DNA from: a virus
Length of the DNA stretch: 64,000 bases
Direction: 5' to 3' (one strand)
Virus genome (UHGV): UHGV-2113617
Part shown: in pieces, positions 1 through 64,000 of the stretch
How positions within the stretch are numbered: the first letter of the stretch is position 1
How the letters are laid out: every line of letters starts with the position of its first letter
Position numbers and translations under genes: made by a program
Notes under the pieces: generated by a model
What the model was told of the DNA's origin: nothing
The model's input: the letters and a program-made list of their open reading frames with translations, nothing else
The model's database searches: none

Positions 1-230
1 ATATCACAATCATTTACCAGCTTAAGCGTTTTATCGTATTCTTTTGCCAATAAAACTGGAATTGAAAATGACTTATAATCATGCGCGCAATTACGAGTAA
101 ATGATTTATCTTTAGCATAAACCAAAGTTACTTCATGGCCATTTTTAGTAAACCAATCACGCTGCTCAAGAGAAAATTTAGTTACACCACAACCTTCAAG
201 ACCTCGAGCCATAAAAATGCATACTTTCAT
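1..230 (-). CDS. a-gt: DNA alpha-glucosyltransferase, N-terminal part (gene runs past window start)
   Basis: ATG at 228-230 (minus) with AGGA RBS; MKVCIFMARGLEGCGVTKFSLEQRDWF... matches my recollection of T4 alpha-gt N-terminus. Confidence 0.6.
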   Translation of the reverse strand, partial: MKVCIFMARGLEGCGVTKFSLEQRDWFTKNGHEVTLVYAKDKSFTRNCAHDYKSFSIPVLLAKEYDKTLKLVNDCD

Positions 231-473
231 TTAATATCCTCATTGTTTTGGTTTATTTTACCAAAAATTTATAAAGCAATATAGGAGCCTCGGCTCCTAT
301 CCGCATAATACGCCATACAGAGGCTCATTAGAGCTTCTAAATTTTATGCGCTTATATGTTATAGTTCCTTCTGCTTTAGCTTTATCGTGAGCCTCTTTAA
401 AGCGTCTCATCATTTCTACTTTAGAGGAACGAATTTTGTTATAATCTATTTCAGAAGTCTGGGTGTTCATCTT

Positions 474-677
474 TCACAGTTGCCACCATTTTTTGACTTG
501 ATAAGAATCAACCCACACTTTCATATTAGGGTCTGCTCTTACAATAGGAGGATTAACTTCTTTAATTGAACTATCATGGTATTCTTTTTCAGAAATTTTC
601 ACACAAAGATGACCGTTCAAAGATTCAGTAAATCCTGCATTAATTTTAAGACGCTTGAATTTTACGTGTGTAAGCAT
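474..677 (-). CDS. hypothetical small protein
   Basis: ORF with GAGGAT RBS before ATG at 677; overlaps 3' end of next ORF. Confidence 0.3.
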   Translation of the reverse strand: MLTHVKFKRLKINAGFTESLNGHLCVKISEKEYHDSSIKEVNPPIVRADPNMKVWVDSYQVKKWWQL

Positions 678-963
678 CAATCATATCCTCAATCTGTGAT
701 CTAGTAGTCTTCCAAAGAATACTAATGAGTTCATCGTTATATGGCTGTTTTAGAATATCCCGACTTTTCTTGATAGCATATTCGTATTGAGCAAAATTAT
801 TGTTTTCAGCTGCAATCTGAGCGTGCTTATAAAGACGGTTCAGTTCGCGTTTATTTTTAGACAATAACTTATTTGCTTTTCTTTCTGCTTCAAGACGGTT
901 CTTTTCTTCAATAGAAGAAATAAGCTTTTCCACTTCATCATTAATTTCGGGTTTATCAGTCAT
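646..963 (-). CDS. hypothetical protein
   Basis: 105-aa ORF, co-oriented with the early gene block. Confidence 0.55.
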   Translation of the reverse strand: MTDKPEINDEVEKLISSIEEKNRLEAERKANKLLSKNKRELNRLYKHAQIAAENNNFAQYEYAIKKSRDILKQPYNDELISILWKTTRSQIEDMIDAYTRKIQAS

Positions 964-964
964 A

Positions 965-1183
965 TTATTTCTCTAATATAAAATAAAAATCATCATCTGT
1001 TAAATGATACCGATAGTTTAATTCTACACCATTAGATTTAAAAGCGGTATCATACGGATTTTCTGGATCAATATCAATGTCAAGAGCTAAAACTTCCCTG
1101 AGATACATTTTAAGTAAATAGGGAATAGCTTCAACTTCAGGTATTTCTTCCAAGAATCCGGAGAGGTTAATCGTTAGCCTCAT
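965..1183 (-). CDS. hypothetical protein
   Basis: 72-aa ORF, start overlaps gp55 stop. Confidence 0.5.
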
Positions 1184-1724
1184 ATAAAAAATCCAAACTA
1201 GGAGAATCGTCTACAACACTTTTCTTTTCAGCCCCCGGTGTTCTATAGGTTGATTCTTCGTAATGCGTCATTTTATCGTAGATGTCTTGAATAAAAGTTT
1301 CATCTACTAACGCAACCATATCGTCGTCACGACTGTCATAGACATTGTGAACGAAGTAACTGTATTTCTTTGCAACTTCCTTACGTTCTTTTTTAATACG
1401 TTGGACGAATGCATTAAAACAAGCTTGAGTTATATATGCATGTGGGTTTTTATATTTCGTTTCATCAAAATTATGAAGTCCTTTAATAGAAGCTTCTATA
1501 CCATCTGCAATCATTTCTTGTTTCCAAGACTGGGTGTATCCTGAAAAGTTGAAACGTTTAGATAAGCCTTCTGCAATAAGCATAATGGCTAATCCGATAG
1601 TATCATTCTGACGAACTACTTTATTTGGGTCTTTATTATTTGCTAATTCTGTTTTCCAATCAATAATAGCTTGTAAAAGCTCTTTATTGTTTACGTAATT
1701 ATATTTAGGCTTAGTTTCTGACAT
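1167..1724 (-). CDS. 55: late-transcription sigma factor gp55
   Basis: 185 aa from [23 protein letters not shown]; matches T4 gp55 length and sequence as recalled. Confidence 0.9.
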
Positions 1725-1804
1725 TTTCACCTCTTAGCTCAATTCATAGATCTATTATATCATAATATTTGAAGATCTATCTTAAAGCATAGAGGATGAA
1801 TCAG

Positions 1805-2074
1805 TTATCTAAGTAAACAGTATGCTTGGAACACTTTCTCCATCATCTTTTTAAATTCATGAATATCTATATAATGATCATTAATATCAGCACGATATAA
1901 AAAGTCTAAAAACTTTTTATGGGTGTTAGAATATTTACTTTCATTTAATTCAGAAACATGGCTTTCCCAATATCCAACACCAGTCTTATTTGGGAAAAAT
2001 GAAATTTTCATGTATTGGTCAACATAGAAAATACCAAAATTTTCAATAGCAATAGAAATATTAATAAATTTCAT
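1805..2074 (-). CDS. hypothetical protein
   Basis: 89-aa ORF. Confidence 0.5.
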   Translation of the reverse strand: MKFINISIAIENFGIFYVDQYMKISFFPNKTGVGYWESHVSELNESKYSNTHKKFLDFLYRADINDHYIDIHEFKKMMEKVFQAYCLLR

Positions 2075-2292
2075 ACATTCATCAACTTAGCCGCTTCAAG
2101 AGCTGCATCTAGTGAATCAAATTGATCGACATATTCAATCAATTCGCCGTAATTAGCATATAACCACCATTGGCTAAATTCATACTCAAGGATGAATCCA
2201 TTTCCTTCAATTTGAGTTAAACCAATGCCGTTTGTATTTACTTCATATCCGGCAAGACGCAAATCGTTAATAAGAGCTTCGTTCATATTCAT
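2071..2292 (-). CDS. hypothetical protein
   Basis: 73-aa ORF, stop/start overlap with neighbours. Confidence 0.5.
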   Translation of the reverse strand: MNMNEALINDLRLAGYEVNTNGIGLTQIEGNGFILEYEFSQWWLYANYGELIEYVDQFDSLDAALEAAKLMNV

Positions 2293-2615
2293 ACCTTAGC
2301 AATTTTCAGGTCAGCAAATTTTTTCTTGCGTTGATTTTTCATACGACGAATAGTTTTATCAGAAATTTCATGCTTTTGATAAGCTTTAGATTCTACGCCA
2401 AAAGCTTTAACATCAAATTCTGACAAGATATATTGAACCAACAATTCACGGATAGTATTTCGTCCAATTTTCTGATCATTCTGTTTCATCGTCTGATGAA
2501 GCTCTTTTTCCCATTTATCCAAAATTTGAGGAGTTACAATATCGCCTTTTTCTAGCAAAGAAACTACTTTATCATATGCATAAGAATTGATGGCGTTTTT
2601 AATTTGAATAGTCAT
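2289..2615 (-). CDS. hypothetical protein
   Basis: 108-aa ORF, GAGGATAAT RBS. Confidence 0.6.
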   Translation of the reverse strand: MTIQIKNAINSYAYDKVVSLLEKGDIVTPQILDKWEKELHQTMKQNDQKIGRNTIRELLVQYILSEFDVKAFGVESKAYQKHEISDKTIRRMKNQRKKKFADLKIAKV

Positions 2616-2654
2616 ACATTATCCTCAATTGCGTTAAAATTTTATTATCCAAAA

Positions 2655-2670
2655 AAGGGCCGAAGCCCTT
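2655..2670 (-). terminator. rho-independent terminator hairpin
   Basis: minus-strand AAGGGC-TTCG-GCCCTT followed by TTTTTT. Confidence 0.5.
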
Positions 2671-2869
2671 AGCTAAACCGTTTTGCACCCTTCCAGCCTT
2701 CATACATCATTGCGACTGACAATGACAAAGCTCCTTCACATGCTGCATACTTATTATTCCAAAACCAGTTTAGAAAAACTTCATCCTCAATACCATTGTG
2801 TTTCATGTTCTGGAAAAATTTGGCACGTTCTTCAGCAATTCGTTGTGATAATTTAGATTCAGGATTCAT
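2669..2869 (-). CDS. hypothetical protein
   Basis: 66-aa ORF ending at the terminator. Confidence 0.45.
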   Translation of the reverse strand: MNPESKLSQRIAEERAKFFQNMKHNGIEDEVFLNWFWNNKYAACEGALSLSVAMMYEGWKGAKRFS

Positions 2870-3085
2870 TTAAATTTTCCAGTTACCGTTTTCATCAATG
2901 AATTTAATCCAGTCATTTACTGACCACTTGGTCATATCGCCTTTTGGAGCAACATTTAAAGTGTATAATCCTTGTTTAAAAAGCATGCGTTTGATATTCA
3001 TATTTTCCTCAGCTGTAACGATAGCACTCGTTTGATTTACGCTTAGCAACTCGTTGAGAAGTATTATAATCAAAATCGTCATCAA
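2870..3085 (-). CDS. hypothetical small protein (start uncertain)
   Basis: 71-aa ORF, overlaps next ORF. Confidence 0.35.
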   Translation of the reverse strand: MMTILIIILLNELLSVNQTSAIVTAEENMNIKRMLFKQGLYTLNVAPKGDMTKWSVNDWIKFIDENGNWKI

Positions 3086-3347
3086 TGTAAACTGATTTTT
3101 TCAACTTTCTTACTTCACTACGTAATTGACGATTTAACTCATCTTTAACTTCTGAATCAATGCCTTTCATTCTACGCCATTTATCAGAGCGAAAAATGTT
3201 TTCAACCATATCTTTATGACTTACGCCATCAGGAGCTTTACGCTTTCCGAAATAGTCATAATCACGTACTTTTAAATCTTTACGACGATACGTTTTACCC
3301 ATGGAGTTTAATTTCCTTAGCAACTGAACTAAATACAGCACGATCAC
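3009..3347 (-). CDS. hypothetical basic protein
   Basis: 112-aa ORF rich in K/R. Confidence 0.5.
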   Translation of the reverse strand: MIVLYLVQLLRKLNSMGKTYRRKDLKVRDYDYFGKRKAPDGVSHKDMVENIFRSDKWRRMKGIDSEVKDELNRQLRSEVRKLKKSVYIDDDFDYNTSQRVAKRKSNECYRYS

Positions 3348-3477
3348 AAATCATCTGTTTATGTAACTTGAGTATAAGATAATAAACTTCAAAACCGTTT
3401 ACATAAGTAACACGAACAACATTACCATTAATAAAATAATATTGTCCCTTTTTAATTTCTTTATCAACCACAACCAT
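3295..3477 (-). CDS. hypothetical small protein
   Basis: 60-aa ORF just downstream of early promoter. Confidence 0.4.
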   Translation of the reverse strand: MVVVDKEIKKGQYYFINGNVVRVTYVNGFEVYYLILKLHKQMICDRAVFSSVAKEIKLHG

Positions 3478-3507
3478 ATCAAATCCTCAAAGGCAATTCA
3501 TATGTTA

Positions 3508-3537
3508 ATAATACCACAGTTTGAACTTCTTGTAAAC
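3508..3537 (-). promoter_or_regulatory. T4-type early promoter
   Basis: minus-strand GTTTAC, 18 bp, TATTAT. Confidence 0.55.
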
Positions 3538-3618
3538 AACTTTGTGAAAATTATTTTAGGGAACGATAAGAAGGGAACGATAGCTTAGAATGGTAATATA
3601 CAGAATGCGAGAAAGAAA

Positions 3619-3631
3619 GGCCCAGAGGGCC
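3619..3631 (-). terminator. hairpin terminator after nrdH-like gene
   Basis: GGCCC-TCT-GGGCC hairpin followed by T-rich run on minus strand. Confidence 0.4.
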
Positions 3632-3635
3632 CGTC

Positions 3636-3944
3636 TTAGTCTTCTATGATATCTCTATCATATCCAAGTGAAATGAGAGTTTCTTTGAAGTGTTTAATGT
3701 TCTTTTGTCTAGAATCATTGATGAAAATGACTGGATAACGAATGTTAAGAGATGTGAATCCAGCTCGTTTAGCAAGAGATACAATCAGTGGACGATCATA
3801 CTCAATCTTACCATTATTTGTAAGAACTTTATAGAAAGTAAAAGGAGCATTGAGCTCCTTTAGAAGTTTTGTAACTGATTGACATCCAGGACAACGACCT
3901 ACTTCATCTGGAATTCCATAGACTTCAATCTTGTTTTGTTTCAC
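3636..3944 (-). CDS. nrdH: NrdH-like glutaredoxin
   Basis: 102 aa with CPGC redox motif; sits next to nrdG. Confidence 0.7.
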   Translation of the reverse strand: MKQNKIEVYGIPDEVGRCPGCQSVTKLLKELNAPFTFYKVLTNNGKIEYDRPLIVSLAKRAGFTSLNIRYPVIFINDSRQKNIKHFKETLISLGYDRDIIED

Positions 3945-3946
3945 AA

Positions 3947-4183
3947 CTATTCCTTACTAAGAGCAGCATTCAGCTTGTTAGTAATTTTATCCAGACGCTC
4001 ATTGAACTCGCTAGAAGATAGTCCTTTTTCTGGAGAAATTAAGCTAATCACGAAAAATATAGCAATAAAAGGAATAAGAAAAATAGCTCCAACTGCCATA
4101 AACAAAAAGAATGTTACGGTTGTAAGAAAATCAGCTAAACCTTTACGAAATTTATACATATTTACCCTTAATTGATTAACCAA
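3947..4183 (-). CDS. small membrane protein
   Basis: 78 aa with a long hydrophobic stretch. Confidence 0.5.
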   Translation of the reverse strand: MVNQLRVNMYKFRKGLADFLTTVTFFLFMAVGAIFLIPFIAIFFVISLISPEKGLSSSEFNERLDKITNKLNAALSKE

Positions 4184-4273
4184 GCATTGATAAGTACTAA
4201 ACTATACTGCGAATAAAATTCTGGACCAAAATGAAAAATCATATCATTTATAGTATCAATAATATAATTCAAT

Positions 4274-4744
4274 TTAATCATGTTTCCACACCCCATCGGT
4301 ATTTGACCAAAGTCGCTGATTATCTGATCCTCGCCACAGCTTTTTGGTCGGAAGATTTTTCTCATACTTCCCATCAATAATAACATCAACATATTTAAGC
4401 ATTTCTAGTTGTTTAATATCTTCAAATTTATATCCTGTCCACAACCAAATGCTTTTATTTGGATAAAGATTTTTTACCGTTTGAACAATGCAATGAACAA
4501 CATCTCGGTTATCAGGATAAAGAGGGTCTCCTCCAGTTATAGTTAATCCTTCTATATAATCATTATTCAAACATTCAATTAATTGTTCTAGTGTTTCACC
4601 AGTGAATGGAACGCCATTTCTAGCATTCCATGTTGATTTATTATAACACCCTTCACATTTATGCAAACACCCCGTAACGAAAAGAACGACCCTGCATCCA
4701 GGGCCATTCACAAAATCACAGGGATAAAATCTATCGTAATTCAT
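4274..4744 (-). CDS. nrdG: anaerobic RNR activating enzyme (radical SAM)
   Basis: 156 aa, CLHKCEGC = CxxxCxxC cluster motif; overlaps nrdD stop. Confidence 0.9.
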   Translation of the reverse strand: MNYDRFYPCDFVNGPGCRVVLFVTGCLHKCEGCYNKSTWNARNGVPFTGETLEQLIECLNNDYIEGLTITGGDPLYPDNRDVVHCIVQTVKNLYPNKSIWLWTGYKFEDIKQLEMLKYVDVIIDGKYEKNLPTKKLWRGSDNQRLWSNTDGVWKHD

Positions 4745-6558
4745 TGGTGTTTAACCCTATGCATGATTTCTTTATTTTTGCCAAGATTAAATCCGCGTTC
4801 GTTCGGATTTCCCAAATAACCACAAGTTCTTCTTATTGTGTTCATCTTTTTAGGATCAGTTTCTCCACAAATAGAACAAACAAATCCGTTTTCAGTAGGA
4901 GTCATTTCATGGGTACTTCCACATGTAAAACATTTATCTACTGGCATATTAACACCAAAATAATCTAAATGTTGTGCAGCATAATCCCATACAGCCTCAA
5001 GACCTTTTAGGTTATTTTTCATATCAGGAAGTTCAACATAAGAAATGTGACCACCTGTCGCAATGAAATGATATGGGGCTTCGCGAGAAATCTTTTCAAA
5101 CGGAGTAATATTTTCTTCTACTGAAACGTGGAAACTGTTAGTGTACCAGCCTTTATCGGTAACATCTTTTACACTTCCATATTTTTCGGTATCAAGTTTA
5201 CAGAAGCGATAGCACAGGTTTTCTGCAGGAGTAGAATACAAACTAAAAGCAAATCCGGTTCTTTCAGTCCATTGTTTAAGATGAGTATTCATTTTAGTTA
5301 AAATTTCTTGTCCAATATCACGACCGACAAGAATATTCAATTCGTGAATACCAATGTATCCTAGAGACACTGAACTTCTACCGTTTTTAAATAACTCAAT
5401 TATATCGTCATCAGGTTTAAGACGAACCCCGAATGCACCTTCTTGGTAAAGAATAGGAGCAACAGTAGCTTTAACTCCTTTTAAGGAACTAATTCTACAC
5501 ATCAATGCTTCAAAACATAAATCCATTCGTTCGTTGAACAATTCGGCAAATTTCTGTTCATTGAACTGTGTTCCAATATAAGAATCTAACGCAATACGAG
5601 GAAGATTCAGTGTTACAACACCAAGATTATTACGTCCATCAAGAATTTCATTACCAGTCGAATCTTTCCATACGCCCAAGAAACTACGACAACCCATTGG
5701 AGAAACAGGAATAGATGAACCAGTGATAGCTTTATTGTTCTTAGCCGAAATGATGTCAGGATACATTCTTTTACTTGCACACTCTAGAGCAAGCTGTTTA
5801 ATATCATAGTTCGGATCGTCTTTATAAAGATTAACACCTTCTTCAACGAACATAACAAGTTTAGGGAAAATAGGAGTTATCCCATCACGACCGAGACCTT
5901 TAATACGATTTTTCAGAATTGCTTTCTGAATCATTCGTTCAGTCCAGTCAGTTCCCGTACCAAATGTAATTGTTACAAAAGGCGTCTGTCCGTTTGAACT
6001 AAAGAGAGTATTTACTTCATATTCATAAGCTTGGAACGCATCGTATACGTCTTTTTCTGTTTTAGATTGGGCATAATTCAATGCATCTGCGATTTGCCAT
6101 TTTTCCGCGTCCTCAATATGTTTCGCATAGGTGCGTTTAACATAAGGAGAAAGTACTTTATCTACATTCGCAAAAGTCGTTCCGCCATATTGATGAGAAG
6201 CAACCTGTGCAGTAATTTGTGCCATAATTGCAGTAGCAACGCCGATTGATTTAGGGGTTTCAATCTGTGCATTACCGAGCTTAAATCCGTTCTCAAGCAT
6301 TCCTTTTAAATCTACTAAACAACAATTAGTAAATGGAAGAGCAGGGGAATAATCAATATCGTGGAAATGGATAATTCCGCTTTCATGTGCTTTCATAATA
6401 AAAGACGGGACCATATTTTTGGCAATGTGTTTAGACACAATACCAGCCATAAGGTCCCGTTGAGTTGGAAAAACACGAGAATCTTTATTAGCATTCTCGT
6501 TTAAAAGGTCTTTATTAGTTTTATGAATTAATCCTTCAATTTCTTTTTCAATTGTCAT
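4741..6558 (-). CDS. nrdD: anaerobic ribonucleoside-triphosphate reductase, uninterrupted
   Basis: 605 aa, C-terminal glycyl-radical motif RTCGYLG and CxxC...CxxC zinc site; no intron in the reading frame. Confidence 0.95.
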   Translation of the reverse strand: MTIEKEIEGLIHKTNKDLLNENANKDSRVFPTQRDLMAGIVSKHIAKNMVPSFIMKAHESGIIHFHDIDYSPALPFTNCCLVDLKGMLENGFKLGNAQIETPKSIGVATAIMAQITAQVASHQYGGTTFANVDKVLSPYVKRTYAKHIEDAEKWQIADALNYAQSKTEKDVYDAFQAYEYEVNTLFSSNGQTPFVTITFGTGTDWTERMIQKAILKNRIKGLGRDGITPIFPKLVMFVEEGVNLYKDDPNYDIKQLALECASKRMYPDIISAKNNKAITGSSIPVSPMGCRSFLGVWKDSTGNEILDGRNNLGVVTLNLPRIALDSYIGTQFNEQKFAELFNERMDLCFEALMCRISSLKGVKATVAPILYQEGAFGVRLKPDDDIIELFKNGRSSVSLGYIGIHELNILVGRDIGQEILTKMNTHLKQWTERTGFAFSLYSTPAENLCYRFCKLDTEKYGSVKDVTDKGWYTNSFHVSVEENITPFEKISREAPYHFIATGGHISYVELPDMKNNLKGLEAVWDYAAQHLDYFGVNMPVDKCFTCGSTHEMTPTENGFVCSICGETDPKKMNTIRRTCGYLGNPNERGFNLGKNKEIMHRVKHQ

Positions 6559-7028
6559 TTTAAACTCTTTCTAAGCTGCTTCTTAAATGAAGCTATTAAT
6601 TGTGTTTTAGTGTCAGATTCATTATATTCAAATCCTCTTTGAAGCATCTCAGCCATCATTTCCTCTTTTCCTAAACGAGAAAATTCCTTTGATTTATCTC
6701 CAACAAAGTTAGGGTGAATATTATTTTGGGTGTAATCGGATTTTAAATAAGTAAGTAAATTTTCTAACCATTCAAGATAATCAACACCTTGTCCCTTTAA
6801 GCCAGAACGATTGAATTTATGCTTCATTTGACCTTCTGCAGCATTACAGAGATTACATAGCAACCCACGTACCTTTCCTGCTTTTGGTCCATTTAATTCA
6901 TGGTCATGGTCAAGGTGATTAGCTTGAACATCAGGATTTAGTTCTCGTTGGCAAATTAAGCATTTACCGTTTTGTGCATTATAAAATTTTTGTTTTTCTT
7001 CTTTGTATAATTTGCCAGTCAATAACAT
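6555..7028 (-). CDS. 49: endonuclease VII (Holliday junction resolvase)
   Basis: 157 aa, MLLTGKLYKEEKQKF..., CxxC and HLDHDH motifs; matches T4 gp49 as recalled. Confidence 0.85.
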   Translation of the reverse strand: MLLTGKLYKEEKQKFYNAQNGKCLICQRELNPDVQANHLDHDHELNGPKAGKVRGLLCNLCNAAEGQMKHKFNRSGLKGQGVDYLEWLENLLTYLKSDYTQNNIHPNFVGDKSKEFSRLGKEEMMAEMLQRGFEYNESDTKTQLIASFKKQLRKSLK

Positions 7029-7246
7029 AATAAAACCCTTACCTTGAATAGATAAGGGTATTTATTATTTTCAAGTATTGTAAAACATTCGATGCAATCG
7101 CTTATATTGTCGAATCATCTTTTTAGTAGGACGAGAATAAGTTCCTACACAAGTGGTCATATTAGGATCAGTAGGACTTCCTTTAATAAAAAGTTTCCAG
7201 ACTTTACCACCATTTAGCTTTTCAGTATAAACCAATTCAGTTTTCA

Positions 7247-7711
7247 TTAAAATGCTCGGTCAGAAAAAGAAATTTGAGTTTCAAGCCATTCAATATATTC
7301 TGCCGCAGCTTGCATCAAATTTCCTTCATAACCATCGTTGTTTTCTTGCGCAGCTAATTTAGCTAATGCATATGAAATGCGTTCACCTTGAAAAGCGGCT
7401 TTAGGTTTATGAATAGCTTGATCAACTCGTTCTACGACTTCTTCAATTTCGCCATTTTCTACTGATTCAGTATTCCACAAGCACCAATACGTAATTGGCT
7501 TATCGTAAATGTTAATAATCTTTCCATCAGAAAGTTCAATTTCAATAATTCCAGTATCAGGTTCTATATCATCTTCACATTCTTTTACAAGTTCACGAAC
7601 TTTAAAGACAATACCTGCACTAAGTTCAGGCCAGTAATTACACAGCCCTTTATCAGCACGATTAATTCTAAACCACTTATCTACTGTAATCATGTCCCAT
7701 CTCCATATCAA
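7247..7711 (-). CDS. hypothetical protein (occupies the T4 pin position)
   Basis: 154-aa ORF; identity to pin not verified. Confidence 0.5.
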   Translation of the reverse strand: MIWRWDMITVDKWFRINRADKGLCNYWPELSAGIVFKVRELVKECEDDIEPDTGIIEIELSDGKIINIYDKPITYWCLWNTESVENGEIEEVVERVDQAIHKPKAAFQGERISYALAKLAAQENNDGYEGNLMQAAAEYIEWLETQISFSDRAF

Positions 7712-7816
7712 TTATGTCATTTATTGTAGGTTCATTATATACTGTTTCTTCATCAGTGTAAACCGGTTCTTCCGGCTCTGGCTCTACTGTTTCCCATCTA
7801 GCCGCCCACCAGGGTT

Positions 7817-8137
7817 TTATAGCGTAATCCATTCTCGTATTGTCTGAGTTACTACACGTTCACGGGGCTCGACTAGTTCAACAGTCGGAACTGCATAATA
7901 CCAGTCAGAATGATAAGAACCTGAACGGCATTCATTTACGGAAACATGTACATTATGTTTTGGACTAAAATAAACACACTGACGATATTGACATTTACCG
8001 TCTTGCACCCAGTCTTCTATTTCGACAGGTTTAAGATAATCGGAAAAATCGAAATCATAGTTTTCTGAAAATGCATCATGGTCTTCAATGATTTCACTCA
8101 GAACTGCATCAACATCTAATTTATTTTCAATAGTCAT
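7817..8137 (-). CDS. hypothetical protein
   Basis: 106-aa ORF. Confidence 0.5.
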   Translation of the reverse strand: MTIENKLDVDAVLSEIIEDHDAFSENYDFDFSDYLKPVEIEDWVQDGKCQYRQCVYFSPKHNVHVSVNECRSGSYHSDWYYAVPTVELVEPRERVVTQTIREWITL

Positions 8138-8147
8138 TTGTCACCAC

Positions 8148-8357
8148 TTAATTTCGCAATTTATTAAGTTCTTCATAATCAATCCAGGATTCTAATCCTG
8201 ATGGCAAATCAGATTCAATTTCCCAAAGAAGCTCTTCAATTTTCTGAAGACGATCTAATTCTTCAGCTGGAATAGTAACCATTGACGGAGTTCTTGATAC
8301 ACTAATATCGTAAATCATATTTACCCCAGTTTGACCATACAATCGCCATATTTCCAT
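8148..8357 (-). CDS. hypothetical protein
   Basis: 69-aa ORF. Confidence 0.4.
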   Translation of the reverse strand: MEIWRLYGQTGVNMIYDISVSRTPSMVTIPAEELDRLQKIEELLWEIESDLPSGLESWIDYEELNKLRN

Positions 8358-8536
8358 TTAGAAATAGACTTTTCACCGTTAGAATAATAAACTTCGAGTT
8401 TAGCACGATTATTTTTAATTTGAATAACCTTTGCTGTCATCAAAGTTCCATATCCATAATAAACTGCAACCTCATCACCTACATATACCGCGCTTCCGCG
8501 GTAGTCATGGATATAATCAGTTCCTTCAAGCATCAT
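8321..8536 (-). CDS. hypothetical protein
   Basis: 71-aa ORF. Confidence 0.4.
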   Translation of the reverse strand: MMLEGTDYIHDYRGSAVYVGDEVAVYYGYGTLMTAKVIQIKNNRAKLEVYYSNGEKSISKWKYGDCMVKLG

Positions 8537-8796
8537 TTAAAGTATTCCCGCAATTGGTCAAATCCACCAATATGACTTCCGTCAGGAGCAAATACCTGAG
8601 GCATCGTCAATCCGATTTGAGTATCACGACCCAGTTTAGTCAGAAGCTCAGCGATTTTCTCATCATCAAAAACACCTTTTTCCGGCATAATGTTGATAAA
8701 TTCAAACGGCTGTTTCTTCACAGTCAAAAGACGTTTTGCATTATCGCAATACACACATTTGTGGATGTTGCTATCATAACCATATACTTTAAACAT
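8533..8796 (-). CDS. nrdC: phage thioredoxin/glutaredoxin
   Basis: 87 aa, active site CVYC; matches T4 NrdC as recalled. Confidence 0.85.
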   Translation of the reverse strand: MFKVYGYDSNIHKCVYCDNAKRLLTVKKQPFEFINIMPEKGVFDDEKIAELLTKLGRDTQIGLTMPQVFAPDGSHIGGFDQLREYFK

Positions 8797-8797
8797 A

Positions 8798-9019
8798 TTA
8801 TTCCTTAATTCCTAGTACTTGTTTAAAAGTCTCGTCGTAATCAAGACTTTGGCCCGTTTGTTCTTTATGTTTGTATATAATATCACTTACTTCTGATAGC
8901 ATATTTTTATATGAACGAGTTAAAGCAGATTTAAGCACGCTGTATCTATCAGGAAATTTACCATGTTCATTATAATAAGCTATTGCTAATTCACGGACTG
9001 CCTTTTCAGCAGTCTCCAT
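8798..9019 (-). CDS. hypothetical protein
   Basis: 73-aa ORF. Confidence 0.5.
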
Positions 9020-9028
9020 ATATATTCT

Positions 9029-9346
9029 TTACGCTTGGTCATTTTCTTCTCGGTTAAATCGGTGTTTGCAATGACGACATTTATATTCAAGCTCTGGTTT
9101 ACGCCAGTTAATCAATTGGACCTGTTCAGTACCACATTTTGGGCAGTTCGGAACATTCTTAGAAGCCCTTTCGCGGCGTTCAACCATAACCATAATGGCA
9201 TCCCAAGCAGGAGGTTTAAAGTCTAGATCGTCACAGCCATGAATCTTTCCACGCATTTCCAGATCGTCTTCTTCACCAGCCATAATGATTTTAATTAGAC
9301 TGGAATTACTTGAAGCTGCAATATCTTCTAATAGACGCTTTTTCAT
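9029..9346 (-). CDS. zinc-ribbon protein
   Basis: 105 aa with CPKCG...CRHCKH. Confidence 0.55.
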   Translation of the reverse strand: MKKRLLEDIAASSNSSLIKIIMAGEEDDLEMRGKIHGCDDLDFKPPAWDAIMVMVERRERASKNVPNCPKCGTEQVQLINWRKPELEYKCRHCKHRFNREENDQA

Positions 9347-10272
9347 TTCAATACCTCAATAGCATTACGTAAACCATTTGCTTTTGCATTAAGAGCTTTT
9401 AACAATTTGGTATGTTCGGCAATCTGGACTTCAACTTCAATCAAACGAGCATTGAGATATTCACGTTCTTCGCTCAAGTTATCAATCTTTTCTACTTTAG
9501 GTTCTTTTACAACTGGCTTATATGTATTAGGGTTCTTCAGTTTAATTAGAATGCGTGAACTGTATAACATTGAACCATTATCTTCGGTTTCGTCATACAT
9601 TTCCACTACGTCCATCATCTCCACCATCGTGCAGAGTTTATAAGACAACGAACGAATAGTTTTGTTGTGCTTATTAATTTCTCTAGCTGTCATGGTGCCG
9701 AGATTACGTGAGTAATAATAAGGAACCTGGATATTAATTAATACTGATGAACCACCTGGCTTGTGTGTTACTTCATCAGCAATAACCCAGTCCTTAACAT
9801 GAACTGTATTTGTACGGTCATCGCCGGCGGTAAATAGTTTACGAGCATGCTTAAAAAGCATATTCACTTGGTCATTGAATTGACAAGTGAATTTATCAGC
9901 AAATTTAGTTTCAGGAATGGTAGATAACCAATCAGCCAAATGGGTCTTTTTAACATCGTTAACAATAGTAAATTCAACCAAATCGGTTATAGATGTCGCA
10001 GATTTAATGAAGCTCGGCTTCATAAAGTTTTTAATGTTATCACTAGCTACAGTAGAAGATAACAGACGAGAACGTTTAAACCATTGAAGCAAATTGCCTA
10101 ACGAATGAGAATAAGCGTTTTGAGTATCTTTACAGATATGATTTTCCTGGCCAACATATTGAAAGAAATCACGAAGAATATTATTGATTACTGCTCTGTG
10201 CCCAATCTGATAATTACGGTGTTTAGTAATAAGACTATCAAAATAATCAATATAATGTTTACGAGTTTTCAT
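9343..10272 (-). CDS. coiled-coil paralog family member A
   Basis: 309 aa, MKTRKHY start, C-terminal ~50-aa heptad-rich tail; shares motifs with the next three genes. Confidence 0.7.
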   Translation of the reverse strand: MKTRKHYIDYFDSLITKHRNYQIGHRAVINNILRDFFQYVGQENHICKDTQNAYSHSLGNLLQWFKRSRLLSSTVASDNIKNFMKPSFIKSATSITDLVEFTIVNDVKKTHLADWLSTIPETKFADKFTCQFNDQVNMLFKHARKLFTAGDDRTNTVHVKDWVIADEVTHKPGGSSVLINIQVPYYYSRNLGTMTAREINKHNKTIRSLSYKLCTMVEMMDVVEMYDETEDNGSMLYSSRILIKLKNPNTYKPVVKEPKVEKIDNLSEEREYLNARLIEVEVQIAEHTKLLKALNAKANGLRNAIEVLK

Positions 10273-10324
10273 GTTCTTCTCACTTGGTTAATGATTTATA
10301 CTCCGAGCCATCCTTGGCTTTAAA

Positions 10325-11326
10325 TTACTTAATTAACTGTAAAGCTTGTTCAAGACGATCCAGGCGATTAACAGATTCTTCCCAAATCCTTTTAGCCTGT
10401 TCATATTCTTTCTGCGCTTTATTAGAAATTTCTAGAGCTTCTTTATAAGCTTTTTCTAATGCAATAACTTCTGGACGAATTTCTACCGATTCAGGTGAAT
10501 CATCAAGATTATCCATTAGTTCCTCAAGGGTAGTTTCTTCTTTAGGAGTATTCACAATTTCTTCGCATTTTTGTTGGTAAATTTCTTTATCAGTTAGTGA
10601 ATAAGCACACTTTACTTCACGAAGACTAACTACAATTTTGTATCCTTCCCAACCGCACACATTCTTAAAAGGATAAGTATGAATATTTTCTACTGTTTCC
10701 ATACAAAGTAGTGCAGTCTCTAATTGACGAGTTATATCACTAGCAATTGAGAAAAATTTATTAATGTTCTTTTGATTAGCTTCTGGTGTAAAAAATTCAT
10801 AATTCACAAAAATAGCTGCTTTATTTTTATCAAGCTCATATTCTTTTATGATAATCATATCAGAAGCCCAAGGATGAATTTGACGATAATCGCCATAGCA
10901 TAATTTAGAAGCTGATTTTAGAATTTGCTTTTTGAAAAGTCTGAAATTACTAATCCAACGACGAGTAAAAATATTCTCAGGGTCTTCTTTATTATTAAGA
11001 TGATAAGAATTAACATCACCGAACCAATTATATCCTACTACATCTTTAGTTCGTTTAATTTCTTTCCCAAATTTACCAAGAATATCCTGATTAACTAAAT
11101 ATGAAAGAAGACGAGAACCTTTAAAGGTTTCCTTAATATCATCTTTATCTTCGCGACTAGAAATTTTATGAACTTCATGAATAAATTTGCTGGAAGAAAC
11201 AATGCTTACATCAATATTATTTAGCCATTGATTGATAATGGAAATAACGCTATTCTGACTAGACATAAGTTTAACTTTATCATCAATAACACTATTGAAT
11301 GATTTGATATATTCGTTACGAGTCAT
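10325..11326 (-). CDS. coiled-coil paralog family member B
   Basis: 333 aa from MTRNEYIKSF (ATG 11326, GAGGAG RBS); C-terminal coiled coil. Confidence 0.7.
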   Translation of the reverse strand: MTRNEYIKSFNSVIDDKVKLMSSQNSVISIINQWLNNIDVSIVSSSKFIHEVHKISSREDKDDIKETFKGSRLLSYLVNQDILGKFGKEIKRTKDVVGYNWFGDVNSYHLNNKEDPENIFTRRWISNFRLFKKQILKSASKLCYGDYRQIHPWASDMIIIKEYELDKNKAAIFVNYEFFTPEANQKNINKFFSIASDITRQLETALLCMETVENIHTYPFKNVCGWEGYKIVVSLREVKCAYSLTDKEIYQQKCEEIVNTPKEETTLEELMDNLDDSPESVEIRPEVIALEKAYKEALEISNKAQKEYEQAKRIWEESVNRLDRLEQALQLIK

Positions 11327-11354
11327 ATTAATCTCCTCAGTAAAAAGTAAGAAC

Positions 11355-11384
11355 ATTATACCACATCCTTGTGGTAAAGTAAAC
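11355..11384 (-). promoter_or_regulatory. T4-type early promoter
   Basis: GTTTAC, 18 bp, TATAAT on minus strand. Confidence 0.55.
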
Positions 11385-12415
11385 TAGTTCAGTGCATTTA
11401 GTGCATTGTTCAGTTTAGAACGTTGCTTCGTGAGATTTTTGACTTTTTCTTGAGCTTTTTCTAGCGTCTTTTCAGCTTCTAGCACTTCATTAGTTGCTTT
11501 AACGAGTTCATCATCTACTGCCTTGATAGACTTCTCAATCGCATCTGCATGCCATTTTTCAACAGGTTTAAGACTCGGATTTTCAATAGGAAGAAAATTC
11601 ACTTTATTGAATTTCCATGCATCCTTATTACCTGAACTATACATCCAAAATTTAGGATCGTTTGATGAGTAATTGGATAAATTTAAATTTAAGTTATCTT
11701 GCACTTCCTGCTTTTTCTCTTGTGTGACTTCGTCCTTTCTCAAAAAATCGTATTTAAATGAAACGATCATATCAAGTTCATATGTTGTTGTATGTTCCCA
11801 ATTTCGCTCAAAATGAGGTAAAATCTTAGACTGAACAGCGGCAACAACATCCATATACTTAAATGCTTCTGTCAACTGCGATTTAAGGCATTCACAAATT
11901 GAAAGAGAATTTTTTGTATTAGGTTTAAAGCTAATTCGTGCAGTTCTATTATTTTCTTTTAATGGTCTTACTTCCATCTGAAGAGTATAACCATCAAATT
12001 TCAGATTCTTTAAGTTAATATCAGAACCTTTTAATCGACTCGCAGTTGATAAAATTTGCTTTAATTGTCTACGGAACAGAGCAATAAATCTCCATTCAAT
12101 ACGATAATGATTTGGATTGAAAAATCCAGATGATAAATCGACCTTACTTTGACCAACGCCTTGAACAAATAGAGGATTTTTATAATCAATAGTTTTACAG
12201 AAATCGGTGAGCTGCTCACGAGCCGTCATTTGTGTAATATACCCTGCTTTACTAAAATTACGCACCCATTCACTACTGCTATTCTTATACTTAAAGTGAT
12301 GAATAGCATGATTAACTTTATCAGGGTCTAAATTATTTTCACACAAAAATGTCATAACATCACGAGTATAGCTGGCTCTACGAACTATATCTTCAATTTG
12401 AGAACGAGTTTTCAT
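11384..12415 (-). CDS. coiled-coil paralog family member C
   Basis: 343 aa, MKTRSQIEDIV start, AAGGAAT RBS, C-terminal coiled coil. Confidence 0.7.
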   Translation of the reverse strand: MKTRSQIEDIVRRASYTRDVMTFLCENNLDPDKVNHAIHHFKYKNSSSEWVRNFSKAGYITQMTAREQLTDFCKTIDYKNPLFVQGVGQSKVDLSSGFFNPNHYRIEWRFIALFRRQLKQILSTASRLKGSDINLKNLKFDGYTLQMEVRPLKENNRTARISFKPNTKNSLSICECLKSQLTEAFKYMDVVAAVQSKILPHFERNWEHTTTYELDMIVSFKYDFLRKDEVTQEKKQEVQDNLNLNLSNYSSNDPKFWMYSSGNKDAWKFNKVNFLPIENPSLKPVEKWHADAIEKSIKAVDDELVKATNEVLEAEKTLEKAQEKVKNLTKQRSKLNNALNALN

Positions 12416-12423
12416 GGTATTCC

Positions 12424-13314
12424 TTAAGATTTAAGTAAATCAACAATTTTAATTAACTTTTCACGCTCAGATTTAGCTTTACTACTCAATCCAGATAGTC
12501 TGAAAATTTCATCGTCATACTGTTGAATAGAAATATTCAGCTCTTCAATCTGCTTATTAAAATAATCAATTTGTTCAGAATGTTTTTCGTTACTACGAAC
12601 CAGTACAGGTTTTGTAGGCAATTTAGTTGAACTGGATTCATCCGGGCGATAAATTAAAATACAACTTGAACCAATAGGGCATTTAGCACCAGATGAATAT
12701 TCTAGTGTTCCAGCTTCTTTTAAAACTTCAAAAGCTAAACAGAGATGATGACCCATATTGACATAATCTGTAGAGCGAGCTCTGATGTAATAATCATCTC
12801 CACGAATACTAAATTTAAAGCATTTAAGGTCTTCTGTATTATTGGTCTTAAAAATCATTTGTTTATCTAGACCTTTAGCTAATCGAGCGCCCAATGCTAA
12901 TAATCGTCGTTGATTTTCCCACAAATCCGCAATCATTTGGTCAAATGATAATTTCGGCATTAATCGACCATAAAGGTCATATCCTTTATTATAATTACGA
13001 AGGATTTCACTCGCATTAATGCGAGACAACGCTCCAATTTTATTAAGGGCTTTCATAATGCGATTAGATAAACTCATTCCAGACCCATTTGTTCGCTGTA
13101 GATGTTTTTCTAATCCAAACCCAATATCAACTTTAAATTTATCTAAAATTTCGGCATGAACATCTCTGTCAATAACGTTCAAATTCAGAGTTGGGTTAAA
13201 TCTATGAAAAAATTTATCTGGCTCTCCACGACGAAATACAGTCCATTCATTCATCATTTTTTTATTAACTAAAGATTTAATTACTGTATTGACATTATTA
13301 ATTACTACTGACAT
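12424..13314 (-). CDS. coiled-coil paralog family member D
   Basis: 296 aa from MSVVINN (ATG 13314, GAGGAAA RBS); shared ASRL/ARLAKG motif and C-terminal coiled coil. Confidence 0.7.
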   Translation of the reverse strand: MSVVINNVNTVIKSLVNKKMMNEWTVFRRGEPDKFFHRFNPTLNLNVIDRDVHAEILDKFKVDIGFGLEKHLQRTNGSGMSLSNRIMKALNKIGALSRINASEILRNYNKGYDLYGRLMPKLSFDQMIADLWENQRRLLALGARLAKGLDKQMIFKTNNTEDLKCFKFSIRGDDYYIRARSTDYVNMGHHLCLAFEVLKEAGTLEYSSGAKCPIGSSCILIYRPDESSSTKLPTKPVLVRSNEKHSEQIDYFNKQIEELNISIQQYDDEIFRLSGLSSKAKSEREKLIKIVDLLKS

Positions 13315-13321
13315 ATTTTCC

Positions 13322-13735
13322 TCACTCAATTTCAATTTTAATTTTACTAAATACACAGAATATGATGGAAAAGACTATATAAGCACCACACACAGATTGA
13401 ACTAATACCATTCCAAAGAACCAAACAATATTATCAAACAATGTCTGTTTTACGTCGAAAGGACGTAAACTTACAGTAATATTATCACCTTTTTCTATTG
13501 AAGAATACATCTCTGGGGAAATATATTCACTAAATCTATAACCGTCTTCGAGTTCATATACGGCAATAAACGATAAACTAGACCCCTTTCCTTGAGTTCC
13601 TGTAAAGGTATTAACTACAGTAACATCATAATCTTTATAATGCATATAATCATTAATTGCGTAATAACCATATGCAACTACTATACATAAACAACATATC
13701 AATAAATTCAATCTTTTAATTATCAACCGTTTCAT
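13322..13735 (-). CDS. membrane protein
   Basis: 137 aa with N- and C-terminal hydrophobic helices. Confidence 0.55.
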   Translation of the reverse strand: MKRLIIKRLNLLICCLCIVVAYGYYAINDYMHYKDYDVTVVNTFTGTQGKGSSLSFIAVYELEDGYRFSEYISPEMYSSIEKGDNITVSLRPFDVKQTLFDNIVWFFGMVLVQSVCGAYIVFSIIFCVFSKIKIEIE

Positions 13736-13790
13736 AATAATCTCAATTAAAAGGGCTTAGAACCATTATACCATCCTTGGTATAAAGCGG

Positions 13791-14318
13791 TTATGCGAGT
13801 ACCGTCTTTAACCGTTCTTCAAACTTCCGAAGAGTATTTTGGCGTTCAGCTCTTTGCTTTTTGTAAGTTTCAATACGCTCTGAAATGAGAGAGTATCGTT
13901 CATTTACTGATTCTTTCATAAAATCAGGAATTTCACGAGAAGCTTTAATCTCGTCAAATTTATCAATAACAGCTTGCTCTTCAGCAATTAAGTTATCATA
14001 CATTAAAATATCTTTCTTGATGAACTCAATATCTTCTTGAGTTACACGAGACATTTTAGATGCTTTATCATTTTTGTACTGTTCGTTAGTATCACGAGAC
14101 CAGTGTAATGTACGATTTTTATTCGTATTCTTGTAAATTTCTACAATACCGATCTCATCAATAATAACGATCCAATTCCAACGGGATTTGTAAATTTGTC
14201 CTCCATCAACAGTGATTTCACCTCCGATTGAGATGTCGTTAAAGAACTTGCTTTGCGCTTCAGATTTAAATTTGCCATCGTTGTAATTTACCAAGTTGAA
14301 AATATCTTTAGCGTTCAT
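13791..14318 (-). CDS. hypothetical protein
   Basis: 175-aa ORF, GGAGG RBS. Confidence 0.6.
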   Translation of the reverse strand: MNAKDIFNLVNYNDGKFKSEAQSKFFNDISIGGEITVDGGQIYKSRWNWIVIIDEIGIVEIYKNTNKNRTLHWSRDTNEQYKNDKASKMSRVTQEDIEFIKKDILMYDNLIAEEQAVIDKFDEIKASREIPDFMKESVNERYSLISERIETYKKQRAERQNTLRKFEERLKTVLA

Positions 14319-14346
14319 TTTCTGTTCCTCCGTAGTTGATAGTTGT

Positions 14347-14376
14347 ATAGTACCACAGAGGAACAGTCTTGTAAAC
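14347..14376 (-). promoter_or_regulatory. T4-type early promoter
   Basis: GTTTAC, 18 bp, TACTAT plus conserved leader ACAACTATCAACT. Confidence 0.6.
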
Positions 14377-14378
14377 CA

Positions 14379-14681
14379 CTAAAAGAAACTTCTTTCACAA
14401 TTTTTTCCACTGAACCATGCGCTTACTGCTTTCTTAGTCTCAGGAGCAGTGTTATCCATAAACCATTCAAAGGCAGCCTTTTTATGATTCTGGAGGGCTT
14501 CTCGGGCTTTAATCTGCTCACGGTCTATTAACACTAACATATGAGCCTTTCTTGTCACCATGGGCTTCTTATGATTTTTTGAATACTCCCAGTCATTTGT
14601 CCATCGCATTGTCGTTGCGAACTGAAATACTGCTTCTTTAATTTTAGTTTCGTAAATTTCACGAGCCTTTGAGTATAACAT
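14379..14681 (-). CDS. hypothetical protein
   Basis: 100 aa from MLYSK (GGAGG RBS 6 nt upstream). Confidence 0.55.
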   Translation of the reverse strand: MLYSKAREIYETKIKEAVFQFATTMRWTNDWEYSKNHKKPMVTRKAHMLVLIDREQIKAREALQNHKKAAFEWFMDNTAPETKKAVSAWFSGKNCERSFF

Positions 14682-14782
14682 CACTACCTCCATTCACCAG
14701 TTTAATTCTAGTCATCTTTTTAATGGCAGTCCATATAATCTATTTCTGAACTGCCTTTTTGTCATAGAAGTCCTCTTATGAA

Positions 14783-15751
14783 TTATTTCAGAAGAGTAAC
14801 CTCAGCAATTTCTTCCCAACCGTTTTTGTCGGTCATAATAAAGTCAGCAAGATAAAGAGCAGTACGCAGTGAAACATTGCGTAAACGATTAACATTAACT
14901 TTCATCCATGATAATGCTTTATAAGTTTCTTCATCAGAAAGACCGCGCTTTTGCATCATGTCAGTTGAAAGAATAACATCTTCAACCCTGACCATAATTT
15001 CTTCATTAGTGTGAACACCCAAATCTAAATAAACTGAGCGGGACACTAATGCTTGTAAATGTGGAGCAAGTTTAGTACCACGGTCTAATTCGCGGTCAAT
15101 GTCAACGTTTGTGATAAAAACAATCGTTCCTTTAAATTCAAACTCACGGTCAATGCCTTTTTCTTCTAAGTAAGAAGATGCAGTGCTCCAGCAGACTTTA
15201 CGGGTCTCTCCAGTGTCCAGAGCAGCTTTTAGAAGATTAAGAATGTCCATATCAGAGAAAACATCCACATCATCAATCAAAAGGACAGAATTCTCTTCAC
15301 GATTATTCCAAAGCTGTTCATAAAGACCAATACCAGAGATTTTACCGTTAATGCTTTTATATTCAATGTATCCATTATCATTTGCTTTATTTAAAGCTTT
15401 ATCTAAAGAATACGTTTTACCAATACCTGCTGCGCCAGAGATAATCAATGAACGAATATTTCCATTAATAATACCATTCGTCATCATTCCCATAACATTA
15501 AATCTTTTATTAATGCGGGTTTTCATATCTTCATATGATTCTTTAACTTCTTCAACTTTTACACCATCATATGAAATATCTGATTTGTAAACCCAAACAC
15601 CGCGACGTTTACCGTCAATTTCAACAAAAACTTTACCATCTCCTTGTGCATCTACCGGAGCATTATCTGGGAACCATTCGCCTAAGAGCTCAAAAGTTCC
15701 AGAGATTTCTTTACCGAAGTAGATACCCTTATTGATAGTTACAGTTTTCAT
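14783..15751 (-). CDS. P-loop ATPase (AAA-like)
   Basis: 322 aa; Walker A GAAGIGKT, Walker B LLIDDVD. Confidence 0.7.
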   Translation of the reverse strand: MKTVTINKGIYFGKEISGTFELLGEWFPDNAPVDAQGDGKVFVEIDGKRRGVWVYKSDISYDGVKVEEVKESYEDMKTRINKRFNVMGMMTNGIINGNIRSLIISGAAGIGKTYSLDKALNKANDNGYIEYKSINGKISGIGLYEQLWNNREENSVLLIDDVDVFSDMDILNLLKAALDTGETRKVCWSTASSYLEEKGIDREFEFKGTIVFITNVDIDRELDRGTKLAPHLQALVSRSVYLDLGVHTNEEIMVRVEDVILSTDMMQKRGLSDEETYKALSWMKVNVNRLRNVSLRTALYLADFIMTDKNGWEEIAEVTLLK

Positions 15752-15787
15752 TTTATTCTCCAATTTCACATTTGTTTTGATAGGGTA

Positions 15788-15817
15788 ATAGTATCACACT
15801 ACTACCCTACTGTAAAC
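15788..15817 (-). promoter_or_regulatory. T4-type early promoter
   Basis: GTTTAC, 18 bp, TACTAT. Confidence 0.6.
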
Positions 15818-15820
15818 AAT

Positions 15821-16084
15821 TTATTTTAATGTTCGCCAAATTTTTACTGCTTCGCGACGAGATACTTCTACAGCTCCAAGTTCTACGGCTTTTTGGCGGT
15901 GGCGCGCGTGTAAGTCATAATGTTTAATGCGTTTATCTTGAAACCAAGAGCGTTTCATTCCTATTGCTTCTGCCATTTCATGAAGCTCTTCAATATCTCC
16001 ATCAGTGAACATATGACAATTTTTAGTTGGATGACCGCGAAGTTTCCATCCATGATTCATTAAAACATCTACGTAAACTGTCAT
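15821..16084 (-). CDS. small conserved protein (tentatively DUF4031-like)
   Basis: 87 aa, MTVYVD...CHM...HYDLHARHR; family assignment is from memory. Confidence 0.5.
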   Translation of the reverse strand: MTVYVDVLMNHGWKLRGHPTKNCHMFTDGDIEELHEMAEAIGMKRSWFQDKRIKHYDLHARHRQKAVELGAVEVSRREAVKIWRTLK

Positions 16085-16230
16085 TGATTCTGCTCCAAAT
16101 ATGTTTCTATAATTTTCTGAGCGAGATAAACTGCGTTATCTTCAGTTGCATCTTCTAAGAAATTTTCAAAACAAGCTGAAATCTCTTCTGTGTCAATCAA
16201 CTTTTTTACTTCAATTAACGTAGTTTTCAT
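16081..16230 (-). CDS. hypothetical small acidic protein
   Basis: 49 aa from MKTTLIEV; the longer ORF-track N-terminus MVLYNYQL is promoter read-through. Confidence 0.4.
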   Translation of the reverse strand: MKTTLIEVKKLIDTEEISACFENFLEDATEDNAVYLAQKIIETYLEQNQ

Positions 16231-16266
16231 TTTATTCCCCCAAATCCACATCAGTTGATAGTTGTA

Positions 16267-16296
16267 TAGTACCATAAAGCTTTATGCTTGTAAACA
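16267..16296 (-). promoter_or_regulatory. T4-type early promoter
   Basis: GTTTAC, 18 bp, TACTAT plus conserved leader. Confidence 0.6.
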
Positions 16297-16323
16297 ACTT
16301 TGTGACGTCATTTTAAACAAAAA

Positions 16324-16341
16324 GGGAGACCGAAGGCTCCC
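16324..16341 (-). terminator. rho-independent terminator
   Basis: GGGAGCC-TTCG-GTCTCCC hairpin followed by TTTTT on minus strand. Confidence 0.6.
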
Positions 16342-16343
16342 TA

Positions 16344-17357
16344 TCATTTATAATAACTTCGGTGGTTTTCAAGATATACCTCTTCAACGAACTTGTCCCA
16401 GAACTTCATGTCTACCTTATCAGGCATACCGTTCTTAGCTGCCTGGATGGCTAGGACTTCAACCAAATCAACAGTATCTTCAAGAAGTTCTTGAACTTCT
16501 TTAAATGGTAATTCACCGGCTTTAATCAGCTTAATGATAGAGGCTTCGCGCAATGGGAACGCCAAATCACCTGTTTGGTAGATTTCCATCAATTGATACC
16601 CTGCGCGATAAGCATGACTCAGAGCTTTCCAGTCAATACCTTCATTAGCTTCAGCCTTACGAGCACGTTCACCATATTCCGCATCGAGCTTATTCAGAGA
16701 TTGCTTGAGCTCGATTAAAGACAAGGTGGTTTGGTACTTACGTCCAAGAACAGTATAGAACGTTTGAGGACCTGTTTTCTCGTGGTTATGGAATACCCAT
16801 TCACAGAACTCGTTTTCAGGAAGCCGATGTTTAATATCTACAATTTTAGTACGACGTTGTCCTTGTGTTCCATCTTCTCGGTAATCAACCCACTGATCGG
16901 GGATTTGATTAACTACTTTCAATACATTACGCAATGCAGCCAAACGAGAACCCTTAACACCATATTTAGAAGCTTGCTTGCGCACATATCCTAAATAGGC
17001 TTTCATGTTAGTTGTATAAAACCGTGAACGATTGTCTTGGATAAATTTCCATACATCAGGCAAATCAGATTTAACTACTAGTTCAGGCGGAGTGTGAAGC
17101 ATATCCAATGCTACAGTTTCACCGTCTGCTGCTAATTTAAAGAAATACTTAAGACTGTATAGTTCATGGTCAATATCATCTTTAGTGTTTTTAGATGATG
17201 TGTTGTTAGTGTTTTTACTCATATGCTCTTTAACATTTCCGATAAGAATATCGCGAGCAGGAGGAACAAAGATTTCTTTAAAATCTACATCAGATTCTGG
17301 AGTAGAAGTTCCATAAAGATGACTACCAAAATAGCTTTTCATTACTGTTTTCATCAT
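16344..17357 (-). CDS. Pol-beta-superfamily nucleotidyltransferase-fold protein
   Basis: 337 aa; N-terminal GSHLYGTSTPESDVD (GS...DxD) plus downstream ALDML acidic strand. Confidence 0.6.
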   Translation of the reverse strand: MMKTVMKSYFGSHLYGTSTPESDVDFKEIFVPPARDILIGNVKEHMSKNTNNTSSKNTKDDIDHELYSLKYFFKLAADGETVALDMLHTPPELVVKSDLPDVWKFIQDNRSRFYTTNMKAYLGYVRKQASKYGVKGSRLAALRNVLKVVNQIPDQWVDYREDGTQGQRRTKIVDIKHRLPENEFCEWVFHNHEKTGPQTFYTVLGRKYQTTLSLIELKQSLNKLDAEYGERARKAEANEGIDWKALSHAYRAGYQLMEIYQTGDLAFPLREASIIKLIKAGELPFKEVQELLEDTVDLVEVLAIQAAKNGMPDKVDMKFWDKFVEEVYLENHRSYYK

Positions 17358-17815
17358 TCAGCCTTATATTCAATAACAGGACATACTTTAGCTTTACGAG
17401 CTTTTAAAAATTCGACGATAATAGATTTCTTGGGTTGAATAGGAGGTAAACCTTTATACGCCCTATCAATATTTTCTACATGTAAAGCATAATCCTTTTT
17501 CCATTTATAATCTTTATATTTTTCATGCAGTTGTGCAGGAATAACAAATGAACCAATAATAAGTAAAACAAGCAAAATGGCAAGTACAAATGCTGATGGA
17601 ATAAGAGTCCATAAACTACCAAAAATAAGCCATTTCTGTATGATTTCTGCACAGATGATAGTTAGACCTGCGAGTATAGTACATCCGAAAAAAGAAACGA
17701 AAAATGTAGGAATAACAATAGACCAAAAATACGCGCATAGTGTCTTAGGCCGTTTCCATTCATCATTAAACATTTTGAATAATTTATAGTGCCAAGAGCT
17801 TTCATTAATAATCAT
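17354..17815 (-). CDS. multi-pass membrane protein
   Basis: 153 aa with about four hydrophobic segments; stop overlaps NTase start. Confidence 0.6.
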   Translation of the reverse strand: MIINESSWHYKLFKMFNDEWKRPKTLCAYFWSIVIPTFFVSFFGCTILAGLTIICAEIIQKWLIFGSLWTLIPSAFVLAILLVLLIIGSFVIPAQLHEKYKDYKWKKDYALHVENIDRAYKGLPPIQPKKSIIVEFLKARKAKVCPVIEYKAE

Positions 17816-17817
17816 AA

Positions 17818-18339
17818 TTATCCTTTCATTGAAGGTGTAACAGTTGTTAAATACTTAATCATAGCTTCAGATTCTGATTTTGATAATGAAATTTCTTCAT
17901 TGTTTTGACGAATAGAAATAAAATCCGGATGACGGTCACGGCCAGCTTTCAAAACACACATATAAGTATCAGTTTCATCTTCAATATTTGAAATGATTGA
18001 AGCAGTTCCACATGAATGCGGTTTTTGATAAATCAATACGGCTTTTCTTCCACCGTTTGACTGTTCATAAACTTTTAACACATCAAACAAATCACTTCTT
18101 TTATCAATAGCTAAGATGTTGTTTTCATCTTCAATGTTAAATCCTTCGGATACTTCATAAAGTGTCACCCATAAATCGCCTATATCGATAGTAGCATTTA
18201 CTTTTCCATGACTTTCAAGAGCATGACAAATTTTCTTAATTTCGTCATAACTCATTTTAATATTATCATCTCCTTGAATAAGGAAGATGTCATTTTTAAA
18301 TTCAACACGAATTAAACCACTTTCACTTGAAATAAACAT
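17818..18339 (-). CDS. hypothetical protein, paralog of next gene
   Basis: 173 aa; shares GFNIE.E and C-terminal IRQ...YL..V.P.M with the 183-aa neighbour. Confidence 0.6.
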   Translation of the reverse strand: MFISSESGLIRVEFKNDIFLIQGDDNIKMSYDEIKKICHALESHGKVNATIDIGDLWVTLYEVSEGFNIEDENNILAIDKRSDLFDVLKVYEQSNGGRKAVLIYQKPHSCGTASIISNIEDETDTYMCVLKAGRDRHPDFISIRQNNEEISLSKSESEAMIKYLTTVTPSMKG

Positions 18340-18345
18340 ATTTCC

Positions 18346-18897
18346 TCACTTTGAAATCATAGTTGGAATGACAGAATCAAGATAAGTCTTTAATAAAACA
18401 GCTTCTTCTTTGTTTAATACAACAACATTAACATCATTTACCGATTGACGAATAGTTAAGACATCTCCCTCTTCATAGCATTTTGATACATTTAAAACAG
18501 TTTCATAATTTTGATTACAAGCGTTAGTAATAATAGCATTGCAATTTTTAAACCATTTTAAACCATGTTTTCTTTCATTAGAATAATAGAAATATTTAAT
18601 CTTAGCTATAAAATTATCCCAATTATTAATTGATAAGCATATTGACTCGCTTTCAATATTAAATCCTGGGCATAAAGAATAAAAATGAATTTTATGCTCA
18701 TCATTAATGCTTACAATTTTATCAGTGTATGGTTTTTCAATTTGGGTTAAATGAATAATTTCGCTAGGCGTAAAATATAGCATATCGTCTTCTTGCGTCA
18801 AACGATACATATTATTTACTTTTTCTATAGCCAATTCACCAAAAAGTGAACTAACTTCTAGTACTAATCGTTTCATATTAATCCTTTTTATTGGCAT
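18346..18897 (-). CDS. hypothetical protein, paralog of previous gene
   Basis: 183 aa. Confidence 0.6.
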   Translation of the reverse strand: MPIKRINMKRLVLEVSSLFGELAIEKVNNMYRLTQEDDMLYFTPSEIIHLTQIEKPYTDKIVSINDEHKIHFYSLCPGFNIESESICLSINNWDNFIAKIKYFYYSNERKHGLKWFKNCNAIITNACNQNYETVLNVSKCYEEGDVLTIRQSVNDVNVVVLNKEEAVLLKTYLDSVIPTMISK

Positions 18898-19156
18898 GAA
18901 TTTGTTCTAAAATTTTAGAGTATTCCTTTGTATCAGATTTACGTACAATCGATACACTATAAGGCATACTATCGGTGTCTTTTATAAAGCGTTCCAAATG
19001 ACACTCTAACAAAATTTCTGGGTTATAAATCGTGTACATCAAATTACCTGTTGCTCCACGATATTGACAGATTTCTACTGATTGAGCATCATTCCACAAT
19101 TTTGTTAAGACTAAATCGCCTACTTCTAATTTAGGAAAGCTCATGTTATTCACCAA
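18878..19156 (-). CDS. hypothetical protein
   Basis: 92-aa ORF. Confidence 0.45.
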   Translation of the reverse strand: MVNNMSFPKLEVGDLVLTKLWNDAQSVEICQYRGATGNLMYTIYNPEILLECHLERFIKDTDSMPYSVSIVRKSDTKEYSKILEQIHANKKD

Positions 19157-19331
19157 TTAAAGTTTCAATATAAGAATCAAGATTTACTTTAGCTTCTTCC
19201 ATAAGAGTTTTGTATTTAATCTTATTAGCATGTCCGGAGAAAGCTGATTCATCAATAACTGTTGATGCATGAACAGCTTTACTATACATCTCAATTAATT
19301 CTCTTAATTTAAAAGCCTGCTCACTTGTCAT
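19146..19331 (-). CDS. small helical protein, member of small-paralog set
   Basis: 61 aa, MTSEQAFKLRELIEMYSKAV. Confidence 0.5.
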   Translation of the reverse strand: MTSEQAFKLRELIEMYSKAVHASTVIDESAFSGHANKIKYKTLMEEAKVNLDSYIETLIGE

Positions 19332-19463
19332 TACATGCTCCTTTGAATAATATCAATAATGTTGTTCACCAGATTATAAGTAAACATTGGGTAATTATAT
19401 TGAATCATCACATACACAACAAACAAAACTTTCATTCTCTTCTCCTTGGCAGTTGGCAAGATT

Positions 19464-19493
19464 ACTATACCATAACCTTGCCAACTTGTAAAC
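19464..19493 (-). promoter_or_regulatory. T4-type early promoter
   Basis: GTTTAC, 18 bp, TATAGT. Confidence 0.55.
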
Positions 19494-19495
19494 CA

Positions 19496-19669
19496 TTAAA
19501 TGACGTTTTCAATAAAATTCTGGAGTTTTGTGTGAGCATCAACCATGATTTTCATTTCTTCCTTTGCAAAAGCTATGCCTCTTTCCCTAGAAGAACACTC
19601 ATAGTCAGAAACTGCATTAGCATATTCTTCAATTAGCTTCATTAAAAACATCTGCTTTTCAGTTTTCAT
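19496..19669 (-). CDS. small protein, member of small-paralog set (absent from ORF track, under 60 aa)
   Basis: 57 aa MKTEKQMFLMKLIEEYANAV...; ATG overlaps upstream gene end. Confidence 0.35.
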   Translation of the reverse strand: MKTEKQMFLMKLIEEYANAVSDYECSSRERGIAFAKEEMKIMVDAHTKLQNFIENVI

Positions 19670-19853
19670 TATTCCACCTAATCATTTCAAGATATTGAAC
19701 TAACTTAGCTTTAGATTTATCCAAATCTCTTTTAGCTGCTGCTATACCTTCGTATGAATATCCTTCACAATGCTCAACTGCTAATTGATATGAATCTATT
19801 TCAACATCACGTGCTAATTTAATGATTTTTTCAAACTGTTCGTGTGTCAGCAT
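19659..19853 (-). CDS. small protein, member of small-paralog set
   Basis: 64 aa MLTHEQFEKIIKLARDVE. Confidence 0.5.
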   Translation of the reverse strand: MLTHEQFEKIIKLARDVEIDSYQLAVEHCEGYSYEGIAAAKRDLDKSKAKLVQYLEMIRWNNEN

Positions 19854-19855
19854 AC

Positions 19856-20059
19856 TTAAACTCTCGTATTGTGATCGATAATTTCATCAAGAAACATATC
19901 TAAAGCTTCTACAGCATTATCAACTTTAGCTTCAAATTCTTCAATACCTTTATTTGCAATGCCTGCCGAAAACCAAGCAAAGTCACTAAGTTCCTCATCT
20001 GCTTTGCGAATTAAAGCTACCAATTCTTTAATTTTATCTGCTTGTTCAATACTAATCAT
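19856..20059 (-). CDS. small protein, member of small-paralog set
   Basis: 67 aa from [14 protein letters not shown]; TAATG overlap with upstream gene. Confidence 0.5.
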   Translation of the reverse strand: MISIEQADKIKELVALIRKADEELSDFAWFSAGIANKGIEEFEAKVDNAVEALDMFLDEIIDHNTRV

Positions 20060-20247
20060 TATTCCACCACATATGAAAGAGAGAATATTGCACACGCCAT
20101 ATGAGTTGCAGCTTCATCACACATATCATAACGTTTCTTAAGAAGTTCTTCAAGTTCTTCACTAGTAACATCATCCATGTTGACGAAAAAATCACCATTA
20201 ATGATGACGTAGATATTTCCTTCTTGATTAAGTGCTTCAATTTTCAT
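20059..20247 (-). CDS. hypothetical small acidic protein
   Basis: 62 aa from MKIEAL, GAGGAGAA RBS. Confidence 0.5.
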
Positions 20248-20275
20248 GATGTTCTCCTCTTTATCCGATAGTTGT

Positions 20276-20305
20276 ATAGTATCACAGCTCAAATGGAAAG
20301 TAAAC
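20276..20305 (-). promoter_or_regulatory. T4-type early promoter
   Basis: GTTTAC, 18 bp, TACTAT. Confidence 0.6.
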
Positions 20306-20321
20306 CGGTAAAATGAAAAAA

Positions 20322-20337
20322 GTCTCCCGAAGGAGAC
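20322..20337 (-). terminator. rho-independent terminator
   Basis: GTCTCC-TTCG-GGAGAC then TTTTTT on minus strand. Confidence 0.6.
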
Positions 20338-20342
20338 TAATG

Positions 20343-20729
20343 CTATTCGAGGGAAAGAAGATACTTACTTTGGTAAAACATTCCAGTAATATCATCTATC
20401 GTGCTTTGAATGGCTGGAGGCATTTCTTTGTAAATGCTGTTAGATTGGTCTAGTATACGATCAATCATTTTAATTGTGTCGGTAGGAAGTTTACTAGCAT
20501 CTGGAATTGAAGGTGTGTATTTTCTACCAGAATACCCCAAATATTGCTCACCAAATTTATCAATCAAATCTGGCAACTCAGAGAAAATAAAATCGTATGC
20601 TTTGTGTCTAGCATAACTTTTAGTTTCAAAATGCGCAGAATGAAAATAAGCTTGTGCAGCCATTAATAAACCTAAGTATTCATCTGCCTTTGAAGGTTTT
20701 CCACTTTGTGAAAAGTCGCTGAATTTCAT
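20343..20729 (-). CDS. hypothetical protein (T4 rI.-1 position)
   Basis: 128-aa ORF overlapping rI stop. Confidence 0.6.
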
Positions 20730-21019
20730 TCAGTCTCCAATTTAATGTTCATAATTCTAGCGTATGATTGTGCCATCTCCGCGCCTCGTTCTATACATTC
20801 AAAATCGGAAGAGCACGGGTCATTTTTATAGGTCGTTCGCATAAAACTATAGAACTGTTCAGATGATTCTACGCTTTTATTTTCAAAAAGCATATAAACA
20901 TGTCTAATACCAGATTCCATAAATTTATCAAAATGAGGATCGACATTCGCTTCAATTGGTGGAGATAAAGCAAACGCTAATCCTAGCATGGCAAATAATG
21001 CCGTTGCTTTTAAGGCCAT
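20726..21019 (-). CDS. rI: lysis-inhibition regulator rI
   Basis: 97 aa with N-terminal signal-anchor MALKATALFAMLGLAFALS; matches T4 rI as recalled. Confidence 0.8.
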   Translation of the reverse strand: MALKATALFAMLGLAFALSPPIEANVDPHFDKFMESGIRHVYMLFENKSVESSEQFYSFMRTTYKNDPCSSDFECIERGAEMAQSYARIMNIKLETE

Positions 21020-21031
21020 AAAGGCCTCCTA

Positions 21032-21244
21032 TCATTTTTGTCCTGTATTTACTTTATGCCGATGCACGGCCTTAACTTTATCAAGGCATTTTTCAAAATT
21101 TCGCAATCTAGTATAGTCTGCCGGAGATTGGTTGAGTGATACTTCTCGACGCAAAGCTGAAATGATATTTCCAACTTCCCTACGAATTTCATCTAATTGA
21201 AGAACAGTAAGATTGCGAAGTTGCTTTTCAGTTAATTGTAGCAT
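21032..21244 (-). CDS. hypothetical protein
   Basis: 70-aa ORF. Confidence 0.5.
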
Positions 21245-21286
21245 ATATACCCCTTTAGTTAGATAAACCTATTTATAACTTTTGCA

Positions 21287-21868
21287 CTAACCGAGCTTTT
21301 TAGTTAATTCATTCCAATGTTTTCTACACAAAGAAACATAAATTTCATCACCAATACAGATTTGATTACCTTCTTTAACTGGCGTTCCATCTTCCATTAA
21401 TCGAGCTGTCATAATCGCTTTTTTACCGCAATGACAAACTGCCTTTAGTTCAATAAGTTTATCTGCAATCGCCAAAAGTTCTTTAGAACCTTCAAATAAT
21501 TTTCCAGCGAAATCAGTCCTTAGACCATAAGCCATAACAGGAACATTATATGCATCGACAATTCGGCTTAATTGATGTACCTGTTCAGTTTTTAAAAACT
21601 GAGCTTCATCTACAAATACGCAATGAATATCTTTTTGTGCTTCAGCCCATTTATAGAACTCAAAAATATCCATATCATCCGTAATAATATTCGCTTCCTG
21701 CTTAATTCCAATGCGAGAAACGACTTCACAGACAGAATCGCGAGTATCAATAGCAGGCTTAAGAACTAATACACTCATTCCACGTTCTTTATAATTATGC
21801 GCAGCAGTCAAAAGAGAAGCAGATTTTCCAGCATTCATTGCTGCATAAGTAAAAATTAAACTCGCCAT
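21287..21868 (-). CDS. tk: thymidine kinase
   Basis: 193 aa, P-loop AAMNAGKS, C-terminal CxxC pairs. Confidence 0.9.
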   Translation of the reverse strand: MASLIFTYAAMNAGKSASLLTAAHNYKERGMSVLVLKPAIDTRDSVCEVVSRIGIKQEANIITDDMDIFEFYKWAEAQKDIHCVFVDEAQFLKTEQVHQLSRIVDAYNVPVMAYGLRTDFAGKLFEGSKELLAIADKLIELKAVCHCGKKAIMTARLMEDGTPVKEGNQICIGDEIYVSLCRKHWNELTKKLG

Positions 21869-21877
21869 ATCACCTTC

Positions 21878-22063
21878 TTAAAGCGTATTCACATAAGCTA
21901 TTAATTCGTTTTCTTTCTTATCAAACCGATCAGCAAATTCTTCCTGGTGTTCGGGAGATAGCGGGCCGTATTCATCATAAAAGGTGTTTGCTTCTGTATG
22001 CTCATCTAGAAGTTCATGGATAAGCTCAAACAATTTATCTTTTTGTTCTTTACTCAGACTCAT
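21878..22063 (-). CDS. hypothetical small protein
   Basis: 61-aa ORF. Confidence 0.5.
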   Translation of the reverse strand: MSLSKEQKDKLFELIHELLDEHTEANTFYDEYGPLSPEHQEEFADRFDKKENELIAYVNTL

Positions 22064-22233
22064 ATATTAATTTCCAGAAGTTTTAAAATAATTCGCTTTT
22101 GCTTAAATATTTCCATAGTTAAATGATCAGTATCTTTTTGACCAATTCCAATGGCAAAACCTTTATTAACAGCGAGTTCAATTAAATTATCAAGTTCACG
22201 TAACACTTCATATTGTAACTCAAAACTATTCAT
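22060..22233 (-). CDS. hypothetical small protein (absent from ORF track)
   Basis: 57-aa ORF MNSFELQYEVLRELDNL..., start/stop coupled to neighbours. Confidence 0.35.
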   Translation of the reverse strand: MNSFELQYEVLRELDNLIELAVNKGFAIGIGQKDTDHLTMEIFKQKRIILKLLEINI

Positions 22234-22442
22234 TTTGGTTTACCTTCTTTAACGAAATCAGGATAAGGATAAAATCCTGAATAAAATCCTTCGCCTTTAT
22301 GATTGATGCATCCTTTATTAGAGCAATAGCACCAATAATCGAAATCACAAGCCATTTCATCATTGCATAAAGCAAAAACAACTGGCCATTTACACTTTTC
22401 ACAATGTGCATTTTTAAGAATGCTAGTTTGGCTCATAACCAT
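22230..22442 (-). CDS. cysteine-rich small protein (putative zinc binding)
   Basis: about 70 aa with HCEKCKW...CNDEMACDFDYWCYCSNKGC. Confidence 0.45.
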   Translation of the reverse strand: MVMSQTSILKNAHCEKCKWPVVFALCNDEMACDFDYWCYCSNKGCINHKGEGFYSGFYPYPDFVKEGKPK

Positions 22443-22645
22443 GTAACCTTTAAGCAATATTCTTCTACATGCTGTTTACGACCTTTCTTATCAATAAAGG
22501 TATATTCAACGAATGTTCCAATATAGTCTTTATCTACATCATGTGGACTATTAATTGGGCATTTAGTACGGCAAATGCGTTCCCATTGACGAATAATTTC
22601 CACTTTGTTTTTAGGATCAAACGGATGCGGGTAATGTGCTTTCAT
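22433..22645 (-). CDS. hypothetical protein
   Basis: 70-aa ORF. Confidence 0.45.
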   Translation of the reverse strand: MKAHYPHPFDPKNKVEIIRQWERICRTKCPINSPHDVDKDYIGTFVEYTFIDKKGRKQHVEEYCLKVTWL

Positions 22646-23096
22646 AATCCACCACTATTAAATCAATATCAGGAGTAAACATGTCGATTAATTTAGAAAC
22701 CTTATCCCAATCACCGCCAGCAATACCACAACCTATGCGTGGAATGTAAATTACTGGTTTAAACAAAAGGGTTTCTGCCTGTAGATTTAATTCTATCATG
22801 CAGTTTACTAAAGCACCATAATCAAGATTAGGACCCGGTTCGTATTGTGTATACAGGTTATAGCATATACCAAATCCCGTAGGATTATGTTTAAAAACAA
22901 TAGACATATCGCCTAGTTTATCACGAGAACCGTACTCAGTAGTGGTTTTATCTATTTCTAAAATTTTAGGATAGGCCCTTGCTAATTGACCTGCTACACC
23001 TGAACCCATAGTATGAAAACAATTGCATCCGTGCGCAATAATATTACCTTGAAGAAATAGGGCGACAATATCGCCCTTGATATATTTTACAATCAT
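22617..23096 (-). CDS. macro-domain protein (ADP-ribose binding/hydrolase fold)
   Basis: 159 aa; GDIV...HGCNC...GSGVAGQLARA and C-terminal PRIGCGIAGG resemble macro-domain signature. Confidence 0.6.
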   Translation of the reverse strand: MIVKYIKGDIVALFLQGNIIAHGCNCFHTMGSGVAGQLARAYPKILEIDKTTTEYGSRDKLGDMSIVFKHNPTGFGICYNLYTQYEPGPNLDYGALVNCMIELNLQAETLLFKPVIYIPRIGCGIAGGDWDKVSKLIDMFTPDIDLIVVDYESTLPASV

Positions 23097-23434
23097 CTAG
23101 TACTCAATCCTCGATTATAAGAATCTACCAAACGGTCAACCATTGAATGACAAGCGGCTTTATCTTTCTCCTCCGCAACTGAACATTCTAAGGTATTCCA
23201 CTTTTTAGCATATCGTTTTAATAAAGTATCATTTTTGTATCTGCTTGATTTATCTCTTTCTCCGTCTTTATATGCATATATTAATTTCTGCGCAAATTCA
23301 GCTTGACATGCTTTATTTTTCCCACAATAATCTGCGGCAGTACGGTTTACATACTCTCTAATTTCAGTGTATGATGTATTTGCTAACGCAGAAAATGAAA
23401 TTAATCCTACACATAAAACCAAAATTTTAGTCAT
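23093..23434 (-). CDS. secreted cysteine-containing protein
   Basis: 113 aa, signal peptide MTKILVLCVGLISFSALA, four Cys in mature part. Confidence 0.6.
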   Translation of the reverse strand: MTKILVLCVGLISFSALANTSYTEIREYVNRTAADYCGKNKACQAEFAQKLIYAYKDGERDKSSRYKNDTLLKRYAKKWNTLECSVAEEKDKAACHSMVDRLVDSYNRGLSTR

Positions 23435-23972
23435 TTACTATTTCCAACAGTTTATTATTTTTAAGGTAGTTAGCCTTTTCTAGGACTTCAGAAGCATATT
23501 TAGAACCTGCTTTAACATTCCATCCCGAATTATAAGAGGATATTGCCTTTCTTATATCGCCCTTATGTATATTTAACCAATAAGAAAGTTCAATGTACGC
23601 CCAGGAAGCTGAATTGGACCGTTTATTCAACATTCTTTTTATTTCAGCATCGGTCATATTATAACCAAGTTCCTTAACTCTTGCTCGCATGGTCGGCAAA
23701 TAATTTTGGAACATTCCATAGGCATGATGCTTTGGTTTAGATTTTAAATTAACTCCGGCAGAGCTTTCTTGCCATAAAATAGCAGCCATTATATGACCTA
23801 ATCCACTCTTGTGGATATTTTTGTGTGTTTTATATTTTCCATCCTTAGAAAATTGTTCCCCGAATTGATATGCGTAACGCATGTTATCGAGTTGGACATT
23901 ACTGAAAGTATGCTCGGAGCTATGTGCCATCATTGAAATGGCCAATAGACCAGCGAGTAGTGCTTTTCTCAT
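23427..23972 (-). CDS. secreted lytic-transglycosylase-like protein
   Basis: 181 aa, signal peptide; motifs ES, GMFQ, YNSG match family-1 lytic transglycosylase motifs. Confidence 0.6.
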   Translation of the reverse strand: MRKALLAGLLAISMMAHSSEHTFSNVQLDNMRYAYQFGEQFSKDGKYKTHKNIHKSGLGHIMAAILWQESSAGVNLKSKPKHHAYGMFQNYLPTMRARVKELGYNMTDAEIKRMLNKRSNSASWAYIELSYWLNIHKGDIRKAISSYNSGWNVKAGSKYASEVLEKANYLKNNKLLEIVND

Positions 23973-23979
23973 GCTTACC

Positions 23980-24441
23980 TCATTGAGTTTTAATTACTGC
24001 TTTAGAAGCCTTTCCTGGTAAACGACGACTGTTGATAATTGCCATCCTGCACTGAAGTGACGGGTCTTTGAACTTCTCGTTAGGTTTACAAACTGTAAAT
24101 CCAAGCCAAAGATTTCCATCTGTGATTTCTAAACGCCCAGGACGATATTCAACCCCATCAATAAAATCCTCATTAATGTCAGGACGCGGAGGCATACTCA
24201 GGAATTCATTAACTTCTAAAACATGGTCTTTTATTTTGTGGAATAATTCAAAAACATATGTCTCATCAATCTCCCGTTGAATTGCACGATCAAGAAGATG
24301 CTGAGAATATTTTAGATGAAACGATGAGACCCCTGCTGCTTTTGATGCCTCACGAATCTCATTGTTAATTTGACGAAACTCCGACTCAAAGTGACGACGG
24401 AGCTTATTTCGACGGATAAAAACTTCTGTGTTGATAGTCAT
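23980..24441 (-). CDS. regB: RegB-like sequence-specific endoribonuclease
   Basis: 153 aa in the regB position; identity from memory. Confidence 0.55.
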   Translation of the reverse strand: MTINTEVFIRRNKLRRHFESEFRQINNEIREASKAAGVSSFHLKYSQHLLDRAIQREIDETYVFELFHKIKDHVLEVNEFLSMPPRPDINEDFIDGVEYRPGRLEITDGNLWLGFTVCKPNEKFKDPSLQCRMAIINSRRLPGKASKAVIKTQ

Positions 24442-24468
24442 GTTATTCTCCTCTTAACTGATAGAAAA

Positions 24469-24498
24469 ATTATACCACAGTCAAGAGGAAAAGTAAAC
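24469..24498 (-). promoter_or_regulatory. T4-type early promoter
   Basis: GTTTAC, 18 bp, TATAAT. Confidence 0.6.
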
Positions 24499-24500
24499 AA

Positions 24501-24779
24501 TTATTCTTTAAATCTAATCAATTTATTCATAGACTTTGTAACTTCTGCACGAACCTCATGTAGGTTTTTGAGTTGCTCAAGACGCTGCTCATAGTAAGCA
24601 ATTTCATCTTCTTCGAGACAGTCCTGTGAATCTTCTTTAAGATAGCGTGCATAGTCCTGGAAAGCGTTACGGACTACTTCCTGGAAGTCATCAAGACTTT
24701 GAATTTTCTTAGGAGCAACAGATACACGACGAGGGGCAGTATAATACTCATAACCAAACCCTGCGCTTAATTGGGCCAT
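24501..24779 (-). CDS. hypothetical protein
   Basis: 92 aa from MAQLSAGF; TAATG coupling to upstream gene. Confidence 0.5.
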
Positions 24780-25045
24780 TAATATTTTTCCTCTGGTTGG
24801 AACACAGCACGACAAGCCCACATACTGGCTTCTTTGAGTTTCGTTTTAGCAATAGTTAACTGATCGAGACTTTCAGCATAATTCTTCGCGAATTCGCAGT
24901 CTTCACAATTATCTAGTGCTTCCCAGAATTCATCATATAAAGCATCAAAGATAAGCCCTAAACGAACTTCAGCATCTTTGATAGCATTCACTTTACCGAT
25001 TTTCTCTTCAGTATGTGGCTTATAACCCTTAATATCTTCAATCAT
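24779..25045 (-). CDS. hypothetical small helical protein (vs.4/Acb2 position, unverified)
   Basis: 88-aa ORF; assignment by synteny only. Confidence 0.45.
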
Positions 25046-25259
25046 ATTTTACTTCCTCACCAGTACCTAAATCATATTCAACTAAACGAATAGGTTCATG
25101 AATGCCATATCCCTGAACAGAAATTTCTGTCGTAGGATAAATTCCATCAATATCACCCATATTCCATGCTTCATTAAATTGCTGTTCGCCTGAATTACTA
25201 AACCACTCGGCGAAAGCATTTAGCACATCTTCAGAACCTTCAATAATTATCTTTGCCAT
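25038..25259 (-). CDS. hypothetical acidic protein
   Basis: 73-aa ORF. Confidence 0.5.
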   Translation of the reverse strand: MAKIIIEGSEDVLNAFAEWFSNSGEQQFNEAWNMGDIDGIYPTTEISVQGYGIHEPIRLVEYDLGTGEEVKYD

Positions 25260-25621
25260 TACAGACTCTCGGTAAAGGTACGAGCGATAACGTCGCGCTG
25301 CTGTTCCGGAGTCAGAGAGTTAAAGCGAACTGCATAACCGGATACACGGATGGTCAGCTGCGGATATTTTTCCGGATGCTTAACTGCATCTTCCAGAGTT
25401 TCGCGACGCAGAACGTTAACGTTCAGGTGTTGACCACCCTCGATTTTAACTGTAGGTTGTGTTTCAATTTCAATTTCACGGGCATGCAAACCATAGAAAA
25501 TTTCTGGGTCTACAAAAGAGTCCTCTTTAAAAGTTTTAGAGACAATAATTCTTGCTTGAATACCGTCTTCAAAATAAATAGTACCTTTATGCGTGCCTTC
25601 AAGAATTTGATATGCTTTCAT
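25259..25621 (-). CDS. autonomous glycyl-radical cofactor (GrcA/YfiD-like)
   Basis: 120 aa from MKAYQ; C-terminal ...[29 protein letters not shown] glycyl-radical motif; 3' half GC-rich and host-like. Confidence 0.85.
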
Positions 25622-25629
25622 ATAACCTC

Positions 25630-25959
25630 TCAATTAGAAAATAAATTTATCCAAGACTGTTCTTTAATTAAAAATGGCTCAGAATCATATGCCATTAAAC
25701 TTTGGGTGATTAGTCCTTTAAAAGGTCCATCAATAAATTCCATGGTAAAATATGGAATTTTATTCATTAATCTTGCATTAGGAGCAGTACACAAAACTCT
25801 GCATCCTTTGAATACGCCTTTTTGTAATTTGTATTGCTTAGGATAAAATTCGCTCAAGACGTTGTTATTTGCCAAAATTTCAAAATGATTCACCAATTTA
25901 TTTTTAATAGTTTTTGGCGAAAAATAAAGATATTCGAAAAGCTGCGTGTCTGTCATCAT
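25630..25959 (-). CDS. hypothetical protein
   Basis: about 109 aa from MMTDTQ. Confidence 0.5.
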
Positions 25960-26495
25960 TGCATTCCGATTACGAAAAACTGCGGACGAGTAATACCACC
26001 GATGCAACAATTACTATTGCAGCAGTGTTGTACAGTGTCAATATGGACGCTATAAATCTTATCCATATCAGGAGATTTAACAGGCTCATCGATTATATAC
26101 AAAATCCGCGAAAGCGATAAACCTCTGAACTTGCTTCCTTTATTACCGATAAAACTACGGACAGAATCGGTAAATAAACGAAAACGTATACCATCATTAG
26201 AATAACGCGAAAATTCCTTTTTAATGTTATTTGCAGAAATTTTAGCGTAAGCTGAAGTATTAGAAAGAACAATAACTGTTCCACCGTCATACAACCAATT
26301 AGCGGCAAAATTAGTTACTGCAGTTGATTTACCGGATTGACGTCCACCATCTAGTCGAAGTGTGCAATACTGCTTAAGTAAGTCTTCAAATGGCGGGATA
26401 TATTCGTTTTTACAAATTTCTTCTACTCTAGCATCAGAATGGTGTGTAAAAGCATTCATCAGGGATAGATAAGGACCAGTTAAAAATGTTCTCAT
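25956..26495 (-). CDS. small P-loop NTPase
   Basis: 179 aa from MRTF (GAGAGAATAAA RBS); Walker A GGRQSGKST, Walker B ILYIIDEP. Confidence 0.55.
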   Translation of the reverse strand: MRTFLTGPYLSLMNAFTHHSDARVEEICKNEYIPPFEDLLKQYCTLRLDGGRQSGKSTAVTNFAANWLYDGGTVIVLSNTSAYAKISANNIKKEFSRYSNDGIRFRLFTDSVRSFIGNKGSKFRGLSLSRILYIIDEPVKSPDMDKIYSVHIDTVQHCCNSNCCIGGITRPQFFVIGMQ

Positions 26496-26510
26496 TTTAT
26501 TCTCTCTAAA

Positions 26511-26579
26511 TTTGGGCCATTCCATGGCGCATGAATTGTCCATTTCTGTATTTACCCATTACCGCACTTGGGCTCGACC
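26511..26579 (-). repeat. 5' UTR element copy A (degenerate)
   Basis: about 75% identical to 27107-27176; TTTGGG(C/A)CA...GCATGAATTGTCC...ATTACCG. Confidence 0.6.
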
Positions 26580-26734
26580 TTATTACAGGTTGGCGGGAAT
26601 CCCTCACAGAATCATGAGGTCCAGCTTGTTCCCATGTTATTTGAATGTAAATATTTTTGCCTTAATACTTATACCAGTGTGGCTTCGTTAAAATTTTTCA
26701 TCGAGTCATTTTACCTCTCCAAGTAATTATGAAT

Positions 26735-26764
26735 ATACTATCACAATTTTAGGAGAAAGTAAAC
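26735..26764 (-). promoter_or_regulatory. T4-type early promoter
   Basis: GTTTAC, 18 bp, TAGTAT. Confidence 0.6.
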
Positions 26765-26766
26765 TG

Positions 26767-27069
26767 TTATTTACCTTTAATTACTTTAGCTGCTTCGATA
26801 GCCGCTTGCTGAAGGTCATCCATAGACATACCGAATTTAGAAGCAAAGTTATCAATTTTCTTTTCGACAGCATTCAAAGGCTTGGCCTGTTTACCTTCAT
26901 TAGCGCCAGGAAGAGCGAGAATACGTTCTTTGTCAATATAAAGGCTTACAAGTTTCTTACGGTCTTTATCGGACAAATCATGAAATGAATGGGCCTTTTT
27001 ATTTATAGCGGCTTCTAATTTACCTGCACTCACTCGCGCTTCAGTAATAAATTCTTGATATGTTTTCAT
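26767..27069 (-). CDS. ipII: internal head protein II
   Basis: 100 aa, N-terminal capsid-targeting sequence MKTYQEFITEA. Confidence 0.75.
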   Translation of the reverse strand: MKTYQEFITEARVSAGKLEAAINKKAHSFHDLSDKDRKKLVSLYIDKERILALPGANEGKQAKPLNAVEKKIDNFASKFGMSMDDLQQAAIEAAKVIKGK

Positions 27070-27106
27070 ATGTTTCCTTTAAATGTAAATAGTTTTATTC
27101 TTTAAG

Positions 27107-27176
27107 TTTGGGACAATTCGCACGCATGAATTGTCCGTTTCTATATTTATCTATTACCGGGTTCGAACTCGGCTTT
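27107..27176 (-). repeat. 5' UTR element copy B with perfect hairpin
   Basis: GGACAATTC-8 nt-GAATTGTCC inverted repeat (27111-27136) plus CCGGGTTCGAACTCGG palindrome. Confidence 0.6.
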
Positions 27177-27177
27177 A

Positions 27178-27756
27178 TTAAGAATTACCACGGGCTGCAT
27201 TAGCAACGGCGTAAGCGTACTGAACATTAGCGTCTTTAAACGTACCTTTAGAGGTATCTAGTTCTGCCTTAAAGCCGCCTTTAGTCATAACATCGGCAAA
27301 TTCTTTGCGGAAAGCCATTGCATCAAGGCTTCTCCATGACGATTTGTGCTTGGCGAATTCAAGACCAGCGTAGTTGACAGCCTTAGCTAATTTATTATCA
27401 ATAACCCATTTACCAGCTTTAGGCACAAACACCGGGCCTTTCTGTTTAGAGAATAGTTTTAAATTCCAGCGACGAAGTTCACCATCAGCTTTAACAAAAG
27501 CTGCGTCCAAGTTACTAGCAACAACATCTTGAATATGACCAAATTTAAGCCCATCAACTTCAATATTTAGATCGGTGCGCCAGCGAAGTCCTTCCCAAGC
27601 GAAAGCTTTAAAGTCGGAAGCTTTTGTAGCTAAGTATCGTTCAATAGGAGCTGTTTTAGGGTCAAAGCCGTTTCCTCGGTAAGTCCACTCATCTTTATTA
27701 ATGCCTTTGGCCTTTTCCACAGAAGCTTCAGCGATAAATTCTTTATACGTTTTCAT
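27178..27756 (-). CDS. ipIII: internal head protein III
   Basis: 192 aa, capsid-targeting start MKTYKEFIAEA. Confidence 0.75.
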   Translation of the reverse strand: MKTYKEFIAEASVEKAKGINKDEWTYRGNGFDPKTAPIERYLATKASDFKAFAWEGLRWRTDLNIEVDGLKFGHIQDVVASNLDAAFVKADGELRRWNLKLFSKQKGPVFVPKAGKWVIDNKLAKAVNYAGLEFAKHKSSWRSLDAMAFRKEFADVMTKGGFKAELDTSKGTFKDANVQYAYAVANAARGNS

Positions 27757-27793
27757 GTGTTTCCTTTAAATATTTTAATTAGTAACTGTGAAT

Positions 27794-27823
27794 ATACTAT
27801 CACAGTTCTAGGAGAAAGTAAAC
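27794..27823 (-). promoter_or_regulatory. T4-type early promoter
   Basis: GTTTAC, 18 bp, TAGTAT; near-identical to the 26735 copy. Confidence 0.6.
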
Positions 27824-27827
27824 AACT

Positions 27828-28358
<531 letters not shown>

Positions 28359-28814
28359 TTAAAAGAGGTTGTTCATTATTCGGTAAAGTGAAGGACCCAT
28401 CACATATTGCCACTGAGTACGAGGAATAAGAGCAAAAGCATCCATCTCTGGAATCATAACGCCATCTTTATTTTCAAAATAAGACTCGCAATGGCAATTT
28501 CTAAACATCTCATGCTCTACTGGAATCGTATAATAAAATAACTGTAAGTCTTTATTACTAGAATATTTAAATACACCTAGGTCTTCTAGAAGGTCTGGAT
28601 TATAATTGCTAAAGCCAGTCTCTTCTAAACATTCTCTTCGTGCTGCATCTAGTGCGCTTAAATCAGAATTTTCTACACGGCCCTTTGGAATATCCCAGCG
28701 ATGGGCCATCATTCCAGGCTTACGAGAACCGGTAACCCGACCCATGAATAAATCTTTATCTTCTGTCATAAAGATAATACCAGCTGATAATGTTTTCATT
28801 TTAATTTCCTGCAA
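28359..28814 (-). CDS. nudE: Nudix hydrolase
   Basis: 151 aa, Nudix box GRVENSDLSALDAARRECLEETGF. Confidence 0.8.
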   Translation of the reverse strand: MQEIKMKTLSAGIIFMTEDKDLFMGRVTGSRKPGMMAHRWDIPKGRVENSDLSALDAARRECLEETGFSNYNPDLLEDLGVFKYSSNKDLQLFYYTIPVEHEMFRNCHCESYFENKDGVMIPEMDAFALIPRTQWQYVMGPSLYRIMNNLF

Positions 28815-28875
28815 TCAATCACAAACTCTTTCATTGATTCATTTTCAATATAAGACATGTAGTTATTATATTCTT

Positions 28876-29157
28876 TTAACTGTATTTTGTAATCCTTTTT
28901 TCTTTGCCAATTATTTTAAAATTATCATAATGAAAATATAGTATAGTGCCAAAGAATGAAAATAATGAAATCGCTATAGTAAAACGAAGTTCACTCCAAA
29001 CCTCTGTTATAATTGCTGAACTATCGATGTTTAAAATAAAACAGTCAATCATTAGTCCAATAAGACTACCCGCAAGAGCTGCAAATACTGATACGGCAAG
29101 AATTAATAGCGCCTCAGGAAACGAATATTTGACTTTATTTAGTTTTGGCTTTTGCAT
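28876..29157 (-). CDS. small membrane protein
   Basis: 93 aa, two to three hydrophobic helices. Confidence 0.5.
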   Translation of the reverse strand: MQKPKLNKVKYSFPEALLILAVSVFAALAGSLIGLMIDCFILNIDSSAIITEVWSELRFTIAISLFSFFGTILYFHYDNFKIIGKEKRITKYS

Positions 29158-29552
29158 CGTGATTCCTTAACAAATTTCATAATTTCGTTAAATTCATACG
29201 CAGCAAGTTTAAGCTGATATTCCTTTTTAATCTTTTTACACTGTGCTTTCCAATCACGTACGCGTTTACGATAATGTCTTCCTTGATACCAGTATCCTAC
29301 CCAATTTACAGGTATTAATAAAAGCGGAATTATTAATGGAAGAATTAGCGTTGCTCCAAATATTACACCGGATTCAATATCAGTCATAACGTCTATAACC
29401 ATTCCAGCAATTAGCAGAATCACAAATGATACAGCTACCACAGGACCCATTAATACATCGGTAGAAATTATCTGGCGCTTTAGTTCATACTTCAAAGGTT
29501 TACTTGGAAGGTATAGTGATGGCTTTGACATATTCTCTGCATTCCTTAACAA
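29139..29552 (-). CDS. membrane protein
   Basis: 137 aa, two hydrophobic helices and basic C-terminus. Confidence 0.5.
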   Translation of the reverse strand: MLRNAENMSKPSLYLPSKPLKYELKRQIISTDVLMGPVVAVSFVILLIAGMVIDVMTDIESGVIFGATLILPLIIPLLLIPVNWVGYWYQGRHYRKRVRDWKAQCKKIKKEYQLKLAAYEFNEIMKFVKESRCKSQN

Positions 29553-30108
29553 ATTTTTCTAGTAATAAATCGCTTTCAAAATTAGGATTTTCTACGAATT
29601 TATCAAAAAGATCATCAACAATAGTAAAGATATTCTTTTTACTAAGAATACGCTTATTTTCATATTTTGTTTCAGAGTCAACTATAAGAGTAAAGAAATA
29701 TTTCTTTCCCTGAAATTTTACTGTAGTATCAATATAAAATAAATTTGACTTTTGTAAATTACGTCTAAAACACGCGTCACTTAAACTATAAATGCCAAGA
29801 TAATCATAATCGTCGTTTAAATAACAAACTGTCCATTCAGGAGAAATGAAATCAGTAAATTCAACATCAAAATCACATGTCAATGAATGAATTGATTCAA
29901 TACTGTTAATAAGTATTCCAGGACGTATTAAGGACTTTTTACCTCTATAAAATCTTCCAGAAAGACTTTCGTCAGTTTCATACGAAGACCCCCAATAGTA
30001 ATTACGCCCTTCTGCCATACGTTTAAGAGCATTTAGTAATTGGTCTGGAACATCAACATGTCTTTGGAACTCTTCAAACATTGAATTGAAATCATTTTGC
30101 ATTCTCAT
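29500..30108 (-). CDS. hypothetical protein
   Basis: 202-aa ORF. Confidence 0.6.
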   Translation of the reverse strand: MRMQNDFNSMFEEFQRHVDVPDQLLNALKRMAEGRNYYWGSSYETDESLSGRFYRGKKSLIRPGILINSIESIHSLTCDFDVEFTDFISPEWTVCYLNDDYDYLGIYSLSDACFRRNLQKSNLFYIDTTVKFQGKKYFFTLIVDSETKYENKRILSKKNIFTIVDDLFDKFVENPNFESDLLLEKFVKECREYVKAITIPSK

Positions 30109-30128
30109 TCCTATTTACTCCAGTAATA

Positions 30129-30142
30129 GGGGCCGAAGCCCC
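30129..30142 (-). terminator. hairpin (weak terminator or RNA stability element)
   Basis: GGGGC-TTCG-GCCCC; no strong U-tract. Confidence 0.4.
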
Positions 30143-30148
30143 TTATCA

Positions 30149-30742
30149 TTATTTCAGAGAATTAATGTATTCCTGAACATCGGCAGAGGTAGTTTCAACC
30201 CCGGAAATATTACCGTTAAAGGTTTCAACTCGAGCAAGAGTATCTTCAATATCAACCTTAGTTAGCGCTGCGATTTCAACTACATCATCAGCAGTACTAA
30301 TTCCAAGGGCATTTGCCGCACGAGTTTCACGGATATATTCCAATTTAACTGCAAGTTCTTGACGAGCATCATCTAACTCAACTACTTTCTTGGCGATTTC
30401 AATTCGCATTTCAGCATAACCATCAGCTTTAGTAGTCAACTGCTCAGCTGTTCGACGATATAGTAAACCGAGCTTAGCATGCATTGTTACATCTTGACCT
30501 TCGGAAAGAAGTTTGCGAATTTCACGCTCTTTTGATTCGGCTTGTCGATTCTTTTCGATAACAAGTTCACGAATACGTTTTTCTTCATTAATAGATTTAA
30601 CAGAAGCAGTTTTTAGGTCTTTAATTTTATCAAGAAGTTTTGCTGCTGCAGCAGTATACTGTTCTTCAACAGATAGATTTTTAGCCATAGCAGAACCAAG
30701 TTTAGTGCGAATAAACTCAACAATTTTCTTCAGTGTGTTCAT
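30149..30742 (-). CDS. coiled-coil protein (weak PspA/IM30-like feel)
   Basis: 197 aa, heptad-rich throughout; family assignment unverified. Confidence 0.55.
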
Positions 30743-30785
30743 AGTATTTCCTTAGGTTGATTAAAAATTAAAATCTGTGGAAGAA

Positions 30786-31316
30786 TTATATCATGCTATT
30801 TAAGAGATGTAAACTATTTTTAATTTTACAAATTCGTTCAGCTTCTTCAACAGCGGCGGCGATAATGCTTTTAGCTATAGGAGTACTAATACTAGTAGCT
30901 TTTACACTTAACACGATTTCTTTATCTTTACCAGGCCAACCCCACGATTTTTCACCGTGAGTGCCTTTAATTACAGCAGACACCTCAAGTGAGCATCCAT
31001 TATCATATGTTTTTACATTGACAACCCAAGGTTCACTTTTCTCAATCGGTTTCTCAATCGGTTTATCCCAGTAAATATTAAGAATACGTGGGACATCAAA
31101 TTTGGCAGGACAAATCTTAACTGTAAGACCTTCGCTTTCTAGCCAATTAATAAGAGGGCGTTCATACAGGCGACGATGTGGGCTTGGGATTCGACAAGCC
31201 TTATGTCCGTTGCTTGCGGCTTCACTAAGCTGTTCTAATACCTGCTTTTGCATTATTGATAAGATACCATCAAAAGATTTTTCGGAAGTTTCATTCAGTT
31301 CGGTATAAAGAGACAT
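30786..31316 (-). CDS. hypothetical protein
   Basis: 176-aa ORF. Confidence 0.6.
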   Translation of the reverse strand: MSLYTELNETSEKSFDGILSIMQKQVLEQLSEAASNGHKACRIPSPHRRLYERPLINWLESEGLTVKICPAKFDVPRILNIYWDKPIEKPIEKSEPWVVNVKTYDNGCSLEVSAVIKGTHGEKSWGWPGKDKEIVLSVKATSISTPIAKSIIAAAVEEAERICKIKNSLHLLNSMI

Positions 31317-31371
31317 AACAGTTTCCTCAAATTATAGGCTCATAATATCTCAATCATGAGCCTATGTAAAC

Positions 31372-31635
31372 TTATTTCATATTATTAAAATATTCTTCTG
31401 CGATTTCGTCGTTATCATGGTAAACTTTAGAAGACAGTTTAACATAACCTTCAGCAGTGAACATGTTAATCACAACCTTTACAGTATACCACTGACCATC
31501 TTCATTACCCATTACTGCGTAAGTTTCAAACATCGGATGATCAGGACCGATAACTTTAATATCATTCACTGTACGACCGAAATCTTCTGAAACGCATTTC
31601 ATAAAGAAGTTGAACAGTTCGCCGTAATTATCCAT
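31372..31635 (-). CDS. hypothetical protein
   Basis: 87 aa from MDNYGEL (GGAG RBS); longer ORF-track start lies inside the promoter. Confidence 0.55.
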   Translation of the reverse strand: MDNYGELFNFFMKCVSEDFGRTVNDIKVIGPDHPMFETYAVMGNEDGQWYTVKVVINMFTAEGYVKLSSKVYHDNDEIAEEYFNNMK

Positions 31636-31679
31636 TTCATTCTCCAAGTTGTTTTTCTGTATCAGTAGTTGATAGTTGT

Positions 31680-31709
31680 ATAGTACCATGGAAGAACGGG
31701 GATGTAAAC
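31680..31709 (-). promoter_or_regulatory. T4-type early promoter
   Basis: GTTTAC, 18 bp, TACTAT plus conserved leader. Confidence 0.6.
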
Positions 31710-31842
31710 CGTTTTGTGAAAAAATTTTTAAAAAGTTTTAGGGAATTCTAGGGCAGGGATGGGCAATTAAAGGATAGGATAATATATTATAAAGGGTATA
31801 AACTAAATGATGCCTAGAGAGGTCCAGAAAGGCCTAGATATC

Positions 31843-31869
31843 AAAAAGCCCCAACCTTTCGGTCGAGGC
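31843..31869 (-). terminator. rho-independent terminator (downstream copy of duplicated terminator)
   Basis: minus-strand GCCTCGACC-GAAA-GGTTGGGGC then TTTTT. Confidence 0.65.
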
Positions 31870-31877
31870 TAAGAATG

Positions 31878-32351
31878 TTATTTGATTTGTTTAGCAGACC
31901 AAATGCGGTCTTTGATGATTTTTTGGAGATCTTCAACATACTCTAGGTCATGAGCATGTGGATTATCTTTGAAACTATAGGCACGGGCTAATTTTTGGCC
32001 TTCGGTTTTAATTACTAAAAGCTCTTTAAGGATAGCTTCATATTTAGCGATAATTCCTTTAACAATATTTTTTTCTTGTGCAGCTTTAGGATCTGCTTTA
32101 GGAGCAGGTTTACCGGAAGGTTTTTCGAAAGCCGCACCAGTAGCAACCAGACTTTTCCAGGCGGTGGTAACATAGTTACCCACAAAGCCTTCAGCTCTCA
32201 TATCGTCGTAGAACTTGTACCGGGATTCGTCAGAAGCATCTTTATAAGAATATTTACCAGCTTTAATAGCAGCAGTTGCTACAGCGCGAACATCTGAAGC
32301 GGATGCTTCATTTAACACCACTTCATTTAAAAATTGAGCATATGATTTCAT
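31878..32351 (-). CDS. candidate internal (capsid-packaged) protein with CTS-like N-terminus
   Basis: 157 aa, MKSYAQFLNEV resembles the MKTY.EFI.EA capsid-targeting sequence; AGGAAATAAG RBS; late promoter 39 nt upstream. Confidence 0.6.
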   Translation of the reverse strand: MKSYAQFLNEVVLNEASASDVRAVATAAIKAGKYSYKDASDESRYKFYDDMRAEGFVGNYVTTAWKSLVATGAAFEKPSGKPAPKADPKAAQEKNIVKGIIAKYEAILKELLVIKTEGQKLARAYSFKDNPHAHDLEYVEDLQKIIKDRIWSAKQIK

Positions 32352-32390
32352 CTTATTTCCTGTTTTAATTCGTGATTTAATATACTACTA

Positions 32391-32398
32391 TATTTATA
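32391..32398 (-). promoter_or_regulatory. T4 late promoter
   Basis: minus-strand TATAAATA directly after the terminator. Confidence 0.65.
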
Positions 32399-32400
32399 CC

Positions 32401-32427
32401 AAAAAGCCCCAACCTTTCGGTCGGGGC
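32401..32427 (-). terminator. rho-independent terminator (upstream copy)
   Basis: minus-strand GCCCCGACC-GAAA-GGTTGGGGC then TTTTT; ends the tRNA/stable-RNA transcript. Confidence 0.7.
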
Positions 32428-32429
32428 TA

Positions 32430-32744
32430 AGCCTTGCGGCAACCTTGTCGGGGTTCCACCTGCTAAGGCAAGTGTTTGTACGAAACGCCGGGATTTGAAC
32501 CCGGTTATTGAGCAGTTGACGCTACTCAATATTTTTAAAAGGCCATATCTCGACCATATCCGAACGTTCCGTCAAAAACGCTACTCGGCTTACGGCAAAG
32601 ATATTTCCTCGAATCGATAATTTGGTGCGCCGTTTCTGCTGTGATGTAAGAGGGCATCAACAAATCATAAAGATTTATTAACACAATTCCTTACCCAGGG
32701 AACATCAGTCCGACGACTTACCGGTAGCGACCCGGTTTCTCATT
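32430..32744 (-). ncRNA. probable small stable RNAs (T4 species 1/2-like)
   Basis: no ORF; tRNA-like T-arm CCGGGTTCAAATCCCGG at 32488-32504; between tRNA-Arg and terminator; boundaries not determined. Confidence 0.35.
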
Positions 32745-32821
32745 TGGTCGAGGCAGAAGGATTCTAACCTTCAACCAACGGATTAGAAATCCGTTGCTCT
32801 ATACAATTGAGCTATGCCCCG
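32745..32821 (-). tRNA. tRNA-Arg (anticodon TCT)
   Basis: hand-folded cloverleaf: acceptor CGGGGCA/TGCCTCG, anticodon loop TTTCTAA, T-arm GAAGG-TTAGAAT-CCTTC, encoded CCA; ends +/-2 nt. Confidence 0.8.
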
Positions 32822-32824
32822 TAA

Positions 32825-33490
32825 TTAAAATTTCATTTTTCGACCTTTAAACCATCCTTCTGGAATTGGGTCAGTTTTCTTAATACGTTTAGAAACTTTT
32901 TCATCTAATGAATGAATCCACATCATACCAAATTGAGAATTCTTTTCACCTTGTTGGTGTTTATTTCTGGCGTGAGATTCTTTCATTTTATTAATAGTTT
33001 CAGGAGTATGGGTCTTACCCAAGAAAGATTTAGTATTTAAAAATTTCTCTCTATACTTAGGATTATCCCAAAGCTGTTTAAACCTTTCTGAACCCATTTT
33101 ACGATATTTTTCTTTAAGGTCTGGGTCGTTCTCAAATCTGGTTTTAAAAGCGGCAGCTCCTTTTAAGGAAGCTTCTTTCTTTTTATCCAAATATTCTTTA
33201 GTGTTTAAATGGTCCCAACCACCTTCACCACCTAATTTCAAATTATAAACATCAGGGCGCTTTAAAAACTCTTCAGTCACAATATTCTTTTCTGACTCAA
33301 ACATAGAGGTTTTATCGTCAAAGAACTCTAATATTTCTTTAGAAAAATTTTCTATACCATACTTGTCTTGGGCTCTTTTTAATAATTTACCAGAACCCAT
33401 ATATCCATCATCTAAATTTTCGGTAGAATGAGCGCCTATGTAGATTTTATTATTAATTTTATTTGTTATTTTATAAATGTAATGGAACAT
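32825..33490 (-). CDS. segB: GIY-YIG homing endonuclease
   Basis: 221 aa, MFHYIYKITNKINNKIYIGAH motif; embedded in tRNA cluster as in T4. Confidence 0.8.
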   Translation of the reverse strand: MFHYIYKITNKINNKIYIGAHSTENLDDGYMGSGKLLKRAQDKYGIENFSKEILEFFDDKTSMFESEKNIVTEEFLKRPDVYNLKLGGEGGWDHLNTKEYLDKKKEASLKGAAAFKTRFENDPDLKEKYRKMGSERFKQLWDNPKYREKFLNTKSFLGKTHTPETINKMKESHARNKHQQGEKNSQFGMMWIHSLDEKVSKRIKKTDPIPEGWFKGRKMKF

Positions 33491-33531
33491 AAATATCTCC
33501 TATTTCTAAGAGTATTTATGTTCTCAAAATA

Positions 33532-33603
33532 TGGCCCTGGGTGGAATTGAACCACCATCTGGCGATTATGAGTCGCTTGCTTGAACCTTCCAGCTACAGG
33601 GCC
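33532..33603 (-). tRNA. tRNA-Ile (anticodon CAT, presumably lysidine-modified)
   Basis: acceptor GGCCCTG/CAGGGCC, anticodon loop CTCATAA, T-arm GGTGG-TTCAATT-CCACC. Confidence 0.75.
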
Positions 33604-33609
33604 TTGATA

Positions 33610-33682
33610 TGCTGATTGACGGAATCGAACCGCCGACGTCCTCATTACAAGTGAGTTGCTCTACCTACTGAGCTAAATCAGC
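33610..33682 (-). tRNA. tRNA-Thr (anticodon TGT)
   Basis: acceptor GCTGATT/AATCAGC, anticodon loop CTTGTAA. Confidence 0.8.
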
Positions 33683-33689
33683 GAAATTA

Positions 33690-33776
33690 CGGAGGCGATA
33701 GGATTTGAACCTATGAGTCGCCGGAGCGACTGCCGGTTTTCAAGACCGGTGCATTAAACCACTCTGCCACGCCTCC
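33690..33776 (-). tRNA. tRNA-Ser (anticodon TGA)
   Basis: acceptor GGAGGCG/CGCCTCC, anticodon loop CTTGAAA, long variable arm. Confidence 0.8.
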
Positions 33777-33778
33777 AG

Positions 33779-33852
33779 TCTCCGCGGCAGGATTTGAACC
33801 TGCGACATTCTGCTCCCAAAGCAGACGCTCTACCAAACTGAGCTACACGGAG
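33779..33852 (-). tRNA. tRNA-Pro (anticodon TGG)
   Basis: acceptor CTCCGTG/CGCGGAG, anticodon loop TTTGGGA. Confidence 0.8.
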
Positions 33853-33864
33853 TAAATTAAATTT

Positions 33865-33936
<72 letters not shown>

Positions 33937-33942
33937 AAACTT

Positions 33943-34029
33943 TGGTACGAGAAGTGGGACTCGAACCCACAAGGAAATCATTCCGCAGCATTTTAAGTGC
34001 TGTGCCTTTACCAATTTGACCATTCTCGC
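33943..34029 (-). tRNA. tRNA-Leu (anticodon TAA)
   Basis: anticodon loop CTTAAAA, long variable arm, encoded CCA. Confidence 0.75.
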
Positions 34030-34030
34030 G

Positions 34031-34103
34031 CTGGGAATAAAGGACTTGAACCTTTGCATCTAGCAGTCAAAGTGCTATGCCTTACCAACTTGGCTAATTC
34101 CCA
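34031..34103 (-). tRNA. tRNA-Gln (anticodon TTG)
   Basis: acceptor TGGGAAT/ATTCCCA, anticodon loop CTTTGAC. Confidence 0.8.
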
Positions 34104-34200
34104 ATTATTAACAAAGGCTCTCAAGCAAGAACCCTTGATGATAGAGGGTATTAATCAGTGCGATATGAGTTAATAATAACAAATAATTCTTAAAGCATAT

Positions 34201-34488
34201 TTACCATTTATGATAATACATATTTACGATGCATTCAAGACCCAAAGGATTCTTGAAAATATCATATTCAAGAGGACCTTTTTCTGTTTCAATAAAGAAA
34301 TCAAAGTTAACTGTGTTAAATTTACGGTCTTCCTTTACTAATTTAACCTGAGAAGATGAACGGTCAATGTAAACCTTTTCGACTTCAAAACACGTTAAAA
34401 TGCCATAATCATCAATCAAGGCTTTAGCTGCTTCTTGATCATATTTATATCCATTTTCAATGGACGATACTTTCGCATAAAGAATCAT
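34201..34488 (-). CDS. hypothetical protein
   Basis: 95-aa ORF. Confidence 0.55.
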   Translation of the reverse strand: MILYAKVSSIENGYKYDQEAAKALIDDYGILTCFEVEKVYIDRSSSQVKLVKEDRKFNTVNFDFFIETEKGPLEYDIFKNPLGLECIVNMYYHKW

Positions 34489-34490
34489 TA

Positions 34491-34673
34491 TTAACCTTTA
34501 GAAATTTTATCCATAGCAATAGCGATTAAACCAATTAAAAATGCTACTACAAGTGAAAAAACGTTTTCTGCTGTAGTTAATAATCCGCATATAAATCCAA
34601 CAAACATTGAAAAACTAAAAGCAGAAGCAGAAATTGCAATAGCAACATTTCGAATTAATTCACAGCGTTTCAT
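34491..34673 (-). CDS. small membrane protein
   Basis: 60 aa, two hydrophobic helices, GAGGAGAATAAA RBS. Confidence 0.55.
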   Translation of the reverse strand: MKRCELIRNVAIAISASAFSFSMFVGFICGLLTTAENVFSLVVAFLIGLIAIAMDKISKG

Positions 34674-34702
34674 TTTATTCTCCTCAGTAGTTGATAGGGT
34701 AA

Positions 34703-34732
34703 TAGTATCACTACCCTATCTAAAAGTAAACT
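34703..34732 (-). promoter_or_regulatory. T4-type early promoter
   Basis: GTTTAC, 18 bp, TACTAT. Confidence 0.6.
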
Positions 34733-34965
34733 TATTTTTTACGAAAAATTGATTTATTTTCTGCTGCCCATTTTTCAATAACTGCAGCAGGACCAGTAAC
34801 AACAATTTTATCGCCGTAATCTTCTGCGGCGAGTTGACCGAAATTATCTAATGCATCACGAAGAACTCCATGAGGCATTTCACCCATTTTATCTTTCTTA
34901 CCAGTGTAAATAAACTCAACTTTTACATCAGCCGCTTCATTGATAAATTCTTTGAAAGTTTTCAT
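34732..34965 (-). CDS. ipI-locus internal-protein-like protein
   Basis: 77 aa from MKTFKEFINEA (capsid-targeting-like start); adjacent to 57B as T4 ipI is. Confidence 0.6.
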   Translation of the reverse strand: MKTFKEFINEAADVKVEFIYTGKKDKMGEMPHGVLRDALDNFGQLAAEDYGDKIVVTGPAAVIEKWAAENKSIFRKK

Positions 34966-34999
34966 TTTGATTTCCATTTGGTTTTGTTTTGATAGGGTA

Positions 35000-35029
35000 A
35001 TAGTATCACAACTAAAACTCCATGTAAAC
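35000..35029 (-). promoter_or_regulatory. T4-type early promoter
   Basis: GTTTAC, 18 bp, TACTAT. Confidence 0.6.
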
Positions 35030-35041
35030 AACTTTGTGAAA

Positions 35042-35727
<686 letters not shown>

Positions 35728-35737
35728 TATAGTACCT

Positions 35738-36463
35738 TTAGTGTATTTTTAGTGTATTTTTAATTTTAGAAAAAAGTTCTTCAAGAGAACCATCGTTTGT
35801 AATTACTAAATCACCATCACGAATTGGCAATCCAGCTTCTGTAATATGTGTATCATTGGATTTTTGACCAGGACGAACTACATGAATTACTGTAGCACCC
35901 ATCGCCCTAGCCGCATCCATTTCATGATCTTGACGAGTATCAGGAACGATATAATAATCATAACCTGAGTTAAATTTATCAAGATAATCTAAAGCAAATA
36001 ATTTTACCCAATACATGCGGTCGAAGTTATTAACAATCAAATCCGTACCTAGGGCTTGCATCAGACGACGGACTGACCATTGATCTTCAATATTATTTAT
36101 AACGTCAATAATCTTGTTACATGCTACGGAATCAACTGATTCTTGTCCTTCGTCCTCAAAAACACACACCCCCTTAATTGGGCTTTTACCGTTAAGATAG
36201 CAAAATGCTTGTTCCATAATCGTGATTACTTCTGATTTAGTCAGATTTAAATTAGTCTCACGATCATAGTCAATTCCTTCAAACTCTTTACGAGTTAAGC
36301 AAGGATAGTCGGTGTTTGCTGCAAATACACCCCATGCATAAGCCAATGCATCCTTAATAGGACCAGCAAGTTGGTATTTAACTGCAGAATAATTACTCAT
36401 GATAAAATCAGCAGTAGTATCTTTTCCACTACGCTTTACACCGCTTAAAAAGATTAGTTTCAT
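35738..36463 (-). CDS. 1: deoxynucleoside monophosphate kinase
   Basis: 241 aa from MKLIFLSGVKRSGKDT (P-loop). Confidence 0.9.
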   Translation of the reverse strand: MKLIFLSGVKRSGKDTTADFIMSNYSAVKYQLAGPIKDALAYAWGVFAANTDYPCLTRKEFEGIDYDRETNLNLTKSEVITIMEQAFCYLNGKSPIKGVCVFEDEGQESVDSVACNKIIDVINNIEDQWSVRRLMQALGTDLIVNNFDRMYWVKLFALDYLDKFNSGYDYYIVPDTRQDHEMDAARAMGATVIHVVRPGQKSNDTHITEAGLPIRDGDLVITNDGSLEELFSKIKNTLKIH

Positions 36464-36512
36464 GTGTTTCTCCTCAAATTTAATTAAGATTATAACACAC
36501 AAAACTGAAGCA

Positions 36513-37043
36513 TTAAACTTCTGCTATAATTTTACCATCTTTTTCTACTTGAAAATAGGTGTAAGGAATCGTTGCTGTACATACTAAAGCCGGGTCTGAA
36601 TCTTCCGTGTAGCTAAATTCTACTTCAGATAGGTCAGAAACCCAAGGCTTATAAAAATTTATTGACATCACGATTTCAGTTTTACTATTATCTAAAATGT
36701 AAAGCGTAATGTATTCAGGACCTGTTTTTTGGGCAGTATTTTCGCCTGTAAGATAGTTACTAGTTCCTAGCATCCATTCATACATTCCTATCCACGACTT
36801 AAGCTCTTCGTCAACTATAAATCTCACAATGAGTGGGTCGTACTCAAATGTAACACCTGGACGTTGTGCTCGACCAAGTCCAAACGGCCCAGTCACGGTA
36901 TCAGTAACAGGTATTCTAATTCCTGGAATAGGAACTGACTGAGCATTTAAAGTAAAAGCAGATGTAGTATTACTATGTGGTATTGATACTACAAAGTTAG
37001 TTGTATTTGCTTGGTTAAAAATTTGTTGTAGTGCTTGCGACAT
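36513..37043 (-). CDS. 3: tail completion / sheath stabilizer gp3
   Basis: 176 aa from MSQALQQIF, GAGGAA RBS; order 1-3-2-4 as in T4. Confidence 0.8.
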   Translation of the reverse strand: MSQALQQIFNQANTTNFVVSIPHSNTTSAFTLNAQSVPIPGIRIPVTDTVTGPFGLGRAQRPGVTFEYDPLIVRFIVDEELKSWIGMYEWMLGTSNYLTGENTAQKTGPEYITLYILDNSKTEIVMSINFYKPWVSDLSEVEFSYTEDSDPALVCTATIPYTYFQVEKDGKIIAEV

Positions 37044-37149
37044 ATATTCCTCATAATGCTTTATAAATGTTGGTGGTATAATGGGTCTAAGTCCCTTCCA
37101 TTCAATTCCAATTAGAACAAACAATAGAAAAGAATGGAAGATAATAGAA

Positions 37150-37974
37150 TTAGATATTTGACCAGACTTTGTTTGCAGAGAAACGTTTTCCTTTTGAAAC
37201 GAACTGCTGAAGTGGCATTAACACAACGTTCGCCCAGTCTTTCGGGGCGATTTCAACAAGGCTACCCATAATATTACCAGGTATATATGCCTTAATCATT
37301 TGGTCTGCACCTCTAAATCCTTTCACTTGACTCCAATCAATTTTTAATTTCGTTTTATTAGTAATAGTAGGTGTATTTGCATATTGCTTTAAAAGCTCTT
37401 CTAGAAATTGCTGACGAGCTTTAGGTGGAATATAGTGCAAGTTCAATCCGTACATTAAATTGTGTTTACCTAAACCGAGGTAAATTATCAAAGGAAATTT
37501 ATCCCAATAAGGAAGAGTTTCTTTGTGTTTAGCATCATAAGCAAAAGCATATATTCGTCCCGGCTGCGGGCGAACAACTTTATGTCCTTTTACCTGCTTA
37601 ATAGTTTCAGCAAACCACTTTCTGGTTTTATTATTAATTGCTGCACCTTCATTACGAATTTTATCACGCAACGTTTGCCTGAATGAATTTATCATAAGCA
37701 GTTGTCTTTCTTGCTTATTGAGTTTATTCATTGGTTTTGATTCAAGCTTTTGAATCTTTTCAGCCGTTTTAATTCCTGAAGCATATTTTGACATTGCCGA
37801 AGTAAACGTAGAGTATTTGATTCCTCTTTCTTCAGCAAATTGCTTTCCTGTCATTCCTTTTGCTTTGGCCTTTTTGTATTCAAGACCTATCTGAATCCAT
37901 TTCTTTTCGTTTAATGATTGCTTAACCTTTGGAACTTGGGGAGTGCTTTCATTAATTATTTGAAAAATAGCCAT
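37150..37974 (-). CDS. 2: DNA end protector gp2
   Basis: 274 aa. Confidence 0.8.
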
Positions 37975-38426
37975 TATGCCCCCTTAAAGCCAAGAGCTCG
38001 TAATCCATCTTCTGTTAAAATTCTAAATTTTATTCCACGCTTTTCAGCTAAAGCTTGAGCTGCTTTCCATTTGTCAGTATTAACGGAATATGTATAAATT
38101 TCATTCATAAATCTTTTCTTCGCTGCAGTTGTTAGATGTGCTGGTTTAACTGGTGGTTGTGTTTCTTTTTTAGGCTTTATTTCAATAAAAAATTCTTGTC
38201 CAGAAGAATCTTTCATCCAAATATCCATGAAGTATCTACGTTTTTTCCCTTCTGCATTACAAAAATAAGGAATTACTGCTGTTTCACTACCCCATGCAAT
38301 AATTTCTGGATTTTTATCTAACCATTCAAAAAAGAATTTTTCCCAATTTGATCTATACGTAATTTTTTTAGGGTCACCTCTATATTTTGATATATTTTTA
38401 GGAACCCATTTTCCAGAATATGCCAT
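37974..38426 (-). CDS. 4: head completion protein gp4
   Basis: 150 aa. Confidence 0.8.
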
Positions 38427-38437
38427 TGGATTCTCCT

Positions 38438-38445
38438 TATAAATA
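38438..38445 (+). promoter_or_regulatory. T4 late promoter for gene 53
   Basis: TATAAATA 28 nt before ATG. Confidence 0.7.
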
Positions 38446-38452
38446 GATAATA

Positions 38453-38460
38453 TATTTATA
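38453..38460 (-). promoter_or_regulatory. divergent T4 late promoter for genes 4-2-3
   Basis: minus-strand TATAAATA. Confidence 0.65.
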
Positions 38461-38473
38461 AACAGGAGGGCCC

Positions 38474-39064
38474 ATGCTCTTTACATTTTTTGATCCGATT
38501 GAATATGCGGCCAAAACGGTGAATAAAAACGCGCCGACTATTCCTATGACAGATATTTTTAGAAACTATAAAGACTATTTCAAACGTGCTCTTGCGGGAT
38601 ATCGCTTACGTACTTATTATATTAAAGGTTCACCACGCCCGGAAGAATTAGCAAATGCTATATATGGAAATCCACAGTTGTATTGGGTTTTATTGATGTG
38701 TAATGATAATTATGATCCGTATTATGGATGGATTACTTCGCAAGAAGCTGCTTATCAAGCATCTATACAAAAATACAAAAATGTAGGTGGAGACCAAATA
38801 GTATATCACGTGAATGAGAATGGTGAAAAATTTTATAATTTAATATCATACGATGATAATCCATATGTTTGGTATGATAAAGGCGATAAAGCTAGAAAAT
38901 ATCCTCAATACGAAGGAGCACTTGCTGCGGTCGATACGTATGAAGCTGCTGTTCTTGAAAATGAAAAACTTCGTCAAATAAAAATAATAGCAAAATCAGA
39001 CATCAATTCATTTATGAACGACCTTATACGTATAATGGAGAAATCTTATGGAAATGATAAGTAA
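38474..39064 (+). CDS. 53: baseplate wedge protein gp53
   Basis: 196 aa, GGAGGG RBS. Confidence 0.85.
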   Translation: MLFTFFDPIEYAAKTVNKNAPTIPMTDIFRNYKDYFKRALAGYRLRTYYIKGSPRPEELANAIYGNPQLYWVLLMCNDNYDPYYGWITSQEAAYQASIQKYKNVGGDQIVYHVNENGEKFYNLISYDDNPYVWYDKGDKARKYPQYEGALAAVDTYEAAVLENEKLRQIKIIAKSDINSFMNDLIRIMEKSYGNDK

Positions 39065-40775
39065 TAACCTCAACTGGTTTGTTGGCGTTGTTGAAGATAG
39101 AATGGACCCATTAAAATTAGGTCGTGTTCGTGTTCGTGTGGTTGGTCTGCATCCGCCTCAAAGAGCACAAGGCGATGTAATGGGTATTCCAACCGATAAA
39201 TTGCCATGGATGTCAGTTATTCAACCGATAACTTCTGCAGCAATGTCTGGAATTGGAGGTTCTGTTACAGGGCCAGTAGAAGGAACTAGAGTATATGGTC
39301 ATTTTTTAGACAAATGGAAAACTAACGGAATTGTCCTTGGCACTTATGGCGGAATAGTTCGCGAAAAACCTAATAGACTTGAAGGATTTTCTGACCCAAC
39401 TGGACAGTATCCTAGACGTCTAGGAAATGATACTAACGTATTAAACCAAGGCGGAGAAGTAGGATATGATTCGTCTTCTAATATTATCCAAGATAGCAAT
39501 CTAGACACTGCAATAAATCCCGATGATAGACCGCTATCAGAAATTCCAACTGATGATAATCCAAATATGTCAATGGCTGAAATGCTTCGCCGTGATGAAG
39601 GATTAAGACTAAAAGTTTATTGGGATACAGAAGGATATCCGACAATTGGTATTGGTCATCTTATCATGAAGCAGCCAGTTCGTGATATGGCCCAAATTAA
39701 TAAAGTTTTATCAAAACAAGTTGGTCGTGAAATTACCGGAAATCCAGGTTCTATTACAATGGAAGAAGCGGTAACTTTATTTGAACGTGATTTAGCTGAT
39801 ATGCAACGTGACATTAAATCACATTCTAAAGTTGGCCCAGTTTGGAAAGCAGTTAATCGTTCTCGTCAAATGGCATTAGAAAATATGGCATTTCAGATGG
39901 GTGTTGGCGGTGTAGCTAAATTTAACACAATGTTAACTGCTATGTTAGCCGGAGATTGGGAAAAAGCATATAAAGCCGGTCGTGATTCATTGTGGTATCA
40001 ACAAACAAAAGGCCGTGCATCCCGTGTTACCATGATTATTCTTACAGGGAATTTGGAATCATACGGTATTGAAGTTAAAACACCAGCTAGGTCTTTGTCA
40101 GCAATGGCTGCTACCGTAGCAAAGTCTTCTGATCCAGCTGACCCTCCTATTCCGAATGATTCGAGAATTTTATTCAAAGAACCTGTTTCTTCATATAAAG
40201 GTGAATATCCGTATGTTCACACAATGGAAACTGAAAGCGGTCATATTCAGGAATTTGATGATACCCCTGGACAAGAACGATACAGATTAGTTCATCCGAC
40301 TGGAACGTATGAGGAAGTATCACCGTCAGGAAGAAGAACAAGAAAAACTGTTGATAATTTGTATGATATAACAAATGCTGATGGTAATTTTTTGGTAGCC
40401 GGTGATAAAAAGACTAACGTCGGTGGATCAGAAATTTATTACAACATGGATAATCGTCTTCACCAAATAGATGGAAGCAACACAATATTTGTCCGTGGCG
40501 ATGAAACTAAGACAGTTGAAGGTAATGGAACTATCCTAGTTAAAGGTAATGTTACTATTGTAGTTGAAGGTAATGCTGACATTACAGTTAAAGGGGATGC
40601 TACCACTTTGGTTGAAGGAAATCAGACTAATACAGTAAATGGAAATCTTTCTTGGAAAGTTGCTGGGACAGTTGATTGGGACGTTGGTGGTGATTGGACA
40701 GAAAAAATGGCATCTATGAGTTCTATTTCATCTGGTCAATACACAATTGATGGATCGAGGATTGACATTGGCTAA
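39048..40775 (+). CDS. 5: baseplate hub / tail lysozyme gp5
   Basis: 575 aa; lysozyme segment MAEMLRRDEGLRLKVYWDTEGYPTIGIGH; C-terminal VxG beta-helix repeats. Confidence 0.95.
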   Translation: MEMISNNLNWFVGVVEDRMDPLKLGRVRVRVVGLHPPQRAQGDVMGIPTDKLPWMSVIQPITSAAMSGIGGSVTGPVEGTRVYGHFLDKWKTNGIVLGTYGGIVREKPNRLEGFSDPTGQYPRRLGNDTNVLNQGGEVGYDSSSNIIQDSNLDTAINPDDRPLSEIPTDDNPNMSMAEMLRRDEGLRLKVYWDTEGYPTIGIGHLIMKQPVRDMAQINKVLSKQVGREITGNPGSITMEEAVTLFERDLADMQRDIKSHSKVGPVWKAVNRSRQMALENMAFQMGVGGVAKFNTMLTAMLAGDWEKAYKAGRDSLWYQQTKGRASRVTMIILTGNLESYGIEVKTPARSLSAMAATVAKSSDPADPPIPNDSRILFKEPVSSYKGEYPYVHTMETESGHIQEFDDTPGQERYRLVHPTGTYEEVSPSGRRTRKTVDNLYDITNADGNFLVAGDKKTNVGGSEIYYNMDNRLHQIDGSNTIFVRGDETKTVEGNGTILVKGNVTIVVEGNADITVKGDATTLVEGNQTNTVNGNLSWKVAGTVDWDVGGDWTEKMASMSSISSGQYTIDGSRIDIG

Positions 40776-40809
40776 TATACTTCCAATGAGCGCTGATTTA
40801 GGAGAATCC

Positions 40810-41304
40810 ATGGAAGGTTCTTCTATCGACGTCACCTTTACTGCTCAATTAGAAACAGGTGAAACGTTAGTATCTATAAATATAACTAGTTACGAAGAAA
40901 CTCCTGGGGTTTTAGTAGAAGAAAATCGCTTATACGGAACATATGAATCTGTGTTTGGATTTGGAAATGACGCGTTGAAATATCGTTTAGGCGATGAATT
41001 TAAAACTGCTGCTTCATGGGAAGAACTTCCTACTGATTCTGATACTCAGTTGTATTTATGGAAAGCTCCTCAAAACCTCCAGAAGACATTCACTTACGAA
41101 GTAACATTAATATATGACTACCAAGAACAAAGTGAATCTGGAGGTTCTGGCAGTAATTCTAGGTCATCTTCTGATACTACTGAACCGACAGATCCTCCTG
41201 CTCCAGTAAGAAAAACTCTCGTTAAAAATTATACTAAAACTATAGTTGGAAATTGGAGTCGTTGGGCTAATAAATTAAGAAGCTATGTGTATGAGAGGTC
41301 ATAG
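40810..41304 (+). CDS. 5.1: gp5.1-like protein
   Basis: 164 aa from MEGSS (AGGAGAA RBS). Confidence 0.65.
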   Translation: MEGSSIDVTFTAQLETGETLVSINITSYEETPGVLVEENRLYGTYESVFGFGNDALKYRLGDEFKTAASWEELPTDSDTQLYLWKAPQNLQKTFTYEVTLIYDYQEQSESGGSGSNSRSSSDTTEPTDPPAPVRKTLVKNYTKTIVGNWSRWANKLRSYVYERS

Positions 41305-41598
41305 ATGTCAGGATTAAGTTATGATAAGTGTGTTACTGCCGGCCATGAAGCATGGCCTCCAACAGTTGTGAATGCTACACAAAGTAAAGTATTCACTGGA
41401 GGAATTGCTGTTCTCATAGCAGGTGATCCAATTACAGAACATACAGAAATTAAAAAGCCATATGAAACACATGGCGGAGTGACACAACCTAGAACTTCTA
41501 AGGTATATGTCACTGGAAAGAAAGCGGTTCAAATGGCTGATCCAATATCATGCGGTGATACTGTGGCTCAGGCATCATCTAAAGTATTCATTAAATAG
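41305..41598 (+). CDS. 5.4: PAAR-like spike tip protein gp5.4
   Basis: 97 aa. Confidence 0.75.
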
Positions 41599-41606
41599 GA
41601 TTTAAA

Positions 41607-43589
41607 ATGGCAAATACCCCTGTAAATTATCAATTAACAAGAACAGCAAATGCTATTCCCGAGATATTCGTCGGGGGTACATTTGCTGAAATAAAACAAA
41701 ACCTCATTGAATGGCTTAATGGCCAAAATGAATTTTTGGATTATGATTTTGAAGGCTCAAGATTAAACGTTCTGTGCGACCTTTTGGCTTATAATACGCT
41801 GTACATTCAACAGTTTGGTAATGCTGCTGTGTATGAAAGCTTTATGCGTACTGCTAACTTACGAAGTTCAGTTGTTCAAGCTGCACAAGATAACGGATAT
41901 TTACCTACTTCAAAATCCGCTGCGCAGACCGAAATTATGTTAACATGCACCGACGCATTGAATAGAAATTACATTACTATTCCTCGCGGTACTCGCTTTT
42001 TAGCATATGCAAAAGATACTTCCGTTAATCCTTATAACTTTGTATCTACCGAAGATGTTATTGCTATTCGCGATAAAAATAACCAATATTTTCCGCGTTT
42101 AAAATTAGCCCAGGGACGTATAGTAAGAACTGAAATCATTTATGATAAATTAACACCTATTATCATTTATGACAAAAATATAGATAGAAACCAAGTTAAG
42201 CTGTATGTTGATGGAGCAGAATGGATTAACTGGACAAGAAAGTCAATGGTTCATGCTGGTTCTACATCAACAATTTACTACATGCGTGAAACTATTGATG
42301 GAAATACTGAATTTTATTTTGGTGAAGGTGAGATTTCCGTTAATGCGGCAGAAGGAGCATTGACCGCTAATTATATTGGAGGTCTTAAACCTACCCAGAA
42401 CTCTACGATTGTTATTGAGTACATCAGTACTAACGGTGCAGATGCGAATGGCGCAGTCGGATTTTCATATGCAGATACATTAACAAATATAACTGTCATC
42501 AACATTAATGAAAATCCAAACGATGACCCAGATTTTGTTGGGGCAGATGGCGGCGGCGATCCAGAAGATATTGAACGTATTCGCGAATTGGGTACTATTA
42601 AACGCGAAACCCAGCAACGCTGCGTAACTGCGACTGACTATGATACATTCGTTTCAGAGAGATTTGGTTCTATTATTCAAGCAGTTCAGACGTTCACTGA
42701 TTCTACTAAACCTGGTTATGCATTTATTGCTGCTAAACCTAAATCAGGACTATATTTAACTGCTGTACAGCGCGAAGATATTAAAAATTATCTCAAAGAC
42801 TATAATTTAGCTCCTATTACACCATCAATTATTTCTCCTAATTACCTTTTTATTAAGACTAATTTAAAAGTCACATATGCTTTAAATAAGCTGCAAGAAT
42901 CCGAACAGTGGCTCGAAGGTCAAATAATTGATAAAATTGATCGTTATTATACCGAAGATGTAGAAATTTTTAACTCATCTTTCGCTAAATCTAAGATGTT
43001 GACATATGTAGATGATGCAGATCATTCTATCATTGGCTCATCAGCGACAATTCAAATTGTTCGTGAAGTACAAAACTTCTATAAAACGCCTGAAGCAGGT
43101 ATTAAATACAATAATCAAATAAAAGAACGTTCTATGGAATCTAATACGTTTTCATTTAATTCTGGACGAAAGGTTGTAAATCCTGATACTGGTTTAGAAG
43201 AAGATGTATTATATGACGTTCGCATAGTATCAACAGACCGAAATTCTAAAGGAATTGGTAAAGTTATTATTGGTCCATTTGCTTCTGGCGATGTTACAGA
43301 AAATAAAAACATTCGTCCATACACGGGCAACGATTTTAATAAATTAGCAAATTCTAGTGGACGCGACAAATACTATGTTATCGGTGAAATAAATTATCCA
43401 GCTGATATGATTTATTGGAATATCGCTAAAATTAATTTAACATCCGATAAATTTGAGGTTCAGACTATTGAACTATATTCTGACCCAATAGACGATGTTA
43501 TTTTCACACGTGATGGTTCACTGATTGTATTTGAAAATGATTTACGCCCGCAATACTTAACTATCGATTTGGAGCCTATATCACAATGA
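41607..43589 (+). CDS. 6: baseplate wedge protein gp6
   Basis: 660 aa. Confidence 0.9.
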   Translation: MANTPVNYQLTRTANAIPEIFVGGTFAEIKQNLIEWLNGQNEFLDYDFEGSRLNVLCDLLAYNTLYIQQFGNAAVYESFMRTANLRSSVVQAAQDNGYLPTSKSAAQTEIMLTCTDALNRNYITIPRGTRFLAYAKDTSVNPYNFVSTEDVIAIRDKNNQYFPRLKLAQGRIVRTEIIYDKLTPIIIYDKNIDRNQVKLYVDGAEWINWTRKSMVHAGSTSTIYYMRETIDGNTEFYFGEGEISVNAAEGALTANYIGGLKPTQNSTIVIEYISTNGADANGAVGFSYADTLTNITVININENPNDDPDFVGADGGGDPEDIERIRELGTIKRETQQRCVTATDYDTFVSERFGSIIQAVQTFTDSTKPGYAFIAAKPKSGLYLTAVQREDIKNYLKDYNLAPITPSIISPNYLFIKTNLKVTYALNKLQESEQWLEGQIIDKIDRYYTEDVEIFNSSFAKSKMLTYVDDADHSIIGSSATIQIVREVQNFYKTPEAGIKYNNQIKERSMESNTFSFNSGRKVVNPDTGLEEDVLYDVRIVSTDRNSKGIGKVIIGPFASGDVTENKNIRPYTGNDFNKLANSSGRDKYYVIGEINYPADMIYWNIAKINLTSDKFEVQTIELYSDPIDDVIFTRDGSLIVFENDLRPQYLTIDLEPISQ

Positions 43590-46500
43590 CAGTAAAAGCA
43601 CCTTCAGTCACTAGTCTCAGAATTTCCAAGTTATCCGCAAATCAGGTGCAAGTACGCTGGGATGACGTTGGTGCTGATTTCTACAAAATAGTAGAAATCG
43701 CTGAGACAAAAACAAACTCGGGGGAAAATCTCCCGAGCAATCAATACCGATGGATTAACTTAGGATATACTGCAAATAACAGCTTCTTTTTTGATAATGC
43801 TAATCCATTGACATCGTACATTATTAGAGTAGCTACAGCTGCACAGGATTTTGAGCAGTCTGATTGGATTTATACCGAAGAGTTTGAAACTTTTGCTACA
43901 AACGCTTATACATTTCAAAACATGATTGAAATGCAATTAGCTAATAAATTCATTCAGGAAAAATTTACTCTTAATAATTCTGACTATGTTAATTTTAATA
44001 ATGATACTATAATGGCTGCATTGATGAATGAATCATTCCAATTCAGCCCATCATATGCTGATGTTTCATCAATAAGTAATTTTATTATTGGTGAAAATGA
44101 GTATCATGAAATACAAGGTTCTATTCAGCAAGTATGTAAGGATATTAATCGAGTTTATTTGATGGAATCAGAAGGGATTCTATATCTTTTTGAGCGTTAT
44201 CAACCTGTAGTTAAAGTATCCAATGATAAAGGTCAAACCTGGAAAGCTGTAAAGCTCTTCAATGACCGTGTAGGATATCCTTTATCTAAGACTGTATATT
44301 ACCAATCTGCGAGCGCAACATACGTTCTAGGATACGACAAGATTTTCTATGGCCGCAAATCTACTGATGTTAGATGGTCAGCTGATGATGTCAGATTTAG
44401 TTCGCAGGACATAACATTCGCTAAACTTGGTGATCAACTTCATTTGGGATTTGATGTTGAAATCTTTGGTACTTATGCTACATTACCTGCAAACGTGTAT
44501 CGTATAGCTGAAGCTATTACTTGCACCGATGATTACATTTACGTTGTCGCCAGAGACAAAGTTAGATACATAAAAACGAGTAATGCACCTATAGATTCTG
44601 ATCCATTATCTCCAACATATTCGGAAAGGCTATTTGAACCTGATACAATGACTATAACTGGAAATCCTAAAGCAGTATGCTATAAAATGGATTCTATTGG
44701 TGATAAAGTTTTTGCTCTTATTATCGGTGAAGTTGAAACATTAAATGCTAATCCTAGAACGTCAAAAATAATTGATTCTACTGATAAAGGAATATATGTT
44801 TTAAATCATGACACAAAAACGTGGAAAAGAGTTTTTGGCAACACTGAAGAAGAAAGAAGACGTATTCAACCTGGGTATGCGAATATGTCAACTGATGGTA
44901 AATTAGTTTCTCTATCTTCGAGTAATTTTAAATTTTTAAATGATAACGTTGTTAATGACCCTGAAACTGTAGCAAAATATCAGTTAATCGGTGCCGTTAA
45001 ATATGAATTTCCTCGTGAATGGTTAGCTGATAAGCATTATCATATGATGGCATTTATAGCAGATGAAAAGTCTGATTGGGAAACTTTTACGCCTCAGCCA
45101 ATGAAATACTATGCAGAACCATTCTTTAACTGGTCTAAAAAGTCTAATACACGGTGCTGGATAAACAACTCTAATAGGGCTGTGGTAGTTTATGCAGATT
45201 TAAAATATACTAAAGTTATTGAAAATTTTCCAGAAACATCGCCAGATAGATTAGTTCATGAATACTGGGATGACGGCGATTGCACTATAGTAATGCCAAA
45301 CGTTAAATTCACGGGATTTAAAAAATATGCGTCTGGGATGCTTTTTTATAAATCCTCTGGTGAAATAATTTCTTATTATGATTTTAACTATCGAGTGAGA
45401 GACACGGTTGAAATAATTTGGAAGCCAACTGGAATATTTTTAAAAGCATTTTTACAAAACCAAGAGCATGAGACTCCTTGGTCACCAGAAGAAGAGCACG
45501 GATTAGCTGACCCTGATTTAAGACCATTGATTGGCACAATGATGCCTGATTCTTATTTACTACAAGATTCGAATTTTGAGGCATTTTGCGAAGCATATAT
45601 TCAATATCTTTCTGATGGATATGGAACTCAGTATAACAATTTACGAAATTTAATTCGTAACAAATATCCACGAGAAGAGCATGCATGGGAATATTTGTGG
45701 TCAGAGATATATAAAAGAAACATTTATTTAAATGCTGACAAACGTGATGCTGTTGCAAGATTTTTTGAATCACGTAGCTATGATTTTTATTCTACTAAAG
45801 GAATTGAAGCATCATACAAATTTCTTTTTAAAGTTCTTTATAATGAAGAAGTTGAAATTGAAATTGAATCTGGTGCTGGTACTGAATACGATATAATCGT
45901 TCAATCTGATTCTTTAACTGAAGATTTGGTAGGACAAACGATTTATACAGCCACAGGAAGATGTAATGTTACTTATATAGAAAGAAGTTATTCTAATGGT
46001 AAATTGCAATGGACCGTAACTATTCATAATCTTTTGGGAAGATTAATTGCTGGTCAAGAAGTTAAAGCAGAAAGACTTCCGAGTTTTGAAGGCGAAATTA
46101 TTCGTGGTGTTAAAGGAAAGGATTTGCTTCAAAATAATATAGACTATATTAATAGAAGCCGATCATATTATGTAATGAAAATTAAATCCAATTTACCTTC
46201 TTCTCGCTGGAAATCTGACGTTATTCGTTTTGTTCATCCAGTAGGATTTGGATTTATAGCAATTACCCTTTTAACGATGTTTATTAATGTTGGTTTAACT
46301 CTTAAACACACAGAGACTATAATTAATAAATACAAAAACTACAAATGGGATTCTGGATTGCCTACTGAATATGCTGATAGAGTAGCTAAATTAACTCCAA
46401 CTGGCGAAATTGAACATGATTCAGTGACAGGAGAAGCAATTTATGAACCTGGCCCAATGGCTGGTGTAAAATATCCTCTTCCTGATGACTATAATGCTGA

Positions 46501-46684
46501 AAATAGTAATTCAATATTTCAAGGTCAATTGCCTTCTGAACGACGCAAGTTAATGAGTCCTCTATTTGACGCATCTGGAACAACATTTGCACAGTTTAGG
46601 GATTTAGTTAATAAACGTCTAAAAGATAATATAGGAAATCCAAGAGACCCTGAAAATCCAACACAGGTTAAAATAGATGAATGA
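43586..46684 (+). CDS. 7: baseplate wedge protein gp7
   Basis: 1032 aa. Confidence 0.9.
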   Translation: MTVKAPSVTSLRISKLSANQVQVRWDDVGADFYKIVEIAETKTNSGENLPSNQYRWINLGYTANNSFFFDNANPLTSYIIRVATAAQDFEQSDWIYTEEFETFATNAYTFQNMIEMQLANKFIQEKFTLNNSDYVNFNNDTIMAALMNESFQFSPSYADVSSISNFIIGENEYHEIQGSIQQVCKDINRVYLMESEGILYLFERYQPVVKVSNDKGQTWKAVKLFNDRVGYPLSKTVYYQSASATYVLGYDKIFYGRKSTDVRWSADDVRFSSQDITFAKLGDQLHLGFDVEIFGTYATLPANVYRIAEAITCTDDYIYVVARDKVRYIKTSNAPIDSDPLSPTYSERLFEPDTMTITGNPKAVCYKMDSIGDKVFALIIGEVETLNANPRTSKIIDSTDKGIYVLNHDTKTWKRVFGNTEEERRRIQPGYANMSTDGKLVSLSSSNFKFLNDNVVNDPETVAKYQLIGAVKYEFPREWLADKHYHMMAFIADEKSDWETFTPQPMKYYAEPFFNWSKKSNTRCWINNSNRAVVVYADLKYTKVIENFPETSPDRLVHEYWDDGDCTIVMPNVKFTGFKKYASGMLFYKSSGEIISYYDFNYRVRDTVEIIWKPTGIFLKAFLQNQEHETPWSPEEEHGLADPDLRPLIGTMMPDSYLLQDSNFEAFCEAYIQYLSDGYGTQYNNLRNLIRNKYPREEHAWEYLWSEIYKRNIYLNADKRDAVARFFESRSYDFYSTKGIEASYKFLFKVLYNEEVEIEIESGAGTEYDIIVQSDSLTEDLVGQTIYTATGRCNVTYIERSYSNGKLQWTVTIHNLLGRLIAGQEVKAERLPSFEGEIIRGVKGKDLLQNNIDYINRSRSYYVMKIKSNLPSSRWKSDVIRFVHPVGFGFIAITLLTMFINVGLTLKHTETIINKYKNYKWDSGLPTEYADRVAKLTPTGEIEHDSVTGEAIYEPGPMAGVKYPLPDDYNAENSNSIFQGQLPSERRKLMSPLFDASGTTFAQFRDLVNKRLKDNIGNPRDPENPTQVKIDE

Positions 46685-47681
46685 TTCAAGTGTTATCTAT
46701 CGTGCGATAGTTACTTCAAAATTTAGAACAGAAAAAATGTTGAATTTTTATAATTCAATTGGGAGTGGTCCGGATAAAAACACTATCTTTATCACATTTG
46801 GAAGATCAGAACCGTGGTCATCAAATGAAAATGAGGTGGGCTTTGCTCCACCTTATCCAACTGATTCTGTATTGGGTGTAACTGACATGTGGACTCATAT
46901 GATGGGAACCGTAAAGGTTCTTCCATCTATGCTTGATGCGGTTATTCCTCGTAGAGATTGGGGAGATACTAGATATCCGGATCCATACACATTTAGAATT
47001 AACGATATTGTAGTATGTAACTCAGCTCCTTACAATGCTACTGAATCAGGCGCAGGATGGCTAGTATATCGTTGTTTAGATGTTCCTGACACAGGAACAT
47101 GCTCAATAGCATCTTTGACTGACAAGGATGAATGTATTAAGTTAGGTGGAAAATGGACTCCTTCTGTTAGGTCAATGACTCCTCCTGAAGGTCGAGGAGA
47201 CGCGGAAGGAACAATCGAACCTGGAGACGGATATGTTTGGGAATATCTTTTTGAGATTCCGCCTGATGTATCTATAAATAGATGCACAAATGAATATATC
47301 GTAGTTCCTTGGCCTGAGGAATTAAAAGAAGACCCAACTAGATGGGGGTATGAAGATAATCTCACTTGGCAACAAGATGATTTTGGATTAATTTACCGTG
47401 TTAAGGCAAATACTATCCGTTTTAAAGCATATTTAGATTCAGTTTATTTTCCTGATGCTGCATTACCGGGAAATAAAGGATTTAGACAAATATCAATAAT
47501 CACCAATCCTCTTGAAGCTAAAGTTCATCCAAATGACCCAAACGTTAAAGCTGAAAAGGATTATTATGATCCGGAAGATTTAATGAGGCATTCGGGCGAA
47601 ATGATTTATATGGAAAATAGGCCACCTATTATCATGGCAATGGATCAAACAGAAGAAATCAATATTCTGTTTACATTTTAA
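46677..47681 (+). CDS. 8: baseplate wedge protein gp8
   Basis: 334 aa. Confidence 0.9.
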   Translation: MNDSSVIYRAIVTSKFRTEKMLNFYNSIGSGPDKNTIFITFGRSEPWSSNENEVGFAPPYPTDSVLGVTDMWTHMMGTVKVLPSMLDAVIPRRDWGDTRYPDPYTFRINDIVVCNSAPYNATESGAGWLVYRCLDVPDTGTCSIASLTDKDECIKLGGKWTPSVRSMTPPEGRGDAEGTIEPGDGYVWEYLFEIPPDVSINRCTNEYIVVPWPEELKEDPTRWGYEDNLTWQQDDFGLIYRVKANTIRFKAYLDSVYFPDAALPGNKGFRQISIITNPLEAKVHPNDPNVKAEKDYYDPEDLMRHSGEMIYMENRPPIIMAMDQTEEINILFTF

Positions 47682-47686
47682 ATTAA

Positions 47687-47713
47687 GGGAGCCCATAGGC
47701 TCCCTTTTTTTCT
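47687..47713 (+). terminator. rho-independent terminator after gene 8
   Basis: GGGAGCC-CATA-GGCTCCC then TTTTTTTT. Confidence 0.7.
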
Positions 47714-47714
47714 T

Positions 47715-47722
47715 TATAAATA
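47715..47722 (+). promoter_or_regulatory. T4 late promoter for gene 9
   Basis: TATAAATA. Confidence 0.7.
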
Positions 47723-47746
47723 CTATAAACTCATAAGGAAACCGCT

Positions 47747-48613
47747 ATGTTCATTCAAGAACCAAAGAAATTGATTGATACCGGCGAAATTGGTAACGCT
47801 TCTACTGGTGATATCTTATTCGACGGTGGTAATAAAATTAATAGTGATTTTAACGCAATTTATAATGCGTTTGGCGATCAGCGCAAAATGGCAGTAGCAA
47901 ATGGCACTGGAGCAAATGGCCAAATTATCCATGCTACTGGATATTATCAAAAGCACTCTATAGCAGAGTACGCAACTCCAGTAAAAGTTGGCACTAGACA
48001 TGATATTGATACCTCTACTGTAGGTGTTAAAGTTATCATTGAAAAAGGCGAACTTGGCGACTGTGTTGAATTTATTAACTCAAATGGATCAATATCAGTT
48101 ACTAATCCTTTAACAATTCAGGCTATTGATTCAATCAAAGGCGTTTCGGGTAATTTGGTAGTAACTAGCCCATATAGTAAAGTTACTTTACGATGTATTT
48201 CATCTGATAATTCTACATCTGTTTGGAATTATTCTATTGAAAGTATGTTTGGACAAAAGGAATCACCAGCTGAAGGTACATGGAATATTTCTACATCTGG
48301 ATCAGTTGACATTCCACTATTTCACCGTACTGAATATAACATGGCTAAATTGTTAGTTACGTGCCAATCGATAGATGGAAGAAAAATTAAAACAGCAGAA
48401 ATAAATATTCTTGTGGATAATGTTAATTCAGAGGTCATTTCTTCTGAATATGCTGTCATGCGAGTTGGGAATGAAACTGAAGAAGACGAAATCGCTAATA
48501 TTGCATTTAGTATTAAAACAAATTATGTAACAGCGACTATAAGTTCTTCAACTGTCGGTATGAGAGCAGCAGTTAAAGTTATCGCTACGCAGAAAATCGG
48601 GGTGGCTCAATAA
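47747..48613 (+). CDS. 9: baseplate socket / long tail fiber attachment gp9
   Basis: 288 aa. Confidence 0.9.
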   Translation: MFIQEPKKLIDTGEIGNASTGDILFDGGNKINSDFNAIYNAFGDQRKMAVANGTGANGQIIHATGYYQKHSIAEYATPVKVGTRHDIDTSTVGVKVIIEKGELGDCVEFINSNGSISVTNPLTIQAIDSIKGVSGNLVVTSPYSKVTLRCISSDNSTSVWNYSIESMFGQKESPAEGTWNISTSGSVDIPLFHRTEYNMAKLLVTCQSIDGRKIKTAEINILVDNVNSEVISSEYAVMRVGNETEEDEIANIAFSIKTNYVTATISSSTVGMRAAVKVIATQKIGVAQ

Positions 48614-50418
48614 TGAAACAAAATATTAATATCGGTAATGTTGTTGATGATGGTACCGGTGACTACCTGCGTAAAGGTGGTATAAAAATAAATGAAAACT
48701 TTGATGAACTTTATTATGAACTTGGCGATGGAGATGTTCCATATTCAGCCGGTGCCTGGAAAACTTATAATGCTTCATCCGGTCAAACATTAAAAGCTAA
48801 GTGGGGAAAATCATACGCTATTAATACCTCTTCTGGAAGAGTAACTTTACAACTTCCTAAAGGAACTGTTAATGATTATAATAAAGTAATTAGAGCTAGG
48901 GATGTATTTGCAACATGGAACATTAATCCAGTTACTTTAGTAGCTGCTTCTGGGGATACAATTAAAGGGTCGTCATCGTCAGTTGAAATTAATATTCAAT
49001 TTAGTGATTTAGAGCTCGTTTATTGCGCTCCAGGACGTTGGGAGTATGTCAAAAACAAACAAATTGATAAAATTATTAGTTCAGATATTAGTAATGTAGC
49101 TCGCAAAGAATTTTTAGTAGAAGTTCAAGGACAAACTGACTTTTTAGATGTTTTCCATGGAACTAGTTATAATGTCAATAACATCAGAGTAAAACACCGC
49201 GGTAACGAATTATATTACGGCGATGTATTTAGTGAAAACAGTGACTTTGGCTCTCCGGGGGAAAATGAAGGAGAATTAATTCCTCTTGATGGATTTAATA
49301 TTAGGTTAAGACAGCCTTGTAATATTGGCGACACTGTTCAAATTGAAACGTTTATGGATGGTGTATCACAATGGAGAAGTTCATATACAAGACGCCAAAT
49401 AAAAGTGCTAGATTCAAAACTAACATCAAAGACTTCTTTAGAAGGAAGCATTTATGTTACTGATTTATCGGCGATGAAATCAATTCCATTTTCAGCTTTT
49501 GGATTAATTCCTGGCGAACCCATTAATCCTAATTCTCTTGAGGTTCGTTTTAATGGAATTTTACAGCAACAGGCTGGAACAGCTGGGTATCCTCTGTTTT
49601 TGTGCGAAGGCGCTAATTCAGATACGCAAGAAGGATGTATATCTCTTGGTGGCGAATGGAAAGAATCAAACACAGATTATTCTATAGAATATGAAGATGG
49701 AAAACCTACCAGTCTTTTATTTGATAGAAAATTTGAATCAGGCGATATAATCGTTATAACGTGGTTCAATAATGATTTAGGAACTCTTTTAGAAAAAGAT
49801 GACATCATTGAATTAACGGATGACCGTTATGTTAGTAAAGGATCATCTACCGAAGTTACTGGTGATGTAGCCTTAACAGATTTTGATAAAATCGGTTGGC
49901 CAAATGTTGAAAAAGTTGATTCTTATACTAGAACGTATAATTCAATATCATCTATTTTCGATAGCATTTATCCTGTAGGTTCAATTTATGAAAATGCTAT
50001 AAATCCAAATAATCCGGTGACTTATATGGGATTTGGTTCATGGAAATTATTTGGTAAAGGACAAGTTTTAGTAGGATGGAATGATGATGTTACGGATCCA
50101 AACTTTGCTTTAAACAATAATGATTTAGATTCTAGCGGAAATCCTTCACATACTGCCGGTGGAACAGTTGGAACAACATCGGTGACACTTGAGAACGCAA
50201 ATCTTCCTGCGACTAAAACTGATGAAAAAGTTTTAATTGAAGATGAAAACGGATCAGTTATTATTGGAGGTTGTCAATATGACCCAGACGAAACTGGTCC
50301 TATATATACAAAATATCGTGAAGACTACGCAACAACAAACTCTTCACATACTCCTCCTACTAATATTAGTAATATTCAACCGTCTATTACTGTATACCGT
50401 TGGATAAGGATTGCATAA
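48613..50418 (+). CDS. 10: baseplate wedge / short-fiber attachment gp10
   Basis: 601 aa. Confidence 0.9.
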
Positions 50419-51077
50419 TGAGTTTACTTAATAATAAAGCGGGAGTTATTTCCCGCTTAGCAGATTTTCTTGGTTTTAGAACTAAGAAAAATGATATTTC
50501 GGTTATGAATAATCAGCCAGTAGGCGCTGTAACAATTTCACAAATAGCAAAAGGTTTTTATGACCCGAATGTAGAATCTGCTATCAATGATGTTAGAAAT
50601 ATGGCAGAGCAACCGGTTGGAGCTGTATTAGTTAATATAAGCGGCGTATCTCCTACTGGCGTGCAACAAACCGACTATTGGTCATTTGAAGGAACTGTTA
50701 CTGATACTTCAGTCAAATCAGGTGACCCAGTTATTGTTAACATGTTTGGTATTCCAGTTAAAGCTACTAATGGAATGACTTCAATTGAATTTACTAGTGC
50801 CGTTAGAATAGCTCTACAGGAAATGGTTGTAAAATTTATTGCAATTGATTCATTTGAAGGCCATCCTACCATAGGAAATAAAATACAAGTTAAGTATTTA
50901 GATAACCAAGAACATATCTTAGAACAATACTCTGATAAAGGAATTACTTTCAAACAGGAAATAATTTCTCCTTCTAAACCTGGGTATGGAACTTGGCAAT
51001 TATTAGGTGCGCAAACTGTTACGCTAGATAGTCACACACAACCTACAGTATTTTATTATTTTGAGAGAGTAGCATGA
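50418..51077 (+). CDS. 11: baseplate wedge protein gp11
   Basis: 219 aa from [14 protein letters not shown] overlap with gene 10. Confidence 0.85.
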
Positions 51078-52624
51078 GTAACAATACATATCAGCACGTA
51101 TCAAATGAATCAAAATATGTTAAATTCGATCCTACTGGATCGAATTTTCCTGGCACTGTTACGACAGTACAGTCTGCATTATCAAAAATAAGTAATATCG
51201 GCGTAAATGGTATTCCTGATGCAACTATGGAAGTTAAAGGAATAGCAATGATTGCGTCAGAGCAAGAGGTTTTAGATGGAACTAATAATTCTAAAATCGT
51301 TACACCAGCTACATTAGCAACAAGATTATTGTATCCAAATGCTACTGAAACTAAATATGGTTTAACGCGTTATTCAACAAATGAAGAAACATTAAAAGGC
51401 TCAGATAATAATTCATCAATAACACCACAAAAACTGAAATACCACACTGACGATGTGTTCAAAAATAGATATTCGTCTGAGTCATCAAACGGGGTTATTA
51501 AAATATCATCTACACCTGCAGCTTTGGCTGGAGTTGATGATACTACTGCGATGACTCCGCTAAAAACCCAAAAACTTGCAATAAAATTAATTTCGCAAAT
51601 AGCTCCTTCAGAAGACACTGCAACAGAATCGGTGAGAGGAGTAGTTCAATTATCTACTGTTGCACAAATTCGTCAAGGAACTCTCCGCGAAGGATATGCA
51701 ATTTCCCCGTATACCTTTATGAATTCTGTTGCAACACATGAATATAAGGGTGTTATACGCCTAGGAACGCAGACTGAAATTAATAATAATTTGGGTGGTG
51801 TTGCAGTAACAGGTGAAACACTAAATGGTCGAGGAGCTACCGGTTCTATGCGTGGAGTAGTTAAATTAACGACGCAAGCCGGTATTGCCCCTGAAGGTGA
51901 TAGCTCTGGAGCATTAGCATGGAACGCAGATGTAATTAATACTCGTGGTGGACAAACTATTAATGGTTCTTTAAATTTAGACCATCTTACAGCAAATGGA
52001 ATTTGGTCACGCGGTGGAATGTGGAAAAATGGCGATCAACCTGTTGCCACTGAAAGATATGCGTCCGAACGAGTTCCGGTTGGAACTATTATGATGTTTG
52101 CGGGTGATTCAGCACCTCCAGGTTGGATTATGTGTCATGGTGGAACCGTGTCAGGTGACCAATTTCCTGATTATAGAAACGTAGTTGGAACAAGATTTGG
52201 TGGCGATTGGAATAATCCTGGCGTTCCTGATATGCGGGGTCTTTTCGTCAGAGGAGCCGGCACAGGCGGTCATATTTTAAATCAACGTGGACAAGATGGC
52301 TATGGAAAGGATAGACTGGGCGTAGGATGTGACGGAATGCATGTTGGTGGTGTTCAGGCACAACAAATGTCATACCATAAACATGCTGGTGGTTGGGGTG
52401 AATATAACAGAAGTGAAGGCCCATTTGGCGCGTCAGTTTATCAAGGATATCTTGGAACTAGAAAATATTCCGACTGGGATAATGCTTCATACTTCACTAA
52501 TGATGGATTTGAATTAGGTGGACCGAGAGATGCTCATGGTACACTTAATCGTGAAGGATTAATTGGTTATGAAACTAGACCATGGAATATATCATTAAAC
52601 TATATTATTAAAGTTCATTACTAA
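51074..52624 (+). CDS. 12: short tail fiber gp12
   Basis: 516 aa. Confidence 0.85.
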
Positions 52625-52633
52625 GGATTACAA

Positions 52634-54091
52634 ATGATTGAATTAAAAGAGTTACCTTTTGTTGATAGCGTTCCTGACGAAGGTCAGGAACGTATTTCAT
52701 GGATTAAAAATGGTGAAGAAATATTAGGAGCTAGTACTAAGTATGGAAATGATGGATCAATGAATAGACCAATTGTTTCCGTGTTTAAAAACGTCGAAGT
52801 TCTTGATGAAAATGTGGGAATTCTTAAAACTGCCATTGAAACATCACAGAAAGATATTAAAACAATTCAAGGAGTTTTAGATGTATCAGGAGATATAGAA
52901 GCACTATCGCAGATCAGTGTTAATAAAAATGACATATCGAATTTAAAGACACTTACCAGTGAACACACTGATATATTAACTGGAACTAATAATACAGTTG
53001 ACAAAATTATTGCTGATATAGGTCCATTTAATGATGAAGAAAACTCTGTCTATAGAACAATTAGAAATGATTTATTGTGGATTAAACAGGAATTAGGACA
53101 ATATTCTGGCCAAGACATTAACGGTCTTCCTGTTGTTGGTAATGCTAGCACAGGAATGAAACACAGAATAATAACAAATAGTACATTATTATCTTCACAA
53201 GGCATTCGTTTAAGTGAATTAGAAAATAAATTTACTGAATCTGACGTAGGATCATTAACTGTTGAAGTTGGTAAATTACGTGATGAACTTGGTAATAAAC
53301 CAGTAGATTTTGGGCCAAATATTTATAATAGATTAAACACCATAGATGATAAACAAACTTTAATAATTTCTGATATAGCAGAAATTAAATCTTCTATTGG
53401 ATACCCAGAAAATGTTTCTATAATAACAGAAATTAATAATAACAAAAGTAGCATTGAAGCTATTAATAATGAATTAAATCAGAGTGAAGGTGTTAAACAG
53501 CGCTTAACGGCTATTGAAACTTCTATAGGTTCAGATGATATTCCTTCTAGTATTAAAGGAAAAATTAAAAATCACACAACTTCTATTGAGTCTTTAAACG
53601 GAATTGTTGGTGAAAACACTTCGTCTGGTTTAAGAGCGAATGTTTCGTGGTTAAATCAAATTGTTGGAACTGACTCCAGCGGAGGACAACCGTCTCCTTC
53701 TGGATCTCTATTAAATAAAGTTTCAGTGCTTGAAGGAGAAGTTTCAGTTTTAAACAATAATGTTCAAAATATACAAGTTGAAATAGGAAATAATAGAACA
53801 GGAATTAAAGGTCAAGTTATTGAACTTACTTCACTTATAAATGGAAATAATCCTGACGGATCAACTGTTGAAGAACGAGGATTAACTAATTCTATAAAAA
53901 CGAATGAAACTAACATTGCGGCAGTCACACATGAAGTAAATACAGCTAAAGACAATATATCCTCTTTACAGAGCAGCGTTCAAGCTCTACAAGAAGCAGG
54001 TTATATTCCTGAAGCTCCAAAAGATGGCCAAGCTTACGTTCGTAAAGACGGCGAATGGGTACTACTTTCTACCTTTTTATCACCAGCATAA
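52634..54091 (+). CDS. wac: fibritin (whisker)
   Basis: 485 aa; heptad coiled coil; C-terminal foldon [27 protein letters not shown]. Confidence 0.95.
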
Positions 54092-54094
54092 CAT

Positions 54095-54110
54095 GGGGCC
54101 GCAAGGCCCC
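54095..54110 (+). terminator. hairpin after wac (possible terminator)
   Basis: GGGGCC-GCAA-GGCCCC; weak U-tract. Confidence 0.45.
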
Positions 54111-54122
54111 AAAGGATTTTAA

Positions 54123-55824
<1,702 letters not shown>

Positions 55825-55865
55825 TAAATATTATAAACTAATTAAAGCCCAGATTAGGAGAAATC

Positions 55866-59006
<3,141 letters not shown>

Positions 59007-59034
59007 TATTAAAGCATATTAAAGAGGATTAAAA

Positions 59035-61017
59035 ATGACTTTATTATCTCCGGGCATTGAGCTCAAAGAAACTACGGTTCAAAGCACCGTGGTTAATAAC
59101 TCTACTGGTACAGCAGCTTTGGCCGGTAAATTCCAGTGGGGTCCTGCTTTTCAGATTAAACAGGTTACAAATGAAGTAGATTTAGTTAATACTTTTGGTC
59201 AACCAACCGCTGAAACTGCTGACTATTTTATGTCTGCGATGAATTTCTTGCAGTACGGAAATGACTTACGAGTAGTTCGTGCTGTTGATAGAGATACCGC
59301 TAAAAACTCATCGCCAATTGCCGGTAATATTGAATACACAATTTCTACCCCAGGTAGTAACTATGCGGTTGGAGATAAAATCACGGTCAAATATGTTTCA
59401 GATGATATTGAAACTGAAGGTAAAATTACTGAAGTAGACGCAGATGGAAAAATTAAGAAAATTAATATTCCTACTGCAAAAATTATCGCTAAAGCTAAAG
59501 AAGTCGGTGAATATCCAGAATTAGGTTCTAACTGGACTGCGGAAATTTCTTCGTCTTCCTCCTCTGGTTTAGCCGCAGTAATAACTCTTGGAAAAATTAT
59601 TACTGATTCTGGTATTTTATTAGCTGAAATTGAAAATGCTGAAGCTGCTATGACAGCGGTCGACTTTCAAGCAAATCTCGAAAAATACGGAATTCCAGGA
59701 ATAGTAGCTCTTTATCCAGGCGAATTAGGCGATAAAATTGAAATTGAAATCGTATCTAAAGCTGACTATGCAAAAGGAGCTTCTGCATTACTCCCAATTT
59801 ATCCAGGTGGTGGTACTCGTGCATCTACTGCCAAAGCAGTGTTTGGATATGGACCGCAAACTGATTCACAGTACGCTATTATAGTTCGTCGCAATGATGC
59901 TATTGTTCAAAGCGTTGTTCTTTCAACTAAGCGTGGTGAAAAAGATATTTACGATAGTAACATCTATATCGATGACTTTTTCGCAAAAGGCGGCTCAGAA
60001 TATATTTTTGCAACTGCACAAAACTGGCCAGAAGGCTTCTCTGGAATTTTAACTCTGTCTGGTGGATTATCATCAAATGCTGAAGTAACAGCAGGAGATT
60101 TGATGGAAGCTTGGGACTTCTTTGCTGACCGCGAATCTGTTGACGTTCAGTTGTTTATTGCGGGTTCTTGTGCCGGTGAATCTCTTGAAACAGCATCTAC
60201 TGTCCAAAAACATGTTGTTTCAATTGGTGATGCTCGTCAAGATTGCTTAGTATTATGCTCACCTCCGCGTGAAACTGTAGTTGGAATTCCTGTAACTCGT
60301 GCAGTAGATAATTTAGTTAACTGGAGAACTGCAGCAGGTTCATACACTGATAATAACTTTAATATCAGTTCAACCTACGCAGCAATTGATGGTAACTACA
60401 AATATCAGTATGACAAATATAATGATGTGAATCGTTGGGTTCCATTAGCAGCTGATATTGCTGGTTTATGCGCAAGAACTGATAACGTATCTCAGACTTG
60501 GATGTCTCCAGCTGGTTATAATCGTGGCCAGATTCTTAACGTTATTAAACTTGCTATTGAAACTCGCCAAGCTCAGCGCGACCGTTTATATCAAGAAGCT
60601 ATCAACCCAGTAACTGGTACAGGTGGTGATGGTTACGTATTGTATGGTGATAAAACAGCTACTTCTGTTCCTTCTCCATTTGATCGTATTAACGTTCGTC
60701 GTCTGTTTAATATGTTGAAAACGAATATCGGACGTAGTTCAAAATATCGTTTGTTCGAATTAAACAACGCGTTTACTCGTTCATCATTCCGCACAGAAAC
60801 TGCCCAATACTTACAGGGAATTAAAGCTCTCGGTGGAATTTATGAATATCGTGTAGTTTGCGATACAACAAATAACACTCCGTCAGTAATTGATAGAAAT
60901 GAGTTTGTTGCAACATTCTACATCCAACCGGCTCGTAGTATAAATTATATCCAACTTAATTTCGTCGCAACTGCTACTGGTGCAGATTTCGATGAGTTAA
61001 CTGGTCTTGCAGGTTAA
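59035..61017 (+). CDS. 18: tail sheath protein
   Basis: 660 aa. Confidence 0.95.
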   Translation: MTLLSPGIELKETTVQSTVVNNSTGTAALAGKFQWGPAFQIKQVTNEVDLVNTFGQPTAETADYFMSAMNFLQYGNDLRVVRAVDRDTAKNSSPIAGNIEYTISTPGSNYAVGDKITVKYVSDDIETEGKITEVDADGKIKKINIPTAKIIAKAKEVGEYPELGSNWTAEISSSSSSGLAAVITLGKIITDSGILLAEIENAEAAMTAVDFQANLEKYGIPGIVALYPGELGDKIEIEIVSKADYAKGASALLPIYPGGGTRASTAKAVFGYGPQTDSQYAIIVRRNDAIVQSVVLSTKRGEKDIYDSNIYIDDFFAKGGSEYIFATAQNWPEGFSGILTLSGGLSSNAEVTAGDLMEAWDFFADRESVDVQLFIAGSCAGESLETASTVQKHVVSIGDARQDCLVLCSPPRETVVGIPVTRAVDNLVNWRTAAGSYTDNNFNISSTYAAIDGNYKYQYDKYNDVNRWVPLAADIAGLCARTDNVSQTWMSPAGYNRGQILNVIKLAIETRQAQRDRLYQEAINPVTGTGGDGYVLYGDKTATSVPSPFDRINVRRLFNMLKTNIGRSSKYRLFELNNAFTRSSFRTETAQYLQGIKALGGIYEYRVVCDTTNNTPSVIDRNEFVATFYIQPARSINYIQLNFVATATGADFDELTGLAG

Positions 61018-61025
61018 TTGATTGT

Positions 61026-61039
61026 GGGGCTTCGGCCCC
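61026..61039 (+). terminator. hairpin after gene 18
   Basis: GGGGC-TTCG-GCCCC; weak U-tract. Confidence 0.45.
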
Positions 61040-61056
61040 TATTCTCGAGGAAACAA

Positions 61057-61662
61057 GTGATTATTTCTAAGTTTGTTACAATAAAACCAAGAAATCATTC
61101 AAAAATGTGGTCGGCAATTCTAGGTTATGAAGTATCATATCATGATACAATATCTGTTCCAATAGAATTAATGCCAAAGAATAGTAATAAAATAGTTGAC
61201 GCTAAATGTGATTTGTGCGGTATTAAATTTAGTAGAAGCATTCAGCTTTTAAATAGAACACCCACACATGCGTGTAGAAAATGCAGCATTAAACAAGTTG
61301 CTATTAAAAATTCGGAAGTTCAATCCGGAATAAGCAGACCATGGCAAAGAGGCGATAAACATCCTCGATGGACTGGTAAAAGAAAAGAGTTTGCATTATA
61401 TGCTAGTAGAGTTCATTCTATAACTAAGTCAGCTAAAATAAGAAAAATTTGGTCAAAATGGCCGAATGCTGATAAAATAGGAGTGTGCGGTGTAGAAGGT
61501 GCTTATCAACTCGATCATAAAGTATCTATCAAATATGGATTTGATAATTTAATTCCGCCGGAAATTATAGCAAGCGTAAAAAATTTAGAAATAATCACTT
61601 GGGAATCTAACCGAGAAAAGTCAAAAAGAAATAGCGTAGATCTTTGGGATTTACTAGAATGA
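61057..61662 (+). mobile_element. freestanding HNH homing endonuclease gene inserted between genes 18 and 19
   Basis: about 201 aa from GTG 61057 (GAGGAAA RBS) or ATG 61105; zinc finger CDLCG...CRKC; HNH motif YQLDHKVSIKYGFDN...NLEIITWESNREK. Confidence 0.7.
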
Positions 61663-61669
61663 TTCTAAA

Positions 61670-61687
61670 GGCCTGTTTCGGCAGGCC
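61670..61687 (+). terminator. hairpin after HNH gene
   Basis: GGCCTG-6 nt-CAGGCC. Confidence 0.4.
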
Positions 61688-61688
61688 A

Positions 61689-61755
61689 TATAAATACACT
61701 ATATCCTTAATTCTTTAATTCTATATGCCCTAGGTTAAACATAGGGATATAAATA
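61689..61755 (+). promoter_or_regulatory. two T4 late promoters for gene 19
   Basis: TATAAATA at 61689-61696 and 61748-61755. Confidence 0.7.
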
Positions 61756-61769
61756 CTACAGAGGCTAAT

Positions 61770-62261
61770 ATGTTTGTAGATGATGTAACACGAGCGTTTG
61801 AATCTGGTGATTTTGCTCGACCTAACTTATTCCAAGTAGAAATTTCTTATCTTGGACAAAATTTTACATTCCAATGTAAAGCCACTGCTTTACCAGCTGG
61901 TATTGTAGAAAAAATTCCAGTCGGATTTATGAACCGTAAAATTAACGTAGCAGGCGATCGTACATTCGATGACTGGACTGTTACAGTAATGAACGATGAA
62001 GCTCATGATGCTCGCCAGAAGTTTGTTGATTGGCAAAGCATTGCTGCTGGTCAAGGAAACGAAATTACTGGTGGAAAACCTGCAGAGTATAAAAAGAGCG
62101 CTATTGTTCGTCAATATGCTCGTGATGCTAAAACAGTAACAAAAGAAATTGAAATTAAAGGTCTGTGGCCTACTAACGTGGGTGAACTTCAATTAGATTG
62201 GGATTCAAACAATGAAATCCAAACCTTTGAAGTAACTCTTGCTCTCGATTATTGGGAATAA
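61770..62261 (+). CDS. 19: tail tube protein
   Basis: 163 aa. Confidence 0.95.
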   Translation: MFVDDVTRAFESGDFARPNLFQVEISYLGQNFTFQCKATALPAGIVEKIPVGFMNRKINVAGDRTFDDWTVTVMNDEAHDARQKFVDWQSIAAGQGNEITGGKPAEYKKSAIVRQYARDAKTVTKEIEIKGLWPTNVGELQLDWDSNNEIQTFEVTLALDYWE

Positions 62262-62268
62262 AATGAAT

Positions 62269-62282
62269 GGGGAGAAATCCCC
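62269..62282 (+). terminator. hairpin after gene 19
   Basis: GGGGA-GAAA-TCCCC. Confidence 0.4.
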
Positions 62283-62293
62283 ATCCTGCTTAA

Positions 62294-63918
<1,625 letters not shown>

Positions 63919-63919
<1 letters not shown>

Positions 63920-64000
63920 TGGAAGGTTTAATTGAAGCTATTAAATCAAACGACCTCGTAGCCGCTCGTAAATTATTTGCTGAAGCCATGGCTGCAAGAA
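63919..64000 (+). CDS. 67: prohead core protein gp67, N-terminal part (runs past window end)
   Basis: MEGLIEAIKSNDLVAARKLFAEAMAAR; TAATG overlap with gene 20. Confidence 0.7.

Follow-up and report, generated by a model that had tools for sequence, protein, structure and literature searches.

[quoted passage not shown] The original prediction had taken both ORFs for exported proteins of the early region and the longer one for a lytic-transglycosylase-like enzyme. Both ORFs were found at exactly these coordinates. We consider it probable that the longer protein, Vs.1, is an exported wall enzyme and that the shorter one, Vs, is a four-helix protein exported to the same compartment, the two being made from an early gene block and giving the phage a modest gain in fitness.

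The vs.1 and vs locus

By its DNA, the window belongs to a Tequatrovirus: the stretch is ~98.7% identical to members of this genus such as Shigella phage SF2-1 and Escherichia phage HY01, and 516 phage records align with 80% or more of its length. Sequence comparison likewise identifies the two ORFs as direct orthologues of phage T4 vs.1 (NP_049725, UniProt P13311) and vs (NP_049724, P13310), lying in the conserved early block regB-vs.1-vs-tk.4 (Table 1). The gene names regB, vs.1, vs ("valyl tRNA synthetase modifier") and tk.4 are those used in the matching phage records and in T4, where the order of the genes and their overlaps are identical. T4 Tk.4 has been named as the anti-DarTG2 factor AdfM (preprint, 10.1101/2025.11.20.689424). 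The original prediction had not recognised the two genes as T4 vs.1 and vs. Other ORFs of similar size to vs, namely vs.3 and vs.4, lie close by.

The start of vs precedes the end of vs.1, resulting in an overlap of 8 nt (ATGACTAA), given which the translation of the two genes is probably coupled; the start of tk.4 in turn overlaps the vs stop (ATGA). A match to an early-type promoter upstream of regB likely marks the start of the regB-vs.1-vs transcript. The placement in the early region is supported by this promoter match and by the T4 orthologues: in time-resolved omics of T4, vs.1 and vs were both classed as early RNA/middle protein, and both proteins were detected by mass spectrometry (time-course proteomics: Wolfram-Schauerte, 2022, PMC9697503).

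Identity to the counterparts in other phages is 99-100% for Vs.1 (other Tequatroviruses) and 94-100% for Vs (T4-like phages). A two-residue indel within the signal peptide separates the 113-aa Vs variant found here (c-region SALA/N, the slash marking the predicted cleavage site) from a 115-aa variant, P0078 (SASASA/D), to which the matches in phages T2, RB14 and RB18 correspond.

Table 1. Genes, promoter match and protein features of the locus, in window coordinates. A slash marks the predicted cleavage site.
Feature	Position	Strand	Remarks
Early-type promoter match	24469..24497	-	TTTACT-17-TG-TATAAT upstream of regB; consensus scan only
regB	23980..24441	-	First gene of the block, upstream of vs.1; Pfam REGB_T4, 1.2e-68
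vs.1 orthologue	23427..23972	-	181-aa precursor; predicted periplasmic family-1 (GH23/SLT) lytic transglycosylase
Vs.1 signal peptide, residues 1-18	23919..23972	-	MRKALLAGLLAISMMAHS/S; rule-based analysis
Vs.1 E69-S70	23763..23768	-	Predicted catalytic Glu motif (WQES); E69 invariant in both homologue alignments
Vs.1 G86-M-F-Q89	23706..23717	-	GLMQ-type motif II; G86, F88 and Q89 invariant
Vs.1 Y147-N-S-G150	23523..23534	-	AYNxG-type motif III; Y147, N148 and G150 invariant
vs orthologue	23093..23434	-	113-aa ORF; annotated 'valyl-tRNA synthetase modifier'
Vs signal peptide, residues 1-18	23381..23434	-	MTKILVLCVGLISFSALA/N; rule-based analysis
Vs, span of four conserved Cys codons	23150..23326	-	Homologue alignment
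Vs C37	23324-23326	-	Invariant column
Vs C43	23306-23308	-	Invariant column
Vs C84	23183-23185	-	In every full-length homologue; gap-offset in the most distant, P0090
Vs C95	23150-23152	-	Invariant column
tk.4/adfM macro-domain gene	22617..23096	-	Downstream of vs; Pfam Macro, 5.8e-8

Signal peptides and the predicted enzyme Vs.1

All signal-peptide calls, for Vs.1, Vs and their homologues, were rule-based. By these rules, both proteins begin with a tripartite Sec type I signal peptide (MRK-ALLAGLLAISMMA-HS/SEHTF in Vs.1; MTK-ILVLCVGLISFS-ALA/NTSYT in Vs). A basic n-region (MRK or MTK) is followed by an uncharged hydrophobic core of 12-13 residues (mean Kyte-Doolittle value over 9 residues of 2.74 for Vs.1 and 3.43 for Vs) and by a small-residue -3/-1 site after residue 18 (AHS/S and ALA/N, respectively). 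The early mature region is acidic or neutral, and no further hydrophobic segment follows; the predicted N-terminus of Vs.1 after cleavage is SEHTFSNVQLDNMR, and that of T4 Vs is DTSYTEIR. When a crude rule-based filter was applied to the window's 156 ATG-initiated ORFs with 50 aa or more, five passed, and only three of these had no later membrane-like segment: Vs.1, Vs and RI. The last, the T4 lysis-inhibition protein, was taken as the positive control for export.

The architecture of the signal peptide was kept in all 32 Vs.1 homologues and in all nine Vs homologues, the latter down to 31% identity, while mean identity was lower in the signal segment than in the remainder of the protein (32% vs. 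59% in the mature part for Vs.1; 36% vs. 53% for Vs). In the AlphaFold model of Vs.1, the signal peptide is detached from the fold and, with its low pLDDT (53-54), is the sole poorly defined part. We rejected a lipoprotein reading of either N-terminus, as neither protein has a lipobox (C8 of Vs has L at -1 and is not conserved), and also a signal-anchor (SAR) reading, as the h-regions span only 12-13 residues. One phage annotation speaks of a "predicted non cytoplasmic domain". The classical signal peptides that had been proposed for both ORFs were therefore recovered and extend across both families, and we infer from the sequences that Vs.1 and Vs are exported by Sec.

The mature part of Vs.1, from residue 19, comprises 163 aa (18.8 kDa, pI 9.65). 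Direct inspection of the sequence places its ES, GMFQ and YNSG motifs, which had been noted earlier as matching the catalytic motifs of family-1 lytic transglycosylases, at residues 69-70, 86-89 and 147-150. In the classification of Blackburn and Clarke, motif II is reportedly G-L-M-Q, motif III A-Y-N-x-G and motif IV Y...V/I, and Vs.1 has a counterpart of each: G86-M-F88-Q89, S-Y147-N148-S-G150 and, downstream of motif III, Y159...V163. Across the 32 Vs.1 homologues, no variation is seen at E69, G86, F88, Q89, Y147, N148, G150, Y159 or V163, and S70 is at least nearly invariant. This was also true of the invariant residues when homologues of only 30-40% identity were added from Aeromonas phages, Kuttervirus and Felixounavirus, all of them with signal peptides.

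The Pfam SLT profile (PF01464) matched residues 61-154 of Vs.1 with 23.4 bits, above its cut-off of 21.3 (E 4.8e-5), and matched 30 of the 32 homologues at E values up to 0.01 (best, 1.3e-7). An AF2 model built with the 32 homologues (pLDDT 88, pTM 0.83) has a lysozyme-like alpha-helical fold, in which E69-S70 sit at the end of helix 59-70 and residues 25-57 form an N-terminal helix and hairpin of the protein's own. In PHROGs, the family of Vs.1 has no assigned function, and there are weak matches to lytic tail proteins and endolysins. PDB searches with the single sequence and with profiles returned no significant match to Vs.1, lytic transglycosylases appearing at E values of 0.08-0.4 (best, 0.08). 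In the best profile alignments, at these marginal E values, E69 fell on the RES of cod goose-type lysozyme or the NES of EtgA, and SYNSG on the AYNTG/AYNAG of g-type lysozyme and EtgA; these RES and NES motifs hold the catalytic Glu of the two enzymes. The basis of the SLT assignment is thus the Pfam profile together with the fold prediction and the motifs, the direct sequence similarity to solved structures being marginal. Taken together, the profile score above cut-off, the confident fold and the invariant predicted catalytic Glu agree with the lytic-transglycosylase-like reading. By sequence and model, Vs.1 is a protein of the SLT/GH23 lytic-transglycosylase fold, and the most economical reading is that of a soluble periplasmic family-1 lytic transglycosylase.

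A protein could keep the SLT fold and bind the wall without cutting it, and the weak sequence similarity of Vs.1 to characterised enzymes is compatible with such a loss of catalysis. However, among homologues that are 30-100% identical neither the predicted catalytic Glu nor any of the family motifs varies, which is the pattern expected from purifying selection on an active site, and we hold an inactive Vs.1 to be highly improbable.

Vs.1 is a widespread family, found by tblastn in 2085 phage records (Straboviridae, Kuttervirus, Felixounavirus and others). Outside the T-even group, vs.1 adjoins either rIIA/rIIB or nrdA.1 and a recombination nuclease. In none of the phage groups examined was it part of a lysis cassette; it sits with early genes (regB, rIIA/B, nrdA.1). 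This distribution bears on whether Vs.1 might be a second, back-up lysis enzyme that acts at the end of infection in the manner of a SAR endolysin, rather than an early factor of wall remodelling. Felixounavirus homologues are annotated 'putative lysin', the T4 protein builds up over the middle and late periods, and Nolan et al. (2006, PMC1524935) suggested 'some role in cell lysis'. Against this, the hydrophobic core of Vs.1 has ~13 residues and a good cleavage site, unlike a 20-residue Gly/Ala-rich SAR anchor, and the gene lies among early genes in all phage groups examined. We therefore regard a back-up lysis enzyme as unlikely. Moreover, infection by T4 e mutants is not known to end in lysis, and Vs.1 therefore cannot be sufficient for it.

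Vs and the valyl-tRNA synthetase label

After the signal peptide (residues 1-18), Vs consists of a 95-aa domain (11.0 kDa, pI 9.05) with four conserved cysteines. The AF2 model (pLDDT 85.5) is a four-helix bundle (helices 15-37, 41-63, 68-84 and 89-110) in which pairs of cysteines flank the first and third turns, between helices 1 and 2 and between helices 3 and 4. This is the arrangement expected of disulfide staples, and Vs is probably stapled by two disulfides. All four cysteines are also present in Vs of Klebsiella phage Mineola.

Vs matched phrog_1256, "valyl tRNA synthetase modifier", over its full length (E 7.5e-40), and is 94% identical to the 115-aa form, P0078, for which a PF26829 match is precomputed. 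The family is small. A word-based search gave six clusters, an exhaustive profile search of 1.84 billion representatives returned eight proteins, all of the same small phage family, and NCBIfam and Pfam gave no match to Vs. By tblastn, Vs occurs in 796 phage records; the hosts listed are all Enterobacterales, and the records examined are all Tevenvirinae. We also considered Vs as a paralogue of RI, given its size and CX5C pair, and rejected this (BLASTP E 0.5; hhalign probability 1%, with only the CX5C stretch aligned).

In the work of Neidhardt and Marchin, the vs product reportedly binds valyl-tRNA synthetase, a cytoplasmic enzyme. In cells infected with T4, a temperature-sensitive ValRS becomes more stable, an effect that is lost in vs mutants. 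Vs could accordingly be the cytoplasmic tau peptide (~10 kDa), binding the host synthetase, with its signal-like N-terminus unused or partly used and its adjacency to Vs.1 incidental. The label is attached to Vs in all records and in PHROGs, the mature size of 11.0 kDa is close to the ~10 kDa reported for tau, and papers cite Muller and Marchin (1975; 1977) for ValRS binding. The defect of the vs knockout described below is, in addition, specific to minimal medium, where amino-acid supply limits translation. However, a textbook Sec signal peptide is conserved in nine of nine Vs homologues, and the four cysteines are kept in all of them; vs translation is probably coupled to that of a predicted exported enzyme; and in the literature searched we found no evidence tying the genetic vs locus to this ORF, which has neighbours of similar size in vs.3 and vs.4. 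Nor does the gene offer a start for a signal-less form: no in-frame ATG, GTG or TTG occurs between codons 5 and 98, so internal initiation would yield no isoform without the signal, and we rejected an internal start as the source of a cytoplasmic Vs. We judge a cytoplasmic tau peptide to be possible, although on balance doubtful.

The export predicted for the 113-aa ORF therefore stands as far as its conserved signal peptide goes, but it conflicts with the annotation as a cytoplasmic ValRS binder. As judged from the sequence, an export signal and conserved cysteines fit poorly with a cytoplasmic target, and predicted export is not the location expected of a ValRS modifier. N-terminally His-tagged T4 Vs was insoluble, forming inclusion bodies, in a structural-genomics attempt; this is the outcome to expect of a protein that keeps its hydrophobic signal peptide or cannot form disulfides, and is also unspecific. 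More tentatively still, the 'ValRS modifier' ORF may encode a periplasmic, disulfide-stapled four-helix protein that forms an early 'periplasmic module' with Vs.1. If so, the minimal-medium defect of vs would be an envelope phenotype, and the ValRS-modifier function described 50 years ago would be due either to a different ORF nearby in the region or to the precursor before export. The label has been propagated to hundreds of genomes and now frames how a fresh minimal-medium phenotype is read; its mismatch with the sequence is the only part of this locus that we think worth following up.

That phenotype comes from T4. In transposon data (HIDEN-SEQ preprint), vs.1 and vs were both non-essential in LB, the two genes being hit at 30/32 and 46/52 TA sites. 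Insertion reads in LB were 22.6 and 26.6 for the vs.1/vs pair, as compared with 178.6 for regB, 289.6 for tk.4 and 652 for vs.3. Counts in vs.1 and vs were thus about tenfold below those of neighbouring genes even in LB, which argues that hitting either gene costs fitness. When LB and M9-glucose were compared in competition, vs was the most strongly depleted gene (log2FC -2.19, q=0), and vs.1 was depleted less (log2FC -0.87, p=0.0055, q=0.155); the weaker depletion of vs.1 could reflect polarity of its insertions on vs. The T4 vs knockout plaqued poorly only on M9-glucose, a phenotype that also fits a translation-related role.

The stronger effect of vs loss than of vs.1 loss in M9-glucose is likewise what might be seen if Vs were a periplasmic protein that keeps Vs.1 in check, as an inhibitor or in the manner of an immunity protein, its loss being harmful through uncontrolled wall cleavage. 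Lysozyme inhibitors and effector-immunity pairs offer an analogy, both proteins are predicted to be periplasmic, their translation is probably coupled, and their adjacency is conserved in Tequatro-, Mosig-, Jiaoda- and Kanagawaviruses; vs lay directly 3' of vs.1 wherever we examined it (Tequatrovirus, Mosigvirus, phage fDHCT2, Jiaodavirus and Kanagawavirus). Two observations make an inhibitor improbable: vs.1 insertions are not neutral, and most phages that carry Vs.1 lack Vs (796 records vs. 2085), with no vs next to the homologues of Aeromonas phages, Kuttervirus and Felixounavirus. Vs.1 therefore does not need Vs, and Vs as an obligate partner of Vs.1 was rejected on the same distribution.

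In the reading that we favour, of two exported proteins of which one is a wall enzyme, vs.1 and vs would be transcribed early from the promoter ahead of regB and their translation probably coupled. The Vs.1 precursor would pass through Sec, be cleaved after A-H-S18 and enter the periplasm as a soluble, basic 18.8-kDa enzyme. There E69, as single acid/base catalyst, would cut MurNAc-GlcNAc bonds of the host wall and leave 1,6-anhydro-MurNAc ends. These cuts would be limited and, by themselves, non-lytic, conditioning the wall during the pre-lysis period; Vs, a small exported four-helix protein made with Vs.1, would act in the same compartment. The advantage would be modest, and larger in slow-growing cells in minimal medium. 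Wall remodelling at infection or superinfection exclusion, the roles originally put forward for these proteins, are pure speculation, and we found no support for superinfection exclusion in this analysis.

Vs.1 and Vs beside known systems

The similarity of T4 vs.1 to SLT enzymes was reported from PSI-BLAST in a 2003 genome review (Miller et al., as cited in Nolan et al., 2006), and Pfam E-values of 0.012-0.74 were later given for six phages (Nolan et al., 2006). Some UniRef entries name homologues "Transglycosylase SLT domain-containing protein". The original observation is thus real and was read correctly, and for Vs.1 it has been known as a prediction since 2003. For vs.1 or Vs together with a signal peptide, our literature search turned up no more than two sources, the comparative paper of 2006 and the HIDEN-SEQ preprint, and no report of enzymatic activity, localisation or processing of either protein was found in the searchable literature. 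What we add is a confident fold assignment for Vs.1, the breadth and invariance of its family, and an explicit record that Vs bears the marks of an exported, disulfide-bonded protein. Among uncharacterised early genes in large lytic myoviruses, vs.1 is one of the most widespread, and the T4 transposon data suggest a real contribution to fitness.

Among exported proteins of the window, RI (antiholin; 20726-21019) shares with Vs its size class, N-terminal export signal, helical character and CX5C pair, but has no detectable homology to it. Spackle is another small exported T4 protein.

Vs.1 is 13-19% identical to bacterial family-1 lytic transglycosylases (GH23; E. coli Slt70, MltC and MltE; Pseudomonas MltF, Slt and MltD). 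In contrast to these enzymes, it has just one small domain, carries a cleavable signal peptide, is encoded by a phage and made early, and has no lipobox, so it is predicted to be soluble rather than anchored to the outer membrane. Its architecture is closest to that of the small "specialised" transglycosylases of secretion systems. In the class of EtgA, from the type III system of EPEC, a partner recruits the enzyme and the wall is opened locally for an envelope-spanning machine; IpgF, VirB1 and P19 are also specialised lytic transglycosylases of secretion or conjugation machines. To our knowledge, no such machine or partner has been described for Vs.1. Finally, the phage transglycosylases T7 gp16 (N-domain), phiKZ gp144 and phi6 P5 are virion proteins or endolysins that act from outside at entry or at lysis, whereas Vs.1 is encoded among early genes and would be an early, free protein, exported, as predicted, by Sec.

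Predicted export signals beyond Vs.1 and Vs

The crude rule-based N-terminal test for signal peptides, which was run on 156 ATG-initiated ORFs of at least 50 aa in the window, also passed the lysis-inhibition protein RI, which served as its positive control, and two short ORFs (table below). RI was considered as a homologue of Vs, and direct comparison of the two proteins ruled this out. Since both short ORFs encode a strongly hydrophobic segment further on, their products are probably small membrane proteins, judging by sequence.

Features of the window near regB-vs.1-vs-tk.4 and elsewhere
Feature	Position	Strand	Evidence
RI lysis-inhibition protein	20726-21019	minus	N-terminal export/anchor signal and conserved CX5C pair
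137-aa ORF	13322-13735	minus	Passes N-terminal signal filter; strongly hydrophobic segment further on
60-aa ORF	34491-34673	minus	Passes N-terminal signal filter; strongly hydrophobic segment further on
tk.4 macro-domain protein	22617-23096	minus	Pfam Macro, 5.8e-8
G+C-rich hairpin AGGGCGAUAUUGUCGCCCU with U-rich tail	23059-23077	minus	Within 5' end of tk.4/adfM

In Klebsiella phage Mineola, a Jiaodavirus, an additional ORF of 130 aa lies between vs and tk.4 (L004:2363-2755, in our numbering of that locus). Its product has a clear predicted signal peptide (MKKAAILLCCAFSVNA|WEK), giving this phage three predicted exported proteins in a row after regB.

Gene names in the block

Homologues of Vs.1 are wrongly named 'RegB' or 'endoribonuclease' in several records, including the Salmonella phage heyday locus (L007), phiEa104 (FQ482083) and several UniRef names; the label was apparently carried over from the adjoining T4 gene. 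A T4-group vs.3 homologue is likewise named 'RegB domain-containing protein'. Many records call Tk.4 a 'phosphatase', a label that looks outdated because T4 Tk.4 has been shown to be an anti-DarTG2 factor and renamed AdfM (2025 preprint, 10.1101/2025.11.20.689424).

The vs-tk.4 junction and the regB-vs.1-vs transcript

The hairpin AGGGCGAUAUUGUCGCCCU starts 19 nt past the tk.4 start codon, shortly 3' of the vs stop codon, and has a computed fold energy of −14.3 kcal/mol (z = −2.1). At the equivalent position in phage vB_EcoM_SP1, a 'terminator' is annotated. The hairpin could partially end a regB-vs.1-vs transcript, or it could modulate tk.4 translation.

In the T4 transposon study, which compared LB with M9-glucose in a competition, insertions in regB were enriched (log2FC = +1.17, p = 0.049), and insertions in the two genes downstream of regB were depleted in the same competition (HIDEN-SEQ Data S8, 10.1101/2025.11.20.689424). 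Because regB, vs.1 and vs may lie on one transcript, the enrichment in T4 regB and the depletion downstream could be connected through polar effects or a change in mRNA decay.

Follow-up and report, generated by a model that had tools for sequence, protein, structure and literature searches.

Predicted Acb2 and TadIV-1 immune-signal sponges, and the conserved small protein Vs.5, in the vs.5-vs.3 block of a T4-like phage genome

Introduction

What is encoded by the three overlapping small open reading frames (ORFs; 92, 88, and 73 aa) that occupy the minus strand at 24501-25259, between regB and the grcA-like gene vs.6, of the 64-kb stretch of DNA analyzed here (hereafter the window)? The original prediction placed three coupled ORFs of these lengths at the T4 vs.3-vs.5 position, a few genes from regB as in T4, and proposed the 88-aa helical protein as a candidate for T4 Vs.4/Acb2. 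Both the coordinates and the overlaps held on reanalysis, and the region is almost certainly, as judged from sequence comparisons, the vs.5-vs.4-vs.3 block of a T4-like phage, in which Vs.4 would be the Acb2 sponge and Vs.3 the TadIV-1 sponge. The biology of these two sponges is already known (Acb2 since 2023, TadIV-1 since April 2026), and none of our analyses returned a result contradicting either identity. The third protein, Vs.5, is a different case, as our literature search found no paper on its function.

Results and Discussion

Organization of the block and its genomic setting

The three genes are tightly packed (Table 1). One base is common to the stop codon of vs.6 and the start codon of vs.5 (TAATG at 25257-25261), vs.5 and vs.4 overlap by 8 nt, and one base is again common to the stop of vs.4 and the start of vs.3 (TAATG at 24777-24781). 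GAGGA-type Shine-Dalgarno sequences precede both vs.4 and vs.3, and vs.5, vs.4, and vs.3 would on this layout be translationally coupled. We take all three ORFs to be real genes rather than chance ORFs because tblastn matched their products in many phage records (1236 for Vs.4, 989 for Vs.5, and 663 for Vs.3), and because the nucleotide changes in vs.4 relative to T4 are all synonymous. An alternative 106-aa form of vs.3, starting from a GTG at 24821, was considered and rejected: T4 is annotated with the 92-aa ATG form, which the TadIV-1 paper also adopts, and this start is also preferred because of its GAGGA Shine-Dalgarno and its overlap with the vs.4 stop.

Table 1. Position of the genes, promoters, and other features discussed in the text, numbered from the first base of the window.
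Feature	Position	Strand	Description
vs.3	24501-24779	-	92 aa from ATG, 10.9 kDa, pI 5.2
vs.4	24779-25045	-	88 aa, 10.2 kDa, pI 4.7
vs.5	25038-25259	-	73 aa, 8.2 kDa, pI 4.05; acidic alpha/beta protein
regB	23980-24441	-	Immediately downstream of vs.3
regB early-type promoter	24469-24497	-	TTTACT, 17 nt, TG-extended TATAAT; from promoter scan
Candidate early promoter upstream of vs.8	26735-26764	-	GTTTAC, 18 nt, TG-a-TAGTAT; read from sequence
vs.8	25956-26607
ipII stop to vs.8	26608-26766		Includes ~130 nt of denV remnant
tk.1-tk.4 block	21878-23096		Mosaic relative to T4
Extra ORF in tk block	22230-22457		75 aa
Extra ORF in tk block	22060-22233		57 aa
Second T4-lysozyme-like segment	39567-40064	+	43% identical to gene e

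At a broader scale, the window is collinear with T4 (mobD.5/rI, tk, vs, vs.1, regB, vs.3-vs.8, ipII, ipIII, e, nudE), and this synteny from rI to nudE agrees with the placement relative to regB given in the original prediction. No sequence record matched the window exactly, and the closest one over 22 kb reached 95.7% identity at 94% coverage. Because the top match goes no higher, the genome is best described as that of a mosaic Tequatrovirus (i.e., T4-like) distinct from T4 itself.

Two other parts of the window deserve a mention. The tk.1-tk.4 block is mosaic relative to T4, with tk.2 and the macro-domain protein tk.4 respectively 54 and 58% identical to their T4 counterparts, no match to tk.1, and two extra ORFs (Table 1). 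Further along, on the plus strand, lies a second segment similar to T4 lysozyme, which we take to be the lysozyme domain of the baseplate hub protein gp5.

Promoters and the putative vs.8-vs.3 transcription unit

Two promoters frame the cassette. The first, an early-type promoter for regB, lies in the 59-nt gap past vs.3, is identical in sequence in T4 and phage P8, and marks the 3′ edge of the coupled vs.5-vs.3 block. The second is a candidate early promoter upstream of vs.8, which falls below the threshold of the promoter scan tool and whose T4 homologue precedes denV. No terminator-like site was detected by the scan on the minus strand from this vs.8 promoter to regB, and Chen et al. relied on “the promoter of vs.8” to express Vs.3-Vs.8 (PMC13243611). 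Given these two elements and the start/stop overlaps between genes, vs.8-vs.7-vs.6-vs.5-vs.4-vs.3 probably form one transcription unit driven from the candidate promoter, and regB would then restart from its own promoter after vs.3. For T4, a transcriptome atlas places vs.4 predominantly in the middle/late class.

The surroundings of vs.8 differ from those in T4. The endonuclease V gene denV is missing throughout the 64-kb window, and the interval between the ipII stop and vs.8 retains only ~130 nt: the denV promoter and Shine-Dalgarno, ATGACTCG with a stop after it (MTR*), and, in diverged form, part of the denV 3′ end. With denV deleted, the early-type promoter of T4 denV now sits directly upstream of vs.8. 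Phage P8 has its denV at another site, between e and the ip genes. Relative to T4, vs.8 also carries a 7-nt indel at its 5′ end, so that the first ~30 codons of the 219-aa T4 annotation fall in another frame; the longest in-frame vs.8 ORF in the window is 195 aa, and its conserved body begins with MRTFLTGPY, possibly the true start of vs.8 both in this phage and in T4.

The 88-aa protein Vs.4 is identical to T4 Acb2

Comparison with PDB sequences identified the 88-aa protein as T4 Vs.4 over all 88 residues (PDB 7UQ2, phmmer E-value 1.9e-57), and tblastn likewise gave 100% identity to the T4 reference (NP_049728). Residues 7-83 match the whole 58-position profile of the Acb2/Tad1 hairpin family (Pfam PF24729) at 71.4 bits (E-value 7.1e-20), far above the curated cut-off of 27 bits. 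At the DNA level, nine differences separate the gene from its T4 counterpart, all nine of them synonymous, and the relative P8 has its vs.4 annotated as “anti-CBASS protein 2.” The similarity to Acb2 anticipated for this protein was thus recovered by both phmmer and Pfam, and the candidate assignment is upheld by the 88/88 identity and the family match.

The T4 protein is well-characterized. It binds cGAMP, as measured by ITC, crystallizes as a hexamer holding three cGAMP molecules, and keeps the CBASS effector CapV inactive by acting as a sponge; Huiting et al. gave it the name Acb2 (PMC10449767). Several cyclic di- and trinucleotides are reportedly bound by both the T4 and the PaMx33 Acb2 (bioRxiv 10.1101/2025.07.23.666291). 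It also binds 2′,3′-c-di-AMP and thereby triggers the defense system Panoptes: 14 of 15 T4 mutants escaping Panoptes map to acb2/vs.4, a Y8A substitution gives no Panoptes activation in a co-expression assay, and the F82C escaper shows diminished 2′,3′-c-di-AMP binding (PMC12657218). Both residues whose mutation impairs function, Y8 and F82 (T4 numbering), are present in the Vs.4 of the window.

In comparison to known systems, the window thus holds the same protein as T4 (PDB 7UQ2; Jenson et al., 2023, Nature; Huiting et al., 2023, Cell) in the same slot between vs.5 and vs.3, and the only departure is the set of nine synonymous changes. The Acb2 of Pseudomonas phage PaMx33 (“p26”; 8H2J, 8IXZ) belongs to the same Pfam family, has a similar length (~92 aa), and aligns over residues 4-85, but is very distant in sequence (phmmer E-value ~0.03) and comes from an unrelated phage lineage. 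Accessory slots of T4-like phages are often mosaic, as illustrated here by tk.2 and tk.4 (54-58% identity to T4) and by the deletion of denV, so an unrelated small helical protein devoid of cyclic-nucleotide binding could in principle have come to occupy the Vs.4 slot. The complete identity to both the crystallized T4 protein and the T4 reference, together with the 71-bit match to PF24729, leaves this idea a vanishingly small probability, and we consider it already refuted because of the sequence identity to T4 Vs.4. The 88-aa protein is thus Acb2, a cyclic-oligonucleotide sponge acting against CBASS, with an activity predicted from its identity to the T4 protein.

The 92-aa protein Vs.3 corresponds to TadIV-1

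The function of T4 vs.3 was recently established by Chen et al. (Nat Commun, April 2026, PMC13243611), who found the gene through a T4 × T6 mating assay, confirmed it by deletion and complementation, and described its product as the only inhibitor of type IV Thoeris in T4. This product, TadIV-1, sequesters N7-cADPR, the signal made by the TIR protein, so that the caspase-like effector is not activated (PMC13243611). The protein is a two-helix homodimer whose binding pocket is formed by a disordered N-terminal loop and helix alpha-1 of the partner subunit, with R17, R18, and K24 important for binding N7-cADPR in the T4 version; among homologues, only the long ones (>80 aa, about 90 aa) are active, and the short ones (~70 aa) are inactive (PMC13243611).

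The 92-aa protein of the window, which lies where the original prediction put it and whose TadIV-1 role had not been foreseen, is identical to T4 Vs.3 at 90 of 92 positions (97.8%). It is a long form carrying the N-terminal loop, its residues 1-25 are identical to T4, and R17, R18, K24, and K25 can all be read from the sequence. Like its T4 counterpart, the gene sits in the slot upstream of regB. The two differences from T4, T64E and S81T, lie within the helical portion, and the active protein of phage UPEC07 likewise has E at position 64. A phmmer search against the PDB aligned Vs.3 over its full length to chain A of 9WIW, the UPEC07 TadIV-1 (E-value 6.9e-38), which differs by nine extra residues in its N-terminal loop. 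For Vs.3, the only Pfam match was Tex_N, at 19 bits and thus below its cut-off of 32, which we took as noise.

Database names would suggest another reading, with the 92-aa protein acting in RNA processing as a relative of RegB and not as a sponge for an immune signal. The phage P8 homologue is labeled “endoribonuclease RegB T4-bacteriophage encoded” (L002, 3602-3880), the molecule name of PDB 9WIW is “Endoribonuclease,” and vs.3 lies directly upstream of regB. However, the paper behind 9WIW describes an N7-cADPR-sequestering two-helix homodimer and reports no nuclease activity (PMC13243611), and Pfam assigns no RegB or nuclease domain to Vs.3. The “endoribonuclease” names borne by Vs.3 homologues in several records look like a carry-over from the neighboring regB, and we regard a RegB-related role as highly improbable. 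The 92-aa protein is thus TadIV-1, a sponge for N7-cADPR directed against type IV Thoeris, this activity being expected from its near-identity to the T4 protein. It should be noted that phage T2 is sensitive to type IV Thoeris although it encodes a functional TadIV-1 (PMC13243611), and the presence of the gene is therefore no guarantee of the phenotype.

Vs.5 is longer than annotated in T4, and widely conserved

The 73-aa ORF corresponds to Vs.5 (PHROG 1986), for which the T4 reference lists only 58 aa (NP_049729) and shows a gap between vs.5 and vs.4. DNA alignment indicated that one C is missing from the reference after codon 16 of vs.5 (at about position 63,508 of NC_000866), and that the reference is translated out of frame beyond this point. 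When a 79-nt reference segment was used as a megablast query, this 1-nt deletion was found only in X04567 (the original 1980s sequence), AF158101, and NC_000866, while the extra base was present in ten other T4 or T4-derived genomes and ~210 relatives. Because the deletion is confined to these three records, we conclude that the T4 reference lists Vs.5 at 58 aa through a legacy sequencing error, and that its true length is 73 aa. The original prediction gave the ORF at 73 aa and had not anticipated that this is the true length of Vs.5. The T4 gene shares the same start codon overlapping the vs.6 stop, and once its frame is restored its product differs from that of the window by D63V and G65C only.

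Homologues of Vs.5 in the 989 matching phage records (about 990 Straboviridae; tblastn) extend down to ~41% identity, and an alignment of 28 sequences revealed invariant positions that include W19, G24, E25, Q26, E30, G50, V60, E61, and E69. An AlphaFold2 model built from this 28-sequence alignment (mean pLDDT 87.4) suggests a long helix spanning residues 10-33 that packs against a small sheet. This model resembled no solved structure, Vs.5 showed no likeness in structure or sequence to the solved sponge families listed by Chen et al. (Tad1, Tad2, Acb2, Acb4, sequestin, and lockin) or to TadIV-1, and Foldseek against BFVD retrieved only uncharacterized phage homologues, some with a C-terminal extension. 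A profile search against 1.8 billion representatives recovered a few small and distant phage-like homologues sharing a W-[FM]-S-N-S-G-E-Q-x-F motif. The same search also returned long FG-GAP/VCBS repeat proteins that match only WF-N-G-Q-F-E, with five to nine repeats each; these were rejected as convergent, because the corresponding region of Vs.5 is predicted to be helical and the repeats are presumably beta-propeller blades. Matches to UvsW_N in Pfam (14 bits against a cut-off of 25) and to DeoD in NCBIfam (12 bits against 230) were likewise considered as noise.

Several homologues depart from the 73-aa architecture. C-terminal extensions bring the protein to 114 aa in Klebsiella phage K65_evo6 and to 156-163 aa in the BFVD matches, and in one metagenomic homologue (P0039) the first 47 aa are of Vs.5 type and joined to an unrelated C-terminal segment, which by eye looks like a peptidoglycan-binding domain.

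Possible roles of Vs.5

Vs.5 is always found in the vs.8-regB cassette, alongside the Acb2 sponge and, in phages that have it, TadIV-1. Vs.5 might be a third counter-defense protein, of a fold not described before, that either soaks up some other immune signal or blocks a defense protein stoichiometrically, although we consider this rather unlikely. When Chen et al. expressed Vs.3-Vs.8 singly, Vs.3 alone inhibited type IV Thoeris (PMC13243611). The frameshifted 58-aa annotation in T4 may be part of the reason why Vs.5 has been overlooked.

Gene order offers a second angle. T4-type phages have the order vs.7-vs.6-vs.5-vs.4, and two more distant Tevenvirinae, Karamvirus Entb_43 (L003, 3001-3237) and K65_evo6 (L004, 3001-3345), have vs.7-vs.5-vs.6-vs.4; no Vs.3 homologue was detectable in these two phages. 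Vs.5 hence adjoins vs.6 in both orders and loses its adjacency to vs.4 in the second, as would be expected if it were a partner or chaperone of the glycyl-radical cofactor Vs.6 (GrcA-like) with no counter-defense role. However, these are only two arrangements of one compact cassette in which all genes sit close together, and the analysis revealed no link, by structure or by sequence, between Vs.5 and glycyl-radical enzymes or their activases, which makes a partnership with Vs.6 improbable in our view. The rest of the probability goes to some other small host-takeover function. Our best guess, held with low confidence, is that Vs.5 is a small binder of a host or defense component.

Predicted mechanism and implications

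The biochemical activities of Vs.4 and Vs.3 are inferred here from their identity or near-identity to characterized proteins and from the conservation of key residues. Under this model, both proteins would work by stoichiometric sequestration of immune signals and not by catalysis. A Vs.4 homohexamer would bind 3′,3′-cGAMP and related cyclic di- and trinucleotides, so that the CBASS effector (e.g., the phospholipase CapV) stays off, with the liability that binding of the decoy 2′,3′-c-di-AMP would trigger Panoptes. In a Vs.3 homodimer, the flexible N-terminal loop and helix alpha-1 of the partner would hold N7-cADPR, the TIR product of type IV Thoeris, and thereby keep the caspase-like effector off. 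As each sponge would bind the diffusible second messenger of an abortive-infection system, the expected outcome is a higher threshold for effector activation.

This phage is thus predicted to be resistant to cGAMP-type CBASS and to type IV Thoeris, and sensitive to Panoptes, which senses Acb2; such assignments are relevant to the prediction of host range for T4-like therapeutic phages. Two by-products of the analysis are the error in the T4 reference Vs.5 and the recognition of Vs.5 as a widely conserved neighbor of two sponges. Should Vs.5 turn out to be a third counter-defense protein, the cassette would represent a small anti-defense island.

Follow-up and report, generated by a model that had tools for sequence, protein, structure and literature searches.

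A T4-type vs.6 gene whose glycyl-radical domain was very probably overwritten by E. coli grcA through gene conversion

The window analyzed here is the whole 64,000-nucleotide stretch of the virus genome UHGV-2113617, and the locus under study is a short gene on its minus strand, vs.6 (25259..25621, minus), the ortholog of T4 vs.6 (protein Y06I) and a putative GrcA-like autonomous glycyl-radical cofactor. The gene is complete (120 codons plus TAA), running from an ATG at 25621-25619 to a TAA at 25261-25259 and yielding a product of 120 aa. A Shine-Dalgarno-like GAGAGG, read directly off the sequence (25626..25631, minus), stands before its start and overlaps the TGA stop of the upstream gene vs.7 (25630..25959, minus; 109 aa from the ATG at 25959), which is given as context only and for which a Pfam search returned no match. 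On the other side, the ATG of the downstream gene vs.5 (25038..25259, minus; 73 aa) overlaps the vs.6 stop codon (TAATG), an overlap that constrains the 3' junction described below. A promoter and terminator scan of positions 24700-26700 gave nothing above shuffle expectation, and vs.6 seems to be read within a dense run of overlapping genes.

The window comes from a T4-like E. coli phage: the ~14 kb around vs.6 are 96-98% identical to E. coli myoviruses, among them vB_VIPECOOM01 and vB_EcoM_P8. At the nucleotide level, vs.6 is 95-99% identical to the vs.6 genes of T2, T4 and Shfl2 and 93.8% identical to that of RB69, and matches to 80% or more of its length were obtained in 859 phage records. 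For the T4 derivative record T4_ev240 (classed as Tequatrovirus), the nucleotide identity is 95.2% and the two proteins agree at 118 of 120 residues; moreover, the order vs.7-vs.6-vs.5 is common to the window, T4_ev240 and RB69, as judged from the annotated neighbours. Because of this identity to T4 and RB69, the shared gene order and the protein match, we take the gene at 25259-25621 to be the window copy of the already characterized T4 vs.6 (Y06I). The names given to vs.6 across hundreds of records are inconsistent, ranging from hypothetical protein, pyruvate formate-lyase and 2-ketobutyrate formate-lyase to ribonucleotide reductase subunit, putative acetyltransferase-like protein and GrcA, and the present analysis corrects the first, second and fourth of these labels, which many records carry.

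At the protein level, the Pfam family Gly_radical (PF01228) is matched over residues 60-101 (E=2.2e-18; 67.2 bits, with a cut-off of 22.2). Autonomous glycyl radical cofactors of the GrcA/YfiD type are standalone proteins of about 14 kDa, and the vs.6 product, with its 120 aa and a C-terminal half consisting of the Gly_radical domain, fits this small type. The first-pass annotation had pointed to an almost exact match between the C-terminal region and E. coli GrcA, and the match is exact over the last 60 residues (60/60 identical), which are identical to the PflB C-terminus at 48 of 60 positions; the PFL-type radical motif, RVSGYAV, is present. The closest solved structure is that of E. coli GrcA/YfiD (6OWR, E=4.6e-42, covering residues 22-120), followed by PFL (4.8e-26). 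In the NCBIfam equivalog TIGR04365 the protein scores 154.6 bits over residues 20-120 only, under the 170-bit cut-off (E. coli GrcA scores 234 bits), because its N-terminus has diverged.

The biochemistry of this family has been described for two members, YfiD and T4 Y06I, the only validated spare-part proteins so far (PMC8683613). Both are activated by PFL-AE and restore oxygen-cleaved PFL (Knappe and co-workers; Wagner et al. 2001, BBRC 285:456, as cited in PMC8683613). YfiD consists of a disordered stretch (residues 1-60) and a structured radical domain (residues 61-127); the structured C-terminal half takes the place of PFL residues 693-759, and both the binding of cleaved PFL and an efficient installation of the radical require the disordered N-terminal half (PMC8683613). 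The window protein should act like Y06I, both in its activation by PFL-AE and in the rescue of PFL, because it is 98% identical to Y06I and has an identical radical domain. According to this scheme, host PFL-AE would activate the vs.6 spare part, which would then dock into oxygen-cleaved host PFL and restore its activity; with a working half identical to the host's own, the spare part would fit both host PFL and PFL-AE.

The DNA encoding this protein is divided into three stretches of different origin, namely a 5' part (codons 1-61; 25439..25621, minus), a tract apparently derived from the host (25272..25438, minus) and a short 3' tail (25259..25271, minus). The tract encodes GGQH...RTFT, that is, the structured glycyl-radical domain including RVSGYAV, and it is identical to the K-12-type allele of E. 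coli grcA over an unbroken 167 of 167 nt; many E. coli strains show the same 100% identity. Over its last 183 nt, vs.6 shows 97.8% identity to the grcA gene of each of the 5,426 complete E. coli genomes. A maximum chi-square analysis places the breakpoint after nucleotide 183 of the CDS (25439/25438), where grcA identity steps from 48.7% on the left to 98.3% on the right (chi2=109, permutation p<=5e-4). In the rest of the 64 kb, megablast against E. coli genomes found no other match.

Composition changes at the same place. The 3' 180 nt of vs.6 have a GC content of 0.51 and a GC3 of 0.47, whereas the 5' 183 nt have values of 0.33 and 0.21, respectively. In the tract, all five Leu codons are CTG (6% usage in the other genes of the window) and all three Pro codons are CCG (14% usage), so that the first-pass description of a GC-rich segment with E. 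coli-like codon choice, set against an AT-rich 5' part, is borne out. Among the 167-nt windows of the 64 kb, the tract ranks at the 99.7th percentile in GC content (0.509, against a window mean of 0.35). Three other regions reach this level, one of them a tRNA cluster and the other two, at 32404-32574 and 52198-52365, unexplained. These last two regions (GC 0.51-0.52) are not tRNA genes and have no match in E. coli DNA. The strongest GC peak of the window, at 33531-33890, is a cluster of seven tRNA genes, with an eighth tRNA gene at 32745-32821.

The tract does not extend to the end of the gene. The 3' tail, (A)CC GAG AGT CTG TAA, carries three synonymous differences from E. coli (at 25271, 25268 and 25265) and is of the phage lineage: GAG AGT is common to all E. 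coli T-even and Slopekvirus homologs, whereas E. coli grcA reads GAA AGC. The GAGAG contained in this tail (GAGG in Klebsiella phages) lies 6-10 nt upstream of the overlapping vs.5 start, and the record of Klebsiella phage KLB10 annotates the homologous GAG as the ribosome-binding site (RBS) of the downstream gene. We infer that GAGAG is a Shine-Dalgarno-like motif for vs.5, and the position of the 3' junction may be set both by selection for the translation of vs.5 and by the loss of homology past the stop codon. The 5' junction falls where phage-host similarity collapses, in the GGQH codons, 8 residues inside the boundary of the structured domain in YfiD (60/61).

The donor can be specified in some detail. 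In a comparison with grcA from 80 species, drawn from a scan of reference genomes, the tract is 98.3% identical to E. coli and 96.7% identical to another Escherichia species, and no other genus rises above 91%; the values given host by host are 92% for Citrobacter and 83% for Salmonella. Over this stretch, E. coli grcA shows the same two values, 92% against Citrobacter and 83% against Salmonella. The proportion of synonymous differences (pS) is 0.00 between the tract and E. coli, compared with 0.34-0.62 when this stretch of E. coli grcA is set against that of other enterobacteria, and with 0.76-0.79 for the remaining phage homologs. The segment had been proposed to be recent and host-derived, and the synonymous identity upholds this and points specifically to E. 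coli; the alignment to grcA likewise gives an identity to the host gene as high as that to T-even homologs. The genes pflB and tdcE were considered as donors and ruled out, since in nucleotides the tract and pflB share no more than 79% identity.

Concerning the direction of transfer, grcA of E. coli and of Salmonella differ by a pS of 0.51 in the 5' half and 0.62 in the 3' half, which amounts to parallel divergence. Since the two halves of the host gene diverge in parallel between hosts, grcA has passed vertically through the hosts, and it is the phage that received the tract; the opposite direction, from phage to host, was ruled out by this congruence. Within the phage's own genome the tract is an outlier in both GC content and codon usage. 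As a side observation on the distribution of grcA, a copy is borne by "plasmid unnamed4" (275 kb) of Klebsiella sp. WOUb02, which may represent a chromid, a large plasmid carrying a housekeeping-type gene or a piece of chromosome that was mislabelled.

A second, host-specific version of the same arrangement is found in T4-like phages of Klebsiella and Raoultella. In phi1_146043, 15882-6-1 (Jiaodavirus) and M21a, the 5' half (with an identity of about 71% to the window's) and the tail are of the phage type, and the tract between them has 3-6 differences in 159 positions from a Klebsiella allele (L173; Klebsiella grcA DNA was obtained by a protein route) and 26-29 in 180 from E. coli. E. coli and Klebsiella grcA differ at 21 sites: the phages of E. 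coli side with E. coli at 20-21 of these, and those of Klebsiella/Raoultella side with Klebsiella at 17-19, including the host-specific residues LLDAVEH and TSEQQ. A reverse search of the phage collection returned 109 records at least 95% identical to the Klebsiella tract; for the E. coli-type tract, 643 records are at least 95% identical and another 104 fall in the range of 80-90%, the gap between the two groups being nearly empty. These patterns argue that the same kind of conversion happened independently, from Klebsiella grcA, in the Klebsiella/Raoultella T4-like phages.

Several further homologs deserve separate mention. The Slopekvirus phages of Klebsiella (L086 and L088) have the residues LLDAVEH, yet their pS against the Klebsiella grcA tract is 0.76, and the related Enterobacter phage Entb_46 has LEDAVKH instead; the Slopekvirus LLDAVEH could be either an old, decayed conversion or a convergent adaptation to the host. 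In IMGVR_UViG_2974754850_000001, which resembles the Klebsiella T4-like phages, the vs.6 homolog reads ...DAETFMATRRVK and then stops before the radical domain, the stop being due to a frameshift, a pseudogene or a sequencing error. A candidate for a third host-specific event, IMGVR_UViG_2706794630_000006 (tract 91% identical to Yersinia grcA), was rejected, its N-terminus being the ordinary bacterial MITGIQITK...; this 19-kb contig is filed as viral and may be bacterial DNA or a transduced fragment.

The age of the E. coli-type tract was gauged from the comparison with RB69. Between the window phage and RB69, identity is 71-75% in the 300-nt flanks (25622-25921 and 24959-25258), 89% in the 5' part of vs.6 and 99.4% in the tract; pS amounts to 0.33 for the 5' part, against 0.00 for the tract (Fisher p=5e-5). 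An acquisition before the split between the two phage lineages would predict 6.7 synonymous changes per lineage, and 0 are seen (P about 1.4e-6 for both lineages). The tract is thus much younger than the window/RB69 split and, since it is far younger than the divergence of the lineages, either it entered repeatedly from E. coli or the tract alone moved between phages. The unconverted 5' half (25439-25621), at 89% compared with 71-75% in the flanks, is itself either unusually conserved or exchanged between phages.

It is quite possible that a single host-to-phage conversion took place in E. coli phages and that the tract then spread among Tequatrovirus and Mosigvirus by phage-phage recombination. 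This agrees with the 5' junction and the GAG AGT tail that all E. coli-type phages share, as well as with the finding that the tail variants assort with both alleles of tract position 36, as expected from recombination among phages. That position is C/T-polymorphic in E. coli, and both alleles are found in phages, in both tail backgrounds, a pattern that fits repeated conversion and phage-phage recombination alike, and that could also reflect parallel mutation. T-even phages named after Salmonella or Yersinia hosts keep the E. coli-type tract, which again favours a single event. Set against it are the 25-29% difference between the window and RB69 flanks, so that what moved would have had to be a very short patch alone, the lack of any synonymous difference from an E. 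coli allele in either the window phage or RB69, and the presence among phages of either E. coli allele of position 36, C as well as T; none of the three is decisive.

A more tentative proposal is concerted evolution, in which T4-type recombination would repeatedly re-copy the radical-domain tract of vs.6 from the grcA of the current host, keeping it matched to PFL and PFL-AE, with the 13-nt tail protected by selection on the vs.5 RBS. If true, this would mean that a metabolic gene carried by a phage tracks its host by recurrent gene conversion, an idea that we regard as rather doubtful at present. Searches of the phage collection with the Salmonella-type tract found no phage at least 90% identical, and searches with the Enterobacter-type tract found no match. 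Since the T-evens named after Salmonella and Yersinia hosts keep the E. coli tract and no Salmonella- or Enterobacter-type tracts are found, conversion is episodic, and host tracking is not a general rule.

Concerning the target of the spare part, the first-pass annotation had suggested that the protein could rescue either host PFL or the phage's own NrdD, pointing out that the phage also encodes NrdD and its activase NrdG. Both genes are indeed found in the window (NrdD at 4741-6558 and NrdG at 4274-4744), NrdD too has a Gly_radical domain, and Nolan et al. (2006), who noted only the Gly_radical match for vs.6, guessed at a role in nucleotide metabolism. In the Klebsiella jumbo phage K64-1 (L091:254-616), additionally, a grcA-like gene whose motif is of the PFL type has nrdD as its immediate neighbour on one side and, on the other, a DUF4326 gene followed by nrdG, a placement between nrdD and nrdG that would suit a spare part for NrdD; this linkage is not seen in T-evens. 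Nevertheless, the idea that the vs.6 protein is, or also is, a spare part for phage NrdD, activated by NrdG, is improbable: BLASTP detects no similarity between the vs.6 protein and phage NrdD (E=6.3), the radical motif (RVSGYAV, against RRTCGYLG in NrdD) and the surrounding helix are of the PFL type, and the domain has been kept the same as that of GrcA, the PFL-specific protein of the host. Furthermore, PFL rescue is the only activity shown experimentally, for Y06I (PMC8683613). The other suggestion, a spare part for host PFL, agrees with what Wagner et al. (2001, as cited in PMC8683613) published on the function of T4 Y06I, and on sequence grounds the same function is expected of the window protein.

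The remaining question is what kind of gene the tract was inserted into. The first-pass annotation had read the gene as a host segment fused to a phage N-terminus, and in its strict form this would make vs.6 a new gene, assembled from a host glycyl-radical domain and an unrelated phage N-terminal peptide. The sharp step in composition and identity at 25438/25439 and the lack of nucleotide similarity between the 5' half and grcA are what such a fusion would produce. However, the AT-rich 5' part is a diverged homolog of GrcA's disordered N-terminal half: BLASTP aligns it to GrcA residues 25-66 (E=6e-6), and a profile-profile comparison with hhalign, nine phage N-termini against fourteen bacterial ones, aligns 41 columns (E=1.8e-6, probability 90%), with the first ~18 residues of the vs.6 protein not aligning with GrcA. 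Full-length homologs of the same architecture also exist in Karamvirus, Slopekvirus, Krischvirus, T5-like and jumbo phages, with 3' parts only 63-84% identical to any host, and these represent the unconverted state. Finally, the last 13 nt of the gene are of the phage type. The fusion is therefore very improbable and, given the homologous 5' half and the phage-type last 13 nt, the tract is better described as an internal conversion patch than as a fused domain. The 5' half has a pN/pS of about 0.16 relative to RB69 and appears to be under purifying selection among phages.

That no recombination took place at all, and that a single ancient acquisition had its C-terminal half kept host-identical by purifying and codon-usage selection, is hardly credible, for although this domain is highly conserved as a protein in all homologs, its synonymous sites are identical to E. 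coli (against the far higher pS values given above for enterobacteria and other phage homologs), the Klebsiella phages match Klebsiella instead, and the choice of CTG and CCG runs contrary to the phage's own codon usage.

Taken as a whole, the evidence makes it very probable that vs.6 is a PFL spare part encoded by an old phage grcA homolog, in which the radical-domain tract was overwritten by E. coli grcA through gene conversion. T4-like phages would long have carried a full-length grcA homolog, and homologous recombination with the host chromosome would have overwritten the radical-domain stretch in the E. coli T-even lineage, leaving a patch of at least 167 nt. T-even phages are virulent and degrade host DNA, and vs.6 would be a very clean case of host-to-phage gene conversion in such a phage, since its 167-nt patch is bounded on both sides; the parallel Klebsiella event in a sister phage group adds to it. 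If conversion is ongoing, vs.6 and grcA would form a simple system in which to measure how often virulent phages copy host DNA, and it could be asked whether the match of the radical domain to that of the host improves phage yield during oxygen shifts. The gene, its family and its biochemical role are already known, and for specialists in glycyl-radical enzymes the gene and its role are textbook-level; this is no new kind of system. For the mosaic at the nucleotide level, we found no description in the searchable full-text literature, and a prior mention is possible.

Among known systems, the closest is T4 Y06I itself, which has the same vs.7-vs.6-vs.5 position, the same length, a host-identical tract and a phage-type tail. 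The two proteins differ by two substitutions just upstream of the tract (T54Q and I60V) and, at the nucleotide level, the T4 tract has 2 synonymous differences from the K-12-type allele, to which the window tract is identical. E. coli GrcA/YfiD (6OWR; TIGR04365) shares the division into two halves, with a structured radical domain preceded by an N-terminal half that is disordered in YfiD. In the window protein, the N-terminal half is 7 residues shorter than that of E. coli GrcA and about 33% identical to it and, unlike E. coli grcA, the window gene sits in an AT-rich phage operon with overlapping genes and without the grcA flanks. The C-terminal radical domain of PflB resembles that of the window protein in its 48 of 60 identical residues, the same 13-residue motif and a common fold (published for YfiD 61-127 and PFL 693-759), but pflB, with its 79% nucleotide identity, is not the donor of the tract.

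The nearest parallel for the process is given by the psbA and psbD genes of cyanophages, phage-borne host genes in which host-phage recombination occurred inside the coding region (Sullivan et al. 2006, PMC1484495). In both cases a host-derived metabolic gene of T4-like phages shows intragenic recombination with the host gene. Unlike psbA and psbD, vs.6 contains just one tract, which has sharp boundaries and exactly the sequence of the host, matches one structural domain and occurs in enterobacterial T-evens. The comparison further differs in that only the host-to-phage direction is seen for vs.6, and in the second, apparently independent case that comes from another host genus.

Follow-up and report, generated by a model that had tools for sequence, protein, structure and literature searches.

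A self-contained late transcription unit located between the genes rnaC and e.8 of a T4-like phage probably encodes a previously unrecognised internal protein (IP) of the T4 type. The unit lies in a 64,000-nt stretch of the virus genome UHGV-2113617 (the whole stretch analysed is hereafter called the window), which represents a mosaic Tequatrovirus (T4-like) genome: the phage-collection records closest to its 20-kb segment 26000-46000 reach 93-96% coverage and 95-97% identity, and none is close along the full stretch. The product of the unit is a 157-aa protein with a divergent capsid targeting sequence (CTS), and we consider it likely that this leader directs the protein into the phage head, where it is packaged. 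The family to which the protein belongs is probably a new IP family residing at a third IP site. The order of genes on the minus strand is as in T4, with gene 1, 57A, 57B, an Ip6-type gene, the trna.x genes and eight tRNAs (interrupted by segB), after which come rnaD, rnaC, the candidate ORF, e.8 and other e.x genes. The small stable RNAs rnaD (32624-32743, minus strand) and rnaC (32479-32617, minus strand), recognized by blastn against T4 features with 93% and 97% identity, respectively, are situated upstream of the cassette, and the e.8 homologue (31372..31635, minus strand), with an early-type promoter TTTACA-17-TACTAT at 31708..31680, downstream. The window also contains three canonical IP genes, namely ipII (26767-27069), ipIII (27178-27756) and a 77-aa Ip6-type gene (34732-34965). 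The rnaC-e.8 locus is outside the two described IP loci (57B-trna.4 and denV-e), which in the window are occupied by those three genes; the placement of IP genes at those loci is a historical description and does not amount to a functional requirement.

The candidate ORF occupies positions 31878..32351 on the minus strand (stop codon included), begins with MKSYAQFLNEVVLNEASASD and is preceded by a putative ribosome-binding site, AGGAAA, read from the sequence (32356..32361, minus strand, 4 nt before the ATG). It is surrounded by a 36-nt direct repeat (34/36 positions identical, start-to-start spacing of 558 nt), each copy of which specifies on the minus strand a 10-bp GC-rich stem, a GAAA loop and a U-run. 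The upstream copy (32396..32431, minus strand; stem 32428..32405) serves as the intrinsic terminator of the tRNA-rnaD-rnaC unit, and the downstream one (31838..31873, minus strand; stem 31870..31847) is the terminator of the cassette itself. Their predicted folding energies are -20.3 kcal/mol (z = -4.1) and -17.3 kcal/mol (z = -4.8), respectively, and for either copy none of 200 shuffled sequences folds as well. An earlier note on this DNA had described the ORF, its bracketing by near-identical terminator copies and a late promoter in front of it, and all these elements are confirmed here, the ORF being on the minus strand and the repeat slightly longer than the 33 bp then reported. The T4-type late promoter octamer, TATAAATA (32391..32398, minus strand), abuts the 3' end of the upstream U-run 40 nt before the ATG; an early promoter was searched for in 32352-32431 and was not found. 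Taken by itself the octamer is weak evidence (17 occurrences in the window versus 10.6 ± 3.1 expected by chance), and it gains weight because its position is conserved in other genera. The presence of the late promoter was also put forward in the earlier note as something to be expected for a packaged protein; the promoter stands but the reasoning is weak, because the known IP genes of the window employ early-type promoter/stem-loop elements.

In T4, the 284-nt spacer between e.8 and rnaC has a single terminator and the same flanks as the window and lacks the gene, and an identical empty arrangement is found in T2 and T6. Positions 1-236 of the T4 spacer correspond to 31635-31872 of the window and positions 202-284 to 32396-32478; the 35-nt overlap, which has two counterparts in the window, is the duplicated terminator. 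With T4, T2 and T6 showing the empty site, the unit represents a true insertion/deletion cassette located at a terminator, as the earlier note had supposed, and recombination between the two terminator copies would interconvert filled and empty alleles. The gene, being absent from T4, also does not turn out to be a conserved T4 e.x gene common to all relatives, a scenario that the same note had set against its own reading. A double allele occurs in phage SA21RB, where a homologue of the candidate is followed by a second ORF, 187 aa in length, with its own terminator; this second cassette gene is present in 165 phage records.

The arrangement of the regulatory elements persists beyond the immediate relatives. 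The octamer TATAAATA keeps the same offset, 62 from the rnaC anchor, in five further Tequatrovirus genomes (L002, L009, L012, L013 and L014), and it recurs in Jiaodavirus and Tegunavirus. Specifically, Klebsiella phage KpnM6E1 (Jiaodavirus) has a different hairpin, GCCCCGTCTTCGGACGGGGC, followed by TTTTTAG, TATAAATA and the homologue gp123, and Yersinia phage fHe-Yen9-01 (Tegunavirus) has the hairpin GGAGACTTCGGTCTCC and TATAAATA in front of a gp154-gp153 unit that ends at another terminator; the sequence at the same site in Mosigvirus is AATAAATA. The fact that the order of terminator, TATAAATA and leader-bearing ORF is retained while the sequence of the terminator changes is our main reason for accepting the promoter as functional. 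Occupancy of the site varies in Jiaodavirus, where coverage of the cassette query reaches 80% or more in only 22 of 143 records and most match the flanks alone, as ValerieMcCarty03 does. An IMG/VR phage (L010) carries behind the same terminator and TATAAATA a 184-aa membrane-type ORF devoid of a CTS, so the insertion site alone does not imply packaging; the rnaC-e.8 site accepts late cassettes in general and is not reserved for IP genes.

Codons 1-15 of the candidate (32307..32351, minus strand) specify a CTS-like propeptide, MKSYAQFLNE-VVLNE-A, with two predicted gp21 sites, after E10 and E15. In T4 IPIII, according to amber-suppressor scanning, residues 4 and 7 determine targeting and residues 8 and 10 processing, the gp21 prohead protease cuts after Glu in the motif L/I-x-E, and IP propeptides comprise 10-19 residues (PMC9026906); the 10-residue CTS MKTYQEFIAE suffices for loading foreign proteins into the head (PMC8442874). 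All four mapped positions are kept in the candidate leader, i.e. Y4 and F7 (targeting) and L8 and E10 (cleavage). It contains two L/I-x-E motifs, L8-N9-E10, which is the plausible protease site after LNE noticed before, and L13-N14-E15, a second LNE ending at residue 15. The claimed resemblance to the leaders of ipII and ipIII is real, but less close than the earlier note implied, with 5/10 residues identical between the candidate leader and each IP leader in the window. Scored position by position against canonical leaders, the candidate obtains 8.8 bits where the three known IP genes obtain 34-38 bits; it still ranks 5th among 592 Met-initiated ORFs of the window (mean -16, s.d. 7), about 3.5 s.d. 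above the mean. The pattern MK[STA][YF]..F[ILVM].E is matched in the 64 kb by four ORFs: ipII, ipIII, Ip6 and the candidate.

Y4 and F7 are invariant in the close family, position 4 is occupied by Y/F and position 7 by F in distant homologues, and the leader residues persist in distant homologues from four genera while the identity of the body falls to about 24-54%. Leaders encountered among the homologues (a slash denotes the predicted cut) are MKTYNEFLNE, MKSYAEFLTE/Q, MKTYNEFLMTE/A and MLKFNEFLAE/G, and furthermore MLEYSEFLKE, MKFKEFLAE/A and MISFNEF...LITE/S. The family leaders grade into the canonical one, with identity as high as 8/10 between MKTYNEFLNE and the phiR1-RT IpII leader MKTYNEFITE. 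The short leader variants in the family show that the form in the window has its cleavage site duplicated in tandem; the T4 IPI leader, with 19 residues and the end ITE/A, is comparable.

An AF2 model of the candidate (mean pLDDT 72.8) consists of four parts, the first being the leader, which is disordered (pLDDT 43). It is followed by a compact three-helix N-domain of residues 18-71 (32139..32300, minus strand; AGKYSYKD.SDESR..F..DM.AEGF) modelled with a pLDDT of 82-92; no other part of the protein is as widely conserved in the family, and Klebsiella, Yersinia and metagenomic homologues all share this domain. A flexible linker rich in Lys, Pro and Ala, GAAFEKPSGKPAPKAD (residues 72-87; 32091..32138, minus strand), with a pLDDT of about 52 and no secondary structure, connects it to a long helical hairpin (residues 88-155; 31887..32090, minus strand); the Klebsiella and Yersinia relatives carry another C-terminus in place of this module. 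The predicted mature form, like IPII and IPIII, would be basic (142-147 aa, pI 9.2-9.3, 20 Lys). The body of the candidate resembles neither ipII nor ipIII, just as the earlier note had stated, and BLAST likewise found nothing significant when Ip6 and T4 IPI were included.

The candidate belongs to PHROG 2280 (E = 3.1e-54, its residues 1-157 aligning with positions 1-172 of the 178-position profile), a family with no function or category assigned, which is matched end to end also by the 187-aa cassette protein, by gp153 and gp154 of fHe-Yen9-01 and by gp123 of KpnM6E1 (E values for the set ranging from 1e-54 to 1e-58). The 187-aa protein begins with MKTYAEFLTEA and its BLASTP overlap with the candidate is restricted to the leader; treating the two cassette proteins as unrelated families is nevertheless upheld only in part, as they have PHROG 2280 in common and hhalign gives a probability of 87% for a link between their C-terminal hairpins. 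The gene occurs in more than 500 phage records and in most sequenced Tequatrovirus genomes, and at least 468 phage records encode a near-full-length homologue with 60-99% amino-acid identity; all records inspected call it a hypothetical protein or equivalent. A Pfam search of the candidate gave no match, an NCBIfam search only noise far under the cut-offs and a PDB profile search a best E of 0.6, and altogether the fold, structure and profile searches yielded nothing informative on function. A weak match to PPR-like repeats (P0018, E = 5e-4) was taken as noise arising from helical repeats. When 1.84 billion representatives were searched exhaustively with HMMER, only 11 proteins came up, all strong scorers among them coming from T4-like phages, and the family is confined to this group of phages.

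We envisage the following life history of the candidate. The upstream terminator would halt transcription of the tRNA/rnaC unit and, late in infection, gp55-programmed RNA polymerase would initiate at TATAAATA and end at the downstream terminator. The 157-aa precursor would bind the gp22 scaffolding core via residues 1-10 and so be built into the prohead, where gp21 would cleave it after E10 and/or E15 (L-N-E), leaving a basic protein of 142-147 aa among the packaged DNA, to be ejected together with the DNA into the next host. Homologous recombination across the two 36-nt terminator repeats would bring about gain and loss of the cassette. Each of the T4 proteins Ip1, Ip2 and Ip3 blocks a single variant of the GmrSD type IV restriction family (PMC12373910) and, by analogy, the likeliest job of the injected candidate would be to neutralise a host defence nuclease before phage genes are expressed. 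We regard a role as an anti-defence effector as a tentative proposal, somewhat short of an even chance. A broader picture, which we put forward still more cautiously, is that rnaC-e.8 is a third IP hot spot, where late-promoter cassettes are swapped at the terminator, and that PHROG 2280 proteins are injected inhibitors of defences for which no phage countermeasure is yet known. In the study of the T4 proteins, none of the ten ip genes tested inhibited five further GmrSD systems that act against T-even phages (PMC12373910). Targets possible under the hot-spot reading are GmrSD variants spared by Ip1-Ip10 or a defence beyond type IV restriction.

Several other explanations of the locus have to be weighed against this one. 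The idea that the ORF is not a gene and that the terminator duplication is a non-coding rearrangement scar has the absence of functional annotation in its favour and nothing else, and it is already refuted by the conservation of the full-length ORF in the at least 468 records noted above, together with the peptides found for a homologue; a ribosome-binding site of its own and the confidently modelled N-domain speak against it as well. The peptides come from Yersinia phage fD1 (HE956711), which carries the cassette and whose gene g140 specifies a 157-aa product that has the same leader and is 85% identical to the candidate. Gp140 was detected by LC-MS/MS in purified fD1 virions and passed the strict particle-associated threshold, as did Gp129 and Gp146, the other two leader-bearing proteins of this phage, whose leaders are canonical; neither of the neighbours, e.8 (g139) and g138, was detected in the same preparation (PMC8309999, Table S3). 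These data show that the homologue is synthesised and purifies together with particles. The preparation was unspecific, however: besides 672 host proteins it contained 113-137 of the 277 phage proteins, DenV, NudE and lysozyme among them (PMC8309999), and because it held so many non-structural and host proteins, the detection is supportive rather than decisive and raises the odds of packaging only modestly. The virion proteome of phiR1-RT proved irrelevant as evidence, the locus lacking an ORF of fitting size in the annotation of that phage. One could accordingly argue that the protein is a late cytoplasmic one that stays out of the head, its leader being a recombination remnant or a product of chance and the virion signal mere carry-over from the lysate. 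Such a reading can draw on the presence of about 40-49% of the phage proteins and hundreds of host proteins in the fD1 preparation, on the leader being identical at only 5/10 positions and scoring low against canonical leaders, and on the non-CTS membrane protein encoded by another cassette at the site (L010). It does not explain why Y/F4, F7, L/V8 and the L/I-x-E motif are kept across four genera despite strong divergence of the body, why the neighbouring 187-aa cassette protein bears the same leader, or why three of three leader-bearing fD1 proteins pass the strict threshold with the adjacent e.8 and g138 undetected; we hold it to be improbable.

A different alternative agrees that the protein is packaged and processed and places its function inside the head, in balancing DNA charge, in condensation or in assembly of the prohead core, with no dedicated anti-defence role. 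Since this view accepts the packaging claim, its probability is not to be added to that of our main reading. The basic character of the mature protein, its Lys/Pro/Ala-rich linker and its long helical hairpin would suit such a role, lysines of T4 IPs contact DNA phosphates (PMC3012670), loss of IPIII perturbs head assembly (PMC9026906), and presence in most sequenced Tequatrovirus genomes would be unusual for a narrowly targeted inhibitor. On the other hand, T4, T2 and T6 build normal heads without the gene, the presence/absence polymorphism and the domain swapping resemble the behaviour expected of an arms race, and all three T4 IPs are GmrSD inhibitors (PMC12373910). We therefore see an exclusively in-head function as rather unlikely, although it deserves more credit than the notion of a protein that never enters the head.

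Taking the candidate as a packaged internal protein, it has much in common with the established ones. Like T4 IPI, IPII and IPIII and Ip4-Ip10, it has a leader of the form M-K-(T/S)-(Y/F)-x-x-F-(I/L)-x-E with a gp21 L/I-x-E site; like the T-even IPs in general, it is small and non-essential, its body is unrelated to those of other IPs, its predicted mature form is basic, and its gene is a variable-region cassette flanked by a repeated regulatory sequence. It differs from the T-even IPs in residing at a third site, rnaC-e.8, and in its flanks, which are a duplicated terminator plus a late promoter instead of an early-promoter/stem-loop element of about 70 bp. Its leader is divergent (S3, A5, Q6 and L8), 15 residues long and endowed with a duplicated cleavage site, and its body has two domains. 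It is also absent from T4, T2 and T6.

The cassette is also reminiscent of other accessory units and other head-loaded proteins. The Dar proteins of phage P1 and Alt of T4, injected proteins with an anti-restriction role, likewise enter the head as it is assembled and reach the host along with the DNA; the loading mechanism of the Dar proteins is different, and neither Dar nor Alt is known to have any sequence or structural relationship to the candidate. Alt is without a CTS-type leader (PMC9026906). As in the PeSL cassettes of the hyperplastic regions of T4-type genomes (Arbiol et al. 2010, PMC2839356), a single accessory ORF lies between repeated stem-loop elements and forms a transcriptionally insulated unit, and recombination between the repeats accounts for presence or absence in close relatives; the repeated regulatory stem-loops and the empty and filled alleles are both present at our locus. 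The difference from PeSL is that the repeat of the candidate is a pure terminator and that its promoter is late, TATAAATA, not an early one of the sigma-70 type.

That IP genes are shuffled as cassettes and share a conserved leader was described in 1994, as related by papers citing Repoila et al.; a further reference on the T-even internal proteins is Mullaney & Black 1996. Current literature speaks of 'two Ip loci' and has tested ip1-10 (Silas et al. 2025, PMC12373910). Among the papers searched, none was found that presents the rnaC-e.8 site or the candidate family as internal proteins, searches on RB32ORF133c, a third IP locus and the leader sequences returned nothing relevant, and the supplementary text examined from Silas et al., on the ip1-10 genes, gave no match to the candidate. 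Annotations that name Ip5, Ip6 and Ip7 leave the candidate gene hypothetical, and it is because of such annotations and the lack of a match in that supplement that we hold the family, on indirect evidence, to be distinct from Ip4-Ip13. The candidate differs from what is known in three ways: its location at a third locus, its late-promoter-plus-terminator element and its absence from the three classical T-even phages.

If correct, the interpretation of the candidate as an internal protein would provide PHROG 2280 with its first annotation and move it from 'unknown' to a testable class. T4 engineering could use the divergent leader of 15 residues as another packaging tag. A probably packaged family that occurs in more than 500 sequenced phages and is missing from T4, T2 and T6 offers, for that very reason, ready and cheap candidates to be set against the orphan GmrSD defences. 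For T4-type genomes as such, the finding extends the picture of cassette shuffling from early-promoter elements to an element composed of a terminator and a late promoter.

The candidate internal protein (IP) gene, an ORF of 157 aa (31878-32351, minus strand) belonging to PHROG 2280, lies between rnaC and a homologue of e.8, and homologues of the cassette that it forms with its late promoter, TATAAATA, between two terminator copies can be followed in other phages. In Klebsiella phages of the genus Jiaodavirus the cassette is also polymorphic for presence and absence, the cassette query being covered over at least 80% of its length in only 22 of 143 records, with matches confined to the flanks in others. 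In one of these flank-only records, Roth77, the match falls on a feature annotated as an anti-CBASS Acb1 gene. Three metagenomic proteins are chimeric relatives of the candidate family: P0010 joins an unrelated N-terminus to the last 31 residues of the family, P0011 combines the family's N-domain with a different C-terminal sequence, and in P0015 the N-domain is fused to the neighbouring Klebsiella-phage ORF. Such chimeras indicate either that deletions or fusions occur frequently near the locus, or that assembly or frameshift artefacts are involved.

As for the genes surrounding the candidate, the e.8 homologue is listed at 31372-31689 (minus strand) with 105 aa, counted from an ATG further upstream (31689), which falls within the early promoter region; the start equivalent to that of T4 is at 31635 (MDNYGELF) and yields 87 aa. 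The tRNA cluster is split, as in T4, by a segB-type gene for a GIY-YIG homing endonuclease (32825-33490, minus strand), and a tRNA-Met(CAT) occupies the place annotated as tRNA-Ile in T4. At the ipI locus the mechanical ORF list gives a gene of 99 aa with a TTG start (34732-35031, minus strand), within which the IP leader MKTFKEFINEA starts at an internal ATG (34965), defining a 77-aa product of the Ip6 type (PHROG 8111). Because the leader-bearing gene is of this type, the window has Ip6, and not the IPI of T4, at this locus. Within its coding sequence, ipII also contains a perfect TATAAATA, spanning roughly codons 21-24 (27000-27007, minus strand), which could be a late promoter for genes downstream or a chance occurrence, about 10 copies being expected by chance per window.

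The leader itself varies in two adjoining genes of Yersinia phage fHe-Yen9-01, gp154 and gp153 (L003:1922-3037), whose products begin with MLQYNEFLKE and MLEYSEFLKE, the second residue being Leu rather than Lys in both, whereas IpII of the Tegunavirus phiR1-RT keeps MKTYNEFITE. The shared Leu may reflect gene conversion between the neighbouring leaders, or position 2 may be tolerant.

Phage SA21RB carries a second cassette directly 3' of its candidate homologue (L002:3709-4272), with no counterpart in the window. Its protein of 187 aa starts with MKTYAEFLTEA and, like the candidate, falls in PHROG 2280, and the cassette ends in a different terminator of its own. The gene was found in 165 phage records, in all of which it is annotated as hypothetical. 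In an IMG/VR phage (IMGVR_UViG_2706795408_000001), within a stretch some 60-650 nt 3' of the rnaC anchor, the junction of terminator and TATAAATA is shared with the candidate and is followed by a different ORF of 184 aa, which begins MKLLKYLSWILLVPLDF, lacks a leader resembling the capsid targeting sequence and looks like a membrane protein. Given this leaderless ORF, the slot between rnaC and e.8 also takes late genes other than those for IPs.

Follow-up and report, generated by a model that had tools for sequence, protein, structure and literature searches.

The stretch of DNA analysed here (the window) comprises 64,000 nt of the virus genome UHGV-2113617 and belongs to a T4-like phage (Tequatrovirus); no record in the phage collection was identical to it, and its best matches there were 95-97% identical over 10 kb. 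Three ORFs, all on the minus strand and encoding proteins of 77, 60 and 95 amino acid residues, were found within positions 34201-34965 in the ORF list, next to 57B, where the initial annotation had placed them. The block is bordered upstream by 57B (35042-35497) and downstream by a tRNA-Gln gene (34030-34103). With respect to the direction of transcription, 57B, 57A, gene 1, gene 3 and gene 2 are located 5′ of the three ORFs, and a block of eight tRNA genes, with a segB-like GIY-YIG gene in its midst, is located 3′ of them; this gene order is that of T4. The Rfam scan of 31300-35200 returned tRNAs only. The features of the locus are as follows:

36094-36101, minus strand: nearest upstream TATAAATA (late-promoter consensus), inside gene 1, from a motif scan; the same site and context lie upstream of T4 ipI
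35042-35497, minus strand: 57B (Acb1 family), the anchor of the locus; Pfam PF23474 Acb1, 2.6e-60; phrog_755
34989-35029, minus strand: upstream copy of repeat D1, early-promoter-like (GTTTAC ... TGATACTAT), with an imperfect hairpin (-9.3 kcal/mol, z -1.7)
34936-34965, minus strand: codons 1-10 of the 77-aa gene, encoding the capsid-targeting-like leader (CTS) MKTFKEFINE with the I-N-E gp21 cleavage motif, followed by Ala11; read from the sequence
34732-34965, minus strand: CDS of 77 aa plus stop, assigned to ip6 (Ip6 precursor), starting MKTFKEFINEAADVK... / MKTFKEFINEAADVKVEF...; phrog_8111
34712-34943, minus strand: cassette-specific segment, comprising the mature part of Ip6 and the first ~20 nt past the stop; no T4 homology by blastn
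34691-34731, minus strand: downstream copy of repeat D1, early-promoter-like, 3′ of ip6 and 5′ of trna.4
34491-34673, minus strand: trna.4 homologue, 60 aa, two hydrophobic helices; 98% to T4 Trna.4; phrog_1692, 2.9e-33
34486-34493, minus strand: junction without trna.3; the trna.4 stop is 2 nt from the trna.2 start
34201-34488, minus strand: trna.2 homologue, 95 aa; 97% to T4 Trna.2; phrog_2023, 3.1e-48

Based on their full-length PHROG matches (phrog_8111, 2.2e-51, phrog_1692 and phrog_2023 for the 77-, 60- and 95-aa proteins, respectively), their presence in hundreds of phage records and a dN/dS below 1 for each, the three ORFs are real conserved genes and not chance reading frames. The 57B protein is a full-length member of the Acb1 (anti-CBASS) family, a known anti-defence gene lying directly 5′ of the Ip cassette. 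On the other side, the segB-like gene encodes a GIY-YIG homing endonuclease of 221 aa (32825-33490, minus strand) between tRNA-Arg and tRNA-Met(CAT)/Ile; T4 has a segB-like gene at the same place in the tRNA cluster, whereas T6-type relatives carry extra tRNAs (His, Asn, Tyr) there instead.

The 95-aa protein and the 60-aa membrane protein that had been listed beside the 77-aa gene are both present, but they are T4 Trna.2 and Trna.4, ordinary T4 genes and not novelties of this locus. The T4 order is trna.4-trna.3-trna.2, and T4 trna.3 (136 aa) is cleanly missing in the window: at the gap, the blastn alignment to the T4 locus breaks off at position 3928 and resumes at 4330, its two segments overlapping by 13 nt. 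The trna.3-less junction is identical in phage RPN226 and is also found in G2133; most relatives retain a trna.3 of 120-136 aa. A short motif, CAT.AT...ACCT.TA, is common to both T4 trna.3 junctions and, as far as the sequence suggests, could have mediated the loss. Pfam and NCBIfam contained no family for Ip6, Trna.2, Trna.4, T4 Trna.3 or the 157-aa protein described below.

The 77-aa gene occupies the position of T4 ipI, between 57B and trna.4. Its product is covered over residues 1-77/77 by phrog_8111, which is annotated as 'internal virion protein', and the gene was detected by tblastn in 247 phage records. The protein is 100% identical to that of the IME537 gene and 93.5% identical to that of a T6 gene whose note in the T6 GenBank record reads 'Ip6'; in T6, Ip5 sits between this gene and 57B. 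The gene is also annotated as ip6 or ipVI in PST, GiZh, VR7, fHoEco02 and other records. The VR7 'Ip6' is 75% identical, and the model of the window protein superposes on the VR7 model of BFVD with a TM of 0.92. The 77-aa gene is therefore very probably a bona fide ip6, a name which in T6 and its relatives follows the numbering of Repoila et al. 1994 (EMBO J 13:4181). Ip6 of the window and Ip6 of T6 and others (phrog_8111) are alike in family, genomic slot, length, CTS plus I/L-x-E architecture and flanking promoter repeat. They differ in the leader, which is MKTFKEFINE in the window and MKTYQEFIAE in most Ip6 alleles, and in the Ip content of the locus, where the window has Ip6 alone, T6 has Ip5 and Ip6, and teqdroes has Ip1 and Ip6.

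The initial annotation had read the gene as a short variant of IPI. T4 IPI is indeed longer, at 95 aa, and the two genes share the 57B-trna.4 position, the first seven residues (MKTFKEF) and the upstream promoter/hairpin element, and their mature products are similarly small (76 residues for IPI*, 67 for Ip6). The mature parts, however, are unrelated. BLASTP against T4 IPI aligned residues 1-14 only, with MKTFKEF identical; an hhalign comparison of IPI* with a profile built from the mature parts of Ip6 detected no homology (probability 0.2%, E 0.3); and the IPI* NMR structure 2JUB was not among the fold-search matches listed for the predicted Ip6 model. Moreover, T4-type Ip1 and Ip6 stand side by side in teqdroes, which shows that they are separate cassettes and not alleles. 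With the CTS as the only part in common, a short IPI variant was ruled out, and Ip6 is a separately named cassette that replaces T4 ipI; it was already known, and the window holds no new kind of element. T4 IPI* and mature Ip6 further differ in propeptide (19 residues, cut at ITE/A, versus 10; a slash marks the cleavage position here and below) and in charge (basic, pI 9.0, versus neutral, pI 6.8), and, within the limits of a predicted model, their folds are unrelated as well.

Two longer readings of the ip6 ORF exist, of 99 aa from a TTG and of 81 aa from 'MEIKM...', but it is the 77-aa start that alleles have in common, the teqdroes allele having no in-frame ATG further upstream. The TTG of the 99-aa reading is situated at the promoter -35 box or upstream of it. 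At the other end of the gene, two Ip6 alleles from metagenome/run assemblies (P0001 and P0003) are 98 aa long, the stop being lost and about 21 residues being read into the downstream promoter element.

The borders of the cassette were defined by blastn against T4. Homology to T4 reaches position 34711 (trna.4 and its promoter element) and restarts at 34944 (CTS codons 1-7, promoter and 57B). The 41-nt direct repeat D1 flanks ip6 and aligns with the regions upstream of T4 ipI, T4 trna.4, T6 ip5 and T6 ip6. Its downstream copy contains a perfect 12-bp hairpin (stem-loop 34693-34720; -16.4 kcal/mol, z -3.3) that overlaps the -10 region, and the copy upstream of T4 ipI retains the hairpin despite changes in both arms (GATGAGGTA/TACCTCATC vs GATAGGGTA/TACCCTATC). 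Conserved leader codons together with flanking promoter/inverted-repeat elements of ~70 bp were reportedly described by Repoila et al. in 1994 and proposed to mediate shuffling, and the features of the ip6 cassette match that picture. The cassette would thus have been brought in by recombination in the conserved CTS codons and in the flanking early-promoter repeats of ~40-70 bp. Codons 4-5 of the window ip6 (TTC AAA) are those of T6 ip5, and the upstream region is of the ip6 type; the ip5-type codons inside the CTS are read as a small recombination patch. A chimeric CTS produced by a simple ip5-ip6 deletion in a T6-like ancestor was also considered and is unsupported as stated, given that the upstream region is ip6-type and only codons 4-5 are ip5-like. 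The early-promoter repeat is not confined to the ipI locus, as a further copy (GTTTAC ... TGGTACTAT ... CTATCAACTACTGA) was found at 31662-31727, upstream of the e.8 homologue.

The leader was then compared with the characterised one of IPIII. Previous work on the IPIII CTS, MKTYQEFIAE, has shown that positions 4 (aromatic) and 7 (Phe) matter for targeting, that positions 8 (Ile) and 10 (Glu) matter for processing, and that the prohead protease gp21 cuts after L/I-x-E (PMC9026906). The MKT(Y/F)xEF(I/L)xE-type leader is present at the very start of Ip6, and its residues at positions 4, 7, 8 and 10 agree with these requirements of the IPIII CTS, which bears out the description of the MKTFKEFINEA start as capsid-targeting-like. 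I8-N9-E10/A11 is the sole L/I-x-E site in Ip6 and, on the basis of this motif, the predicted gp21 site; cleavage there would leave a mature protein of 67 residues (~7.4 kDa, pI 6.8). The CTS and cleavage-site residues are conserved across Ip6 alleles, including alleles whose mature parts have no more than 25-30% identity. T4 IPII and IPIII have the same 10-residue form of CTS (MKTYQEFIAE/A vs MKTFKEFINE/A) and the same gp21 motif; they differ from Ip6 in their locus, next to gene e, in their unrelated mature sequences and in having known targets (PMC12373910). A search of the accessible literature returned no virion proteomics or N-terminal sequencing for Ip6. Judged from the leader, packaging and processing of Ip6 are likely.

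The transcription signals raise the alternative that the CTS is vestigial and that Ip6 is an ordinary, unpackaged early cytoplasmic protein. An early-promoter-like site lies directly 5′ of ip6, and the motif scan detected no TATAAATA between 57B and ip6, as this alternative would have it. The nearest upstream site is the one inside gene 1, and trna.2 contains a second TATAAATA. T4 has both sites, each in the matching context, so the promoter layout of ip6 is that of T4 ipI, which encodes a known protein of the head that is packaged and injected. The missing proximal late promoter is therefore no argument against packaging, and the gene 1 site may possibly supply late read-through transcripts for 57A-57B-ip6. 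Since the CTS and cleavage residues have, in addition, been kept across alleles so far apart in their mature parts, a vestigial leader is considered very improbable.

The fold of Ip6 was predicted with AlphaFold2 from a 9-sequence alignment (mean pLDDT 79.5). The model consists of a CTS helix followed by a beta-alpha-beta-beta-alpha-beta domain; as predicted, the mature fold is a generic, small, ferredoxin-like alpha/beta fold that gives no functional clue and has no recognisable active site. A search by sequence for relatives of solved structure found none at E<=10.

The distribution of the gene was surveyed in 36 IMG/VR loci encoding 57B, five GenBank loci and the window, with the ORFs between 57B and the tRNAs clustered and the counts reported per 40 loci. 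At least 19 mutually unrelated clusters with a CTS-like start were found downstream of 57B, one to five of them in tandem per phage, and the ipI locus is as hypervariable as had been claimed. Trna.4 follows the Ip genes in 35 of the surveyed loci. Ip6-like proteins form the commonest Ip cluster (19/40 loci), and Ip6 occurs in 247 of the more than 700 phage records that match the locus. Homology of the mature part extends to distant Ip6 forms of 58-84 aa with 25-30% identity (hhalign 98%, E 1.8e-13), which have a GP..I..W..N motif in common. The exact layout of the window, 57B-ip6-trna.4-trna.2 without ip5 and trna.3, had its one uninterrupted match in vB_EcoM_G2133 (98.5%). The window is accordingly one more arrangement of a known shuffling system, with Ip6 alone and trna.3 lost. 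A word-indexed search of 5.8 billion proteins returned Ip6 proteins of T4-like phages only, and when 1.84 billion representative proteins were searched exhaustively with a profile, four hits were obtained, all Ip6-like, with no bacterial or distant relatives among them; by these searches, the Ip6 family appears to be confined to T4-like phages.

Selection on ip6 was compared with that on its neighbours. The dN/dS of ip6 was 0.37 against T6 and 0.25 against the teqdroes allele, whereas trna.4, trna.2 and 57B gave 0-0.06 in the same pairs. The dS of ip6 against the teqdroes allele was 0.52, several times that of the flanks, which points to an old allele moved by recombination. The differences from the teqdroes allele in the mature part all fall within residues 46-70, and residues 11-45 are identical; inside this identical stretch, the GKKDKMGEMP loop (residues 22-31) is invariant across the nine aligned Ip6 sequences. 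The raised dN/dS and the clustered changes together read as the evolutionary signature of an accessory gene.

These data bear on the possibility that Ip6 has no specific host target and serves as a filler or structural protein that aids ejection, DNA condensation or the assembly of the core, a function that has been suggested to make up part of the role of IPIII. The slower head assembly of IPIII mutants (PMC9026906) and the generic small fold predicted for Ip6, with no recognisable active site, are in line with such a role. The cassette, though, is dispensable and patchy, being present in fewer than half of the surveyed loci and in about a third of the matching records, which is unexpected for a structural protein; mature Ip6, with no net charge, would be a poor counter-ion for DNA; and the raised dN/dS with its clustered substitutions looks like a partner-binding surface under changing selection. 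A purely structural role is on this evidence improbable.

A literature search for the function of Ip6 itself found nothing relevant. In contrast to Ip6, the targets of three internal proteins have been reported: Ip1, Ip2 and Ip3 share the leader only, and each inhibits one GmrSD-family type IV restriction enzyme without cross-protection (Silas et al. 2025, PMC12373910), the pairings being Ip1-CT596, Ip2-ECOR21/BrxU and Ip3-ECOR17 (PMC12373910). The same study set ten ip genes against five other GmrSD classes that were active and reported 'no new inhibitory interactions'; ip4-10 (Supplementary Fig. 9) gave no reproducible GmrSD inhibition (PMC12373910). The ip6 of that set is equated with the gene described here by the shared numbering. 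Among the internal proteins, a role against type IV restriction such as the initial annotation ascribed to IPI variants has accordingly been demonstrated for Ip1, Ip2 and Ip3 only. That the target of Ip6 differs from that of IPI, as had also been suggested, is plausible.

Ip6 is most likely a packaged, processed and injected anti-defence protein. This reading proceeds by analogy: three internal proteins without sequence similarity to one another, Ip1, Ip2 and Ip3, each inhibit a different GmrSD, and 57B, an Acb1 family member, adjoins ip6. The delivery route is presumably the same as that of T4 IPI*. The ip6 precursor would be made from a promoter layout identical to that of T4 ipI; its N-terminal MKTFKEFINE would bind the scaffolding core, so that Ip6 is built into the prohead, and gp21 would cut after Glu10 (I-N-E/A) to give a 67-residue, ~7.4 kDa, roughly neutral, ferredoxin-like protein. 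Mature Ip6 would then remain in the DNA-filled head and be injected with the DNA. Within the cell, it would most likely work as a stoichiometric protein inhibitor, directed at a host defence against the incoming glucosyl-hmC DNA, and the leading candidate for its target would be a type IV restriction enzyme of the GmrSD family, from a subtype for which no Ip has so far been identified. The identity of Ip6 and its delivery as a packaged, processed and injected protein are held with good confidence, with packaging, processing and injection inferred. The assignment of the target to a GmrSD-family enzyme outside the tested set is speculative, and we would give it somewhat less than an even chance.

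Several observations speak against a GmrSD role. Besides the null results for ip4-10, which were obtained on GmrSD classes active against T-even phages (PMC12373910), T6 is restricted by both GmrSD-ECOR21 and GmrSD-ECOR17 (PMC12373910). T6 natively carries Ip5 and Ip6 (T6 record), and it is still restricted by these two GmrSDs; the neutral charge of mature Ip6 is also unlike that of IPI*. Ip6 could alternatively be packaged and injected to act on a target of another kind, either some other early host function or a defence, for instance an abortive-infection sensor, a host protease or a nuclease of another type. Its co-occurrence with Ip1 in teqdroes, and with Ip2 and Ip3 homologues in the window, would fit a non-redundant role of this sort. 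Against it, each of the three Ips whose target is known inhibits a GmrSD-family enzyme, the tests covered only 8 active systems of this extremely diverse family (PMC12373910), and there is no positive evidence for any other target. A target outside the GmrSD family is rather unlikely. A more specific proposal, which we also put forward as doubtful, is that Ip6 would be an injected inhibitor of a defence not yet linked to T-even phages (a GmrSD subtype beyond the tested classes, or a non-GmrSD system), in which the invariant GKKDKMGEMP loop (residues 22-31) might make the contact and the variable beta-hairpin/helix (residues 46-70) might set an allele-specific target range. Of all phage proteins, the internal ones are the first that the host encounters, and finding the target of Ip6 would provide a new inhibitor-defence pair and help in predicting the host range of therapeutic T4-like phages.

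The phage has four CTS-bearing genes in three loci, and Ip1 is not among them. Homologues of Ip2 (26767-27069, minus strand; 94% to T4 IPII over 86 residues, with the C-terminal 14 residues divergent) and of Ip3 (27178-27756, minus strand; 92% to T4 IPIII) adjoin the lysozyme gene e. The fourth gene (31878-32351, minus strand) encodes a protein of 157 aa; it is flanked by the e.8 homologue and the tRNA-Arg gene, at a site without a gene in T4. Its product starts MKSYAQFLNE/VVLNE/A, a CTS-like leader with two L-x-E sites of the gp21 type, and the leader is conserved in distant homologues (MKTYNEFLNESVLTEA). The protein matches phrog_2280, which is annotated as of unknown function, and tblastn found it in 512 phage records, 'hypothetical protein' being the annotation in every one among the matches listed. 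Probably, this is an internal (injected) protein that has so far gone without a name, and its gene would mark a third Ip locus. A 36-nt direct repeat (31838-31873 and 32396-32431), 94% identical and containing a GC-rich hairpin (AAAAAGCCCCAACCTTTCGGTCGGGGCT), brackets the 157-aa gene, as if the gene were an inserted cassette.
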